A DNA stretch of 64,000 bases, taken from assembly GCA_951406725.2 (NCBI GenBank), contig OX597816.1:5580001-5644000 (forward strand), written 5' to 3'. A program made the translations under genes and the position numbers. This DNA is from Octopus vulgaris. Its lineage: Eukaryota. Positions 1 to 64,000 of this stretch are shown piece after piece (position 1 is the stretch's first letter; the number at the start of each line of letters is the position of its first letter). The notes beneath the pieces were generated by a model. That model ran no database searches. It had not been told where the DNA came from and saw nothing but the letters and a program-made list of their open reading frames with translations.

Positions 1-90
1 CGAGGCTATGGTAGAAGACACTTGCCCAAGGTTCCACGCAGTGGGAGTGAACCCGGAACTAGCTACTTACCACACAACCACTCCTGCGCC
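1..90 (-). mobile_element. tRNA-derived SINE, family A, 5' head only (cut by window edge)
   Basis: Reverse complement starts GGCGCAGGAGTGGTTGTGTGGTAAGTAGCT and matches copies at 24952, 60911 and 6954. Confidence 0.85.
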
Positions 91-93
91 TAC

Positions 94-151
<58 letters not shown>

Positions 152-871
152 CGTAATACAAGGATCGCCATCTCTACTTTAGAGTAACTGCAACACTAAA
201 ATGAAAAGACCATTAATAACCTGACTAAACACAGGAATACAATACGGACACGAGCAGTGATAATATGGTTTGATATTAATTAGAGTGCGTCGTCGAACAA
301 GTTTTAATCTTCGGGGAGCGGCTCTGACGCTCCGTCTTCATTCCCGGTGGTAGTTAATTCACGTCACCTTTGCGGTTATTGTCCTTCGGAAAATAGGAAC
401 GTGACAACTGCTATTGTCAGTACATTTGATTATGAAAAATGTAGTAATTGAATCGATCGCACTGGTGATAGATAAATGAAATATTGATTTTGGAAAGGAA
501 GAGGAATAATATTCTATATTATTCTGGTCTTTGTCAAAGGTATTCGTTACGTAATTGAAGATAACCGTATTATTGATTGATTGGCGAAGTGAACGAGAAA
601 ATTGAATTGCACACCAAGAATTAGATAGAAAATAGTGTGAAGCTCCTCATAACGAGAATCAGTATGGCTCCCCCATGGGAAGAGTTAGGTCACTTATGTT
701 GAAAGATAAAAGAGGGGAACGGAATATTGAGACGACGGGAAAAAGTTGTTTTCGCGAACAATATAAAAGTTTCCACACATGAAATAAAAAAAAAATATAT
801 CCTATGGAGCTAAGTTATGAAGAAATATGTAGGAATAACAATTAAGAATATATATATAAAGATATATATGT

Positions 872-874
<3 letters not shown>

Positions 875-908
<34 letters not shown>

Positions 909-1250
909 TTATATATATCCCATAGTGGGTTACATCCATAACCCGTATCTTACTTTGTACTATTATATATATATGTAGATATATATATATATATATATAT
1001 GCATGCATATATGTATATATGTATACATCTATATAGGTATATATGCATACATATATGTATATATGTATATATATATATATAGGTATATATGTATGTATGT
1101 ATGTATGTATGTGTATATATATATGTGTGTGTGTGTATGTATGTATGTATGTATGTATGTATGAAAGAATGTATGTATGTATGCATGTATGTATGTATGT
1201 ATGTATGTATGTATGTATGTATGTATGTATGCATGTATGTGTGTATGTAT
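875..1250. repeat. compound (TA)n/(TATG)n microsatellite
   Basis: Direct reading; source of the YI/HTYI/MYVC ORFs. Confidence 0.95.
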
Positions 1251-2089
1251 GTTTGTATAGACGCACACTAACTGATGTAATTTGTATTTCTATACGAGTC
1301 AACTTAATCCTTCTGTCTTAAAAGAAGAAAAGAATTAAAAATGTCGATTGAGATTTTTGGTTTTGGTCTAAAAAAATGTTATTTGAAGAACTGATAGTTT
1401 TATAACTACGGCACAAAACAAGAATAAACTAAGTAAGAAGAGTAATAGATAAGTCAATTACGATGCCGAAATGTCCTTTGCGAATATAACCCAGATAAAA
1501 ACTACATCTGTGAGAAAACGTGTTTGAGTAAATAGTGAAAATGAATTGAAAAAACGAAGACATTACAAAGCTGCCGGTTTATGATAATAACATCTCTGTA
1601 TTGCTATAAGAATATAAATATTTTATCTACCGTACTGCGAATGTAAATACCGGACAGATGTTTTGTCTGTTGTGAAGAGAAAAGAAAATAGGTTTTAACA
1701 TATTGAATACGGGGGGGAGGGGTTGCGACATATAATGATGTGTGTCTCTTGGTAGCAATAATTGTGAGAAAATACAAAAGAAACTGTATTACAATGCCTT
1801 GCAATAATCACTCGAATTTGTAACCGAACATGTCACAATACAGGACTGTGACAACAAAACATCTTACATTTAGATGCCAACCATTTCCTTCTTGTATTAA
1901 ATATCTTCGTTTCTGCCGACGTCGGTCCATCTCTCCGCTACGTTGTCTCAGTATTATTTCTCAAATTCAAATTACTCATTCCTCTTTCAATCGCAGCTGA
2001 ACACGAAAACGTTTCATTCGTATTGTTGGTCACCTTCGTGGCCCGAACGGAGTTGGTCTGATGCTGAAAGGAACTGCCTTAGCACAGGG

Positions 2090-2250
2090 AGAGTTTACGA
2101 AAAAAACAAAAGACGAAGACCGGTGGTGTACAAAACAAACAGATGTATTAGTATAACGCTCGGGAATAGAAAAAGTATTTTACGTTTCGAGCCTACGCTC
2201 TTCTACAGAAAGGGACACAGAAAAAACAAAGAGAGAAACAAGGAGAGAAA
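2090..2250 (-). mobile_element. Penelope-like terminal fragment with degenerate hammerhead motif
   Basis: Homologous to 6228-6360. Minus strand reads TTT-CTGTAGA-A-GAGC-GTAG-GCTC-GAAAC-GTA-AAA at 2178-2212. Confidence 0.55.
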
Positions 2251-2389
2251 ATGCCTTAGCATAGTTTGTTTATTTTTTATATTGAATCACCATGGTATTT
2301 GATGCATTAATTTTATAACTGAATGAGTAAGAAATTTATTATTTGCTTTCATCTCTCGCTCTTATGCCGGTTCATTTTGGTGGATAGCA

Positions 2390-3070
2390 AGTCACCACAC
2401 GACCTTAAGCATCCAGCACCTTTCTTAAGATTCTTGCAGTCCCTAATAAGCAGGTTTTCTGCATCACAATAATGTCACAACCAACGTGTTTCTCGAATGT
2501 TTCGAAACTTCTGTCTACGGTACCCATCGTTACCGATGAAAAATGGCAAAACGTTTACAGCCCCACATCTGCCCAATCTTGTATCTCAAATCATTGTATT
2601 TACTAAACTTTTCCCGATCTTTCTCTTTTACTTTGATATCAGAAGGACATGTTATGTCCACCTTTGTACATCTATGAGATGTTTTATAGAAGTTAACGAT
2701 ACCAGGCCGAGAGTGTTCCATGACCTTATCCATTTGCAGTTTACGATCCCAGATGTTCCTTCTATTTTCATTCTCTAGCAACTTCTCTATCTTGTGGTCA
2801 AACCACTTTTCGGAAGAAGAGAAGCTGTACTTACAGCTTTTCACCACATTCGCCACTCTATTATGTCCCCAGCTTCTTATACACTTCCTCTGTTAGTTTT
2901 GGGCATTCGGTATCTGTGTGCCATCGCTTCTTTTCTTTCTCCGCTCGTCCTACACTTCTCGTTGATCTTTTCTTTCTTTGTCATTGATTATTTTCCTGGT
3001 GTTTCTCGTTTGCAATATTTACTCCTGCAGAGCCATTATCTTCCCTTCAGTCTTTCACTTCAGGCCACTG
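2390..3070 (-). pseudogene. R4/Dong-like non-LTR retrotransposon 3' relic (zinc knuckle plus restriction-like endonuclease)
   Basis: Translated pieces ECPKLTEEVYKKLGHNRVA, WFDHKIEKLLENE..IWD..HSRPGIV..VDITCPSD..KFSKYNDL and MQKTCLLGTARILRKVLDA* (stop 2405-2407); frameshifted. Confidence 0.85.
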
Positions 3071-4311
3071 TTCTTCCACCAGTTCAACTTCTAGGTACTA
3101 TTTCACAACAATTTAATGAAAAGAATCAACGATTTATTCATCCAAAACCATCAACGTAAACACTAGAGTGAATGGATGCATTTAAGAATGGAGTTCAATG
3201 GGTATTTGATGTCCGACCAACAAATAATATGAAATAAATCTAATTTTTACTCTCCAGCTTCCTGATAGGGCGATTCAGTTTAGAAAAAGATTTTCTAATT
3301 TGCCCGCTATTTTTACAATTTAACTACAGCGTGGACTCCCCCTCTTTCTAGAATTGGTTTCTCTGAACTACTTCCGATTATATAAACGTATAGAAAATTT
3401 GTTTGACTGGTTCACACTCCGCTGCACTCTAATGGCGTTTATGATTGATAAATAGGTTAGTCACAATGCCGAACTAGAAGAGTAGGTATGGAAATGCTAA
3501 TGGAATTACATTTTATATTCGTTCAAATTTTGCAAAAGTTAAATGGGTAGTCAAACAATTTTCTCCTCTTCTGGATTCAACAGTAAAATTGCACAAAACA
3601 TTGAATTTTTTTCATCTGTACTGTTTGAAGTATCTTAAATTATGCAGATAATTTTCGATTGTGCTATTTCTTACGATGCAGATTTTGCTAATAACAGGAA
3701 GGTCACCGACATGTAATATGTTTTAATTGAAGTTTATATGCGACATTATCTCTTTATGTGACATGTAACGCATTGAATAGGATATAATATTACTTTTTAT
3801 AATTTTTCTTCAGAGTAAGGTTTCCCATTGAAAAGATTCATAACTCGAATCACTATGGAAATAACAGGTTTTATCTATTGAATTCGTTTATCACAATAGA
3901 AAACTTAAACCATGCAAGCATATGTGCTTCACCATCTCCTCACTTATAAATAACCATTTCAATCTCCTTTCCCTTCAGCAAGATTTTCTTTGATATTCTA
4001 CACTGGATATTTAAAACTAGAGTTCTGCCCATACGATAACGAGTAACTTTAGAAAAAAAAACCTTTGGCTAGAATGGGTAATATCAGAAAATATATGGGA
4101 TACAGACTATAATTATAATTTCATTTTTAAAAAAATAATTGGTGCTTTCGCAAAGTCACGAAATGAATACCAATTTTCCAAAGAAAAATATTATCTTAAA
4201 ATGAAATGAAGTACAACGAGTTTCTACAGTGGATAATTTTAATGTCATTATTTTTCTAAATCTTATAAATATACATACTATTCCATCGGAATCTTATAAA
4301 TATACATACTA

Positions 4312-4695
4312 GATAGGAGCACTCCGTCGGTTACGACGATGAGGGTCCCAGCTGATACGATCAACGGAACAGCTTGCTCGTGGAATTAACGTGCAAGTGA
4401 CTGAGCATTCCACAGACACGTGTACCCTCAACGTAGTTTTCGGGGAGATTCAGCGTGACACAGAGTGTGACAAGGCTGGCCCTTTGAAATACAGGTACAA
4501 CAGAAACAGGAAGAAAGAGTGAGAGAAAGTTGTGGTGAAAGAGTACAGCAGGGTTCACCACCACCCCCTGCCGGAGCCTTGTGAAGCTTTAGGTGTTTTC
4601 GCTCAATAAACATTCACAATGCCCGGTCTGGGAATCGAAACCGCGATCCTACGACCGCGAGTCCGCTGCCCTAACCACTGGGCCATTGCGCCTCC
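4312..4695 (-). mobile_element. full-length tRNA-derived SINE, family B
   Basis: Head GGAGGCGCAATGGCCCAGTGGTTAGG...GGTTTCGATTCCC (A/B boxes); 12-bp TSD ATATACATACTA at 4300-4311 and 4696-4707. Confidence 0.9.
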
Positions 4696-5099
4696 ATATA
4701 CATACTATTCCATCTATCATTGGAAAATTTCATTAAAAAACTATTTATATAAATTTATGATACTAACCCTGTGCCCCTTACGTTGACTCTTTTGTATGTC
4801 TCTTTTACTCTGCCCCACCCCCACCTCTTTGTCTCTCTAGGATATAAAGTTTTACAGGAGAACTCAGTCAAACAACCAACCAAAATTTCTATCGGCTATT
4901 ATTAAATTCAAATTACTTTACAAAAGTAATCCTTATACAACGTTATGGGAATTCGTCTACAATTCATTATTTTCTTTAAGATTTATTCATGGAATTCCAC
5001 ATTAAATTACACCAAAAAATATTCCATTGACCTGTATTCTGATTCCACTCTCCACTTGTTTGTCTAAAAAATAGATGAAAAATGATATGCATGTCATTA

Positions 5100-5290
5100 T
5101 TCAGTTTATTTCAAGATTTTTTGCCAATAGAGAAAGAACCGGTTTCTAACCTAAATCCAAAGCTCCTTCATTGGAATTTCAACATCAACAAAAGAGTGGT
5201 TTTGTTTGTTTTTAATTATGTATGTTTGTTTGTATGTATGTATGTATGCATGCTTGTATTCATGTATGTATGTATGTATGTATGCATGTA
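5100..5290. repeat. short dispersed repeat followed by (TATG)n; second copy at 18463-18670
   Basis: Shared TTTCAAGA..TTGCCAATA..CCGGTTTCTAACCTA.ATCCAA.GCTCCTTCATTGGAATT. Confidence 0.75.
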
Positions 5291-5819
5291 CAGATTTGTA
5301 TGTTTTATGTGTATATTCTCATGTGTATAGTTGCATATCTAGACATGCTCATATATATTTAATTGATAAACTTCTGGAAAGTTTTACAGACTTTTACAGT
5401 TCCAGTGATGGATTAGATCTGTAGTATTCGAATTACCCTACTCCTTTATGTATGTATGTATGTATGTATGTATGTATGTGTGTGTGTGTGTATGCTGCAT
5501 GTCTATATGTATATATACAGGCGCTAGCATTATTATATGATTTATAGATTACTTCTCCAAATATGCAGTTCGAACTTGATCTGTCTAAACTGCATATTCG
5601 ACATGTAAGTGTCATCTATCATAGCCTTGATCGCCCATAACACTATTGCAGAATCTGCAAATGTACGTTGTACAGACATATACACTTATAAATGCTTGTA
5701 AAAACGTATATGTATGTATGTATATATGCATATATGTAAGTATGTATGTATATATATATATATATATTAATAAATACATATATGTACATACCTACTTCTA
5801 CATGTATATATACACGCAT

Positions 5820-6115
5820 ATATGAGTACAGGACACCAAAAAAACGTCGAACGCAATGAGAAACGAAAACATAGACACAAACCCAAGGAACTGGACATTT
5901 TTCTTAAACAACAACAAAAATAGAGTACAGGACAAATAACACAAGGAAAAAACCCTTCTTCAGTCGCCATGGTTTCATCTACTCTACGTTTCGAAGGTGA
6001 AGGCGAGACGTATCTTCGATAGAAACTTTCCTTCCTGCGAAAAGCAAATCAAATAAAATTTGAGATCTTTTTGCGGAGGGGTAAAAATGGTAACAAAAAC
6101 AGGACAGTAACGACA
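5820..6115 (-). mobile_element. dispersed repeat, probable Penelope-like terminus; related to 32130-32340 and 36645-36855
   Basis: Shared order CGAAA...ACTGANGAAGGG...TGTTA(T/C)TTGTCCTGT; sits between (TA)n tracts. Confidence 0.5.
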
Positions 6116-6181
6116 ATCTTTTATTTATTAATATATTATATGACGGAACGCACGCATCCCTTTCTAAGTAAGATTTTCTTG

Positions 6182-6227
<46 letters not shown>

Positions 6228-6231
<4 letters not shown>

Positions 6232-6360
6232 GGAATTTACAAGAAAACGAAACAAAAGACGAAGACGGGTGTGTAAACAACAATCAGAAGTATTAGTTTA
6301 ACGCTCAGGAAGTGAGAAAGTATTTTACGTTTCGAGCATAGGCTCTTCAACAGAAAGGAA
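6228..6360 (-). mobile_element. Penelope-like terminal fragment with degenerate hammerhead motif, next to (TA)n
   Basis: Minus strand reads TTT-CTGTTGA-A-GAGC-CTAT-GCTC-GAAAC-GTA-AAA at 6323-6356. Confidence 0.55.
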
Positions 6361-6374
6361 ACACACACATACAT

Positions 6375-6405
<31 letters not shown>

Positions 6406-6953
6406 CATGTGTGTGTATGTGTTTGGGGTGGGGAGGTTGTTTGTGTACATATATATTTTTATTAATATTAATCAGAAGCAACAGAACGACTCAAGAGTCG
6501 AGACTTTCGTGCGGTTATCATTTATCAAACTAGTTACTAATCGTGGGTAAAAGTGTATATAGCGGTGATAAGCGTATTTCCCTGGACAGTTCTGGAACAA
6601 ATTATATAAACAATTTGGATGTCACGTGGATAATTCAGTTTTCCCGTTACGTCGTTCAATAATGAAGAAAATAACGAATTGTTGAAGAATTCCCACAGCG
6701 TTCTATGAGGATTACTCTTGTAAGGTAATTTGAATTTAATAATAGCCGATAGACATTTTGGTTGGTTGATTGACTGAGTTCTCCTGTAAAACTTTATATC
6801 CTAGAGAGAGACAAAGAGGGGGGGGGGGCAGAGTAAAAGAGACATACAAAAGAGTCAACGTAAGGGGCACAGGGTTAGTATCATAAATTTATATAAATAG
6901 TTTTTTAATGAAATTTTCCAATGATAGATTTTCGATGGAATAGAATGTATGCT

Positions 6954-7198
6954 CCTTTACCGTTTTACTCGTTTCAGTCATTTAACTAAGGCCATACTGG
7001 ATCACTGGTTTTAGTCGAGCAAATCGACCCCAGCATTTATTCTTTTGTAAGTCTAGTACTTATTCTATCGGGTCTTTTGCCGAACCGCTGAGTTACGGGT
7101 GCATAATCACATAAGCATCGGTTGTCAAGCGATGTTGGGGTGACAAACACAGACACACAGACACAAACACAAACACACACACACACACACACACAAAC

Positions 7199-7244
<46 letters not shown>

Positions 7245-7400
7245 ACATATATACGACGGGCTGCTTTCAGCTTCCGTCTACCAAATCCACTCACAAGGCT
7301 TTGGTCGGCCCGAGGCTATAGTAGAAAACACTTGCCCAAGGTGCCACGCAGTGGGACTGAGCCCAGAACCATGTGGTTGGTAAGTAAGCTACTTACCACA
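6954..7400 (-). mobile_element. SINE family A with internal (CA)n(TA)n(TG)n
   Basis: Colinear with 24952-25366 and 60911-61316. Confidence 0.9.
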
Positions 7401-7703
7401 AGATTTAGAAAAATAACATTATAATTATCCAGTGTAGAAACCTGTTGTAGCTAATTACAGGTATATATTATGTATGTGAAATAAGAGAATGGGCCACTCA
7501 CATAAGTACTCGACGCTTCCCGGTAACATGGACGTAATCTTATCCGATCTGTCACTGAAAATCAAATATTATATCCATTGTTGCGGGGAAACGATGTTCA
7601 AGCGTATTTCTTTTGTTGTTACACACGTTGTTTGTTCGTATACATGTGTTGTGTGTGTGTGTGTGTATGTGTGTGTGTGTGTGTACAGACATACATACAT
7701 GTA

Positions 7704-7745
<42 letters not shown>

Positions 7746-8308
7746 GAGAGTAAGTGAGTGAGAGTGAAAGAGAAAGAGAAAGATAGACAGATAAATGGAT
7801 ATATATATGTATATATATATATATATATACATACATATATATATACAGTATATAAATATATATATAGATATATATATATATATATACATAGATATATATA
7901 TACAGTATATAAATATATATATAGATAGATAGATGGATGCATGCATGTAGATATAGATGTGTGTATGTGTGAGTGTGTGTGTATTTGTGTGTTTGTGTGT
8001 GTGTGTGTGTGTGTGTATGTGTGTGTGTGTGTGTATCTGTCTGTGTGTCTCCTTAAAATTATATTGTTGTTTAGTTGTATCCGTTGATATCCGTTAGTTA
8101 ATAGGTTAGACAAATGTTAGTTTCACATTTTGAGGACGGGTATGTTGATTGCATCGACCCCAGTTTACAACTGGTACTTGTTTTATCGACCCTGACAGGA
8201 TCAAAGTCCAAGTCGATCTCGACAGAATTTGAACTCAGAATTATAGGTCAGACAAATATTAATAAAAATAACTACAAGATTGAAATAGTCCGTGGTAGAT
8301 ATGACTGA

Positions 8309-8570
8309 GTGGAGGCGCGTGGCTTAGAGGTTAGGGTGTCAGCATTATGATCGTAAGATTGTGGTTTCGATTCCTGAACCGGGCGACGTGTTGTGTTCTT
8401 GAGCAAAACACTTCATTTCATGTTGCTCCAGTCCACTCAATCGGCAAAAATGAATGACGCTGCGATGGACTGGCGTCCCGTCCAGCTGGGGAACACATAC
8501 GCCATTGAAACCCTGAAACCGGGCCCATGAGCCTGGCTAGGCTTTAAAAGGTGCATTTATCTTTTTTATT
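8309..8570 (+). mobile_element. tRNA-derived SINE with CORE-like and V-like segments
   Basis: A/B boxes; TGTGTTCTTGAGCAAAACACTT (CORE-like); CTGCGATGGACTGGCGTCCCGTCCAG (V-domain-like); 13-bp TSD TAGATATGACTGA at 8296-8308 and 8571-8583. Confidence 0.85.
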
Positions 8571-10408
8571 TAGATATGACTGAAGTTGCAACTCTGAGAA
8601 GGCTGCCATCCAATGATGGAAGTGGCATAAAGCGTGCCTCAACAATTTCATAAAACCGAATATGTTAACATAAAGTTGCCTGGGGTGGCCCAGGCTTTTA
8701 CTTGTATCATTATCTCTTCTTTTATTTTACTGAATTAATTTCAAAACTGTACGTGGCCACACTGGAATAGCATTGATTACAATCTCAGCCATTTATTTTT
8801 CTTCCGAAAATCTGTTGTTCTATTGAGAGTCAGTGGAATACATAAAGAGAATGAATAATGAAATGAAGAAAAATTGCAGGTGAATTCGTTGTGCAGAGAA
8901 AATTAGGTTTGCTGTTTTTATTTTATGTTCATTGTTTTTTGGCCGGTTTCTTTCCATTTAATTTATTTCTATGATTGTACTACGTTCTAAAATGGTTTTC
9001 TTTTTATTTGCCGAACAAACATTCCAAAAAATAATTGAAGGATTTAGCTAGGAGTATTTTCATGTCTTTTCTTTTATATCTGTTCTATTTTCCTCAAAAT
9101 CCTTATTATATTAAATATTTGGCGTACATTGAATACGATTATTTATTTCATCATTATAAGATACAAAAGAAAAATAAAAGCAATGATGTATATAGACAGT
9201 ATATTGCCAATATATTTACGCATTAATAATGCTCATTACTTGTTTGAAATGTTCTTATTTTGAAATGTTCTTATTTTCTTCATGTCAACAGCTATTGTTT
9301 GGTTGTGTGTTTGTCAAGGCTTACGAAAAATATTTATAATCTCAATGATTAATCTTTTGCAAATTATATTGCTAAATCACATTTTAAAATTATATTTCTA
9401 AATCCATTCCCCGTAAACTAAACTTATTTCAAATTTTTATCTAAAGAGTATAAGTATGAAGAAGGCAATTTCCTTATCAACGAATCGGTTTCATAAATAA
9501 CTGACGTGAAAAAAAAAACAAAGGGTGACAAGCCTTTTAACGTGTTGCAAGAAGAGCCAATGTGTGTACATTTTCCATAACAATGATTGCATCGGTTTCT
9601 ATTAATGCGCGCCGCGATTTATGATAGGAGAAACACAGTCAGAGACATTTGCTTACAGATCTCATACATTCACAAACAAATTTGTGTCTATTCAACTAAT
9701 TTGGCACCGTTCATGATTGAAGTGAAACGAAAGAATCGTGACATAATTTTCTGAGAATATCATGAAATTTACTGGAATAATATAGAATGAACAATATTAA
9801 TATTTAAATTCGTTTCCTGTTTCACTATCCATGCTGTGAGAACTCAGTCGGAACGCGGACTTAACAGATGATGCGAAATTCGCCCACTCTTGTTATTCGC
9901 TTTTATAATAATCTCTTTTACCTCTCTTCCATTGTTATCTGGTTTACTGCATTTAAATCAGTTGCGAAGAGCTTAATATTCCATTTACTTCTTTGCTGAT
10001 GGAATCGACTTAATAACCTTTCTTTTTCTCAATTGTGTATTTTCAAATACGACAACACATGGGTAAGTGATTTTGCTCACTTGTTTCCAATACTGATTAC
10101 CTTTTCTCGTTCCTTGATAATGTCCATGGCACCAAGAGACGAACCACAGCTTTCATTTCGTCGCTCCTTAAAAACAGCTTCTGTTTGACTCGTTTAAAAA
10201 CCCCACAACGTGTCAACGGCATTTCATTTTGTTACCAAACACATGTATTATGATATTCCATTGTCGATGAAGAAATATGGACATATTTCAGAATGGCATC
10301 ATTGATCCTGAGAGTTCAAGGCAGAAATGAATGATAACAGACGCAATTATAAGAAGAATTAATCATACATAACATTGCCGTTTTTTAATAAGGAAGAATT
10401 ATGTATCA

Positions 10409-10756
10409 CTAGCAGTATCGCCCGGCGTTGCTCGGGTTTGTAAGGGAAATAATTATATCAGCATTTTTAGAGAGTTGTAGCTAAAAAATAGCATTGGTTG
10501 ACTCATCGTAGACATTTTTAGAGAGATACTTTCCTTATATAATAGCGAAAATAATGCATTAAAATGGAAAAAATGATGGTAAATTTCTTTTTAAATCGTA
10601 GACTCATCGTAGACGCGTGCTAATACCCAGAAGGGCTCGATATGAATCACGACTATAAGATACCCGGTTTTGGTTAAACTGCACCGCAAAATGTGGGAGT
10701 AGTTAGGAATCTAAATCGTAGGAGACAGACACACAACTTCTCTTTTATATATATAT
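10409..10756 (-). mobile_element. non-autonomous Helitron, subfamily 1
   Basis: Minus-strand 3' end CCCGAGCAACGCCGGG hairpin then CGATACTGCTAG|T; homologous to 11431-11829. Confidence 0.8.
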
Positions 10757-11338
10757 CATATCGCAAAGCGGTAGTTGTTCTAACGTTCTTAATACTGAAC
10801 TGTGTTGCGGTGTTTAGATTTATCAACAAAATGGAGTTTTTATCTGGCAAATTTTATAATTAACAGAAATCAATACATAGCAGTATAGTCGTCTACACTA
10901 TAAAGCCTTCTGCCTGCTGAATTCCTTATGGAGGCTATTTCATTGTATTTGTGTCCCTCCTACGCCAGATAAAAACCCATTAATATCGAGTATTATTATG
11001 GCTTGTTCCTTGAAGTACTCAGACTACTACTTCTAAATTTACAAATCATTATCCGAATTCTGTCTAAGTTAAGAAGTATGAGTCTCCTGTGTTTGCACAC
11101 CAACGTTTATACATAAATATGTAAGCATGAATCTATGTATATATGTATGTACGTATGTATGTATGTATGTATGTATGTATGTATGTATGTATGTATGTAT
11201 GTATGTATGTATGTATGTATGTATGTATGGATGGATGGATGTATACATATATATGTATATATATATATGTATCTATATATATATATATCTATATATATAA
11301 TATATATATAATATTATATATATATATATATTATATTA

Positions 11339-11389
<51 letters not shown>

Positions 11390-11430
11390 CATATATATTA
11401 TATATAATATATATTTATATATATATATAA

Positions 11431-11829
11431 CTACCAGTATCGCCCGGCATTGCTCGGGTTTGTAAGGGAAATGACTATATAAGCATTTTTAGAGAGTTAT
11501 AGCCAAAAAATAGCAAAAAAATGCATTAAAAATGGAAAAAAAATTATGGTAAATTTTTTTTAATCGTTGACTCATCGTAGACATTTTTAGAGAGTTACTT
11601 CCCTTATATAATAGCAAAAAAATGCATTAAAATGGACAAAAATGATGATAATCTTTTTTTTTAATCGTAGACTCATCGTAGACGCGCGCTAATACCCAGA
11701 AGGGCTTGATATGAATCACGACTATAAGATACCCAGTTTTGGTTAAACTGCACCGCAAAATGTGGGAGTAGTTAGGAATCTAAATCGTAGGAGACAGAAA
11801 GCACACAACCTCACTTTTATATATAAAGA
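11431..11829 (-). mobile_element. non-autonomous Helitron, subfamily 1
   Basis: 5' A|TCTTTATATATAAAA; 3' hairpin plus GTAG|T; internal ~90-bp direct repeat. Confidence 0.8.
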
Positions 11830-12507
11830 TATACATGTATGCGTGTTCACACGCACACATACATGCACACAGTCACACGTAGTCACATGCAGAGACATAC
11901 ACATACATATAAATTTTAATTATCCACTGGAAATTCCCTGAAAAGGTCTCAACCTTATTTCAACGGAGGACAACTCTGAAACCATGAGATTATAGAATAC
12001 AAAAGGTTCATGGCGAGAAACATACACAGAAATATAAACACAACAAACGTATACAGCCTATCTTCTGTTGCCGTATTTAAGTATATGTGAAAATATATGT
12101 GAGGATGTATACACAACAAAGTTAAAAGAGTATAATCCATGGTTCATATGTTTCTGTAACGAGACATTTTTATTGATTATACTGTATACACACACACACA
12201 CACACACATATACATTTATGTGAGTTTTATGTGTGTCTGTACGTATGTTCCTTATTCATTCCAAAACCGAGTCACTGATTTTCACGTATGGGGTATCAAA
12301 AGATTCAGTACTATTTCCACTACCAAGTGAACTTTATTTTTATTGAAATATTTGCATTAAACAGTTAAAGATTAGGAAATTTCGGTGAGGAGAGGAGAAA
12401 TTATAATTATAATTTCTGAACCCCTTTATTCAGTACATAGTTTGTGATCCTTTTTGAGAACATAAATTACTTTTATGCAAATTGTACCCCATCCTCGCTT
12501 CACTTCT

Positions 12508-13352
12508 TATTTCTTAATTGCTCATAAGGGGCTACACAGAGAGGGGACAAACAAGGACAGACAAACAGATTAAGTCGATTACATCGACCCCAGTGCGTGA
12601 CTGGTACTTAATTTATCGACCCCGAAAGGATGAAAGGCAAAGTCGACCTCGGCGGAATTTGAACTGAGAACGTAACGGCAGACGAAATACCTATTTCTTT
12701 ATTACCCACAAGGGGCTAAACACAGAGGGGACAAACAAGGACAGACATAGGTATTAATTCGATTACATCGACCCCAGTGCGTAACTGGTACTTAATTTAT
12801 CGACTCCGAAAGGATGAAAGGCAAAGTCCACCTCGGCGGAATTTGAACTCACAACGTAACGCAGACGAAATACCGCTAAGCATTTCGCCCTGCGTATTAA
12901 CGTTTCTTATTTCTTTATTGCCAACAAGGGGATAAACATAGAGGGGACAAACAAGGACAGACAAACGGATTGAGTCGATTACATCGACCCTAGTGCGTGA
13001 CTGGTACTTAATTTATCGACCCCGAAAGGATGAAAGGCAAAGTCGACCTCGGCGGAATTTGAACTCAGAACGTAACAGCAGACGAAATGCCTCTAAGTAT
13101 TTGGCCTGGCGTGATAACGTTTCTTATTTCTTTATTGCCAACAAGGGGATAAACATAGAGGGGACAAACAAGGACAGACAAACGGATTGAGTCGATTACA
13201 TCGACCCTAGTGCGTGACTGGTACTTAATTTATCGACCCCGAAAGGATGAAAGGCAAAGTCGACCTTGGCAGAATTTGAACTCAGAACGTAACGGCAGAC
13301 GAAATACCGCTAAGCATTTCGCCCGGCGTGCTAACGTTTCTGCCAGCTCGCC
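12508..13352 (-). mobile_element. head-to-tail tetramer of Meta-domain-like SINE (family C)
   Basis: Four units containing GCCTTTCATCCTTTCGGGGTCGATAAATTAAGTACCAG; only the unit ending at 13352 has a complete head. Confidence 0.9.
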
Positions 13353-13639
13353 AACTTTTCTTCTTTTCTCCCCCGCTTCACTTCTGGACAAACAACAACT
13401 TCCATTACACCGGTAATCCACTCTACTATATATCAGCTTACAGAATGCATTACGCTTATCTACATAGAAAATTGCCAAATCATTCAGAGTTTACCGCTTC
13501 TACTCGCAATAACGCTATACAAATTGACGTGAATTTTTCCATATCTCTTCATTCGTTACTAAAAAATGAAAGTATCCAATGCACAACTTCAAATTGCTGT
13601 CTTTTATCTTTTTTTACTTAATCGTTCGCTCTTTTCTGC

Positions 13640-14544
13640 CCTGCCACCAACGCGAAGACATTCTAATTTATCTCCACAAACAAGGGTTGCAAAGAAAATT
13701 GTCTCTATTCGTGGTCAGGAAAGCACACATCAGCAATGCCCAAACGTACAATACTTCAAAAGATCACCAACGGTGGAAGATCTGCTCCAAACTACACTTA
13801 TTGTCTGGGATAAATGCACAATGGCAGACCGCGGTGCACTAGAAGCCCTTAGAGAGGTCACTGAGGGGTATTAGAAACAATACTGCCATTACGGAGGCCA
13901 TAACTGATGTCCTCGCATGGGATTTCCGTCATATATTACCAGTCATACCACAGGGTACGCGATCTGACTAAATCTATGCGTGCCTGAAATCTTTACCTTT
14001 GTGAAGGTTTCTTTGTCAGCCTTCATTAAGCAAGAATATGCGAGCTCGTCTCTACAACGAAGAATATTCTCATCAACTTCTACAAATTGGAAATGGCGCA
14101 TTAACGTTGAATAACACCCTGCAGCAGCATGTACTGCAATGTGGGCACATGGTGTCCACATTGACCGAGCTTAAGGAAAAGGCATTTCCCACGTTGTCCA
14201 ACAACTTCAAAAACATAGCATGGCTCGCAAAGAGAGCGATTTTAGCACTTCGGAATGAAAGCATTGATAAAGCATTACATGAACGCCTCAACATTCTACC
14301 GGGAGATGCTTCAACGTTTGTCTCCATTGATACTACCATCGACGAACATGCCACTCTTCAGTGTCCAGTTGAAATTCTCAACTCTCTACAACCCACAAGA
14401 TTGCCACTTCATAAGTCGTTCCTAGAGAACTATCAATGCTCTTGAGGAATTTCGACCCACCACGGCCATGCAATGGTACAAGATTAACTGTAACTACAAT
14501 GACAAGTCATGTCCTAGAAGGAACCCTTACTGCTGGCTGCCATT

Positions 14545-14585
<41 letters not shown>

Positions 14586-14810
14586 GCATACATTCCACGC
14601 ATGGCCCTTATTCCCTTAAATGTGCCATTTCAATTCAAGCGCCTCCAATTCCCAATGCGATTGTGCTTTGCTTTGACAATCAACAAAGCCCAGGGTCAAA
14701 CTTTAAAACATTGTCGGCCTCAATTTACAAATACCCTGCTTTTTTCACGGACAACTATATGTCGCATTCTCTCGAGTTAGCAGTGCAGATGACTTGTATA
14801 TTTATTCTTC
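13640..14810 (+). pseudogene. Helitron RepHel PIF1-like helicase relic
   Basis: Motifs LIVWDKCTMA..ALEAL, VLAWDFRHILPVIPQG, NMRA..LLQIGNG, WLAKRAILA, PVEILNSL, MLLRNFDPPRPCNGTRL, FKRLQFPMRLCFALTINKAQGQT; frameshifts and an (AG)n insertion. Confidence 0.92.
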
Positions 14811-15447
14811 TTAGCACTAGACTTATACAAAACATAGTTTACCCAGGAGCATTGTCGGCTTCACATAACATATGTTGAAGTGTGCAATCTGTCCAAGCTT
14901 TAAACAGATGGTGCTTTTCACAATGAAGCATCTTTCTTTCCATGTACCTTACTTTCTGCAATACGGATACCTCTACGTCCCTAAATGTCGGTCATTTGTG
15001 TGTGTGTGGGGGGCAATGTTAAGATTTCGTTCTAATCTAAGCTGCCATTTTACATGATTTTGGTGTCAACAATTTCTGCATTGTTCATCATAAAATGACC
15101 GAAAAACATGTTTATAAACAAGAGTTATTTGCTACACACTCCACGTGTGTCGATTCCGCCCGTAAGTAACAAACAAATAATACAATATGGCTGTAGGTCA
15201 TAACACGTTGGCAGGGTAACACAAAGTAACAAATGGGAAAAGTTTCTAAAATCTCTATAAGGGATGTAAGTTGTAACTTTACTGAAAAGTAAGGTTTGTT
15301 GCCACTTCAACATGGCTGTTCTGTGAAGAACAATGCCACTCCTCCTTTTCAATCCGAGAATACCTTCTCCAGTTGGTTAACGACACAATTTGTCTTATAT
15401 TTTACAAGCAGGGGAGCAAACTCCTAACAACTATCGATTTCACAGGG

Positions 15448-15495
15448 CCGGTAGACTAGCCTGGTTTCAGGGTATTTGCCCTTCGTCAGCACTGG
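15448..15495 (-). ncRNA. type I hammerhead ribozyme motif
   Basis: CCAGTG-CTGACGA-AGGG-CAAATA-CCCT-GAAAC-CAGGCTA-GTC-TACCGG: intact core, 4-bp stem II, 5/6 stem I, GUC site. Confidence 0.75.
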
Positions 15496-15861
15496 ACAGC
15501 TGTCCGCTAGAGATCGCAGTCGTTCACCCCTGAACCCAATATCGCTTGAAGGTAGGGTTTCGCTTCTCTGCTTGCAATATATCGGAAACAGGTTGTGTCG
15601 TTAACGAGCTACAGAAAGTGATTTTCTGGGGTTAAAAAATAGTAATATATATCAACTAACAAAATTCAGTAGTTTTAGTCGGTGAATATATTTATATAAC
15701 CGCTTAATACCCTTAGAATTACACTTGTCTGTATTGGAATACAATGTCATCTGATAGCCGAATGCGTTAGAGACGCTTTCAACAACGATAGCCACACGAT
15801 TCTCTGAATCCATATCTTATATTCTTATACTACAACTTTATGTGTGTATATGTACATACAT

Positions 15862-15944
<83 letters not shown>

Positions 15945-15945
15945 C

Positions 15946-16132
15946 CGGAGTAAACACATAAATGTGAAACAAGGTGGAAAAAAGAGTACTCAAATACCAG
16001 GGGTATAGTAATATGCTTTATTTAAAAACAGCAGAAATTCAAGAAAACCTGTTACACTGAGTTTCACGTTCCCGTTCGTCGGGAACGTGAAACTCAGAGT
16101 AACAGGTTTTGTTGAATTCCTGCTGCTTTTAA

Positions 16133-16138
<6 letters not shown>
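15946..16138. mobile_element. palindromic Penelope-like terminal insert between (TA)n tracts
   Basis: Arms 16017-16069 and 16081-16138 are inverted and carry the 3' half of a hammerhead; same family as 21403-21652. Confidence 0.7.
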
Positions 16139-16216
<78 letters not shown>

Positions 16217-16263
16217 TAAACTTTTGATTAATCTGCAACAAGATTATTCATCTTTCTATTTCA

Positions 16264-16298
<35 letters not shown>

Positions 16299-17085
16299 GT
16301 GTGTGTGTGTGTGCATGTATACACACACACACACATATATATACAAATATATATATACACTTATGGCATTATGTATATATATTTATATGCAATATATGTA
16401 TCGAATATAACGAAGGTATTTTTAATGTAAAGCATTTTAGCAGATATCTCACAAATATTTAAAATAAAATTATGTGAAAAATATCTCAGTAAACATATAG
16501 GGATGTTGATATATTTTCTATACCCATAATATGTTAATTACGCCAATTATTGCAGGTTATTCTGTTTATTATCTTCGGTGACTCTCTCAATTATTCCCAG
16601 TGACTCTGAGTGTTAGCAGTAGCGTGTTATCTACTGCAACATGTCACATGCTTGGGTTATTGGCGATTAAACTGTCACTCTGAAGGAGGGTTGCTGGAGA
16701 CTCAGAAACGTAATGATGGCTAAACCGAGATTATATTGGGAAATAACATACTAGCATATTAAGGTAAATATATGCACACGTTTTAGGAATATATTCGCCT
16801 GATACAACACCGTTTTTCAAGTAGTCTTAACTGTTGAGATGCTTCCAACGGCCATTAGAATAGGAAGCATCGCCGATAAAATTATGTTTTATATATAAAG
16901 AACTGAAATGTAGAAATGAATGCTGGAATGGAACGGAGAGAATCGTAAATATTAAAATTTGTTAATAGTTTTACAAAACCTCCGCAAAAGCGCCATTATA
17001 AACCAGGCTAACACGGAAGAATTAGATTAACAGAGAAATTATCACTTTTATATAAATATGAATATATTTGAAATATATATATATA

Positions 17086-17340
17086 GGTGTGGCTGTGTGG
17101 TAAGTAGCTTGTCTACCAACCGCATGGTTCCGGGTTCAGTCCTGCTGCATGTCATCTTGGGCAGGTGTCTTCCACTATATCTTCAGATTAACCAAAACCT
17201 TGTGAGGAGATTTGGCAGACGGAAACTAAAAAGCTTCTGTCGTATATATATATATGCGGTCGATAAATAAAGTACTAGTTTCGCACTGGGGTGGATGTAA
17301 TCGACTTAATCCCTTTGTCTGTTCTTCTTTGTCCCCTCTA
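17086..17340 (+). mobile_element. SINE family A 5' part joined via (TA)n to a family C tail
   Basis: GGTGTGGCTGTGTGGTAAGTAGC... then GGTCGATAAATAAAGTACTAGTTTCGCACTGGGG. Confidence 0.75.
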
Positions 17341-18138
17341 TAAAGAAAAATATATATATTTCGTTGTTTTTATGTTAAACTGTCGTATGTCCAAATTCAA
17401 CCAAATGCGTTCTTTTCTCCAATGTTTAGTTTTGCTTGCAATAACCGGTTCTTTTGGTCAAACTATCGTATCTCCAGTTACTTCAGATGCCAAGTTTTGG
17501 TATGGAATATTATCTTATTTCTTTCTAGGTTATAAGAACAGACAATCACACATACGCAAAAGGAGACTGAAACACATGACCATATATATACACACACTTT
17601 ACTCCACACAAGGACGCATATGGAGACACGGGTCCACACATATAGAGATGCACATTCGTACATACAAACATGGTACATAGTTGCATAACACATGTACACA
17701 CAAGGAGACAGAGGTACATACATATACGAACACATGCTCACACACACACATACATAGAAAATACACAAACACGGACATGCAAGCACATAAATATGCAGGA
17801 TACATACATACAAATGCACCCAGATACATACGTACATGCATGCATACATAGGCACACGCACACACACACACACACACACACTGACCCACACACATGCGCA
17901 CAAACAAACAAAAAGGAACGCAGTGTAAATAACGGAGAGAGTCAAGATTATTGAAAAGGTTGCAAGACGCAACGAACATTTTAGAAAATAAAAATAAGAA
18001 ATAAGTGGAAATTTTACCTGTGAGTGTCTTAAATAATAAGGCACAAAAAGAAAACGACTCTCCCCAGACACAACAGAATATTCTTCAACACACGAACTCA
18101 TATAAAGAATCTTGCAAACCAAATCCAAAAACGAAATC

Positions 18139-18174
<36 letters not shown>

Positions 18175-18228
18175 TAAGTTAGACATGGCCTGGGCCAATA
18201 CTGGCCGAAATCCATCAAAATATCAAAG

Positions 18229-18301
<73 letters not shown>

Positions 18302-18352
18302 ATATATTGATATGTTTCGGCCAGTATAGGCCCAGGCCATGTCTACCTTTAT
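18175..18352. repeat. inverted repeat flanking a (TA)n tract
   Basis: AGACATGGCCTGGGCC.ATACTGGCCGAAA versus TTTCGGCCAGTAT.GGCCCAGGCCATGTCT. Confidence 0.85.
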
Positions 18353-18854
18353 AGCACCACCAGGTAAAGCCATTCAAATCACGAATCGTACGATATAATT
18401 CTATACACGCATATGGGTGGATGGGCGCGTGCGTGTATGTGTGTGTGTGTATGTATGGCATTGTTCAGTTTTATTTCAAGACTTCTTGCCAATAAAGAAA
18501 GTGCCGGTTTCTAACCTAGATCCAAGGCTCCTTCATTGGAATTCCAATATCAACAACAGGGTGTTTTTCTTTGATTGTATGTATGTATGTATGTATGTAT
18601 GTTTGTATGTATGTATGTTTGTATGTATGTATGTATGTATGTATGTATGTATGTATGTATGTATGTATGTATGGATCTTTGGTTGGGCTGGAGGGTCGCA
18701 GTCGATCACAGCACCAGTAACAGTTAAGCTTCGTGCAATGGCCATACTCGATAACGAGGAGGCAGCCATAATAATGTATGTATGTATATATGTATGTATG
18801 TATGGAATTCTTAGAAATGTACTCTTGCCTGCGAAAGTGCAAGTGTATGTGTAC

Positions 18855-18905
<51 letters not shown>

Positions 18906-19669
18906 ATATCCATACATAACACACACATGTATATACGTATGTATTTATCCATAAATATCCGCGAAGGACTCGTCTACCTATTTGCATATCGTATCTCAGT
19001 TATTTCCGCCAAAATGTATTTATGGTACTCATATTTTATATCATCAACCAAAAACAGCGTTATGTGTAGTGATAGTCGCCCGAAAATATTTCGAAAATGG
19101 TTAATTTTTGCGCAAATCAATTTCTACACGTCCAAACACAATTCTTTGCACTGGTTTATCTTCCATGTAACTCTATTACTGACTGCTTACATCGAATAAT
19201 GGCTTCCTTTTTATTGTCTATACTCTTTCCTTCTTTTTTTTTCTATCTCCCTAGATTCTCTTTCACTCCAGTTCATTTATGTTTACACCTCATGCACACA
19301 GACACACTCCGTAAAAACATATTTAAGCATATGTACAAATGCGTACATGTGTGTGTGTGTGTGTGTGTGCGTGCGTATATTACACACATGATGAAGTACC
19401 ATTCTCTGTTTTTATGAATAACTTCGTTTTTATTTGAACATTATTTTCTCTTCCTTGACACACATGCATATATGTATACATATATATATATATATATATA
19501 TACATACAAACACCCAAAGAAGCACATACACGCATGTATATATTTGCATGTATGTGTCTGCCTGTCTGTATGTATATGTGTATGTATGTACACACACACA
19601 CATATATATATATATATACACTTATATATACATGCATATATAGATTTATACACACATATATATATACAT

Positions 19670-19731
<62 letters not shown>

Positions 19732-20391
19732 TATACAATATGTATATATATATATGTATGTATGTATATATACATATATCTGTGCTTGTGTGCGCGTGAG
19801 AGAATGATAAAGCATATGTCAGTGTGCATGTTTATAATAACATTCACGATAACGCTGGAACCGAATCAAAGAACATGAAGGACTTACTATCAGTTTAGAA
19901 AATCTCGTATATATTTTTTTTTGTTCTAGTTTACATCATTTCAGTTTTTCGAGTTTCATCTGCCTTCCTTGCATCACAGAATCTTCGGTCGAAAAGGGCT
20001 GCTGGAGTGTGTGTTACTAGCAGTCAATATTTATTAGCATGATTGTTATGGTAGTCCTTGGAGATTAAAATAGTTCGTTTATCTATATTTAACCTGTCTC
20101 GATAGTAGAGTTGAAATTAGAAAGACCTTCTTCTGATACCGGCACTTCGAAATAAACTCATCTGTTTGACGCGTCTGATATTTCGATGACCCTAAAATAT
20201 ATTTGCCATTGAGGTGTTCACGGTTTTTTTAAACCATATGTCCCCATTTCTGAAGTGCTTTATATACCATGAGATTTTACAAATTTCAGTTAACTCTTTT
20301 GTTATAACTTTTTGTGGTTTGGCATTCTGCACGATATATTTTGTCTATTGGAGGCCATATTTTTTGTGTGTATAAGAAATATTCACATTCC

Positions 20392-20950
20392 ACAGAACTT
20401 GAGGCGATCTAACGAAGCTACACGAAGAAGATAGCCTCTGTGCAGCATATAAGCTATTGGGAAAGACTCAAGAGATTGAGACTCTATTCCTTAGAGCGTA
20501 GGCGAGAAAGATATGCCATAATATACATCTGGAAGATCCTAGAAGGACTTGTCCCAAACTTTGGCATCGAGAGTTACACAAATGCCAGAACTGGGCGCCA
20601 CTGCATAGTGCCAAGGACTCCAAATTTGCCATCAAGATGTAGGACAAGATACTGTGATAGCCTGGGCTTCCGAGGCCCACAGCTCTTCAGTATCCTCCCG
20701 AAGAACCTAAGAGACCTGCATGGGTTGGATGCAGATGTCTTTAAAATGAAACTGGATCTCTTCTTGTCAGGTGTCCCAGATGAACCAACTTCACGGCAGG
20801 AGGTGCAGATGAGGGAAGCTGCATCGAACTCTCTCATGCACCAGATGGCATTTGCTAAAAAGCATTCGTGAAGTAAAATCATGCAGCAACACCAAATGGC
20901 GGTGCCCCAGCATGGCCACAGCTTGTGAGCTGAAACTAAATAAAATAAAA
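20392..20950 (+). mobile_element. 5'-truncated CR1-group LINE 3' end (ORF2 C-terminus plus 3' UTR)
   Basis: SYWERLKRLRLYSLERRRERYAIIYIWKILEGLVPN...GPQLFSILPKNLR...FKMKLDLFLSGVPDEP; ends in a stem-loop and an A-rich tail. Confidence 0.9.
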
Positions 20951-21364
20951 AATAATATAAAAAAAACATTCATTTCTATATATTCTAAGTGGATGGGTAT
21001 TTCTGGGAAATTAAACCTAAGCCCAGTAAATCAAGTTCACAGCATTCCAAATGCCTCCCAAAGTAGACACAACTTTACTCTTACCTTTGCAGATCAATTC
21101 TCTACAAACATAAAACTATGGTTTTGGATAATTCTCCACAAAACTGGCTTTGTCATTTTAGGCATAATTAGTTATTTCAAGACGCCAAATAGCCGCGGTC
21201 ATGTTTTCCCATTTCATAATTTACTCCTAACATTTCACAGTGACAAGTTTGCAATACTTGTCCCATGTGAAAGAAATAATCCCGAATCTCTTGAAAGACC
21301 TTGTTGCCTATGTTTTATTAGTCTACCTTGAGGTAGTACATTCATTACAAGTATACAGTACTTA

Positions 21365-21396
<32 letters not shown>

Positions 21397-21402
21397 AACT
21401 TT

Positions 21403-21652
21403 ATAATTACTAAAGCTGCAAAAACATCACAAAAAATTATACTCAGAGTTTTACGTTCACGTTCGTTGGACAGTTTATATTGAGATTCTTAATCTAAACT
21501 GTCTGACGAACGGGAACGTGAAACTCTGAGTGGCAGGTTGTGTGATATTTTTGTGGTGTTTTTGCGGTTTTAATAATAATAAAGCATATTACTCTACCTC
21601 CGGTATTCGAGTACTATTTTTCCCCACCTTGTTTCGCACATATGTTTTTACT
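21403..21652. mobile_element. palindromic Penelope-like terminal insert with hammerhead motif at 21497-21539 (+)
   Basis: CTGT-CTGACGA-ACG-GGAA-CGT-GAAAC-TCTGA-GTG-GCAG; inverted degenerate copy at 21441-21476; flanked by (CA)n and (TA)n. Confidence 0.75.
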
Positions 21653-21655
21653 TTC

Positions 21656-21726
<71 letters not shown>

Positions 21727-21774
21727 AAACGATCTAGTTTATCCAATGAACGAAACGGGCGGCTCCTGTCCCTG

Positions 21775-21972
21775 AAATTAACGGGGGAAATGGTTGAGCA
21801 CTCCATATACACGCGTGACACAGACTGGCCCTTTGAATTTCTGGTACAACTCACTTTGCAGCAACGTGAAATAAAGTGTTTTTATCAGAGACATAACGGA
21901 CCGCCGTGTATTGAACTCCTGACCTTACAATGGTGAGCCGAAGAACCTTCACCACTAAGCCACGCGCCTTCA
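21775..21972 (-). mobile_element. degenerate SINE (head and core like 8309, tail like 4312)
   Basis: Head GAAGGCGCGTGGCTTAGTGG; shares GCGTGACACAGA..CTGGCCCTTTGAA with 4312-4695. Confidence 0.7.
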
Positions 21973-22283
21973 CGGAAACGATACTATTGAATATGATACC
22001 ACATTAAGTGAGGATGCTGGTTATCATTTATTTCTTCAACTTTTCCTCGCTTATTATATTTTCTCCGCAGACAAGTCAGGGTTCCTTCTTATACCAGCGT
22101 TCATAACATTTACCTCGATTCCAATGCCTGCTGTTACCATGGTAACGTGCCTGGAGAATGATCGGTTATTTTATTACTACTACTACAACAACAAATATAA
22201 AATAAACAGACTTTCTAGCAGGCCACATTATTACGCCTCTCTTCTCTATCTCTCCCTCTCTCCCAAGCTGTCTAAATGCATGT

Positions 22284-22319
<36 letters not shown>

Positions 22320-22475
22320 GCGTGTGTGTGTGTGTTTTACGTGGTTTCACATAGGAGAGCGCATGGTTGTGAGTGTTATTAACTTACATGTAATTCTGCA
22401 ACGTACTTTTCAGCTGTTTTATTTTCTGCTCTCTACCACAGATTCTATTTTCATTTTTGCTTCCCCTGCTTGAAA

Positions 22476-22489
22476 CACACAAACACACA

Positions 22490-22545
<56 letters not shown>

Positions 22546-22658
22546 GAGTCACACACTTACACAGACACACACACACTCACACACACGCTCACACACACAC
22601 ACTCACACACACACACTCACACACACACTCACTCACACACACACACAAACACACACAA

Positions 22659-22689
<31 letters not shown>

Positions 22690-22860
22690 CACACACTTAC
22701 ACACACACACACTCACACACACACTCACACACACACACACTCACACACACACACTCACTCACACACACACACAAACACACACAAACACTCACACATACGC
22801 ACACACATACACACGCACACACACACACACATAAACACACACAAACACACACACATGCGC
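22476..22860. repeat. long degenerate (CA)n
   Basis: Direct reading. Confidence 0.95.
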
Positions 22861-23002
22861 ACCGGCACATGCTCGCGCACAAAAGCATACTTAAGCATTC
22901 ACAAACATACCCAATCAACACGCATCTATGTATATATAAATGTATCGATATACACATGTATAATAATTATATATACTCTCATAAGTAAATAGTTCAGGAT
23001 AT

Positions 23003-23054
<52 letters not shown>

Positions 23055-23258
23055 ATGTATGTATATATCCTGAACTATTTACTTATGTATGTATATAGCC
23101 TGAACTATTTACTTATATATATATATATATATATATATATAACATACATACATAAATACGTACATGCGCACATACATACAGACATGCACACATGCGTACA
23201 CATACGTACATAAATATGCACATATATATATGTGTGTGTATATATATACATATGAATT

Positions 23259-23335
<77 letters not shown>

Positions 23336-23662
23336 TATATGTATGTATATATATATATGTATGTATACATACATGCACACGCATACACACACGCACACAC
23401 ACATACACACACTAGATTTCAAGGAGACTGTTTCCTTTACGCTTCGGCGAGTGTTAGTACAATGGAAGCTTGCGGTTTGTTGGTTTAACATTAGAAGAGA
23501 AATGGCGGAATGAAAAATGTCAAATGTTTCACTGGGCCCTTATTGAAATGTTATGCGGTTGTTATTTGTTTCACTTAACACACACCATGCCATCTCTGCT
23601 TTACCTTTGTACACTTTGTAAATACACGCATACATATATTGATGCATACATACATAAATATA

Positions 23663-23708
<46 letters not shown>

Positions 23709-23777
23709 TAAAACGGTAAGATAACAAAAGAAAGAAAGAGACCTCAATATTATGTAAATAGAGGAAATTTATAAAAT

Positions 23778-24088
<311 letters not shown>

Positions 24089-24431
24089 TTTGTTCCACGT
24101 CCTCGCGTTGTGTTTATTTGTGCTTTCTTGTTTGGATTAACTATATATATATATATGCGCGTACACACACACACACGCGCGCGCATACATAAACGCCTGA
24201 ACGTGTATTTGTGCGCGTGTGCGTGGCATGAATCTGAAAACCTGAATCCAAGGAGACTAGCGGCAATCCCTGTCAGTAATCATTGTATTTATTGGCTAAG
24301 TTTCATCTTTTCTACATCCATGCGCTGTTCATATGCTGCTTGGGTGTGGATTTCTAAGCTTTTGTCCATAAATCTTATTCATTGCGAGAGAAAAACATTT
24401 GCCTTCGGCCTGACAGTTTTTCTGGTGAATT

Positions 24432-24669
24432 AAGGCGGCGAGCTGGCAGAAACGCTAGCACGCCGGGCAAAACGCCTAGCGGTATTTCGTCTGTCGTTAC
24501 GTTCTGAGTTCAAATTCCACCGAGGTTGACTTTACCTTTCATCCTTTCGGGATCGATTAAATAAGTACCTGTTACGCACTGGGGTCGATACAATCGACTT
24601 AATCCGTTTGTCTATCCTTGTTTGTCCTCTCTGTGTTTAGCCCCTTGTGGGAAGTAAAAGAAATAGGTA
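24432..24669 (+). mobile_element. full-length monomeric SINE family C
   Basis: GGCGGCGAGCTGGCAGAA...GAGTTCAAATTCC; 13-bp TSD TTTCTGGTGAATT at 24419-24431 and 24670-24682. Confidence 0.92.
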
Positions 24670-24951
24670 TTTCTGGTGAATTCTCCCTAGTGTTTGTGGT
24701 CGCTGACTGTTTCGGCTTTTATTAATCGATGGACAGTCGGAAAATATGTAGAGAGAGAGCATATGGAGACGCCTATTTGGGTGTGGTTGTGAAATAGGGT
24801 GATATTAACTGAAATATTCCGAAGGTTTTTATTCGTTTTGAAGGAGAGGAGAAATGGTATGTGATAAGGATTTGCGATTTTATGAGATCATACAAGATAA
24901 ACTGGATGCTTCGGAAAACTGTGTACTTAACTGAGACAACATTCAAGCATA

Positions 24952-25366
24952 GGCGCAGGAGTGGCTGTGTGGTAAGTAGCTTGCTTGCCAACCTCATGGT
25001 TCCGGGTTCATTTCCACTGCGTGGCACCTTGGGCAAGTGTCTTCTACTATAGCCTCGGGCCGACCGAAGCCTTGAGAGTGGATTTGGTAGATGGAAACTG
25101 AAAGAAGCTCGTCGTATATATGTATATATATGTTTGTGTGTATGTGTTTATGTGTTTGTGTTTGCCCCCCCCCCCCCCCCAACATCGCTTGACAACCGAT
25201 GGTGGTGTGTTTACGTCTCCGTTACTTAACGGTTCTGCTAAAGACCCCGATAGAATAAGTACTAGGCTTACAAAGAATAAGTCCTGGGGGTCGATGTGCT
25301 CGACTAAAGGCGGTGCTCCAGCATGGCCACAGTCAAATGACTGAAACAAGTAAAAGAGTAAAAGAG
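24952..25366 (+). mobile_element. full-length SINE family A with CR1-like tail
   Basis: tRNA-like head, internal microsatellite, tail GGCGGTGCTCCAGCATGGCCACAGTCAAATGACTGAAACAAG(TAAAAGAG)2. Confidence 0.92.
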
Positions 25367-25764
25367 ATTATACTGGATATCGTTTACCCTAAAGCTTTAT
25401 GCCTGCGAGTCTGTTCCACATCCACCAGTTATATCCATTTGAAATGCAAGTTGATTTACTATCACTCGCCTCTTAGTATGGTAGATACCAATTTAAAGTG
25501 TGAAGAGGGGGTAACAGGAACTACCTTTTTCTGCTGGATGATCATAAGAATATGTGTAAATGTTTCTTATTAAGAAGAGCGAGTCAGCCTGATGTTTAAT
25601 ACATCTACAAACAAATACTAAAACATGAATTCGAACGCAGACCCGTAAGATAATGAGACACTGGTTAGTTTAACAACGGTCCCAATGATGTCAATGACGA
25701 GTAGAAGAACTGTGTTAAAACAATTTAGTGTCACGTGTATTGAAGCATTGGGGAATATTTTCTA

Positions 25765-26121
25765 CTAGCAGTATCGACCGGCGTTGCTCGGGTTTGTTTC
25801 GACCCTTTAGAATTGGAATTTTTGAAAAGTAAAAATTTTGCATTATGTAGCTTCTTATTCTCTTGAAGTGAACATTTTTCTGGTTGAAATACACCGAAAA
25901 ATGGCGAGACAGCAGTCAAAAATTATTTTTGATGTAAATAATTTTTGGTGTTAACATGATCCCATTTGAATTTTTTCTTCAACGGAAGGAAGAGCAAGCC
26001 TTCTTCTATCATACTCTCAATTTTGGTCAACTTGCGCCGCAGGGTCTCGGAGGAGATAGTGTTAGTTGAAGACTACCAAAACTGCCATACACAGACAACT
26101 TCAGCTTTATAAAGAGAGAGA
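25765..26121 (-). mobile_element. non-autonomous Helitron, subfamily 2
   Basis: 5' A|TC; 3' hairpin plus CTAG|T shared with subfamily 1; body homologous to 58608-58974. Confidence 0.82.
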
Positions 26122-26592
26122 TTTAACACAGACACAGCGAAGTAATACGGACATTAAAACGTAACGTTAAGATTTTTGCGACATTCCTGCAGCTAATCAC
26201 TTTCGGTAAGAGCCGAGTTCCGGCATTAAATAACTGCTAGTGTTTTTTTTTTTATGGATATGTTTGCTGACATTACATCCAGTTAATGGGAAAATATTTG
26301 ACCACGGTTTTATGATAAAAGAAAAATATCATTTGTATCGTTTTGACTTAATTTTCTGTAGACTCCACTTAACAATCGATGCTATTAGAGCGAAGTTTCG
26401 CCGATGAAATTTTGTTTCAAGACCAAATACCAAACTGTATTTTTTATGATAACAATCTCGTTTTATGGTGGCTACGTCTATTATTGAATATTTTTAATCC
26501 AGTGGTAAATGTCAGGGGCATTAACACGACAATAATAACAGCGCAAAAACAAGTAATGATCAGAGATAAACTACAGAAACTTTCAACATTTC

Positions 26593-26623
<31 letters not shown>

Positions 26624-27376
26624 TTATAATCATTTTCATCATGTTTATGTTGAGTTTTACTTCAATGTTGTTTCCATTTCTTCTCGACTGTCTTCCCGAC
26701 ACCTAGGACAACGAAATTCACTATATACACTGTTAAGCCATTAAAACAAACGAATCAGGTTGTTATTGACAAATAAGGTTAGATTTTTTTTAAATATTTA
26801 CATGAGTGATAATCGTTCTCACTTAATACGTACGATGTACCAGTTAAAACGTTGTTTTGCACTTCTTGCAGGAATGGTACGCCAGGGATCATTCTCAGAT
26901 AATTTTCCTTTTTTGATCATTTTAAGTGTTCCTACAATCACCGAGTGGTAGACAACTGTTTCAAAAGTTTCATAAAACACTCAGAGCTGAACGAATCGTA
27001 AGCAAATAAAAGCCTAAGTTCCCTGCTTCCTTTTTCGAACTCTCCGTATACTTTACTCTCCAACAAGCTTTGTAACCTTGTAATTCCCTTCTTTATGTCT
27101 TTAATATTTCTCTTTTTCTCTTCACCTCTCACTTCCACTAACCACATGACTGACAGCATAATGCATCAGCTGGCTATCTGCTTTCTCACATCCCCTCTTC
27201 CTCTCTCTTTCTCACTCAATTTCCTCCCAATCCTCCTCTTACTCTCTAACAAACTAAAGCGCAAAGTGTGAACAAATATGTAGAAGAATAATATTATAGA
27301 TTTAGTTCAATAAAAAAAATAAGTTTCACTATCAACATACCATCATCCTGCCCCCCCCCCACCAACTCTATCACCT

Positions 27377-27412
<36 letters not shown>

Positions 27413-27906
27413 CTATAGTTATGAGGAACAAAGCTCATTTCATTTCAGTTCATCCGTTTGTTTATATTTTTTCTTCCTGTCGATCTTTATTCTGACAATG
27501 CAAACGCTACCTGCTGCCTATGCCTCTTTCTCTGTGTTTCTCTTTCTCCCTGTCTCCCTCCCCCCTCTCTCTCTCTCTCTTTCTCACTTGATGTAACTAC
27601 CTATCTCTCTCTATTTGCCTTTCTTTAACCTCACCACCAGAACACTACCCTCTCCTAAATACTGTCTCCTAAACATATCTCTTTCTCTTCACCTCTCCCT
27701 CCTCATCCTACAACACTTCTCTCTCCCCCTTTCTCTCACCCTTCCCCTCTGCCTTTAAATAATTACGTGACACATTTGGCCTTATTATGCATCTTTTTCT
27801 ACTTCACTTCCTTTTTCTCTCACACACTCCGCCTCCACCCCTCGAACTAAAGTATAACGGGCCAACGAACATGGAGAATTATTATATAAATTATTATCAT
27901 TATTTT

Positions 27907-27945
<39 letters not shown>

Positions 27946-27959
27946 TGGTAGTGATAGTG

Positions 27960-28009
<50 letters not shown>

Positions 28010-28010
<1 letters not shown>

Positions 28011-29065
28011 CGGCATTTCTTCTAGACCTTCACTTTCCGGTTTGAAATCCCGCCAAGATCAAAAGATCACCTTTGTCTTCCACCCTTTCAGAGTAGATGA
28101 AATAAAGGGTCACTTCATTATCGGGGCCATTGTAATTGACCAAATCCCTCCCCCTAAATTTCAAACCTTGTGGTTATAGTATAAAATATTATTATGATAT
28201 AAAGATGGCAAGGTAGCAGGATTGTTAATGCATCGGACACAATCCTAAGCAGCATTTCTTTAGAATCTGTGTTCAAATCCCACCAGGTTCAGCTTTGCTT
28301 TTTACCTTTTTGAGATCGATAAAATAAATCACGTGTCATGTTCTGAAGTAAGTATATATGACCTTCCTCTCCCCTCAAAACTGCTGACTGTCAAAATTTC
28401 AATCTATTATTACTGTCGTTGCTAAAGCGGAGAGCTGGCCGAATCGTTAGCACGGCGGGCGAAATGCTTAGCGGGATTTCGTCTGCCGTTAGATTCTGAG
28501 TTCAAATTCCGCCGAGGTCGACTGTGCCTTTCATCCTTTCGGGGTCGATTAAATAAGTACCAGTTACGCACTGGGGTCGATATAATCGACATAATCCCTT
28601 TGTCTGTCCTTGTTTGTTCTCTCTCTGTGTTTAGGTTTAGCCCCTTGTGGGTAGTAAAGAAATAGAAATAAGTATTTCGCCTGCCGCTAAGTTCTGAGTT
28701 CAAATTCCGCCGAGGTCGTCTCTGTCATTTATCCTTTCGGAATCAATAGAACAAGTGCGAGTTGATTCCTGGCGTCGATGTAATGGTCTAGCCCTCTCCC
28801 ACGAAATGTCGGGTCTTGTGCCTAGAGTAGAAAGGATTATTACTGCCGTGGTTAAGGCGACGGGCTGGCACAATCGTTAGCATGCTGGGCGAAATGCGTA
28901 GCGTTATTTCGTCCGCCTTAACGTTTTGATTCAAATTCCACCTATGTCGACTTTGCTTTCATCCTTTCGGAGTCGATTAAATAGTACCAGCTATATACTG
29001 AGGTCGGTGTAATCGGCTTCATTCCCTCCCACAAGCTGCCTTTGAGGCAAAACTTTGAAATCATT
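28010..29065 (+). mobile_element. cluster of about five co-oriented family C SINEs of different ages
   Basis: Repeated TTCAAATTCCGCCGAGGTCGAC..CCTTTC core near 28045, 28272, 28500, 28699 and 28930. Confidence 0.85.
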
Positions 29066-30204
29066 ATTACTACTGTTGTGGTTGTTTCTGTTCAAAATCC
29101 TTGAATATGAGCGAATATAATTTGTAATAAATCCCTTTTAGTGTTTTTGATAAAGATTTTCTGCCTAAAGTGTTGTTGAAACCGTTTACAGTCTAAATAA
29201 TTGGTGCACTGAATTGTAATCTCCATCCACCAGTTTTAGGGAAACCTTACAAAGTAAAAACGAATTGAGTTTGTGAAAAGAGAGATGTCAAAATGTTATT
29301 GTTACATTTCATCTCTACATTAAATGAAACCATTTCAAGTGGAACGAAGTCTTTCATGTAAAATAAAACAAATTGTTATTGTGTGATTGAAATATTGACA
29401 TTTCGAGAACTACTTCAATACAAAAGTCAATATGTGAATGATATATATATGTGTTGTCATATCTCTAACTTTCATCTGCTGCTGCGGTTATTTGTTTCAG
29501 ATACAATAGAAATATCGACACAAACGACCTTCAATCCGTCAGAATTGATTTTTCCACTCACTTTCACAATTTGAAAAATTAGAGTTAAAATGAAGTTTTA
29601 ATATTTCCCGTCTGATCTGGAGTTTATTTTCTCTTCATAACTGCACAAGCTGAAATAAAGATTTAATGTAAGAAAAAGACAAATTTACTTTGAAATGCTT
29701 CAGGTTAGTATTGTAGAAAAACCAAAAATCTTAGAAATTTAAAACAATGCGAAAACAAAATACTTAAAATCAAAAAGTTTTCGATAAAGAAGACATTATG
29801 CCGGAAACTAGAACACACGCGTCTATGAAATCAATCTTCTCAAAATGAAAGAAATGATAATATAAAACACCCACTTTACATAAAACAAATTGTATAAAGA
29901 TATACACAAGTTTCAACGGAGAAACGATTAAATATCTGTAATATACAACTGTATATTATTCTGAGGTCATAACATAATCCGCTGCACTCAAATAAACTAT
30001 ATTTGAATCCAAAAGTTTTACATATGAAAACTTTGCCATAAAACTGTTCTGAATCAATAAAAATTGTATCAATGTAATTACTGATATCGGTAAAATATAC
30101 AATTTTGTATATAATTTTTGTTGGCGTTGTAAATGTAAGAAATATATTCAGGTTGGCTTATAAATAACGGTTATTTTTAATTCCTCAAAAACTATTGATA
30201 ACAT

Positions 30205-30575
30205 TGGCCTCAAATTTTGGCAGAAAGCCAGCAAGTTCGGGGCAGGGGTTCAGTTTATTTCATCGACGCCCTCAACACCAAAAGGATGAAAGGCAAAGTC
30301 GACCTCGGCGGAATTTGAAACCGGAACGTAAAAACGGACAAAATTCCGCTAAACACTTTCGCCCGGTGTCTGCTAACGATTCTGCCAGCTCGCAGCCTTA
30401 AAGCTTGATAATCTCGATTCCAAATTTTTGCTCAGCAATATAGGGGCAAGGAGTAGGTCGAAGACAGCGACCATAGTACCCAACTGGTACTTTATTTTAT
30501 CGATCCCAACAGGATGAAAGTTAAAGTTGACCTCGTCGGTATTTGAACTCGGAACGTGAAGACGGACGAAATGCA
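30205..30575 (-). mobile_element. two degenerate family C SINEs
   Basis: AGGATGAAAGGCAAAGTCGACCTCGGCGGAATTTGAA core twice. Confidence 0.8.
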
Positions 30576-30658
30576 AAAACACACACATACACACCTACCT
30601 ACCTAAATACCTACATGCATGCATAAATATAAATACATACATATATATATATACATAG

Positions 30659-30702
<44 letters not shown>

Positions 30703-30891
30703 TTAATAAGGGTGAGAGAATTAGATACTAATTTAATAGTATATCTATTCAACACCAAGTGGCCTAGTGCTCCGAGAAACCTGGATTATTATAATATTTT
30801 ATAATATATTATAATATTTTTACAAAATAAATATAAGAGATTAACTGGTGCTAGAGTGAGCCATATAGTGACCACTCTCTTATATTTATTT

Positions 30892-30924
<33 letters not shown>

Positions 30925-30959
30925 ATATATAGAGAGAGAGACAGATAGATAGATAGATG

Positions 30960-31032
<73 letters not shown>

Positions 31033-31102
31033 GTTAAATAAAATGAGACAACAAACCCAAGGCAGTGTGAAATTTCTAGGACATTTTAGAAAGAGAAAGG
31101 TA

Positions 31103-31151
31103 GTCTTAACAGCTGTTTCAGGGATATAAAAGATATCCCATCATCAGAGAC
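31103..31151 (-). ncRNA. minimal type I hammerhead motif
   Basis: GTCT-CTGATGA-T-GGGATAT-CTTTT-ATATCCC-T-GAAAC-AGCT-GTTA-AGAC; palindromic stem III; one extra base at the cleavage site. Confidence 0.7.
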
Positions 31152-31514
31152 GATATGAGAGAATGAAACAGAAGGAAACAGCAGAATTCAATAAAAGAAT
31201 TTATTTGGAAAGGGAGAGATTTAGGAACTATAAAGGGAAATATGAGAATAAAAATAAAGATATATGATAGCTGTTACATTTGCAGTTCCATTATCCAAGG
31301 AATGTGTTGTGTAGAGTGGTTAAAAAGGCTTCTTGTCTCTGGTATGTAAGTTCATATCCATTTGGAATAACAAATTATGAACTTCTATCGGAATCTACAT
31401 ACCATGGACAAGAAGCCTCTTCACCCATTCTGCACAACACATTCCTTGGATAATGGAACAGAAAGTTTAACATCCAACAGATATCTTTATTTCTATTCGT
31501 GTATTTCCCATTAT

Positions 31515-31810
31515 CACGTCACGTGATCACGTGACCGACCAGACCATCAGATGTTGTTACACATCGCTGGTCACAATGCGTTCGCATTGTTTTAGCCTTC
31601 GAATGACGCCACCCCGCTGGCTAAGCGAGCAGGCCAACAGAAGAAAGAGTGGTGAAAGAGTACAGCAGGGATCCCCACCCCCTGTCAGAGCCTCGTGGCG
31701 CTTTTAGGTGTTTTCGCTCAATAAACACTCACAACGCCCGGTTTGGGAATCGAAACTGCGATCCTACAACCACGAGTCCGCTGCCCTAACCACTGAGCCA
31801 TTGCGCCTCC
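31515..31810 (-). mobile_element. SINE with family B head and a different 3' tail
   Basis: 5' ~175 nt match 4312-4695; 13-bp TSD TATTTCCCATTAT at 31502-31514 and 31812-31824. Confidence 0.9.
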
Positions 31811-31903
31811 ATATTTCCCATTATACTTCCTGCATTTGTCCCTTTCCAAAACAACTTCTTATATTGATCTCTGCTATTTCCTTCTACTTAGCTCTCTCAT
31901 GTC

Positions 31904-31951
31904 GTCTCTGATGATAGGATATCCATTATAACCCTGAAACAGCTGTAAGAT
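31904..31951 (+). ncRNA. minimal type I hammerhead motif (duplicated at 36418-36465)
   Basis: GTCT-CTGATGA-[TAGGATATCCATTATAACCCT]-GAAAC-AGCT-GTA-AGAT; stem II partly mismatched. Confidence 0.7.
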
Positions 31952-32363
31952 TACCCTTCTCCTTATAAAATACTCTAGAAATTTCACAATGTCTGGACAT
32001 ATCCTGTTTCTCTCTTCTATCTTTTCTCTTGTCAAAGAAAATATTTCTCCAGCGTTCACTATTTTACACTCGTTCTGGTCTAACTACTCTCCATGTTTGT
32101 TTTCGCTCTGCTTCCTTGTATGTCTCCACTGTCCTGTTTTTGTTCCCAACTTTGACCCTCCATAAATCCCAAATTTTATTTTGGTACTTATGGGAGCAAC
32201 TGTCTTCGAAGACTCATAGTGTCATTCACTGCTCGAAATGAGTAGACAGCCGACAACTGATGAAGGGTCGTTCTTTATGTTACTTGTCCTGTTTTCCATT
32301 CGTTTCTCTCGTTGTTTGCGTATTGAACTCATGTTTTCGTATTTCATGTTGTTTACTGTTGGT

Positions 32364-32735
32364 ATAAGAGATACAGAGTAGAGGTTCAAATCAGCCAGTC
32401 TACGATTGATACATACACATACGATTTAATTATGATAGATTTGTCCAATCTAAAACATATTTTAATACATTCGGTATATAAAGACAGAAATATAATAACA
32501 TTCGAATGCTAAAATATGCAATATTCTTTCTATATTTCATTATATTTATCTGTATACTCTCTTTTGTTTATATATCTATGTATTTATATGGCCATGCATA
32601 TTTTTAGCATTCATATATAATTTTATATTTCTATATTTTTATATTCCGAATGCATTAATATATGTTTTAGATTGGACAACTTTATAATAATTAAATCCAA
32701 TATATGTATGTATCAACCGTAGTCTGCCTGTATCT

Positions 32736-32740
<5 letters not shown>
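32364..32740. mobile_element. AT-rich foldback/MITE-like element (copy at 36878-37252)
   Basis: Ends ATAAGAGATACAG and CTGTATCTCTTAT; internal arms TTGTCCAATCTAAAACATAT and ATATGTTTTAGATTGGACAA. Confidence 0.75.
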
Positions 32741-32797
<57 letters not shown>

Positions 32798-33364
32798 TTA
32801 AATGAGAAAAAAAGTCAAATTGCCATTGCTATTCTTTCCGTAAATGGGCAATCCATAAACAACAAATGATATGCAATTCATACAATGTTATGCAATACAT
32901 ACGATATATATATGGATATATATGATACAAGTCTATTGTCCATTCATTGAATATTGTGAAACGGCCAAATAATGTCATCTGGAGATTCATTTGGACGACT
33001 GTACCTGAAAATCATGACACCTGGGTAAGCGAATGGTCCATGGAATTGTAATGTCAATTTGACAGCAGCTCTCCACATTGAAATAATTACTTTTATTATT
33101 CACTCTGCGGGGCTTTTAGGCCAGTTGGATCTTACCTTGGAGGTTTGCAGTGATGCCATTTATATCAATCGATGTCATACAAATCGCTATTTGATGTTGT
33201 AATCTTCGCTAGCCAGAATTCCGCATGATGTGCTAATGAAGTGAGAATTAAGAACATAATTATCCTAAATGGAGACGAGAACCAAGATTCCATGTTGTAC
33301 GCTTGAACAACAATAGTATTGTTGTAAAGACACCATTGGTAGTCTTATTAACACAAAAATAATG

Positions 33365-33420
<56 letters not shown>

Positions 33421-33704
33421 TAACAATTTTTGGCGTAATAAGATAAAAAACCAAAACAGATCTAATATCTACACAGCCTTGGTTTTTTATCTTATTACGC
33501 AAAAAATTCTTATATACACACGCTGACATAGAACCAACATTGAACCCCTTATTCGCAAAAATACCGAATCTGGAACTTAACTATGGTCTGTCTATAGCAC
33601 TTATTCTGCATTACCTGACACCTTTGGGTCTCAATGACACCATTATCTTCTTATATATATATGTATATATATATACAAACCTGACGATTCCTCCTTAACA
33701 CATC

Positions 33705-34190
33705 TTTCAGATACAAAAACACACACACATACATACACACTCTCACAAGACAATGATAAAAAGGAAATACAAACAATTTATTGAAAAGTGACATTTTGCC
33801 CCCCTTGGAGAAAACAGCTGGATTTACAATCACTATAAGCCAAGAATTATTATTGACAAACCTAGCAACTGCAAGGATATCAACATAATTTCTCTCCTTC
33901 TTCCTCCTTTCCCTCTTTTTCTTTAATACCCCTGTTAGATACAAAAACAGACACATACACGCACACACACACACACACTCTCTCTCTCTCTTTCTCTTTC
34001 TCACTAGACAATGATAAAAAAGAAATCCAGACAATTTTTTGAAAAGTGACATTTTGCCCCATCCTTGGAGTAAACAGCCTGACCAGCTACAAAGAGATCA
34101 ACAAAACAATTTTTTCTTCTTTCTCTCCCTTTTCTTCCTTTCCTTCTTTTTCTTTAACACAACTTTCGGATACAAAAACACACACACACA
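33705..34190. repeat. ~230-bp degenerate tandem repeat, about two copies plus a partial third (also 38180-38675)
   Basis: GATACAAAAAC at ~33710, 33938 and 34169; AGACAATGATAAAAA..TTGAAAAGTGACATTTTGCCCC twice. Confidence 0.8.
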
Positions 34191-34496
34191 CATGCACACA
34201 CACACACACATGCACACACACATATACACACACCCATTCATCACCCTTTTGTACTATCTTATATCCCTCCCCACCACTACACACTCAATAACACAATACA
34301 TATAGTCAAAGTTTCCCCAGAACTCCACTAGAATGGACAAAAACGCTAATATATGATATATGATATACGATGGATGATATATGATGTACAAAAACATGTA
34401 ATAAACAAATAAATATCTGTAAATATAAAACCATCCGAATTTCTGATTACCTCATTTCTTCTAATATATACAAATATATATATATATATGAATGAC

Positions 34497-34562
<66 letters not shown>

Positions 34563-35202
34563 TATATATGACATCTATAGAATTCTACCCATTACATATT
34601 TGTTAACCAGAAACTAAAGTAGGAAATATATTCCTGTTGTGAAGGTGCCGATCATCGGGCGAAACCGAAATCCGGTAGCTATGAATTGTTCACTGCAAGC
34701 ACGCGCACACATACGCGTGCACATACGCATACGCACGCGCACATACACACAAGCACACGCACATGCACGAACACAGACACACGCGCGCACACACGATCAA
34801 ATCAATTACCAAACGGTTACATACATAAACCAACGTGTATGAAAAGACGTCAGATACATTGTTCTCCTACGAAGCCATTTTGAAGAACTGCAGTGTTCTG
34901 TCGCAAGATACTATCTCGCAGCCGATATCAAGAATGACTTTAGCATTCAGCAACAGTATCCAGCAACCGGTCTGGAATATTAATGAGAAAATGTTGTATG
35001 ATATAAGACACTATACATCAACAGTATAAGCCATAACAGACAGACATTTTCCAAGCGGTAGAATTTTTACAGGCTATTGAACTTTTTTAAAGATTTTATC
35101 TTTTAAGGTGAGCGACGGCAGCATAAATATTATGTCTAATGACTTTAAAAGCCATCATGTAAAAATTGTGGAAATAATTTACAAAGAAGTACGTCAATAA
35201 GA

Positions 35203-35598
35203 TGTTACGAAATCACAGCTTTCCTCCAAAGAGTGAATTCTCAGACTGTATTGTGTACCAAAATATGGTCCCCATGAGCTGCACATGCATAAGAACCGTA
35301 GAACGTACGGAGCAGTCCTTTGGATGTGGCCAGTTTAAAAACATACTAGTTTGGACTAATTCTAAGACATGGAGTAACGTAGCTCCTCGACAAAAACTCG
35401 AGCCGGTTTCCACTTGCCGAGACTCATGCAAGCTCTTGGAAACCTGATCGGGAGATAACCGAGAAATTACACGTCCTAAACACCAAGTTAGAACTAACCA
35501 CATTTACAACTTAGTACAGATGTTTACGACCGACAAAGAGACCGAATGGAGACGCGGTTCGGGATGACAGACAACCCTATACAACTCCGACATTAACA
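35203..35598. mobile_element. possible solo LTR (copy at 39671-40067)
   Basis: ~396-bp higher-GC island bounded by TGTTA...TAACA; no clear TSD. Confidence 0.35.
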
Positions 35599-35806
35599 TA
35601 CAGAATCAATGAACTTGCATTCACCACTTTCACGTATTCACAAATTTGTACAGCCATAGCATAGAGGAATTTCGATTATCCCCACGTGGTGAGTTGTAAT
35701 GTATATAACATTAAAAAAGGAATATACGCACACTTACATAGTTTTAATATAACTTTTTATATATCGACCGGTTTCGCTATCGCTATTCATGATATAAGGA
35801 TATATA

Positions 35807-35873
<67 letters not shown>

Positions 35874-37845
35874 ATCAGATATATTCAATGAGAACAGGGT
35901 ATACGGAATTTCTGATAAGTGCTCTTCGTAGGGAAATGTCTAAAACCTTAAATGTATTTGGACATTTGATAAGAGAGATTATATATTATAAAGAGCAGGA
36001 AAAATTACATTAAAAATCATGACAGAAGATATACGTCCAAAATAATATTGTATTAATAGATAGACATATAAATATTTAAAGTATGATTACTTAAGAAGTT
36101 TAAACTATTGAAATAATCATACCTTATATATTTATATATATATATATATAATTAATCAATATAGGGTGGCAAAAAAAAATTTTGTAGAATTCTTTTGCCA
36201 CCAGCGGCCTAGTGGGAAAGAATTAAATAGTCATAAACCATTTTTAAGTTCAACATCACAATCAAGGAACGGCCATAATAGGCCATTCACCCACTAGAAA
36301 TAACAGCCAAAAAGCTTTAACCGCATATTTCCCATTATACTTCCTGCATTTGTCCCTTTCCAAAACATCTTCTTATATTGATCTCTGCTATTTCCTTCTA
36401 CTTAACTCTCTCATGTCGTCTCTGATGATAGGATATCCATTATAACCCTGAAACAGCTGTAAGATTACCCTTCTCCTTATAAAATCCTCTAGAAATTTCA
36501 CAATGTCTGGACGTATCCTGTTTCTCTCTTCTATTTTTTCTCTTGTCAAAGAAAATATTTCTCCAGCGTTCACTATTTTACACTCGTTCTGGTCTAACTA
36601 CTCTCCATGTTTGTTTTCGCTCTGCTTCCTTGTATGTCTCCACTGTCCTGTTTTTGTTCCCAACTTTGACCCTCCATAAATCCCAAATTTTATTTTGGTA
36701 TTCATGGGAGCAACTGTCTTCGAAGACTCATATTGTCATTCACTGCTCGAAATGAGTAGACAGCCGACAACTGATGAAGGGTCGTTCTTTATGTTACTTG
36801 TCCTGTTTTCCATTTGTTTCTCTCGTTGTTTGCGTATTGAACTCATGTTTTCGTATTTCATGTTGTTTACTGTTGGTATAAGAGATACAGAGTAGAGGTT
36901 CAAATCAGCCAGTCTACGATTGATACATACACATACGATTTAATTATGATAGATTTGTCCAATCTAAAACATATTTTAATACATTCGGTATATAAAGACA
37001 GAAATATAATAACATTCGAATGCTAAAATATGCAATATTCTTTCTATATTTCATTATATTTATCTGTATACTCTCTTTTGTTTATATATCTATGTATTTA
37101 TATGGCCATGCATATTTTTAGCATTCATATATAATTTTATATTTCTATATTTTTATATTCCGAATGCATTAATATATGTTTTAGATTGGACAACTTTATA
37201 ATAATTAAATCCATATATGTATGTATCAACCGTAGTCTGCCTGTATCTCTTATATATATATATATATAGTGATAATTTAAATGAGAAAAAAAGTCAAATT
37301 GCCATTGCTATTCTTTCCGTAAATGGGCAATCCATAAACAACAAATGATATGCAATTCATACAATGTTATGCAATACATACGATATATATATGGATATAT
37401 ATATGATACAAGTCTATTGTCCATTCATTGAATATTGTGAAACGGCCAAATAATGTCATCTGGAGATTCATTTGGACGACTGTACCTGAAAATCATGACA
37501 CCTGGGTAAGCGAATGGTCCATGGAATTGTAATGTCAATTTGACAGCAGCTCTCCACATTGAAATAATTACTTTTATTATTCACTCTGCGGGGCTTTTAG
37601 GCCAGTTGGATCTTACCTTGGAGGTTTGCAGTGATGCCATTTATATCAATCGATGTCATACAAATCGCTATTTGATGTTGTAATCTTCGCTAGCCAGAAT
37701 TCCGCATGATGTGCTAATGAAGTGAGAATTAAGAACATAATTATCCTAAATGGAGACGAGAACCAAGATTCCATGTTGTACGCTTGAACAACAATAGTAT
37801 TGTTGTAAAGACACCATTGGTAGTCTTATTAACACAAAAATAATG

Positions 37846-37896
<51 letters not shown>

Positions 37897-38981
37897 CAAT
37901 TTTTGGCGTAATAAGATAAAAAACCAAAACAGTTCTAATATCTACACAGCCTTGGTTTTTTATCTTATTACGCAAAAAATTCTTATATACACACGCTGAC
38001 ATAGAACCAACATTGAACCCCTTATTCGCAAAAATACCGAATCTGGAACTTAACTATGGTCTGTCTATAGCACTTATTCTGCATTATCTGACACCTTTGG
38101 GTCTCAATGACACCATTATCTTCTTATATATATATGTATATATATATACAAACCTGACGATTCCTCCTTAATACATCTTTCAGATACAAAAACACACACA
38201 CATACATACACACTCTCACAAGACAATGATAAAAAGGAAATACAAACAATTTATTGAAAAGTTACATTTTGCCCCCCTTGGAGAAAACAGATGGATTTAC
38301 AATCACTATAAGCCAAGAATTATTATTGACAAACCTTGCAACTGCAAGGATATCAACATAATTTCTCTCCTTCTTCCTCCTTTCCCTCTTTTTCTTTAAT
38401 ACCCCTGTTAGATACAAAAACAGACACATACTCGCACACACATACTCGCACACACACACACACTCTCTCTCTCTCTTTCTCTTTCTCACTAGACAATGAT
38501 AAAAAAGAAATCCAGACAATTTTTTGAAAAGTGACATTTTGCCCCATCCTTGGAGTAAACAGCCTGACCAGCTACAAAGAGATCAACAAAACAATTTTTT
38601 CTTCTTTCTCTCCCTTTTCTTCCTTTCCTTCTTTTTCTTTAACACAACTTTCGGATACAAAAACACACACACACACATGCACACACACACACACATGCAC
38701 ACACACATATACACACACCCATTCATCACCCTTTTGTACTATCTTATATCCCTCCCCACCACTACACACTCAATAACACAATACATATAGTCAAAGTTTC
38801 CCCAGAACTCCACTAGAATGGACAAAAACGCTAATATATGATATATGATATACGATGGATGATATATGATGTACAAAAACATGTAATAAACAAATAAATA
38901 TCTGTAAATATAAAACCATCCGAATTTCTGATTACCTCATTTCTTCTAATATATACAAATATATATATATATATGAATGAC

Positions 38982-39039
<58 letters not shown>

Positions 39040-40275
39040 CATCTATAGAATTCTACCCATTACATATTTGTTAACCAGAAACTAAAGTAGGAAATATATA
39101 CCTGTTGTGAAGGTGCCGATCATCGGGCGAAACCGAAATCCGGTAGCTATGAATTGTTCACTGCAAGCACGCGCACACATACGCGTGCACATACGCATAC
39201 GCACGCGCACATACACACAAGCACACGCACATGCACGAACACAGACACACGCGCGCACACACGATCAAATCAATTACCAAACGGTTACATACATAAACCA
39301 ACGTGTATGAAAAGACGTCAGATACATTGTTCTCCTACGAAGCCATTTTGAAGAACTGCAGTGTTCTGTCGCAAGATACTATCTCGCAGCCGATATCAAG
39401 AATGACTTTAGCATTCAGCAACAGTATCCAGCAACCGGTCTGGAATATTAATGAGAAAATGTTGTATGATATAAGACACTATACATCAACAGTATAAGCC
39501 ATAACAGACAGACATTTTCCAAGCGGTAGAATTTTTACAGGCTATTGAACTTTTTTAAAGATTTTATCTTTTAAGGTGAGCGACGGCAGCATAAATATTA
39601 TGTCTAATGACTTTAAAAGCCATCATGTAAAAATTGTGGAAATAATTTACAAAGAAGTACGTCAATAAGATGTTACGAAATCACAGCTTTCCTCCAAAGA
39701 GTGAATTCTCAGACTGTATTGTGTACCAAAATATGGTCCCCATGAGCAGCACATGCATAAGAACCGTAGAACGTACGGAGCAGGCCTTTGGATGTGGCCA
39801 GTTTAAAAACATACTAGTTTGGACTAACTCTGGAACATGGAGTAATGTAGCTCCTCGACAAAACCTCGAGCCGGTTTCCAATTGCCGAGAGACATGCAAG
39901 CTCTTGGAAACCTGATCGGGAGATAACCGAGACTTTACACGTCCTAAACACCAAGTTAGAACTAACCACATTTACAACTTAGTACAGATGTTTACGACCG
40001 ACAAAGAGACCGAATTGGAGACGCGGTTTGGGATGACAGACAACCCTATACAACTCCGACATTAACATACAGAATCAATGAACTTGCATTCACCACTTTC
40101 ACGTATTCACAAATTTGTACAGCCATAGCATAGAGGAATTTCGATTATCCACACGTGGTGAGTTGTAATGTATATAACATTAAAAAAGGAATATACGCAC
40201 ACTTACATAGTTTTAATATAATTTTTTATATATCGACCGGTTTCGCTATCGCTATTCATGATATAAGGATATATA

Positions 40276-40325
<50 letters not shown>

Positions 40326-40582
40326 TATATATATTTAATCAGATATATTCAATGAGAACAGGGTATACGGAATTTCTGATAAGTGCTCTTCGTAGGGAAA
40401 TGTCTAAAACCTTAAATGTATTTGGACATTTGATAAGAGAGATTATATATTATAAAGAGCAGGAAAAATTACATTAAAAATCATGACAGAAGATATACGT
40501 CCAAAATAATATTGTATTAATAGATAGACATATAAATATTTAAAGTATGATTACTTAAGAAGTTTAAACTATTGAAATAATC

Positions 40583-40629
<47 letters not shown>

Positions 40630-40966
40630 TTGGACGTATATCTTCTCTGATGACTATTTAATGTAATTTTTCCTGCTCTTACATTATATATATATATATG
40701 TGTGTGTGTGTGTATGTATGTATGTATACATATATACATACATACACACATACATACATACATACATACATAATACATACATACATACACATAAATACAT
40801 ACATATATACATATACACATATGTATATGTATGTATGAATGTTTATATATATATTGATTTATATATACACAGATAGATATAAATTTATATAAATAAGGAT
40901 AAGATCGTTTTTTTAAATACCGATCATCGATAGATAGATAGATAGATAGATAGGCACATACATACA

Positions 40967-40997
<31 letters not shown>

Positions 40998-41111
40998 CCA
41001 TACATACACACGCACGGCAAATGCGCTTTGATTAAATCGATTATTACCTCAAATGACCAAAGAAATTAATGCCGGATATATTTTCTCCAGACAATCACTC
41101 ATATTCTATTC

Positions 41112-41143
<32 letters not shown>

Positions 41144-43479
41144 ATGTGTGTCTGTCTGTCTGAGCGTGTATGTACGTTTGTGCGCAAGCGTGTGGGTGCA
41201 TTTGTGTGTATGTGTGTGCGCGTGCGCATAAGGTTTGAAGATAAAGAGTCGGAGCTAATTTTCTTTCCATTTCTCCACAAGTGATGTCTTTATGAAACGT
41301 GTCTTTAATTTACAAAATATCTCCGTAAGAAGGTTCCACTTTAAATTAAATAATTTTACCTAATAACATATCCAAGAATCGGCGAGTAATTCTTTTCATT
41401 TTCCTTTTCTTTTGGCGCAGGCTTTAGAGAGAATGAGCAAACTAATTGAAATTCTTTCATCAATATTGGATATTTATAACATTGAAACATTGGTATTAGT
41501 TCTGTAAGACGATAGTCAGACGAGTTTGTTTTCGCTTAGAATTATTATTCATGTCTGCCGAATGTATAACTCTAGGAATTGATCAGCATATCAATTCACC
41601 AATTTATGTCATAAAAAATGACAGAAACGCATCTTTTTTTTTCTCTCCTTGTTTTTGGTGTTGCCGATAATGCAGTTATATCGCCATTATTGTTTTGTAT
41701 TTGTTGTTGCTGTTATTGTTGTTGTTGCGGTTTTTGTGAATGTGCAATGTGTTAATGTTCTTACTGATGTTTCTGCAACGATGATAATTTGTTTCATGGC
41801 ATCGCTAGTTGTTTTGTTTTCCTTTTTATTAAGGCTGAAACTATTGTAGTTTGGTCGTCAAAACACAAACCTATGATAATTATCTCAACTATCGGTGTTT
41901 TTCACACATCATTTCACCTGTTATTATAAAGTTTATTGTAAAACTTCAAGACGACGACAGCAAAACAGTCAGTTACTGGCCGAGCTGGCCACCGAACTTC
42001 AAACAAAACAATTACTTTACCAGTAATCTTTCTCTCGCTGCAACACAGTTATGATGTAATGCTACACTACACAGATACTGCATTCGAACATTTAGCAAGA
42101 TCTTTATCTGCAAGAACATAGATTTTGTTTTCATTCAAAGGCAACAAAGAAATTGTAATTTTTCCTTTGTTGTTTCAATACTCATCCATCTGATGCATCC
42201 AAATGCACAAGGAAAACACATTTAGTTTGACTTCAACACTTCAAACATTCCATGCCTTCTGTTTGAAACAATTTTATTTTATGAAATACAGAATCAAAGA
42301 TTTTTTTCCCTTGATATAATTTTTTAGTCTAGCTAAGTACTTGTCCAGGTTTCGATTTCCCTCTGAACTGCATCCATATTAATTCTGAAGAATAATATCA
42401 CAATATAGGACCGGATATAGTACCTACGTCACAAAATGTTTCACAGCTCTTTTAAAAATGAGTAGCTGGTTGGTTAGTATGCCAGAGGAACATGTGAATT
42501 TCAACAGCAGGAAGGAACACTATTTGATGTATTACCATAACAGCGAAACAGAAGGAAAAAAGTTTTGATGTATTACCATTACAAGAAGGAGGTACGTAAA
42601 ACAAACTGAATTCGAACCTGATTGGACCAGTAAATCAAGATATAGTCCATAACGATTATATTACAAAGGCTGACTTCATAGTCTCTCCTTCAGAATAGTA
42701 AGCCTGAAAGTGGTTTTGAAACTATATCTTTGTCTAAAACTCACAGAAGATTGGTGTTCCCCTTCTGTCCCATTTTAGCTCTTCCTCAAAAAGAAGATAA
42801 ACCAAAGAATACCTGTGCGAACATCTGGATTATCATTTTGTTAAACGCTGCTTTTTTTCCCAATAACACTGAATTTTTTTTCCGGAAATATAATCGTTAT
42901 TAGAATTTGCATATATTATACGGCAGCCTTTGCCAATAAGAGACAAAATGATACACCGAGCTAGTTAGATAAATTCACTACTATAGATTAACTTTGTTAG
43001 AAACTGTGATTTACTTTCCAAGCAGAGAGACCAACTACAATTACCGTTACATATTTCCAATAAATGCATTCTTTATGGAAGACAACACATGTGCAGCTTT
43101 CTCAAAACGAAATTCAATATGCAGTTTCCAGATATGAGATGTGGATATTAATTTCCATAAAGTATTAATATTGTATACTACCTCTATCACTATTGATCTA
43201 CCTCTCTATCTATCTATTCAAAACAGTTTTTCAACTCTACAGCCTTACATTAAGATGCAAGCATCAATTACATCGACATACAAGAAACTGATGCAGTAGC
43301 TAGCATACACTAAATTACTAGGTGTTCAACAGGAAACCGTGTTACGCTTCTCAGTATTTCTCAAAACAAATTGTTAAAAGAAATCCTTTAACAAAAATAC
43401 ATTTACCCTTCTCAAAGCTTTCTGAAAACATAGTAAATTCCCATAAAACTCTGAAAGATGTATATGTCCTCTCTGTAAG

Positions 43480-43875
43480 GAAGAAGGAATTATGTTTGTA
43501 GAGAAAAGATCTTGTGTCTTCTGTCTCCGCAAAAACTCCTTCACAACTGTTTCACACAGCTGATGTAACATTATGAATGGATGCTCAACCAATCAGACGT
43601 AGATTTGGTATATCTGAATTTACAAAGATATTCAGCAAAGTCTATCACTCAAAAGTAAGCTACAATCACCATAATCTCGGAATTCCCCTTAAAATTATGA
43701 GTGGAGCTGTGTTTTCCTAAAAATCACAGGCTGTTTCAACGAACAACGCCCTCTCTGAAGAGTCGAATATCCAGAGTTGGATAACATAATTGGAGCTATT
43801 ATTGTTTGTAAAACTTCTATCAGACATGCTTTATCAGAGCCACCCGCTTCATAAGTTATGCCCATGATATTAAGA
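43480..43875 (+). pseudogene. highly decayed CR1-group reverse transcriptase fragment
   Basis: VDLVYLN (D.IYLDF), IIGA/LLF (VLGPLLF) and ISYAHDIK (YADDTK) in the expected order. Confidence 0.65.
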
Positions 43876-46800
43876 GCGAAAAAAAACGATGCAAGTTCAT
43901 TGCACGGAAGTTTTCATCGCATCGTTGCGAATTCTTGAACACGGTACAAGTCAGGTTCACCGGACCAGTAACAATTGTAATGGCAGAGTTAGATTGTGTG
44001 AGACCCACAAATTGCAATGGAGAACGACACATAGTTTCATGCCGAAGGGCCACATCCTGAGAACATTCAAAGAATAACACAAAAGATTGGGTTTGTTCTC
44101 AACCAGTTTTTACCCGTTGACTCTTTTCATTCGTATCTTACTCTACTGGACTGCCATAGCTATTTGTTGTTGCAAAACATCCGATTGTATTTTCATAATC
44201 AAAAATAATTAGAAATTGTATAAAAATATTTGTTAAAATATTTTCTGCATGTTAAACGTATAACCGATTTATTACACATAAATTTTAACAACAAACTTTT
44301 ATCTGGACTCCTAATAGTCATATGGACCCCAGTTAAGAATCGTGGGCCTTGAGCATTGCTTTATAATCTCGCGACAAGTTCAATGATAAACAAGTAATCC
44401 AAAGGTCCGACTCAAAAAGGATTTATCCCAGACACCAGATGAGATCTTGGGAAAGATTAAGACTTTGAATTATATTCTTTTTAACGACGAACGGAATATC
44501 CATATTACGAAAGCCTCCGATAGACTGTTGCTAAAAGATTTACTTTCAAAAATATTCAAATCACCGAACTTATTTTCTAGAAGTTATAAACACTGAAGTC
44601 TGGATCAATAATTCTTCGGATAAGCTCAGGTGATTGAAGAATTACCACGCAGTATATATGTGACAGTCTACAGAATCTGTTTTTAATATACAGAACGTCC
44701 TTGTAATGTTTTGTCAGCTATATCCGTGGTATTCATAATCAACTTCACTTTCCTCTCTATTTGTCTGTATTTTGAATAATTCGCTGACGAGGCATAATGA
44801 ATTCGAACCATGTCCATTGCTTTTTGTATGTACTGTCAAACAATATTGACCAGCTTTATGTATAGGGTTACCTCAATTATTTTTTGTTTTTGTAGAAGTT
44901 TAAATAGTTTTTTGATGGAGTTTCTACACAGCAATAGTTCGGATAATACATAGTAATAGTTCTGGTAATTAGTCACTCGAAGTTATAAACAGGTGAGATT
45001 CTAACATGTTTAAACTTAGCGTGCAGCTATTTTCCTTCAACTATATTAAGGTGTAAAGAATCCTGATCACTTTAAACGATAACCTACCACATCAAAACTC
45101 TTCCTACCTCGGCGCCGTCAATAACGTTATTTTCTTTCAATTCTCCTGTTCAATATTGCAGCGACCTCAGCTCCAAGTTAAACCTCATTGATCAACAGAA
45201 AATTATTTGCCGATCGCTATACGCGCGCGCACACATACCTTGAAAAATAAAAATAAAGAACAAATATATTTCTTTAAATATTTTATAGTTGGAGTTCAGA
45301 AACTGATACAGCGAGGCAATTATGTTTCATAATAAAATAATCGAACCGATCGATACCCATATAAAATAGAGTTAGCGTTTCAACGCTGAGAGTGTTTCAC
45401 CTACATAGTCTTTTACGATCTATTATAGACAACAAACTAAACTCTATCTGGAGAATATGGCTTTTACATTATTTACACATTCCTCTTGTATAAAAATAAC
45501 TTATTTTCCCTTTTATGGTGAAGGGAATCATTTCAGGAGAGGAGTCGTTCCAAAATAAATCGCATGCGGTTCTATGTGGCTGTTGCGTTTTTATTTTTCT
45601 ATATTTCACATTATTTTAGTATTTCTTTTTGTCACCTCTGTAAATTCTGGTGATGGATGCTGATGCCAGGCACCAGTTGTGATGCATTTGCGAAGTAATG
45701 CCGAACAATGATAAATAAATAAATAAATATAAATATAATAGCAGTAAATTATCCATTTTGCTCTTTCTGAGAGATTCCATATTATCGAATGATATTAATT
45801 TTTTTTTTCTGACAGGAGGGGGGGGAGAAACGATGTTGACGTCAAAATCCTTTTACAGTGATTTGTTTTTAAAATAGACCTGGGTCATCATAAAATCGAA
45901 ACAAGATCAATCACGGTCACGATAGTTACTTTGTCGACAATTTTCGGTTTTAGTCTCACAATAAATAATTTGATCCTTGCACACACGCAGACATATTCTC
46001 TCTCACAGACACAATCCCCACTGACAGCCAAACGCACATCAACGCGCACACACAGACCATCGCTCACACACGCACACACACAAACACTCTCTCTCATTCT
46101 CTTTCTTTCTATCTATCTCTCTCTCTTTCTCTCCACATCTCACATAAATCCATATAGATATAAATATAAACCCTGTGATCTAGAAAACAGAGAGAACTGA
46201 ATGTGACCTGTAACGGAGAGGACTCGCCATTGATGAAGTTGTGAAAGACGACGCAACGACTCTGGCAAACCTCGCCGACTGATTGATTGGCCGAACAACT
46301 AACCAAACGATCGATTGGTAAAATGGTCATCGAAGTGACAGATAAGAAATAATGGAGTGAAATACAACCGGTGCGTGTGTTTATTATTGGCCACTCAAGA
46401 TACAGTTCGTAAAAAGCAACGTTCTTAAGTTATTATGTTCGGTAAGAAAATATTTTAATGAACTCTGAAAGTGTATCTTCCTTGGGGTCCTTTTCTTCTT
46501 TTATAGAAAATAGAAGTTGCAGGATTATTAAGGAAGCTCATGGTTCCCCTGACATCACTAGTGCCCAGATGTCTACTTTGACAGGATGACACACCTTGCA
46601 AAATTTGAATTCACATGACAAAAGGAGATCTTCGAAAGCACTAAATATTTGGCTTTGATCTGATATTAAGTTGTTCTTCCATGAACCTATTACTGACTTA
46701 AAACTTGGTACCAATATATTGTGAAATAAAAACATTGAAAAGGTTTTCATAGAAATGGGTCTTAAAGCATCGTTTATGTTTTTCTTTCACTCATCAATAT

Positions 46801-48489
46801 TTCACAAATGAAACGCTGAGATGAATACCTGCATGCATGTTACCTTTTGCATTTCGTGATGGATTTGTTTAAATTTTATGAGAATTTTTACCTTCTAGGG
46901 AAATCAGAATAATTTTGCTTATTTTTTGTTTTCTTTTATTTGTATTTTTTGCTGTTTTTTCTTTCCCCTAAGATTCAAATATTCTCACTTAGAAACATAC
47001 AATAAAGCCATATCTGTAATTCCGACTAAAAATAAAATAAAAAATAAAATAAATCAGTTAATTTCATGTAAACATCACAAACTGTAAACCTTTTTTAAGT
47101 CTCAGAAAACTAATCAATAAAAATAGCGCATGTGATGAGTGTAACAGTAAATATGCCCCCACACACAAGAGAAAATTTAGAAACGAAATTATCTTTATTT
47201 TCATGCAGTTTCTATATTATTAGATACAAGAAAATGTATTTTGATTCTAATTGTAGTTTTCCCGAATTAATATCTCTGTTCCAACCAAATATTATGATAT
47301 GGAGGCTGTTTGAGTGGATAAGATTTCGAAATAATCGATTTGTTTGTTTCATGGATATATATATATATATAAATGTAGAAAATATTATGTTGAATTTGGA
47401 TGAGTCAGCGGAATATTCGAGTTACTTGCAAATAATTTTTATCTTTCTTGGGAGATACTTTGGGATCGATAAAGTACAAACAATTACTTGGGTAGATTAA
47501 ATAGAATGAGTCTATCTTTTCTAAATATTCAGTTTATGTTTATTAAAATTGCAATCGAATTAAAATGGCATTACTACATCAAAATATTCACAAACATTAT
47601 AGCATTTTATTATCGTGTAAGCTCGATAAATTGTCTAGTTCTTTGAGGAAGATACTTAAATTCCTCTTGCGTATGTTCAAAATTAGTTTGCGAGTATTTC
47701 ACCTCCGCATTTATATAGAATATATCGACTTTCTTGTAGGATAGAACTGCAACGAAATAATTATGGTATTATGTGTAATTACAGTTTAGTAATATAATAT
47801 AATTATAATGACAAATCTTTTAGCGATGTATGTGGCAATTAGTAGAAAGTAATAACAAGTTCATTTGAAGAGGTAATTACTGGATTTATGTGTACAAAGT
47901 TCAAATTAAAGGAGTGAAATAAGGAACATTCCAGAATTTAAACAAAACCAAAATATTGTAAAAATGTTTCTTATGGAATGAATAATAAATAGGATAATAT
48001 TTTTATAAGTTTGGCTGTGGAAATCGGGGGTGATTACGAACAATTAAGGGCAACAGGGGTACAAACCAAATATTTACGTTTTAAGTTCATTGATTTAAAG
48101 GTAGATATGTGACATACTATAGTTCTGGCTGAAAGTCCGGAACCTTGTAACACCTCACTCACTCACTCACTCAAAACCTCATACTTTCACTCAGAGGGAT
48201 TTAGTTACATGTAATGAAGCTTTATGTTTAACACTAACAGAAACACATCTGGACGCTTGCAAGGTAGACGTAGAGATACACACACCGAAGCATGTTGTTT
48301 TTCGAACCGACTGGAGAGAACTTACTGGTGGAGGTGCCATGTACACCCGGGAAGTTGTTACCCCTGTCGTCATGCTCTTACACTGAAACTCAGTTAGTGA
48401 CACACCGATAGAACATATTTAACAGATCAAAATAGTTATATGTGCTGTATTTCTCCCAGTGGATGCTCTAAATCATGGGCAATCATTCG

Positions 48490-49720
48490 AAGAGATTCTC
48501 AGCAAGATGAGAGATGTATTAAGCAACCTAGACGACAGACTTCACGTGGTTCTTCTAGAAGACTTTAACCTCCTTAATGTCGAGTGGCCTGGACCCGCCT
48601 CCTCTCAAGTATGTCACTGCATGAACAGAGGCAAGTAGTGTCTCTGCCTTTCCTTACAAATACGGCACTCATGTTTGTAACTACTGACAGAGCAATTAAA
48701 TTACTTCTTAAGAGACAGAAACCAAGTTGTAGCAGGCTAAGAGGTCTGTTTCAAGGAGATAGTAACAGAGAGTGAAGCTCCTCAGGGAATTGTCTTAGGC
48801 CGCAGCTGTTTATAGTAGCTCTTTCGGACATGACATCAGTTAAACAGAGAACCACATTTATTAGTTATGCCAACGATATAAAAGTACTATAATCAGTCAA
48901 GGGACTTTTCGATGCTGATCTTCTACAGAAAGACCCAAATGCCATAAAGGGGCTGAAGAGAACAACATGCGTTTTAATACGGGAAAATTCCAATCCTTTC
49001 GCTATCAGCTAGTTTCTGCTAACATGACGCAACAGCGATGCTATAATCCCAGAGTTAGGTACAGTGCATGATTTGGGTATTGATATGAGCCATAACGCCT
49101 CATTTCACGTGGATATCCTCAAAATGGTGGCAATGTTCGGGTGAGTGATCGAATGGATCCTGTGAACTTTCAGAACAAGGGACCAGGAAACAATGCTGGT
49201 TTTACGGAGGACATTTGTTTTCAGGCGTCTGGAATACTACTCTCAACTGTGGTCACCCCACAGTGTCAAATTAATAGTGGTACTTGAAGTTGTTCAGCGG
49301 TGCTACACAAGGAATATTGCATCAATGAAACAACTGAGCAACTGGAAGAGACTGAAAGAATCACGACTCTACTTCCTAAAGTAAAGACGGGAGGGATATG
49401 TAGTGATATACATATGAAATATCCTACAAGTGTTGGAGAAAAACTTAGGCACCGAGAAACTGGATAGCTTGGGATTCAAATGCTCACAGCTGTTTAGTAT
49501 CTTGACAACAAATCAGAGTTCTACCTGGAGAGCAGGAGATGTTTTCAAGAAACAACTTAACCTCTTGCTGCCCCAGATTCCAAATGAACCTACAGCACGG
49601 CAAGGAACTCAAAAGGAGGCCGCAATATAAAATCCCTACTTCACCAAACAATGGCCATTGAGAAGGGGAATAATATTCGATGTTCCCAGCATAGCCACAG
49701 TCCAAAACGCATAAACTGAA
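48490..49720 (+). pseudogene. internally deleted CR1-group LINE (endonuclease, RT and 3' end pieces)
   Basis: VLLEDFNL..VEW, PQGIVLG, ISYANDIKV, AEENNMRFNTGKFQ, RLEYYSQLWSP, QIPNEPT; tail CCCAGCATAGCCACAG. Confidence 0.85.
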
Positions 49721-49746
49721 AAGAATAGAATGTATGTACTAATTAG

Positions 49747-49931
49747 CACATCCAACTTAACTTGGGCGTGTCCTCTGGAACGCCGTAGACTGCGGTAAAT
49801 GTCCTATGAAAACATTATAGACGTTAGATGCTATAAAAAGCACAGATTCTATCGTTTAACGTCTATACGAGATGTTTTCTAAGGACGTTTAGCGCAGTTT
49901 ACGACGTTCAAAATATATTAGGCTGGATGTG
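49747..49931. mobile_element. palindromic MITE
   Basis: CACATCCA...TGGATGTG ends; internal arms GAACGCCGTAGACTGCG/CGCAGTTTACGACGTTC and TATAGACGTTA/TAACGTCTATA. Confidence 0.8.
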
Positions 49932-50834
49932 ATAATTCATATCCATTGCAAAGTCTGCTTCTGTGGCTAATAACTAAGAGATATATTTCTTTATTAGCCA
50001 TACAGGGCTGCACCCAGACGGGACAGATTACAAAGTAGAGCTTTTCTTTTTGGGGGAGAGAAAAAAAAGAAAAGAAAAGAAAAAGGTGGGGTAGGTTTTC
50101 GATCAAAAGGGATCGTGAAAGGGTAAGAAGAGAAAAAAACAAAAAAGGGGGAAAGAAAAAGAAAGAAAAAAGAAAAGACAAAAAGGAAAACGAAAATAAA
50201 ATGATCGATCGATAGATATTATTCTATATATTTTTTTTATTACACTCACAATATCATATCAATATTATATTACACTCAAAGTATTATTTTATAACACTCA
50301 TAATAATACACTAATACACATGCACGCGCCCGTTCTGTTAGCAGACATGAAGCTGTAGAATTATCATAGATAAAATCATAGATAAAATCTCAGAGCTTTG
50401 TGTTAAAAGCACAATATAAATTGGAACAAGACGAGCACCGTCGCTGCGGTGAGTCAGGACACTGAGAGAGAGAGAGGCGACCTTAATGGGAATAAACCCT
50501 CACCATACGAAACGTGATTAATCACTGTGTGGAGTTCCCGTAACCATTGTCATCGAACTTTATTAAATTTCAAATTGTTTTGAAGAGCGTTCACCGAGGC
50601 TCCCTGAAGAGCATCGCAAAACCTTACAGAATCCTCAATTATTAAATCTCAACGTTGAAAATCATTTAACCTAGCTTCACTTTTTCAAGGAAGATGGGAG
50701 ATAGAAACACCAACAGTACAAAAGATCACCTGGAATTTATCCTACTGCCATCACGGTAAAAACTATTTATCAGCCATGAATATGAAACCCAATAGCAAAA
50801 CTGGAAATCGTTAGACCTTGAAATTCGGTAATTA

Positions 50835-51497
50835 AATTGGTTTCAAATTTTGGCACAAGGCCTGTGACTTCAGAGGTGGGAGCAAGTCGATTATATCGAC
50901 TCAACTGCTCAATTTGTACTCATTTTATCGACCGCTAAAGGATCAAAGGCAAAGTCGACTTTGTTGGAATTTGAAATCAAAACGTAAAAACGAACGAAAT
51001 GCTGCTAAGCATTTTGTCCGGCTTGCTAACGGCTCTGCCGCCTCGCCGCCCTGACTTCAATGATTGTATTTGTTTCAAATTTTAGCACAAGACCAGCAAT
51101 TTCAATGGAAGGTAAAAGTAGATTCCATCGACCCAGTATTCAAATGGTACTATATTTTATCGATCCCGAAAGGAGGAAAGGCAAAGTCGACTTCGGGGGA
51201 ATTCGAACTCAAAACATAAAGTCGGACGAAATGTTGTTAAGCATTTTACCTATGTGCTGACGATTCTTATTTCTTTACTACCCACAAGGGGCTAAACATA
51301 GAGGGGACAAACAAGGACAGACAAAGGTATTAAGTCGATTATATCGACACAGCGCGTAACTAGTACTTATTTAATCGACCTCGAAAAGATGAAAGGCAAA
51401 GTCGACCTCGGCGGAATTTGAACTCAGAACGTAACGGCAGACGAAATACGACTGCGCATTTCGCCCGGCGTGCTAACGGTTCTGCCAGCTCGCCGCC
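50835..51497 (-). mobile_element. three co-oriented family C SINEs
   Basis: Core repeated near 50945, 51180 and 51395. Confidence 0.85.
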
Positions 51498-52064
51498 CTA
51501 CAAGACCGACACCTATAAAACAATTGAACTCTCCACTGAAGTGTGTGCGCGCACGTGCGTATGTGCGTGCGCATGAGCGTGTACGGGAATGTGCATGTGT
51601 GGGTATGCATGTATGTATGTGTCTTGGCGTGTTGTTATTTCTGATGGAAACGCTTACTATTTCGGCATCATTATCTATTTAGATATCAAAGTTTTAATGT
51701 GGTCTACTCCAAATTCTTTCTTTTTTTTTTTTTTTTTTCAATTTAAAATTAAGTACCAAATTTTCAAATCTTGCCAAGTGAAAAAAGAATCAAATGTTCC
51801 GAGATTGACGTTATAATTTATGTAAAACTATTTTACCTCTAGCAAGTGATTATTTTAAATTACATTTCCTGCTTGATATGTTTTATTGATGAAGTCATCC
51901 AAACGCGTGGAAAAGCAGAGGATATATGTGGAAGACGCATCACACTCGTTTACTTGCTGTATCGCTGCTTATCAAATAGAAGTGGAGCTTCAGGTGTTGT
52001 GAGTGGATTTTAGATCCGAAATGCTTAACAATTCATTTCTTCGTACACATATACATACATATAT

Positions 52065-52275
52065 AGTTAATCCAAACAAGAAAGCACAAAAAAAAAACAC
52101 AACAATGCGAGGACATGGAACAAATATAGTATTATTGGACGCTCAGCAAAGAAGGAAAGAAGGAGGGTTCAGCGTTTCGAGCGGAGCTCTTCGTAGGAAA
52201 CATAGGAGAAGGAAAGATCCAGAGAAGGGAAGACAGAGGAAAAAAATCGCCAACGGTACACACGAGGTCACGTAC
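52065..52275 (-). mobile_element. Penelope-like terminal fragment with degenerate hammerhead; short inverted relative at 24089-24143
   Basis: Minus strand CCTACGA-A-GAGC-TCC-GCTC-GAAAC-GCT; terminus TGCTTTCTTGTTTGGATTAAC(TA)n shared. Confidence 0.5.
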
Positions 52276-52334
52276 ATATATACATATACACACACGTGAG
52301 TGTGTGTGTGTGTGTGTTTGTGTGTATGTGTGAG

Positions 52335-52624
52335 CAGTGGCGGACTGGCCCTGTTGCCAGCTTGACCGATGGCAAGTGGGCCTCTGCGCCATTGGAATCC
52401 ATATATAGGGGTCCGTATTAGTGTTTAAGGAGCCCATCCCCCTCAAGTGTGAAAAGAATTTTTTAATCACTCCTGGAAGAATGCATTCATTATTTCAGCC
52501 TGGCTTTGTAAACAGTTGAAAAGAATACTTTTAACAAAAGAAAAAAAGATGATAGCATTGTAGTTGCGGAGGGGTGAGGCTTAGTCTCCTGGCAACCAAT
52601 ATTGGTACACCCAGTCCGCCACTC
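52335..52624. mobile_element. hAT-like MITE inserted in (TG)n
   Basis: TIRs CAGTGGCGGACTGG and CCAGTCCGCCACTC; TGTGTGAG on both flanks (probable 8-bp TSD with slippage). Confidence 0.75.
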
Positions 52625-52651
52625 TGTGTGTGTGAGTGTGTGTGTGTGTGA

Positions 52652-52775
52652 CGGCGTGTGGCCAAGTGGTCAGGCGTGCTGCAATCCCGATCGTTAGATT
52701 GTGATTTCGATTCCCAGACTCCCCAGAGCAAAACACTTTATTTCACGTTGCTCCTGTCCACTCAGCTGTAAACGA
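52652..52775 (+). mobile_element. partial tRNA-derived SINE followed by (CTT)n
   Basis: GGCGTGTGGCCAAGTGG...TTTCGATTCCC...GAGCAAAACACTT, as in 8309. Confidence 0.7.
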
Positions 52776-53413
52776 ATAATCCTTCTTCTTCTTCTTCTTC
52801 TTCTTCTTCTTCTTCTTCTTCTTCTTCTTCTTCTTCTCCTTCTTCTTCTTCCTCCCCCTCCTTTATACTTCTGTCGAAACCACACTTTTCCCTCTGCACT
52901 TTATTCACACATTTCTCCTCTCATTGACCACTTTACTTAGGTGCCTTCTCTTCAAAGCTTCACATGACATCCCTCTCCCTCCCTCCTTCTCTTATCCTCT
53001 CTCTCTCCCTCCTTATCCACTCTCTCTCTCTCTCTCTCTCTCTCTATTTTCGGGACACACTCATTCCCATGTAAAACTGCAGTCTCTCCAATTCCTCGCC
53101 ATCCTCATCTCTTTCTCTACCCCATGCTGCCTTCTTCACACTACTCTTTTTATCATGTGATAGCAATGGATCACACACTCACATCCCATCCCTTCGTCCT
53201 GCTACACTGACGCTGTTCCTCTCCCCCGTTTCCTCCGCATCCATTTCCTCGCACCAGAATTCCTTTTCATCACCTCATACTCTCACCACTCTCAATATGG
53301 GAGCTCTTTTGTTTTACCAGTTATAATGTGGATTTGTTCGACTATAACCTTTTAGGCTGATACCCCGGCATGGCTGCTGTCTAATGACTGAAAAAAGCAT
53401 ATGTGTATATATA

Positions 53414-54703
53414 CGAGGGGCGTTCAATAAGTAATGCCCCTGACCCACTTCCCATAGCAGTAGAGCAACGAAACTTGGCACAGTTATTAGTCTTTTTCTA
53501 CATAGGAACCACCCAGAGTTACGCATTTCTCCCATCGTTTGATGCGGCTCTGGAGACCGTTTTTGTAGAAGAACCCAGCTTGGTCCTCCAACCTCAACGT
53601 GACTTCAGAAATCAAGGCTGCATCATCTGGGAAACGCTTTCCTTTCAAAAACAACTTCGTGATTGGGAAGAGGTGAAAATCAGAGGGTGCAAGGTCAGGA
53701 AAGTAGGGGGATGGGGAGGAGTTCATAGCCATACGCCTATGCTTCTGATCTGGCGACAAGCGAGTTGTGGACCGGAGCGTTGTCCTGCAGGAGGAGGATG
53801 CCTTTGCTGATCTTGCCCCGCCTCTTGATTTTGATAACTTCTCTTAATTTCCTCAAAAGTGAAGCATAATAGGCTCCTGCAATTGTGGTACCTTTTGCCA
53901 GGAAATCTGTCATCACTAACACGTCCTGGTCCCAGAAGACTGTGAGCATGACCTTGCCAGCGGAGGGCTGCACCCTTGCCTTCTTTGGAGGGGGTGAGTC
54001 ACGGTGCTTCCACTGCATTGACTGGGCTTTGGTCTCTGGATCATCGTGATGGACCCAGGTTTCATCCTGTGTAATCAGTCTTTTGAAAAATTTTGACTCA
54101 TCTTCTTGGCACATCTCCAAATTCACCCTCGAGCACTCGACGCGTTCTTGCTTCTGGAAAGGTGTGAGCAACCTAGGAGTCCGTCTGGCAGACACCTTTT
54201 GCATATGCAAATGGTCATGAATGATAGTTTCCACAGACCCGGTACTAATCTTGACCTCATGGGCTATTTGGCGAATAATTATGCGTCGATGTTCCAAAAT
54301 GGTAGCCTCAACTTGACGGACAGATGCCTCATCAATGGCAGAAGGGGGCAACCAGATCTGAGAGCTGTTTCCACAGAGTTCCGACCATGTTTGAATTCAC
54401 GATGCCAGCGTTTTACAAGGTCATATAGTGGGGCATCATCACCATAAGTTACTTTCATTTCATCAAAAGTCTCCCGTGGTGTGCGTCCTTTCAAATACAA
54501 GAACCGGATCACTGCTCGACACTCAACAGGCTCCATTTCACACTTGACTCGGTTCAAACCCCTGTAAATCAGAAACCACAATTAATTCAGAGCTGTAATT
54601 TGCCACTTTCTCTATAAAGATATAAATAATTGCACATGCAAAATTTCAGCTCGATGAAACAAATGCAAGTGGGTCAGGGGCATTACTTATTGAACGCCCC
54701 TCG
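53414..54703 (-). mobile_element. full-length 1290-bp mariner transposon
   Basis: Perfect 37-bp TIRs CGAGGGGCGTTCAATAAGTAATGCCCCTGACCCACTT; TA target duplication on both sides. Confidence 0.97.
53487..54536 (-). pseudogene. mariner DD34D-type transposase, two frameshifts and a stop
   Basis: RAVIRFLYLKG, ITQDETWVHH, SAGKVMLTVFWD, LLQDNAPVH and PYFPDLAPSDFHLF split over three ORFs. Confidence 0.95.
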
Positions 54704-56182
54704 TATATAATACAAATAAGAAAATGGAGAAACAAATTTGGTTTGTCCATCAACTTACGGATATTATAACGTTGGATTATTTATTCATTTTACAAATGAG
54801 AACATCAAAAGCATACAAAAATATTACAAAAATATTATATAAATCAATAGATGTATATTGGATAAATGATATCCCATAGTGGGTTACACCCATAACCCCT
54901 ATCTTACTTTGTACTATATATATATATATATATATATGTTTACTCTCTTGAGTTTACATTGATACATTAGCGACTCTGCGGTGGCATATTCTAAAAAGTG
55001 CACTTAAAACAAAATTAACTGCGAGTGTTTTTAGTGACAAAGCGCACTTATCCAGAAAGGTATGGAACATTAGTATGGCTTTCCATAAGACATTCTGTCG
55101 TAAATTCTATAAAATATTTGACAGTCTTTCTCCTACAACTTAAGCTATATCCTGTAATATAGGATATATCCGCCTATGAATTTACAAAAAGTTCTCCCTT
55201 TTTATGAGTAAAACGAAGTCGAAATAAGTCACCCATAACTCAATACGTCAGTAATGGGCAAAAATGTTAAGTAAGATTAAATAAATTAAAAGCAATAAAA
55301 CTAATATGACAAATGATATAACGATAGAATCAGCTTGCGGATAAAAAGCAAAACTGAAATCGTTTATTATACTAAACTGAAAATATAAAAACAAAAACTG
55401 TCCCTAAATATATTCCTGACAGCAACGAAATCTTTTGCGCTTAACATAAAAGGCGATTATTTCTTTGGCTTCTTTACAATAACCAGCATTTCATATGCCA
55501 AGTAGAAAAGCTATAAGACCATTCAACATAAGATTTGATAGCTTTACAACAAAACCCATTCTATGGATCTGCGACGTTCTAATGCTTTCCACGCAAGCAA
55601 TTATGTTCTAGAAAACATGAAACCATTCTTCAGCATTCTTACAATTTATGCTTAAATGTGTTGAAAATGAAAGGTGTTGCGGTGAATTCTTTGTCGCGGA
55701 AACATTGCTATAATTAGATTAACGGCAGCAGCAATAGTTTGGCCCGGTGCTGCCAACTTTGTTTCCATGATAAACTAAGCTGATCACAACTCTGCTAGAA
55801 ATGAAATAGGAGTGAGAGAAAATAAGACATTTAGCAATTTTTCATCATTAGAATTTCTCAAATTCATTGAAAATAAAGAAAGAAAGAAAAGAATAGATCT
55901 ATTGATTTCGTCTTCCTCTGATTAATTTTTTTTTGTTTAAACCTAAAATAAAAGATAGAAAAAATAGTCTTGGTGTTGAAAATAAAGTGTGCACATGAGG
56001 ATAAGAGTTTTTGTTTTAAATATTGTTATTGTTTGGCCGGGTACGAAGAGAAAGTTTGTAGAGGAAGAACTGAGGTGGAATAAATGGTAAAATGTATTAG
56101 TTTAGAGATTCTGGAACGGAAGTCAAAGTAGACTGTTTTATGGTTTTAATGTTGGCTGCGAATGGAGTAAGACAGTAATTCT

Positions 56183-56909
56183 TTCTAGTTTTGGAACAAA
56201 TCAAGCGATTTTGAAAAGCGTGCAAAGTCGATGACATCAACCCCAGTATTTGACGGGTATTATATGTTCTCGACCATGAAAAGATGAACGGTAAAATTGA
56301 CCTCGGCGGAATTTGAACTCAGTGTGTAAAGCGCCGAAAAAAATGCGGCGTCAAGCATCCAGTCCGGCTTGCTAACAGTTCTAACTCTCTGCCTTATGAG
56401 TGAGAATAATATTCTTTTCTACTCTAGACATAAGGGCCTAAACTTTTGGGGAAACGCCAGTCGATTAGATCGAGCCCATTACGTAACTGGTACTTCATTT
56501 ATCGACTCCGAAAGCATGAAAGGCAAAGTCGACCTCGGCGGAATTTGAACTCAGAACGTAAAGATCGGTAAGCATTTTACCCGCTGTGCTAACGTTTCTA
56601 CCAGCTCCTCACCTTATCAGTGAGACATGATATTAATTTCAAAGTCTCGTACAAGGCCAGCAAGTTCGGGAAATGGTCTCAATCGATTACATCGAACCCC
56701 AGCACTAGGCTGGTACTTATTATATCGAGCCTGAAATAATGAAAGGCAACGTCGACCTTGGCGAAATTTGAACTCAGTTGGATGAAATGCCGCTAAGCAT
56801 TTTGCCCGGTATGCTAACGATTCTGCTAGCTCGCTGGTTAGATAATAGCAGCGATGATGATGATGTCAGTTGTATATGTAAAAGACAAATCCATCATCAT
56901 CATCATCAG

Positions 56910-56962
<53 letters not shown>

Positions 56963-57120
56963 GCATCATCATTATTATTATTACTATTATTATTATTACT
57001 ATTATTCCGCTGAGGTCCAGTTTACCTTTCACCGTTTCGGGATCGATAAATTATGTACTAATTGAGTACTAGAGTCAATGTAATCGACTACCCCCTCCCC
57101 CAAATTTTAGGCCTTGTGGT
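56183..57120. mobile_element. three family C SINEs on minus (56183-56835) and one partial on plus (57005-57120)
   Basis: GACCTCGGCGGAATTTGAACTCAG core repeated. Confidence 0.8.
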
Positions 57121-57533
57121 TGCTGCGATTTTTTTTAAATATTTAAGGTATTAGATGAATATTGGTTTGTCTGTTCACGTAGGAAGGACCCATTTTAGGG
57201 ATGAGCACTGAACTTGGCTGTTCGGACATGATGCTCCTGGAAGGTGACAGTAACGGAAGGGAACTGTTTTCGGCATTAGTTTACCATTTCCTCTACAATG
57301 TTTGTTACCCTGGTCTCAAGATGAAACGGTGATGGATTCTCAATTGGATGCGACGATGTACATCCAACTTTCGATCAAGTGAGAGGCTCCCCCTTGAAAT
57401 TAAGAGGAAAGTGGTTGAGTATTCCACAGATCTGTATCCCTTTAAGGCAAGTTTCGGTTTGATTCAGTGTTAGATAATGTGACAACGCTGAACACCAGGC
57501 AGGAAAGGTAGACAGGCAGAAAGAGAGAGAACA

Positions 57534-57565
<32 letters not shown>

Positions 57566-57937
57566 GTGAGAATACATAATTGGTACTTTATCGAGCCTGA
57601 GAAAAATGAAAGGGCAAAACAGATTTTAGTTGGATTCGATCCTAGTGAACATTGTACGGAAAAGGATATTGACGACATTCTTTCCAAGGCTCTAACAGTT
57701 TTGCCAACTCTTCATCTTCAGGATGAGCGATAAAATTCCGATAAAAAATTCTTTCACGTTACTTAAATGTTGAACTTCAAAAATTTATTTGTCTTTCCCC
57801 AAAATAGAGGAAGTTAAGAGGAAAACAAATTATGCTTTTACTGGGTTTGTATTGAAACTATAGGGTTTATAAACATCAGAAAATTTCATGAGAAACACGT
57901 GGCAGGACGAGAAACCAAATAGTAACGTATGCATTCA

Positions 57938-58086
57938 TTTCAAATTCCGCCGAGGTTGACTTTCTCTTTCGTCGATAAATTAAGTACCAGTTTCGCGCTG
58001 GGGTCGATGTAATCGACTTAATGTGTTTGTCTGTCCTTGTTTGTCCCCTGTATGTTTAACCCCTTGTGGGCAATAAAGAAATAAGA
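57938..58086 (+). mobile_element. 5'-truncated family C SINE
   Basis: TTCAAATTCCGCCGAGG...CCCCTTGTGGGCAATAAAGAAATAAG; flank TAACGTATGCATTCATT recurs at ~58226. Confidence 0.8.
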
Positions 58087-58607
58087 ACATAACTCGTCTA
58101 CTCAAATGAAACTGATACATTCATACTTAATCTTATGGACGTTACGAAGTCGCTCCTTGTCACAGAAAATCCACAGCAGAACCCTCTGTGTTTAGCCCCT
58201 TGAGGGTAGTAAATAAGATATTAATTAACGTATGCATTCATTCTCAGTGCATTCAAGTAGATTTGAACTTGAAGTGCCTGCGTTCTTGTTAGATTCGTCG
58301 GTCCACTGTGTGGTAAAGAGACACACAATAAGCAGATTTGCAAGTCCCTTACACCGGTGAATGGTATGTTCTGAACACACATCGTCTAAAGGGAGATGTC
58401 CTCTGATGACGAAATATAACAGCGATCAGACACTAACGTTTGAATCTGTCAGAAAGTGTTGATATTGAGTAATTACGTTATTGCTTGGACTCTCATTATT
58501 ATGCGGGTTCCTCATAGATTAACAGATATCAGCAAATATTTTGCTGATTTCTATAAACACGAGATTATTTACAATTAGATTCATCGTTCCTGCGTAAATT
58601 TAACTAA

Positions 58608-58974
58608 TCTCTCTATATATAAAGCTGAAGTTGTCTGTGTGTGGCAGGTTTGGTAGCCTTCAACTAACACTATCTCCTCCGAGACCCTGCGACGCAAGTT
58701 GACCAAAATTGAGAGTATGATAGAAGAAGACTTGCTCTTACTTCCATCGAAGAAAATATTCAAATCGGACCATGTTAACTCCCAAAATTATTTACATCAA
58801 AAAGCTGCTTTTTTTCTATGAAAATCCCTATTTTTTATGATTTTTTGACTGCTGTGTCGTCATTTTTCGGTGTATTTCAACCAGAAAAATGTTCACTTAA
58901 AGAGAATAACAAGCTACATAATGCAGAATTTTTACTTTTCAAAAATTCCAAAAAAATTCGAAATAAACTCGAGC
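58608..58974 (+). mobile_element. non-autonomous Helitron subfamily 2, 3' hairpin truncated
   Basis: A|TCTCTCTATATATAAAGCTGAAGTTGTCTG; reverse complement of 25765-26121. Confidence 0.8.
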
Positions 58975-59659
58975 CATGAAGTCGAAACACTGTGCTGTTT
59001 TAACGTCTCCTTACGCCATTAAATCGCGTATTTCAAACACATATGTAAAGGGAGGCGATTTCGCCGATCACGAAAGTGAACAGTGATTAGCATATTCTAG
59101 TTCGAATCTGCCACAACTTATAGTGAAAGAACAGATTCGTTATTGTAGCACAAACCTTTCGTTACCAAAATTATTTCTAATGAAATACGTTGAAAAATGC
59201 TTAAAATTTATAAACCTCCCAACCGTAAAAAAATATATATAAAAAGAAATCTTTTTAAGTACTGAGCTGGGGTAGGACTTAAAGACAAAGATATATTCAC
59301 ACAGAGAGAGACGTAGAAATATATGAACATAAACACATACATATACATACACATACACATTCATACAACGAATTCTAGGTAGGCGTGATGAACTGGTAGG
59401 GAAATTCTGGTCTCCCAAAAGCCAAATATGTATCGATAAAGAGATGTGAGTTTTTTCTTAATAATGGGTTAACAAAGGTATAACGCTGATGATAATTCCA
59501 TGCTTTAATACGCATACGAACACACACACGGGTGTGTGTGTGTTTGTGTGTGTGTGCGTGTACGTATGTGTGTGTGTGTAGCACATAAATGACTTTGTAA
59601 CTTCTACTGATTAAAATGTAATGTGTAGATATGTATTATTTTGTTTTAGCTTTTAAGGC

Positions 59660-59850
59660 TTACAGGCAACAGGGGTGCCCATGCAGTCGCCCAAGTCCAG
59701 AAATCGAAAAGGGCCACTTGGAAAGTCTCCACGACAATGGGAAAAGGATGTGGTCAAGCAATTTGGGTCAAGAGGGGAAAGAATGGTACAATCAATACAA
59801 AATTGGAAGCGCATTGTTCCAGCGGTGTGTAACAGTATCTGGAGGCCTGG
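59660..59850 (+). pseudogene. RTE-type LINE C-terminal relic
   Basis: RKGPLGKSPRQWEKDVVKQFG..ERMVQSIQNWK resembles the RTE terminal KRPLGRPPRRW.D.I...G..W...AQDR..WK motif. Confidence 0.55.
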
Positions 59851-60531
59851 TCGATACTGTGATATTGTGATTACATATATGTACTGATGTTTTGAATTCC
59901 AAACCTACACACACACATACACACACACATATAAACTTTGCATACGTGTTTTTTACTATATATGAAACTAAAGATATGTTGGTATTAGCAGACAGGTCAA
60001 CAAAGTTTTATTCGCGATACAAACATATACGACATAAATCTCAAGAAAACGACTTACTGTCTAAATAGAATAGCGATTACGACGAACGGAACCGGAAGAA
60101 AATGGACGTTAGATATTAAGATGTCTAATATTTATGTTTGCTTTATGATTTACACATAGGATATTACAGAATAAGATTGTTTGTTTGTAAACACTGCTGT
60201 AGAATCGATAGTGTTGGACTAATGGCTTAAACACTGATTATACTAAAAGCAGTATCTTACTATCTCCATGTCTGAAATATAAGTGAGATACAAACAGATT
60301 CAATCCAGAAAGTTTTTTCAGTTATTTATAAGGAAAAATCTGGCGTTCTTATGGATAGTCAGCTAAACGCTAAGATCAATAACATAAGTACCAGTTGAGT
60401 ACTGGGGTCGATATAATCGACTTACCCCCTCTCCCAAAATTTCCGGCTTTGTGCCAAAATTTGAAACCAATCTATATTCTGGTTGTTAAAGTTTGACTTC
60501 TCATTCATTTCGCATGAGAAGAAACTGTATT

Positions 60532-60745
60532 CTTTTCTACTCTAGGCACTAGGCCCGAATTTTTTGGGAGGGATTTAAGTCGATTAGACGACCCCAGTAG
60601 GCAATTGGTACTTAATTCATCAACCCCGAAAGGATGAAAGGCAAAATCTATCTCGGCGGAATTTGAACTCAGAACGTAAAGACAGACGAAATACCACTAA
60701 GCATTTCGCCCTGCGTGCTAACGTTTCTGCCAGCTTAGCGCCTTG
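60532..60745 (-). mobile_element. family C SINE monomer, short-tail type
   Basis: TSD ATGAGAAGAAACTGTATT at 60514-60531 and 60746-60763. Confidence 0.88.
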
Positions 60746-60910
60746 ATGAGAAGAAACTGTATTGTTCTAATTCCTAGCATGGCCACATCGTCTTTTTGTA
60801 TTGTCCTGATTTCAATTCGGTTTCTCTTTCCTCTTATTTCCAGCGTTGATGTTTCCTTTTATTATTTTAGCCTTTGCGTTATATTATATGCAGAGTTGAG
60901 TTCAGCTTCC

Positions 60911-61316
60911 TCTCTTTTACTTGTTTCAGTCATTTGACTGCGGTCATGCTGGAGCACCGCCTTTAGTCGAGCAACTCGACCCTGGGACTTATTCTTTTTG
61001 TAAGCCCAGTACTTATTCTATCGGTCTCTTTTGCCGAACCGCTAATGGACGGGGACGTAAATACACCAGCATCGGTTGTCAAGCAATGCTAGAGGGACAA
61101 ACACAGGCACACAAACATATACATACACATACATACATATATATACATATATACGACAGGCTTCTTTCAGTTTCCGTCTACCAAATCCACTCACAAGGCA
61201 TTGGTCGGCCCGAGGCTATAGCAGAAGACACTTGCCCAAGATGCCACGCAGTGGGACTGAACCCAGAACCATGTGGTTGGTAGGCAAGCTACTTACCACA
61301 AAGCCACTCCTGCGCC
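60911..61316 (-). mobile_element. full-length SINE family A
   Basis: Reverse complement of 24952-25366. Confidence 0.92.
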
Positions 61317-61593
61317 TATGAGATGTCAGTTGTCAAAGTCAGTTGTCAAGGACATTTTCTAGTAACAGACCTGGATCCCAAAAGTGGAAACAATATAGAT
61401 GCATCGATAAAAATGCATCAACATAATCGAATCGATATATCACTACAAATGTATCAACGTAAATAGAATAAACCCTTGGATGCTAACTCACCTAAGTTCA
61501 TCTTGGATTTTAATAAGAAAAAAGCTTTTGTTTTAATGTGGTTTAATCTAATACCTTCCCATCGAAAAATCGTGTTAATATATATTCAAATTT

Positions 61594-61810
61594 AAGGCAG
61601 CGAGCTGCCAGAGTTGTTAGCATGGCGAGTGAAATGCTTAGCGGAATTTCGTCCGTAGTTACTTTCTCAGCTCAAATTCCGCCAAGGTTGATTTTGCCTG
61701 TCATCCTTTTTGGATCAATAACATAAGTACCAGTTGAGTACTGGGGTCGATGTAATCGATCTACCCCCTCTCCCGAAATTGCTGGCTTTGTGCCAAAATT
61801 TGAAACCAAT
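61594..61810 (+). mobile_element. family C SINE; its 3' part is duplicated at 60374-60470
   Basis: GGCAGCGAGCTGCCAGAG...TCAAATTCC..TCATCCTT. Confidence 0.8.
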
Positions 61811-61870
61811 CTATATTCTGGTTATTAGAGTTTGACTTCTCATTCATTTCGGATGAGAAGAAACTGTATT

Positions 61871-62451
61871 CTTTTCTACTCTAGGCACTAGGCCCGAATT
61901 TTGGGGGAGGTGATTAAGTCGATTAGACGACCCCAATAGGCAATCGGTACTTAATTTATCGAGCTCAAATTGATGAAAAGCAAAGTCGACCTCGGCGGAA
62001 TTTGAACTCAGAACGTAAAGACAGACGAAATAACTATTTCTTTACTACCCACAAGGGGCTAAACAAAGAAGGGACAAACAAGGCCAGACACACGGATTAA
62101 GTCGATTATATCGACCCCAGTGCGTAACTGATACTTATTTAATTGACCCCAAAGGATGAAAGGCAAAGTCGACATCGGCGGAATTTGAACTCAGAACGCA
62201 GCGGCAGACGAAATACCTATTTCCTTACTACCCACAAGGGGCTAAACGCAGAGAGGACAAACAAGGACAAAGAAAGGCATTAAGTCGATTATATCGACAC
62301 CAGTGCGTAACTGGTACTTAATTTATCGACTACGAAAGGATGAAAGGCAAAGTCGACCTCGGCGGAATTTGAACTCAGAACATAAAGACAGCTGAAATAC
62401 TGTTAAACATTTCGCCCGGCGTTCTAACGTTTCTGCCAGCTCGCCGCCTTG
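61871..62451 (-). mobile_element. family C SINE trimer
   Basis: Three cores between TSD copies at 61853-61870 and 62452-62469. Confidence 0.88.
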
Positions 62452-62509
62452 ATGAGAAGAAATTGTATTGTTCTAATTAGGCCCTATACATTCTGAATAA
62501 AATTCGAAG

Positions 62510-62550
<41 letters not shown>

Positions 62551-62552
62551 GC

Positions 62553-62617
<65 letters not shown>

Positions 62618-62639
62618 TATATATATGTATATATATATG

Positions 62640-62720
<81 letters not shown>

Positions 62721-62722
<2 letters not shown>

Positions 62723-63951
62723 CAACAAAGTTTTTTAGCTATTTCTAATACTTAAAGAAAATTTCTCTCAGATAGTGTTTACTCAGAATAACCCACGAAG
62801 GTATGGGGGTAAAAAACATTAAAAAAAAAAATCACAAGTGCAAAGATTATTTGAGAACGTTACGTTTCTAGATCAGCCAAATAAAATTCGACATTTCTTT
62901 CGTCAGCCCAAAATTTCTTAATTTGGATTTGGAAACACTGAAAGTAGGAACATACCCTTTTGGCGACTTAACACCTCAGACGACCCGCTCAAACTGACAG
63001 TGCCAACAAATTCAAAATATGCAAGCGAAGAATTCCTGTTCTCCCTTTCCACCCACGTGGGCTAAACTAGCAAACACCATATTTTAGCGGTGAAAACCGA
63101 GGCAATAAACAGAGAGAAATGAATTATAATTTCAACAATTGAGGGTAAAATTAATTAGTTAATTAATCAATTTCACCAAGTATTCAGTATGTAAAAGGAC
63201 CATTTAAGGCGAATTCAAAATATTACATTAATATAAAAGGGCTTAGTAAAATAAATTACTTTGCCACATACTGAACTCATTAGAAATAGCAGCCAAAAAA
63301 GTTTTTTAGCTATTTCTAATACTTAAAGAAAATTTCTCTCAGATAGTGTTTACTCAGAATAACCCACGAAGGTATGGGGGTAAAAAACATTAAAAAATCA
63401 CAAGTGCAATCCTTTTACATACTGAATACTTGGTGAAATTGATTAATTAACTAATTAATTTTACCCTCAATTGTTGAAATTATAATTCATTTCTCTGTTT
63501 ATTGCCTCGGTTTTCACCGCTAAAATATGGTGTTTGCTAGTTTAGCCCACGTGGGTGGAAAGGGAGAACAGGAATTCTTCGCTTGCATATTTTGAATTTG
63601 TTGGCACTGTCAGTTTGAACGGGTCGTCTGAGGTGTTAAGTCGCCAAAAGGGTATGTTCCTACTTTCAGTGTTTCCAAATCCAAATTAAGAAATTTTGGG
63701 CTGACGAAAGAAATGTCGAATTTTATTTGGCTGATCTAGAAACGTAACATTCTCAAATAATCTTTGCACTTGTGATTTTTTAATGTTTTTTACCCCCATA
63801 CCTTCGTGGGTTATTCTGAGTAAACACTATCTGAGAGAAATTTTCTTTAAGTATTAGAAATAGCTAAAAAACTTTTTTGGCTGCTATTTCTAATGAGTTC
63901 AGTATGTGGCAAAGTAATTTATTTTACTAAGCCCTTTTATATTAATGTAAT
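62721..63951. mobile_element. non-coding hammerhead-containing element (~571-bp monomer, tandem plus inverted), retrozyme or non-autonomous Penelope-like
   Basis: Direct repeat 62730-62843 = 63301-63409. 63410-63951 is the reverse complement of the permuted monomer. Flanked on both sides by (TA)n; no ORF. Confidence 0.8.
62850..62913 (-). ncRNA. type I hammerhead ribozyme with extended stem II (inverted copy 63695-63756 +)
   Basis: TTTGGG-CTGACGA-A-AGA-AAT-GTCGAAT-TTT-ATTTGGC-TGA-TCT-A-GAAAC-G-TAA-C-GTT-CTCAAA: stems I, II and III all pair. Confidence 0.72.
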
Positions 63952-63953
63952 TT

Positions 63954-64000
<47 letters not shown>

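What the first reader, a model, noticed from the sequence alone, without database searches (positions are those of the whole stretch)
62721..63951. Circularly permuted ~571-nt non-coding monomer with one hammerhead per unit: candidate retrozyme or circular-RNA retroelement
Seen: the left arm (62727-63409) is ~1.2 head-to-tail copies with period 571. The right arm (63410-63951) is an almost complete inverted monomer that begins at a different point and reads across the left arm's repeat junction, so the template was a multimer or a circle. Each monomer has one type I hammerhead (62850-62913 minus, intact GUU site; 63695-63756 plus, GTT changed to ATT). The 5' end of the left arm lies only 12 nt downstream of the position equivalent to the predicted cleavage site. 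A hairpin TTAGAAATAGC...GCTATTTCTAA sits at 63280-63319. There is no ORF, the arms are nearly identical (young), and both 3' ends abut (TA)n. Established: Penelope-like elements carry minimal hammerheads and make inverted 5' insertions; animal non-LTR retrozymes are tandem hammerhead repeats processed to circular RNAs. Inference: a possibly undescribed self-cleaving, (TA)n-targeted RNA element mobilised by a Penelope-type RT.
Basis: partly seen in the sequence, partly recalled or inferred. Interest (0 to 1): 0.88.

Follow-up and report, generated by a model that had tools for sequence, protein, structure and literature searches.

The report
Octopus hammerhead retrozyme with Penelope-type insertions
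This is one copy of a 566-base non-coding mobile repeat of an octopus that carries a well-conserved hammerhead ribozyme motif and has been pasted into TA repeats with two fixed end points, one on each side, so it is likely a 'retrozyme' copied by a Penelope-type reverse transcriptase, possibly from a circular RNA.

Summary
The locus is one insertion of a dispersed, ORF-free repeat (true period about 566; 198 exact matches to its hammerhead half) in an octopus genome. It belongs to a larger superfamily of 525-600-nt units (1,890 matches to a shared motif). The type I hammerhead covaries across families although Rfam misses it. 109 of 113 copy ends lie at two fixed internal sites 94 nt apart, nearly always in (TA)n. 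Head-to-head inverted insertions use one site on each side: 38 of 39 classifiable cases, then 15 of 15 held-out. This is the Penelope 'tail' signature, about three times the usual length. Arms read through the predicted cut and arrays are internally uniform, which favours but does not prove a circular template. An excess of 5' ends at the cut did not replicate. No ORF-bearing partner was found. Cleavage, expression and circles are untested. Verdict: new cephalopod member of the known animal non-LTR retrozymes, with unusually direct insertion evidence for Penelope-type mobilisation. The scan noted similar (ribozyme-free) TA-targeted units in other genomes.

The parts
62512..62720 (.). (TA)n array, left target flank
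62721..63409 (-). Left arm: unit positions 13-566, then 1 to about 124 (1 = base after the predicted hammerhead cut), then a short cap from end site S2
62721..62730 (-). 8-10 nt identical to end site S2, joined through a TT microhomology (early template jump or later deletion); makes this arm an S2-type end
   Evidence: mechanism inferred
62850..62912 (-). Type I hammerhead motif: stem I UUUGGG/CUCAAA, core CUGACGA and GAAA, near-palindromic stem III, GUU site; predicted cut between 62856 and 62855
   Evidence: activity untested
63125..63138 (-). End site S2 (unit about 292-297), one of two fixed 3' ends of the family; predicted RT start site
63144..63177 (-). Conserved hairpin just 5' of S2
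63183..63275 (-). Conserved 9-bp helix (63275-63267 with 63191-63183) whose loop holds end site S1; one compensatory pair across families
63219..63231 (-). End site S1 (unit about 190-205), the other fixed 3' end; predicted RT start site
63280..63319 (-). Hairpin TTAGAAATAGC...GCTATTTCTAA; its 3' strand is the most conserved motif of the superfamily
63409..63410 (.). Head-to-head inversion junction, no gap or overlap
63410..63954 (+). Right arm: unit positions about 224-566, then 1 to about 205, ending at S1
63695..63757 (+). Second hammerhead motif, GTT changed to ATT (63749-63751)
63954..64000 (.). (TA)n array, right target flank (runs a little past the window)

Best explanation
This is an insertion of a 566-nt non-coding, hammerhead-bearing mobile repeat (a non-LTR retrozyme) that is likely copied into (TA)n by a Penelope-like RT-endonuclease acting in trans, probably from a monomeric circular or end-paired RNA. 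Shown: dispersed young copies, no ORF, a covarying type I hammerhead in each unit, (TA)n targets, two fixed 3' ends (S1, S2), one of each in inverted insertions, and arms that run through the unit junction for up to 4.3 units. Inferred: (1) a multimeric transcript is cut by the hammerheads, probably as dimers, and the monomer closes; (2) a Penelope protein, probably a dimer, binds the conserved structured region of about 200 nt downstream of the cut; (3) it nicks both strands of a (TA)n array and starts one cDNA at S1 and the other at S2; (4) the cDNAs run round the template and are joined head to head (inverted insertion) or one is captured directly (single arm). Odds: Penelope-mobilised non-autonomous element 0.9; one start site per strand 0.75; monomeric circular or end-paired template 0.6; hammerhead active in vivo 0.65.
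For: Copies: 163 matches from only 40 of 2,565 candidates scored; 198 exact hammerhead-half matches, control 0. Ends: 109 of 113 outer ends of 70 insertions lie at S1 (50) or S2 (59), and 103 of 113 have TA-rich flanks. Inversions: of 43, 38 are S1+S2, 1 is S2+S2 and 4 have an unclassifiable end (P=1.5e-10). Held-out 34 loci taken in genome order: of 18 two-arm inversions, 15 are S1+S2, none is concordant and 3 are unclassifiable (counted by eye). Sister families: 37 of 42 by a crude rule. A Penelope protein in vitro nicks and extends both strands, starts RT at two internal RNA sites that define the genomic tail, and is a predicted dimer (PMC11167929). An autonomous PLE family of this genome shows the same grammar with a 33-nt tail. 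Hammerhead: 91.7% of cells paired, 9 of 13 pairs change on both sides, including C3-G8 to U3-A8; slid controls 20-41%. Template: 71 of 94 arms read through the cut, 50 exceed one unit (set biased to long copies); only 5 of 3,078 positions covered by 4 or more copies carry a repeated minority allele; private variants occur in 4 of 4 copies across both arms in L007, L220 and L228. The circular fold of the unit has z=-6.4 against 25 shuffles.
Against: No autonomous element carrying this terminal region was found, so the partner is inferred. Cleavage is untested. The site is GUU, stem II opens with an A-A mismatch, stem III has 2-3 bp, the minimum-energy fold is not the active fold (-9.2 against -6.8 kcal/mol), and Rfam gives no hammerhead hit. 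Li et al. saw cleavage in only 1 of 9 predicted retrozymes, and Frangieh et al. found the hammerhead dispensable for insertion in vitro and no strand difference in RT start sites. Within-insertion divergence was lower than the distance to the nearest other insertion in only 21 of 43 cases (Wilcoxon P=1.0). Some variants are arm- or unit-specific (L024, L203, L217, L228). The excess of 5' ends at the cut (9 stops against 103 crossings, P=0.011; scan P=0.19) did not replicate (1 of 53 held-out arms).
Confidence: 0.72

Rival explanations
1. Same element and same Penelope machinery, but the template is a linear multimeric read-through transcript. The hammerhead is weak or dispensable and no circle forms; arrays are renewed by template jumps or later tandem duplication.
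For: The hammerhead was not needed for insertion in vitro (PMC11167929). Weak features of this motif. Arm- or unit-specific variants in 4 insertions. No significant within-versus-between contrast.
Against: Seamless periods with no scar at S1 or S2 inside arrays. Private variants in all copies of both arms. Hammerhead covariation kept across deeply diverged families implies selection for the fold. A linear template can only shorten with each round (inference).
Confidence: 0.2
2. The unit is only the pseudo-LTR of an autonomous Penelope element, and the arrays are truncated insertions of that element.
For: Li et al. report that Xenopus retrozymes match PLE pLTRs. The terminal grammar (hammerhead, tail, TA ends) is that of a pLTR. 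Genome searches scored only the best candidates, so a rare parent could be missed.
Against: All measured periods are 410-605 nt, none of kilobase size. No PLE ORF and no shared upstream flank in 34 held-out loci. The PLE ORFs seen near superfamily copies were separated from them by TA arrays in the cases inspected (L038, L057, L075, L295). No module in 50 GIY-YIG loci except such separate insertions, or in 6 Naiad loci.
Confidence: 0.06
3. Assembly foldback, or a DNA-level satellite or inverted duplication with a chance hammerhead match.
For: The arms are 98% alike and lie between long TA runs.
Against: 61 inversions with different junctions on many contigs follow one end rule. The arms differ by substitutions and indels. 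Hammerhead covariation.
Confidence: 0.01

Closest known systems
Animal non-LTR retrozymes (Cervera and de la Pena 2020, PMC7229834; Li, Clavereau and Pollet 2026, bioRxiv 10.64898/2026.07.22.740005)
   Same: Non-coding head-to-tail repeats with one type I hammerhead per unit, low GC (33%), dispersed dimers and multimers; Penelope mobilisation and a circular template are proposed there.
   Different: The unit is longer than the 170-400 nt RNAs of the 2020 paper, though inside the 51-972 bp range of the 2026 preprint. No cephalopod case or insertion-end analysis appears in the passages read. Here the Penelope link rests on insertion signatures, and no homologous pLTR parent was found, whereas 24 of 57 Xenopus families matched known elements, nearly all PLEs.
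Terminal grammar of endonuclease-bearing Penelope-like elements: pLTR, inverted pLTR and tail (PMC8557442, PMC3846280, PMC11167929)
   Same: 5' truncation, head-to-head inversions, microsatellite targets, two alternative 3' ends with the tail at one end of an inverted insertion, hammerhead upstream of the RT start sites.
   Different: No ORF. The tail is 94 nt (about 100 in sister families) against 30-40 nt. The tail lies in a conserved structured region. The one-of-each rule is counted here (53 of 54 classifiable inversions) rather than described as optional.
Non-autonomous Chlamys PLEs such as MRC1 (PMC8557442, passage)
   Same: Non-coding PLE dependants that form multicopy head-to-tail insertions.
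   Different: Those generally share 3' sequence with an autonomous family, and that clade is reported to lack canonical hammerheads.
Minimal and palindromic-helix-III hammerheads of PLE pLTRs (PMC4209133)
   Same: Short helix III with palindromic loop, extra base after A9, likely dimeric activity.
   Different: Here helix I has 6 bp and helix II is long; the youngest subfamily has a 1-nt insertion that makes the palindrome imperfect.

Membership tests
Animal non-LTR retrozyme | Head-to-tail repeats of a short non-coding unit | tested here: met
   Period 566, arms up to 2,436 nt, no frame over 47 codons in the window arms
Animal non-LTR retrozyme | Type I hammerhead motif in each unit | tested here: met
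   Descriptor and covariation; Rfam model does not hit
Animal non-LTR retrozyme | Dispersed copies, no LTR-type ends | tested here: met
   70 plus 34 insertions on many contigs, 5' truncated
Animal non-LTR retrozyme | Self-cleavage of the transcript | not testable with these tools
   Only indirect: the excess of 5' ends at the cut did not replicate
Animal non-LTR retrozyme | Accumulation as monomeric linear and circular RNA | tested here: inconclusive
   No holder on record as RNA, contigs only; array uniformity is indirect
Penelope-like element, insertion signature | Two alternative 3' ends (tail), tail at one end of inverted insertions | tested here: met
   38 of 39 and 15 of 15 classifiable inversions
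Penelope-like element, insertion signature | 5' truncation, head-to-head inversion, microsatellite target | tested here: met
   43 of 70 insertions inverted; 103 of 113 ends in TA-rich flank
Autonomous Penelope-like element | ORF with RT and GIY-YIG endonuclease | tested here: not met
   None in the unit or the window; none contiguous in the loci examined
Non-autonomous derivative of a named PLE family | Terminal sequence shared with an autonomous family | tested here: inconclusive
   No match to the PLE families sampled or to octopus Naiad ends; the genome was not searched exhaustively

The most novel reading that the evidence does not exclude
An old, self-standing lineage of circular ribozyme RNAs in octopus, with no coding parent left, that has kept a 510-600-nt size and a structured two-site loading region. 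A dimeric Penelope protein uses this region to start one cDNA per nicked strand and rolls round the circle. That would be direct genomic evidence for rolling-circle retrotransposition of animal retrozymes and a compact substrate for explaining Penelope tandem and inverted insertions.
Probability: 0.35. Interest if true: 0.75.

Novelty: new member of a known kind. Interest (0 to 1): 0.52.

Why it matters
How animal retrozymes move, and how Penelope elements make their tandem, inverted and tailed insertions, are stated as open in the papers read (PMC7229834, PMC8557442, PMC11167929 and the 2026 preprint). This family ties the two by its insertion ends rather than by co-occurrence or pLTR trees. 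It offers a 566-nt RNA with mapped candidate start sites, a covarying fold and sister families as controls, so both questions can be tested in vitro. The class itself is known, so the finding is a useful model rather than a new kind of system.

Tried and rejected
Rfam: no hammerhead hit at E<=1 in 4 kb or E<=10 in 96 nt. RNA: no RNA holder listed on record. Four guessed-RNA contig sets cover parts of the unit and some end in TA at S2, but they cannot show strand, ends, level or circles, so they are not used as evidence. Partner search: GIY-YIG family search (148 matches of 150 scored from 6,136 candidates), 50 loci from it, four sister-family or motif searches, 20 wider loci, 34 held-out loci and octopus Naiad ends gave no ORF-bearing element with this terminal region. 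A profile search of the genome with a PLE alignment was not available, so divergent PLE families were only sampled. 5'-end enrichment at the cut: 11 of 112 raw, 9 stops after curation of 6 over-extended ends on the 60 simple insertions, not replicated; rejected as support. The within-versus-nearest divergence test was uninformative. Target-site duplications cannot be read inside (TA)n. In alignment A2 the row F306 was cut wrongly and lacks its hammerhead. The scan's own notes on this genome were empty.

Full report
Observation. The window holds two head-to-head arms, 62721-63409 (minus) and 63410-63954 (plus), between (TA)n arrays. They are 97.9% alike over 477 columns. The right arm begins at another point of the unit and reads through the left arm's repeat junction. 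No frame over 47 codons lies in the arms. The period of 571 includes a 5-nt A-run expansion; a natural three-unit copy gives 566. Each arm has a type I hammerhead motif, and the right one carries GTT to ATT. Below, unit position 1 is the base after the predicted cut (window 62855).

Host and copy number. The genome has 2.8 Gb in 227 contigs. A 20-nt motif from the published octopus Naiad consensus matches 89 times with control 0, so the host is an octopus. The unit gave 163 matches from only 40 of 2,565 candidates scored, and the 3' half of its hammerhead matches exactly 198 times with control 0. I mapped 70 distinct insertions found with three queries. That set is ranked by best match and is biased towards long, young copies. 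I then took 34 more in genome order as a held-out set.

Ends. Of 113 outer ends, 50 lie at S1 (about 203), 59 at S2 (about 297) and 4 elsewhere; 103 of 113 have TA-rich flanks. Of 43 inverted insertions, 38 pair S1 with S2, one pairs S2 with S2 (L019) and four have an unclassifiable end (P=1.5e-10 against even odds). One of these four is the window itself, whose left arm ends in 8-10 nt of S2 sequence. In the held-out set, 15 of 18 two-arm inversions are S1+S2, none is concordant and three have an unclassifiable end (counted by eye). Single-arm copies of the first set use either site (16 S2, 11 S1). Sister families give 37 of 42 by a cruder automatic rule, with three duplicate or mixed loci dropped. 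The many different junctions rule out an assembly foldback.

Superfamily. Chance hits beside PLE loci revealed related families with units of about 591, 601, 555 and 525 nt. The shared motif matches 1,890 times with control 0. From the hammerhead to S2 they align at 59% mean column identity (one row was cut wrongly). The predicted cut lies 114-132 nt before the motif in the copies that the descriptor found within its 105-140 window.

Hammerhead. Rfam gives no hit. On 13 variants, however, 91.7% of cells pair, 9 of 13 pairs change on both sides (5 of 6 in stem I, and C3-G8 to U3-A8), 0 of 500 shuffles reach the covariation score, and slid controls pair 20-41%. The structure was drawn from these sequences, so the slid control leans in its favour. 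The descriptor gave 1 hit in shuffled loci of 0.93 Mb. Stem III is a palindrome in older copies and a palindrome with one central mismatch in the window's subfamily; predicted dimer energies are -12.2 and -9.0 kcal/mol. This matches the dimer-type motifs described in PMC4209133 (passages). Against high activity: a GUU site, an A-A mismatch opening stem II, and a minimum-energy fold that is not the active one.

Template. 71 of 94 arms in 60 simple insertions read through the cut, 50 exceed one unit and the longest is 2,436 nt. A cut linear monomer alone could give at most 203 or 297 nt (inference). Arrays are uniform: 5 of 3,078 positions covered by four or more copies carry a repeated minority allele. 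Leaving out L203 (a distinct subfamily), 15 private variants are shared by all copies of their insertion, three of them in 4 of 4 copies across both arms, against 2 partly shared. Against this, within-insertion divergence was below the nearest-neighbour distance in only 21 of 43 cases, and L024, L203, L217 and L228 show arm- or unit-specific variants. A circle, or a cut monomer held shut by stem I, fits best, but linear multimers are not excluded.

Partner. The genome has several endonuclease-bearing PLE families. One is young and intact, ends in (TA)n, and has a hammerhead-like motif and a 33-nt tail. None of those sampled shares the terminal region, nor do six Naiad loci. No PLE ORF or shared upstream flank was found at the 34 held-out loci, and no period of kilobase size was seen. 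The search was not exhaustive.

Mechanism. Frangieh et al. (PMC11167929, parts 1-2 of 4 read) show that a Penelope protein nicks and extends both strands of AT-rich DNA and starts at two internal RNA sites that bound the genomic tail. They predict a dimer and found no strand preference in vitro. The tail is described as optional at one of the inverted ends (PMC3846280 and PMC8557442, passages). The near-strict one-of-each rule here fits one complex starting one cDNA per strand at different sites; this step is inferred.

Comparison and novelty. Animal non-LTR retrozymes are described in PMC7229834 (passages and Discussion). The 2026 preprint (parts 1-3 of 5 read; its supplements are closed and could list more species) links them to PLE pLTRs and leaves the mechanism open. 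Six literature searches listed no paper on octopus retrozymes; the giant squid genome paper only counts 235 hammerhead matches (passage), and PMC8969392 gave general PLE curation notes (passages). Repbase and Dfam could not be searched. The scan's earlier notes report similar TA-targeted tandem units without a ribozyme in other genomes (unchecked). Verdict: a real, new member of a known kind, with mechanistically useful features; interest 0.52.

Noticed in passing
L038:2600-2786, L075:5150-5345, L057:292-535 and L271-L320: Sister families of the same superfamily, with units of about 591, 601, 555 and 525 nt, homologous hammerheads with different stem I pairs, the same terminal region and the same two-end habit; 1,890 exact matches to the shared motif.
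   Followed up: yes
L061-L080: A young, abundant autonomous Penelope-like family: 781-codon RT plus GIY-YIG frame, an upstream frame of up to 479 codons, a hammerhead-like motif with U3-A8, a 33-nt tail and (TA)n ends. No DNA similarity to the unit; a candidate partner by age and target only.
   Followed up: partly
loci L001-L170: More than a dozen further distinct type I hammerhead motifs, most with palindromic stem III, in 0.93 Mb of partly overlapping loci; the genome is rich in them.
   Followed up: no
window 31901-31954 and 36415-36468: Two identical type I hammerhead-like motifs of another family (4-bp stem I), inside a local duplication.
   Followed up: no
window 31810-36150 and 36324-40614: A tandem duplication of about 4.5 kb, 98-99% alike.
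   Followed up: no
window 61912-62399 and 12508-13341: Tandem arrays of a 183-217-nt repeat that looks, from recall, like a known octopus SINE.
   Followed up: no
P0030, P0042, P0061: Close relatives of the PLE protein are labelled as bacterial symbiont proteins of bivalves, probably host DNA in those assemblies.
   Followed up: no
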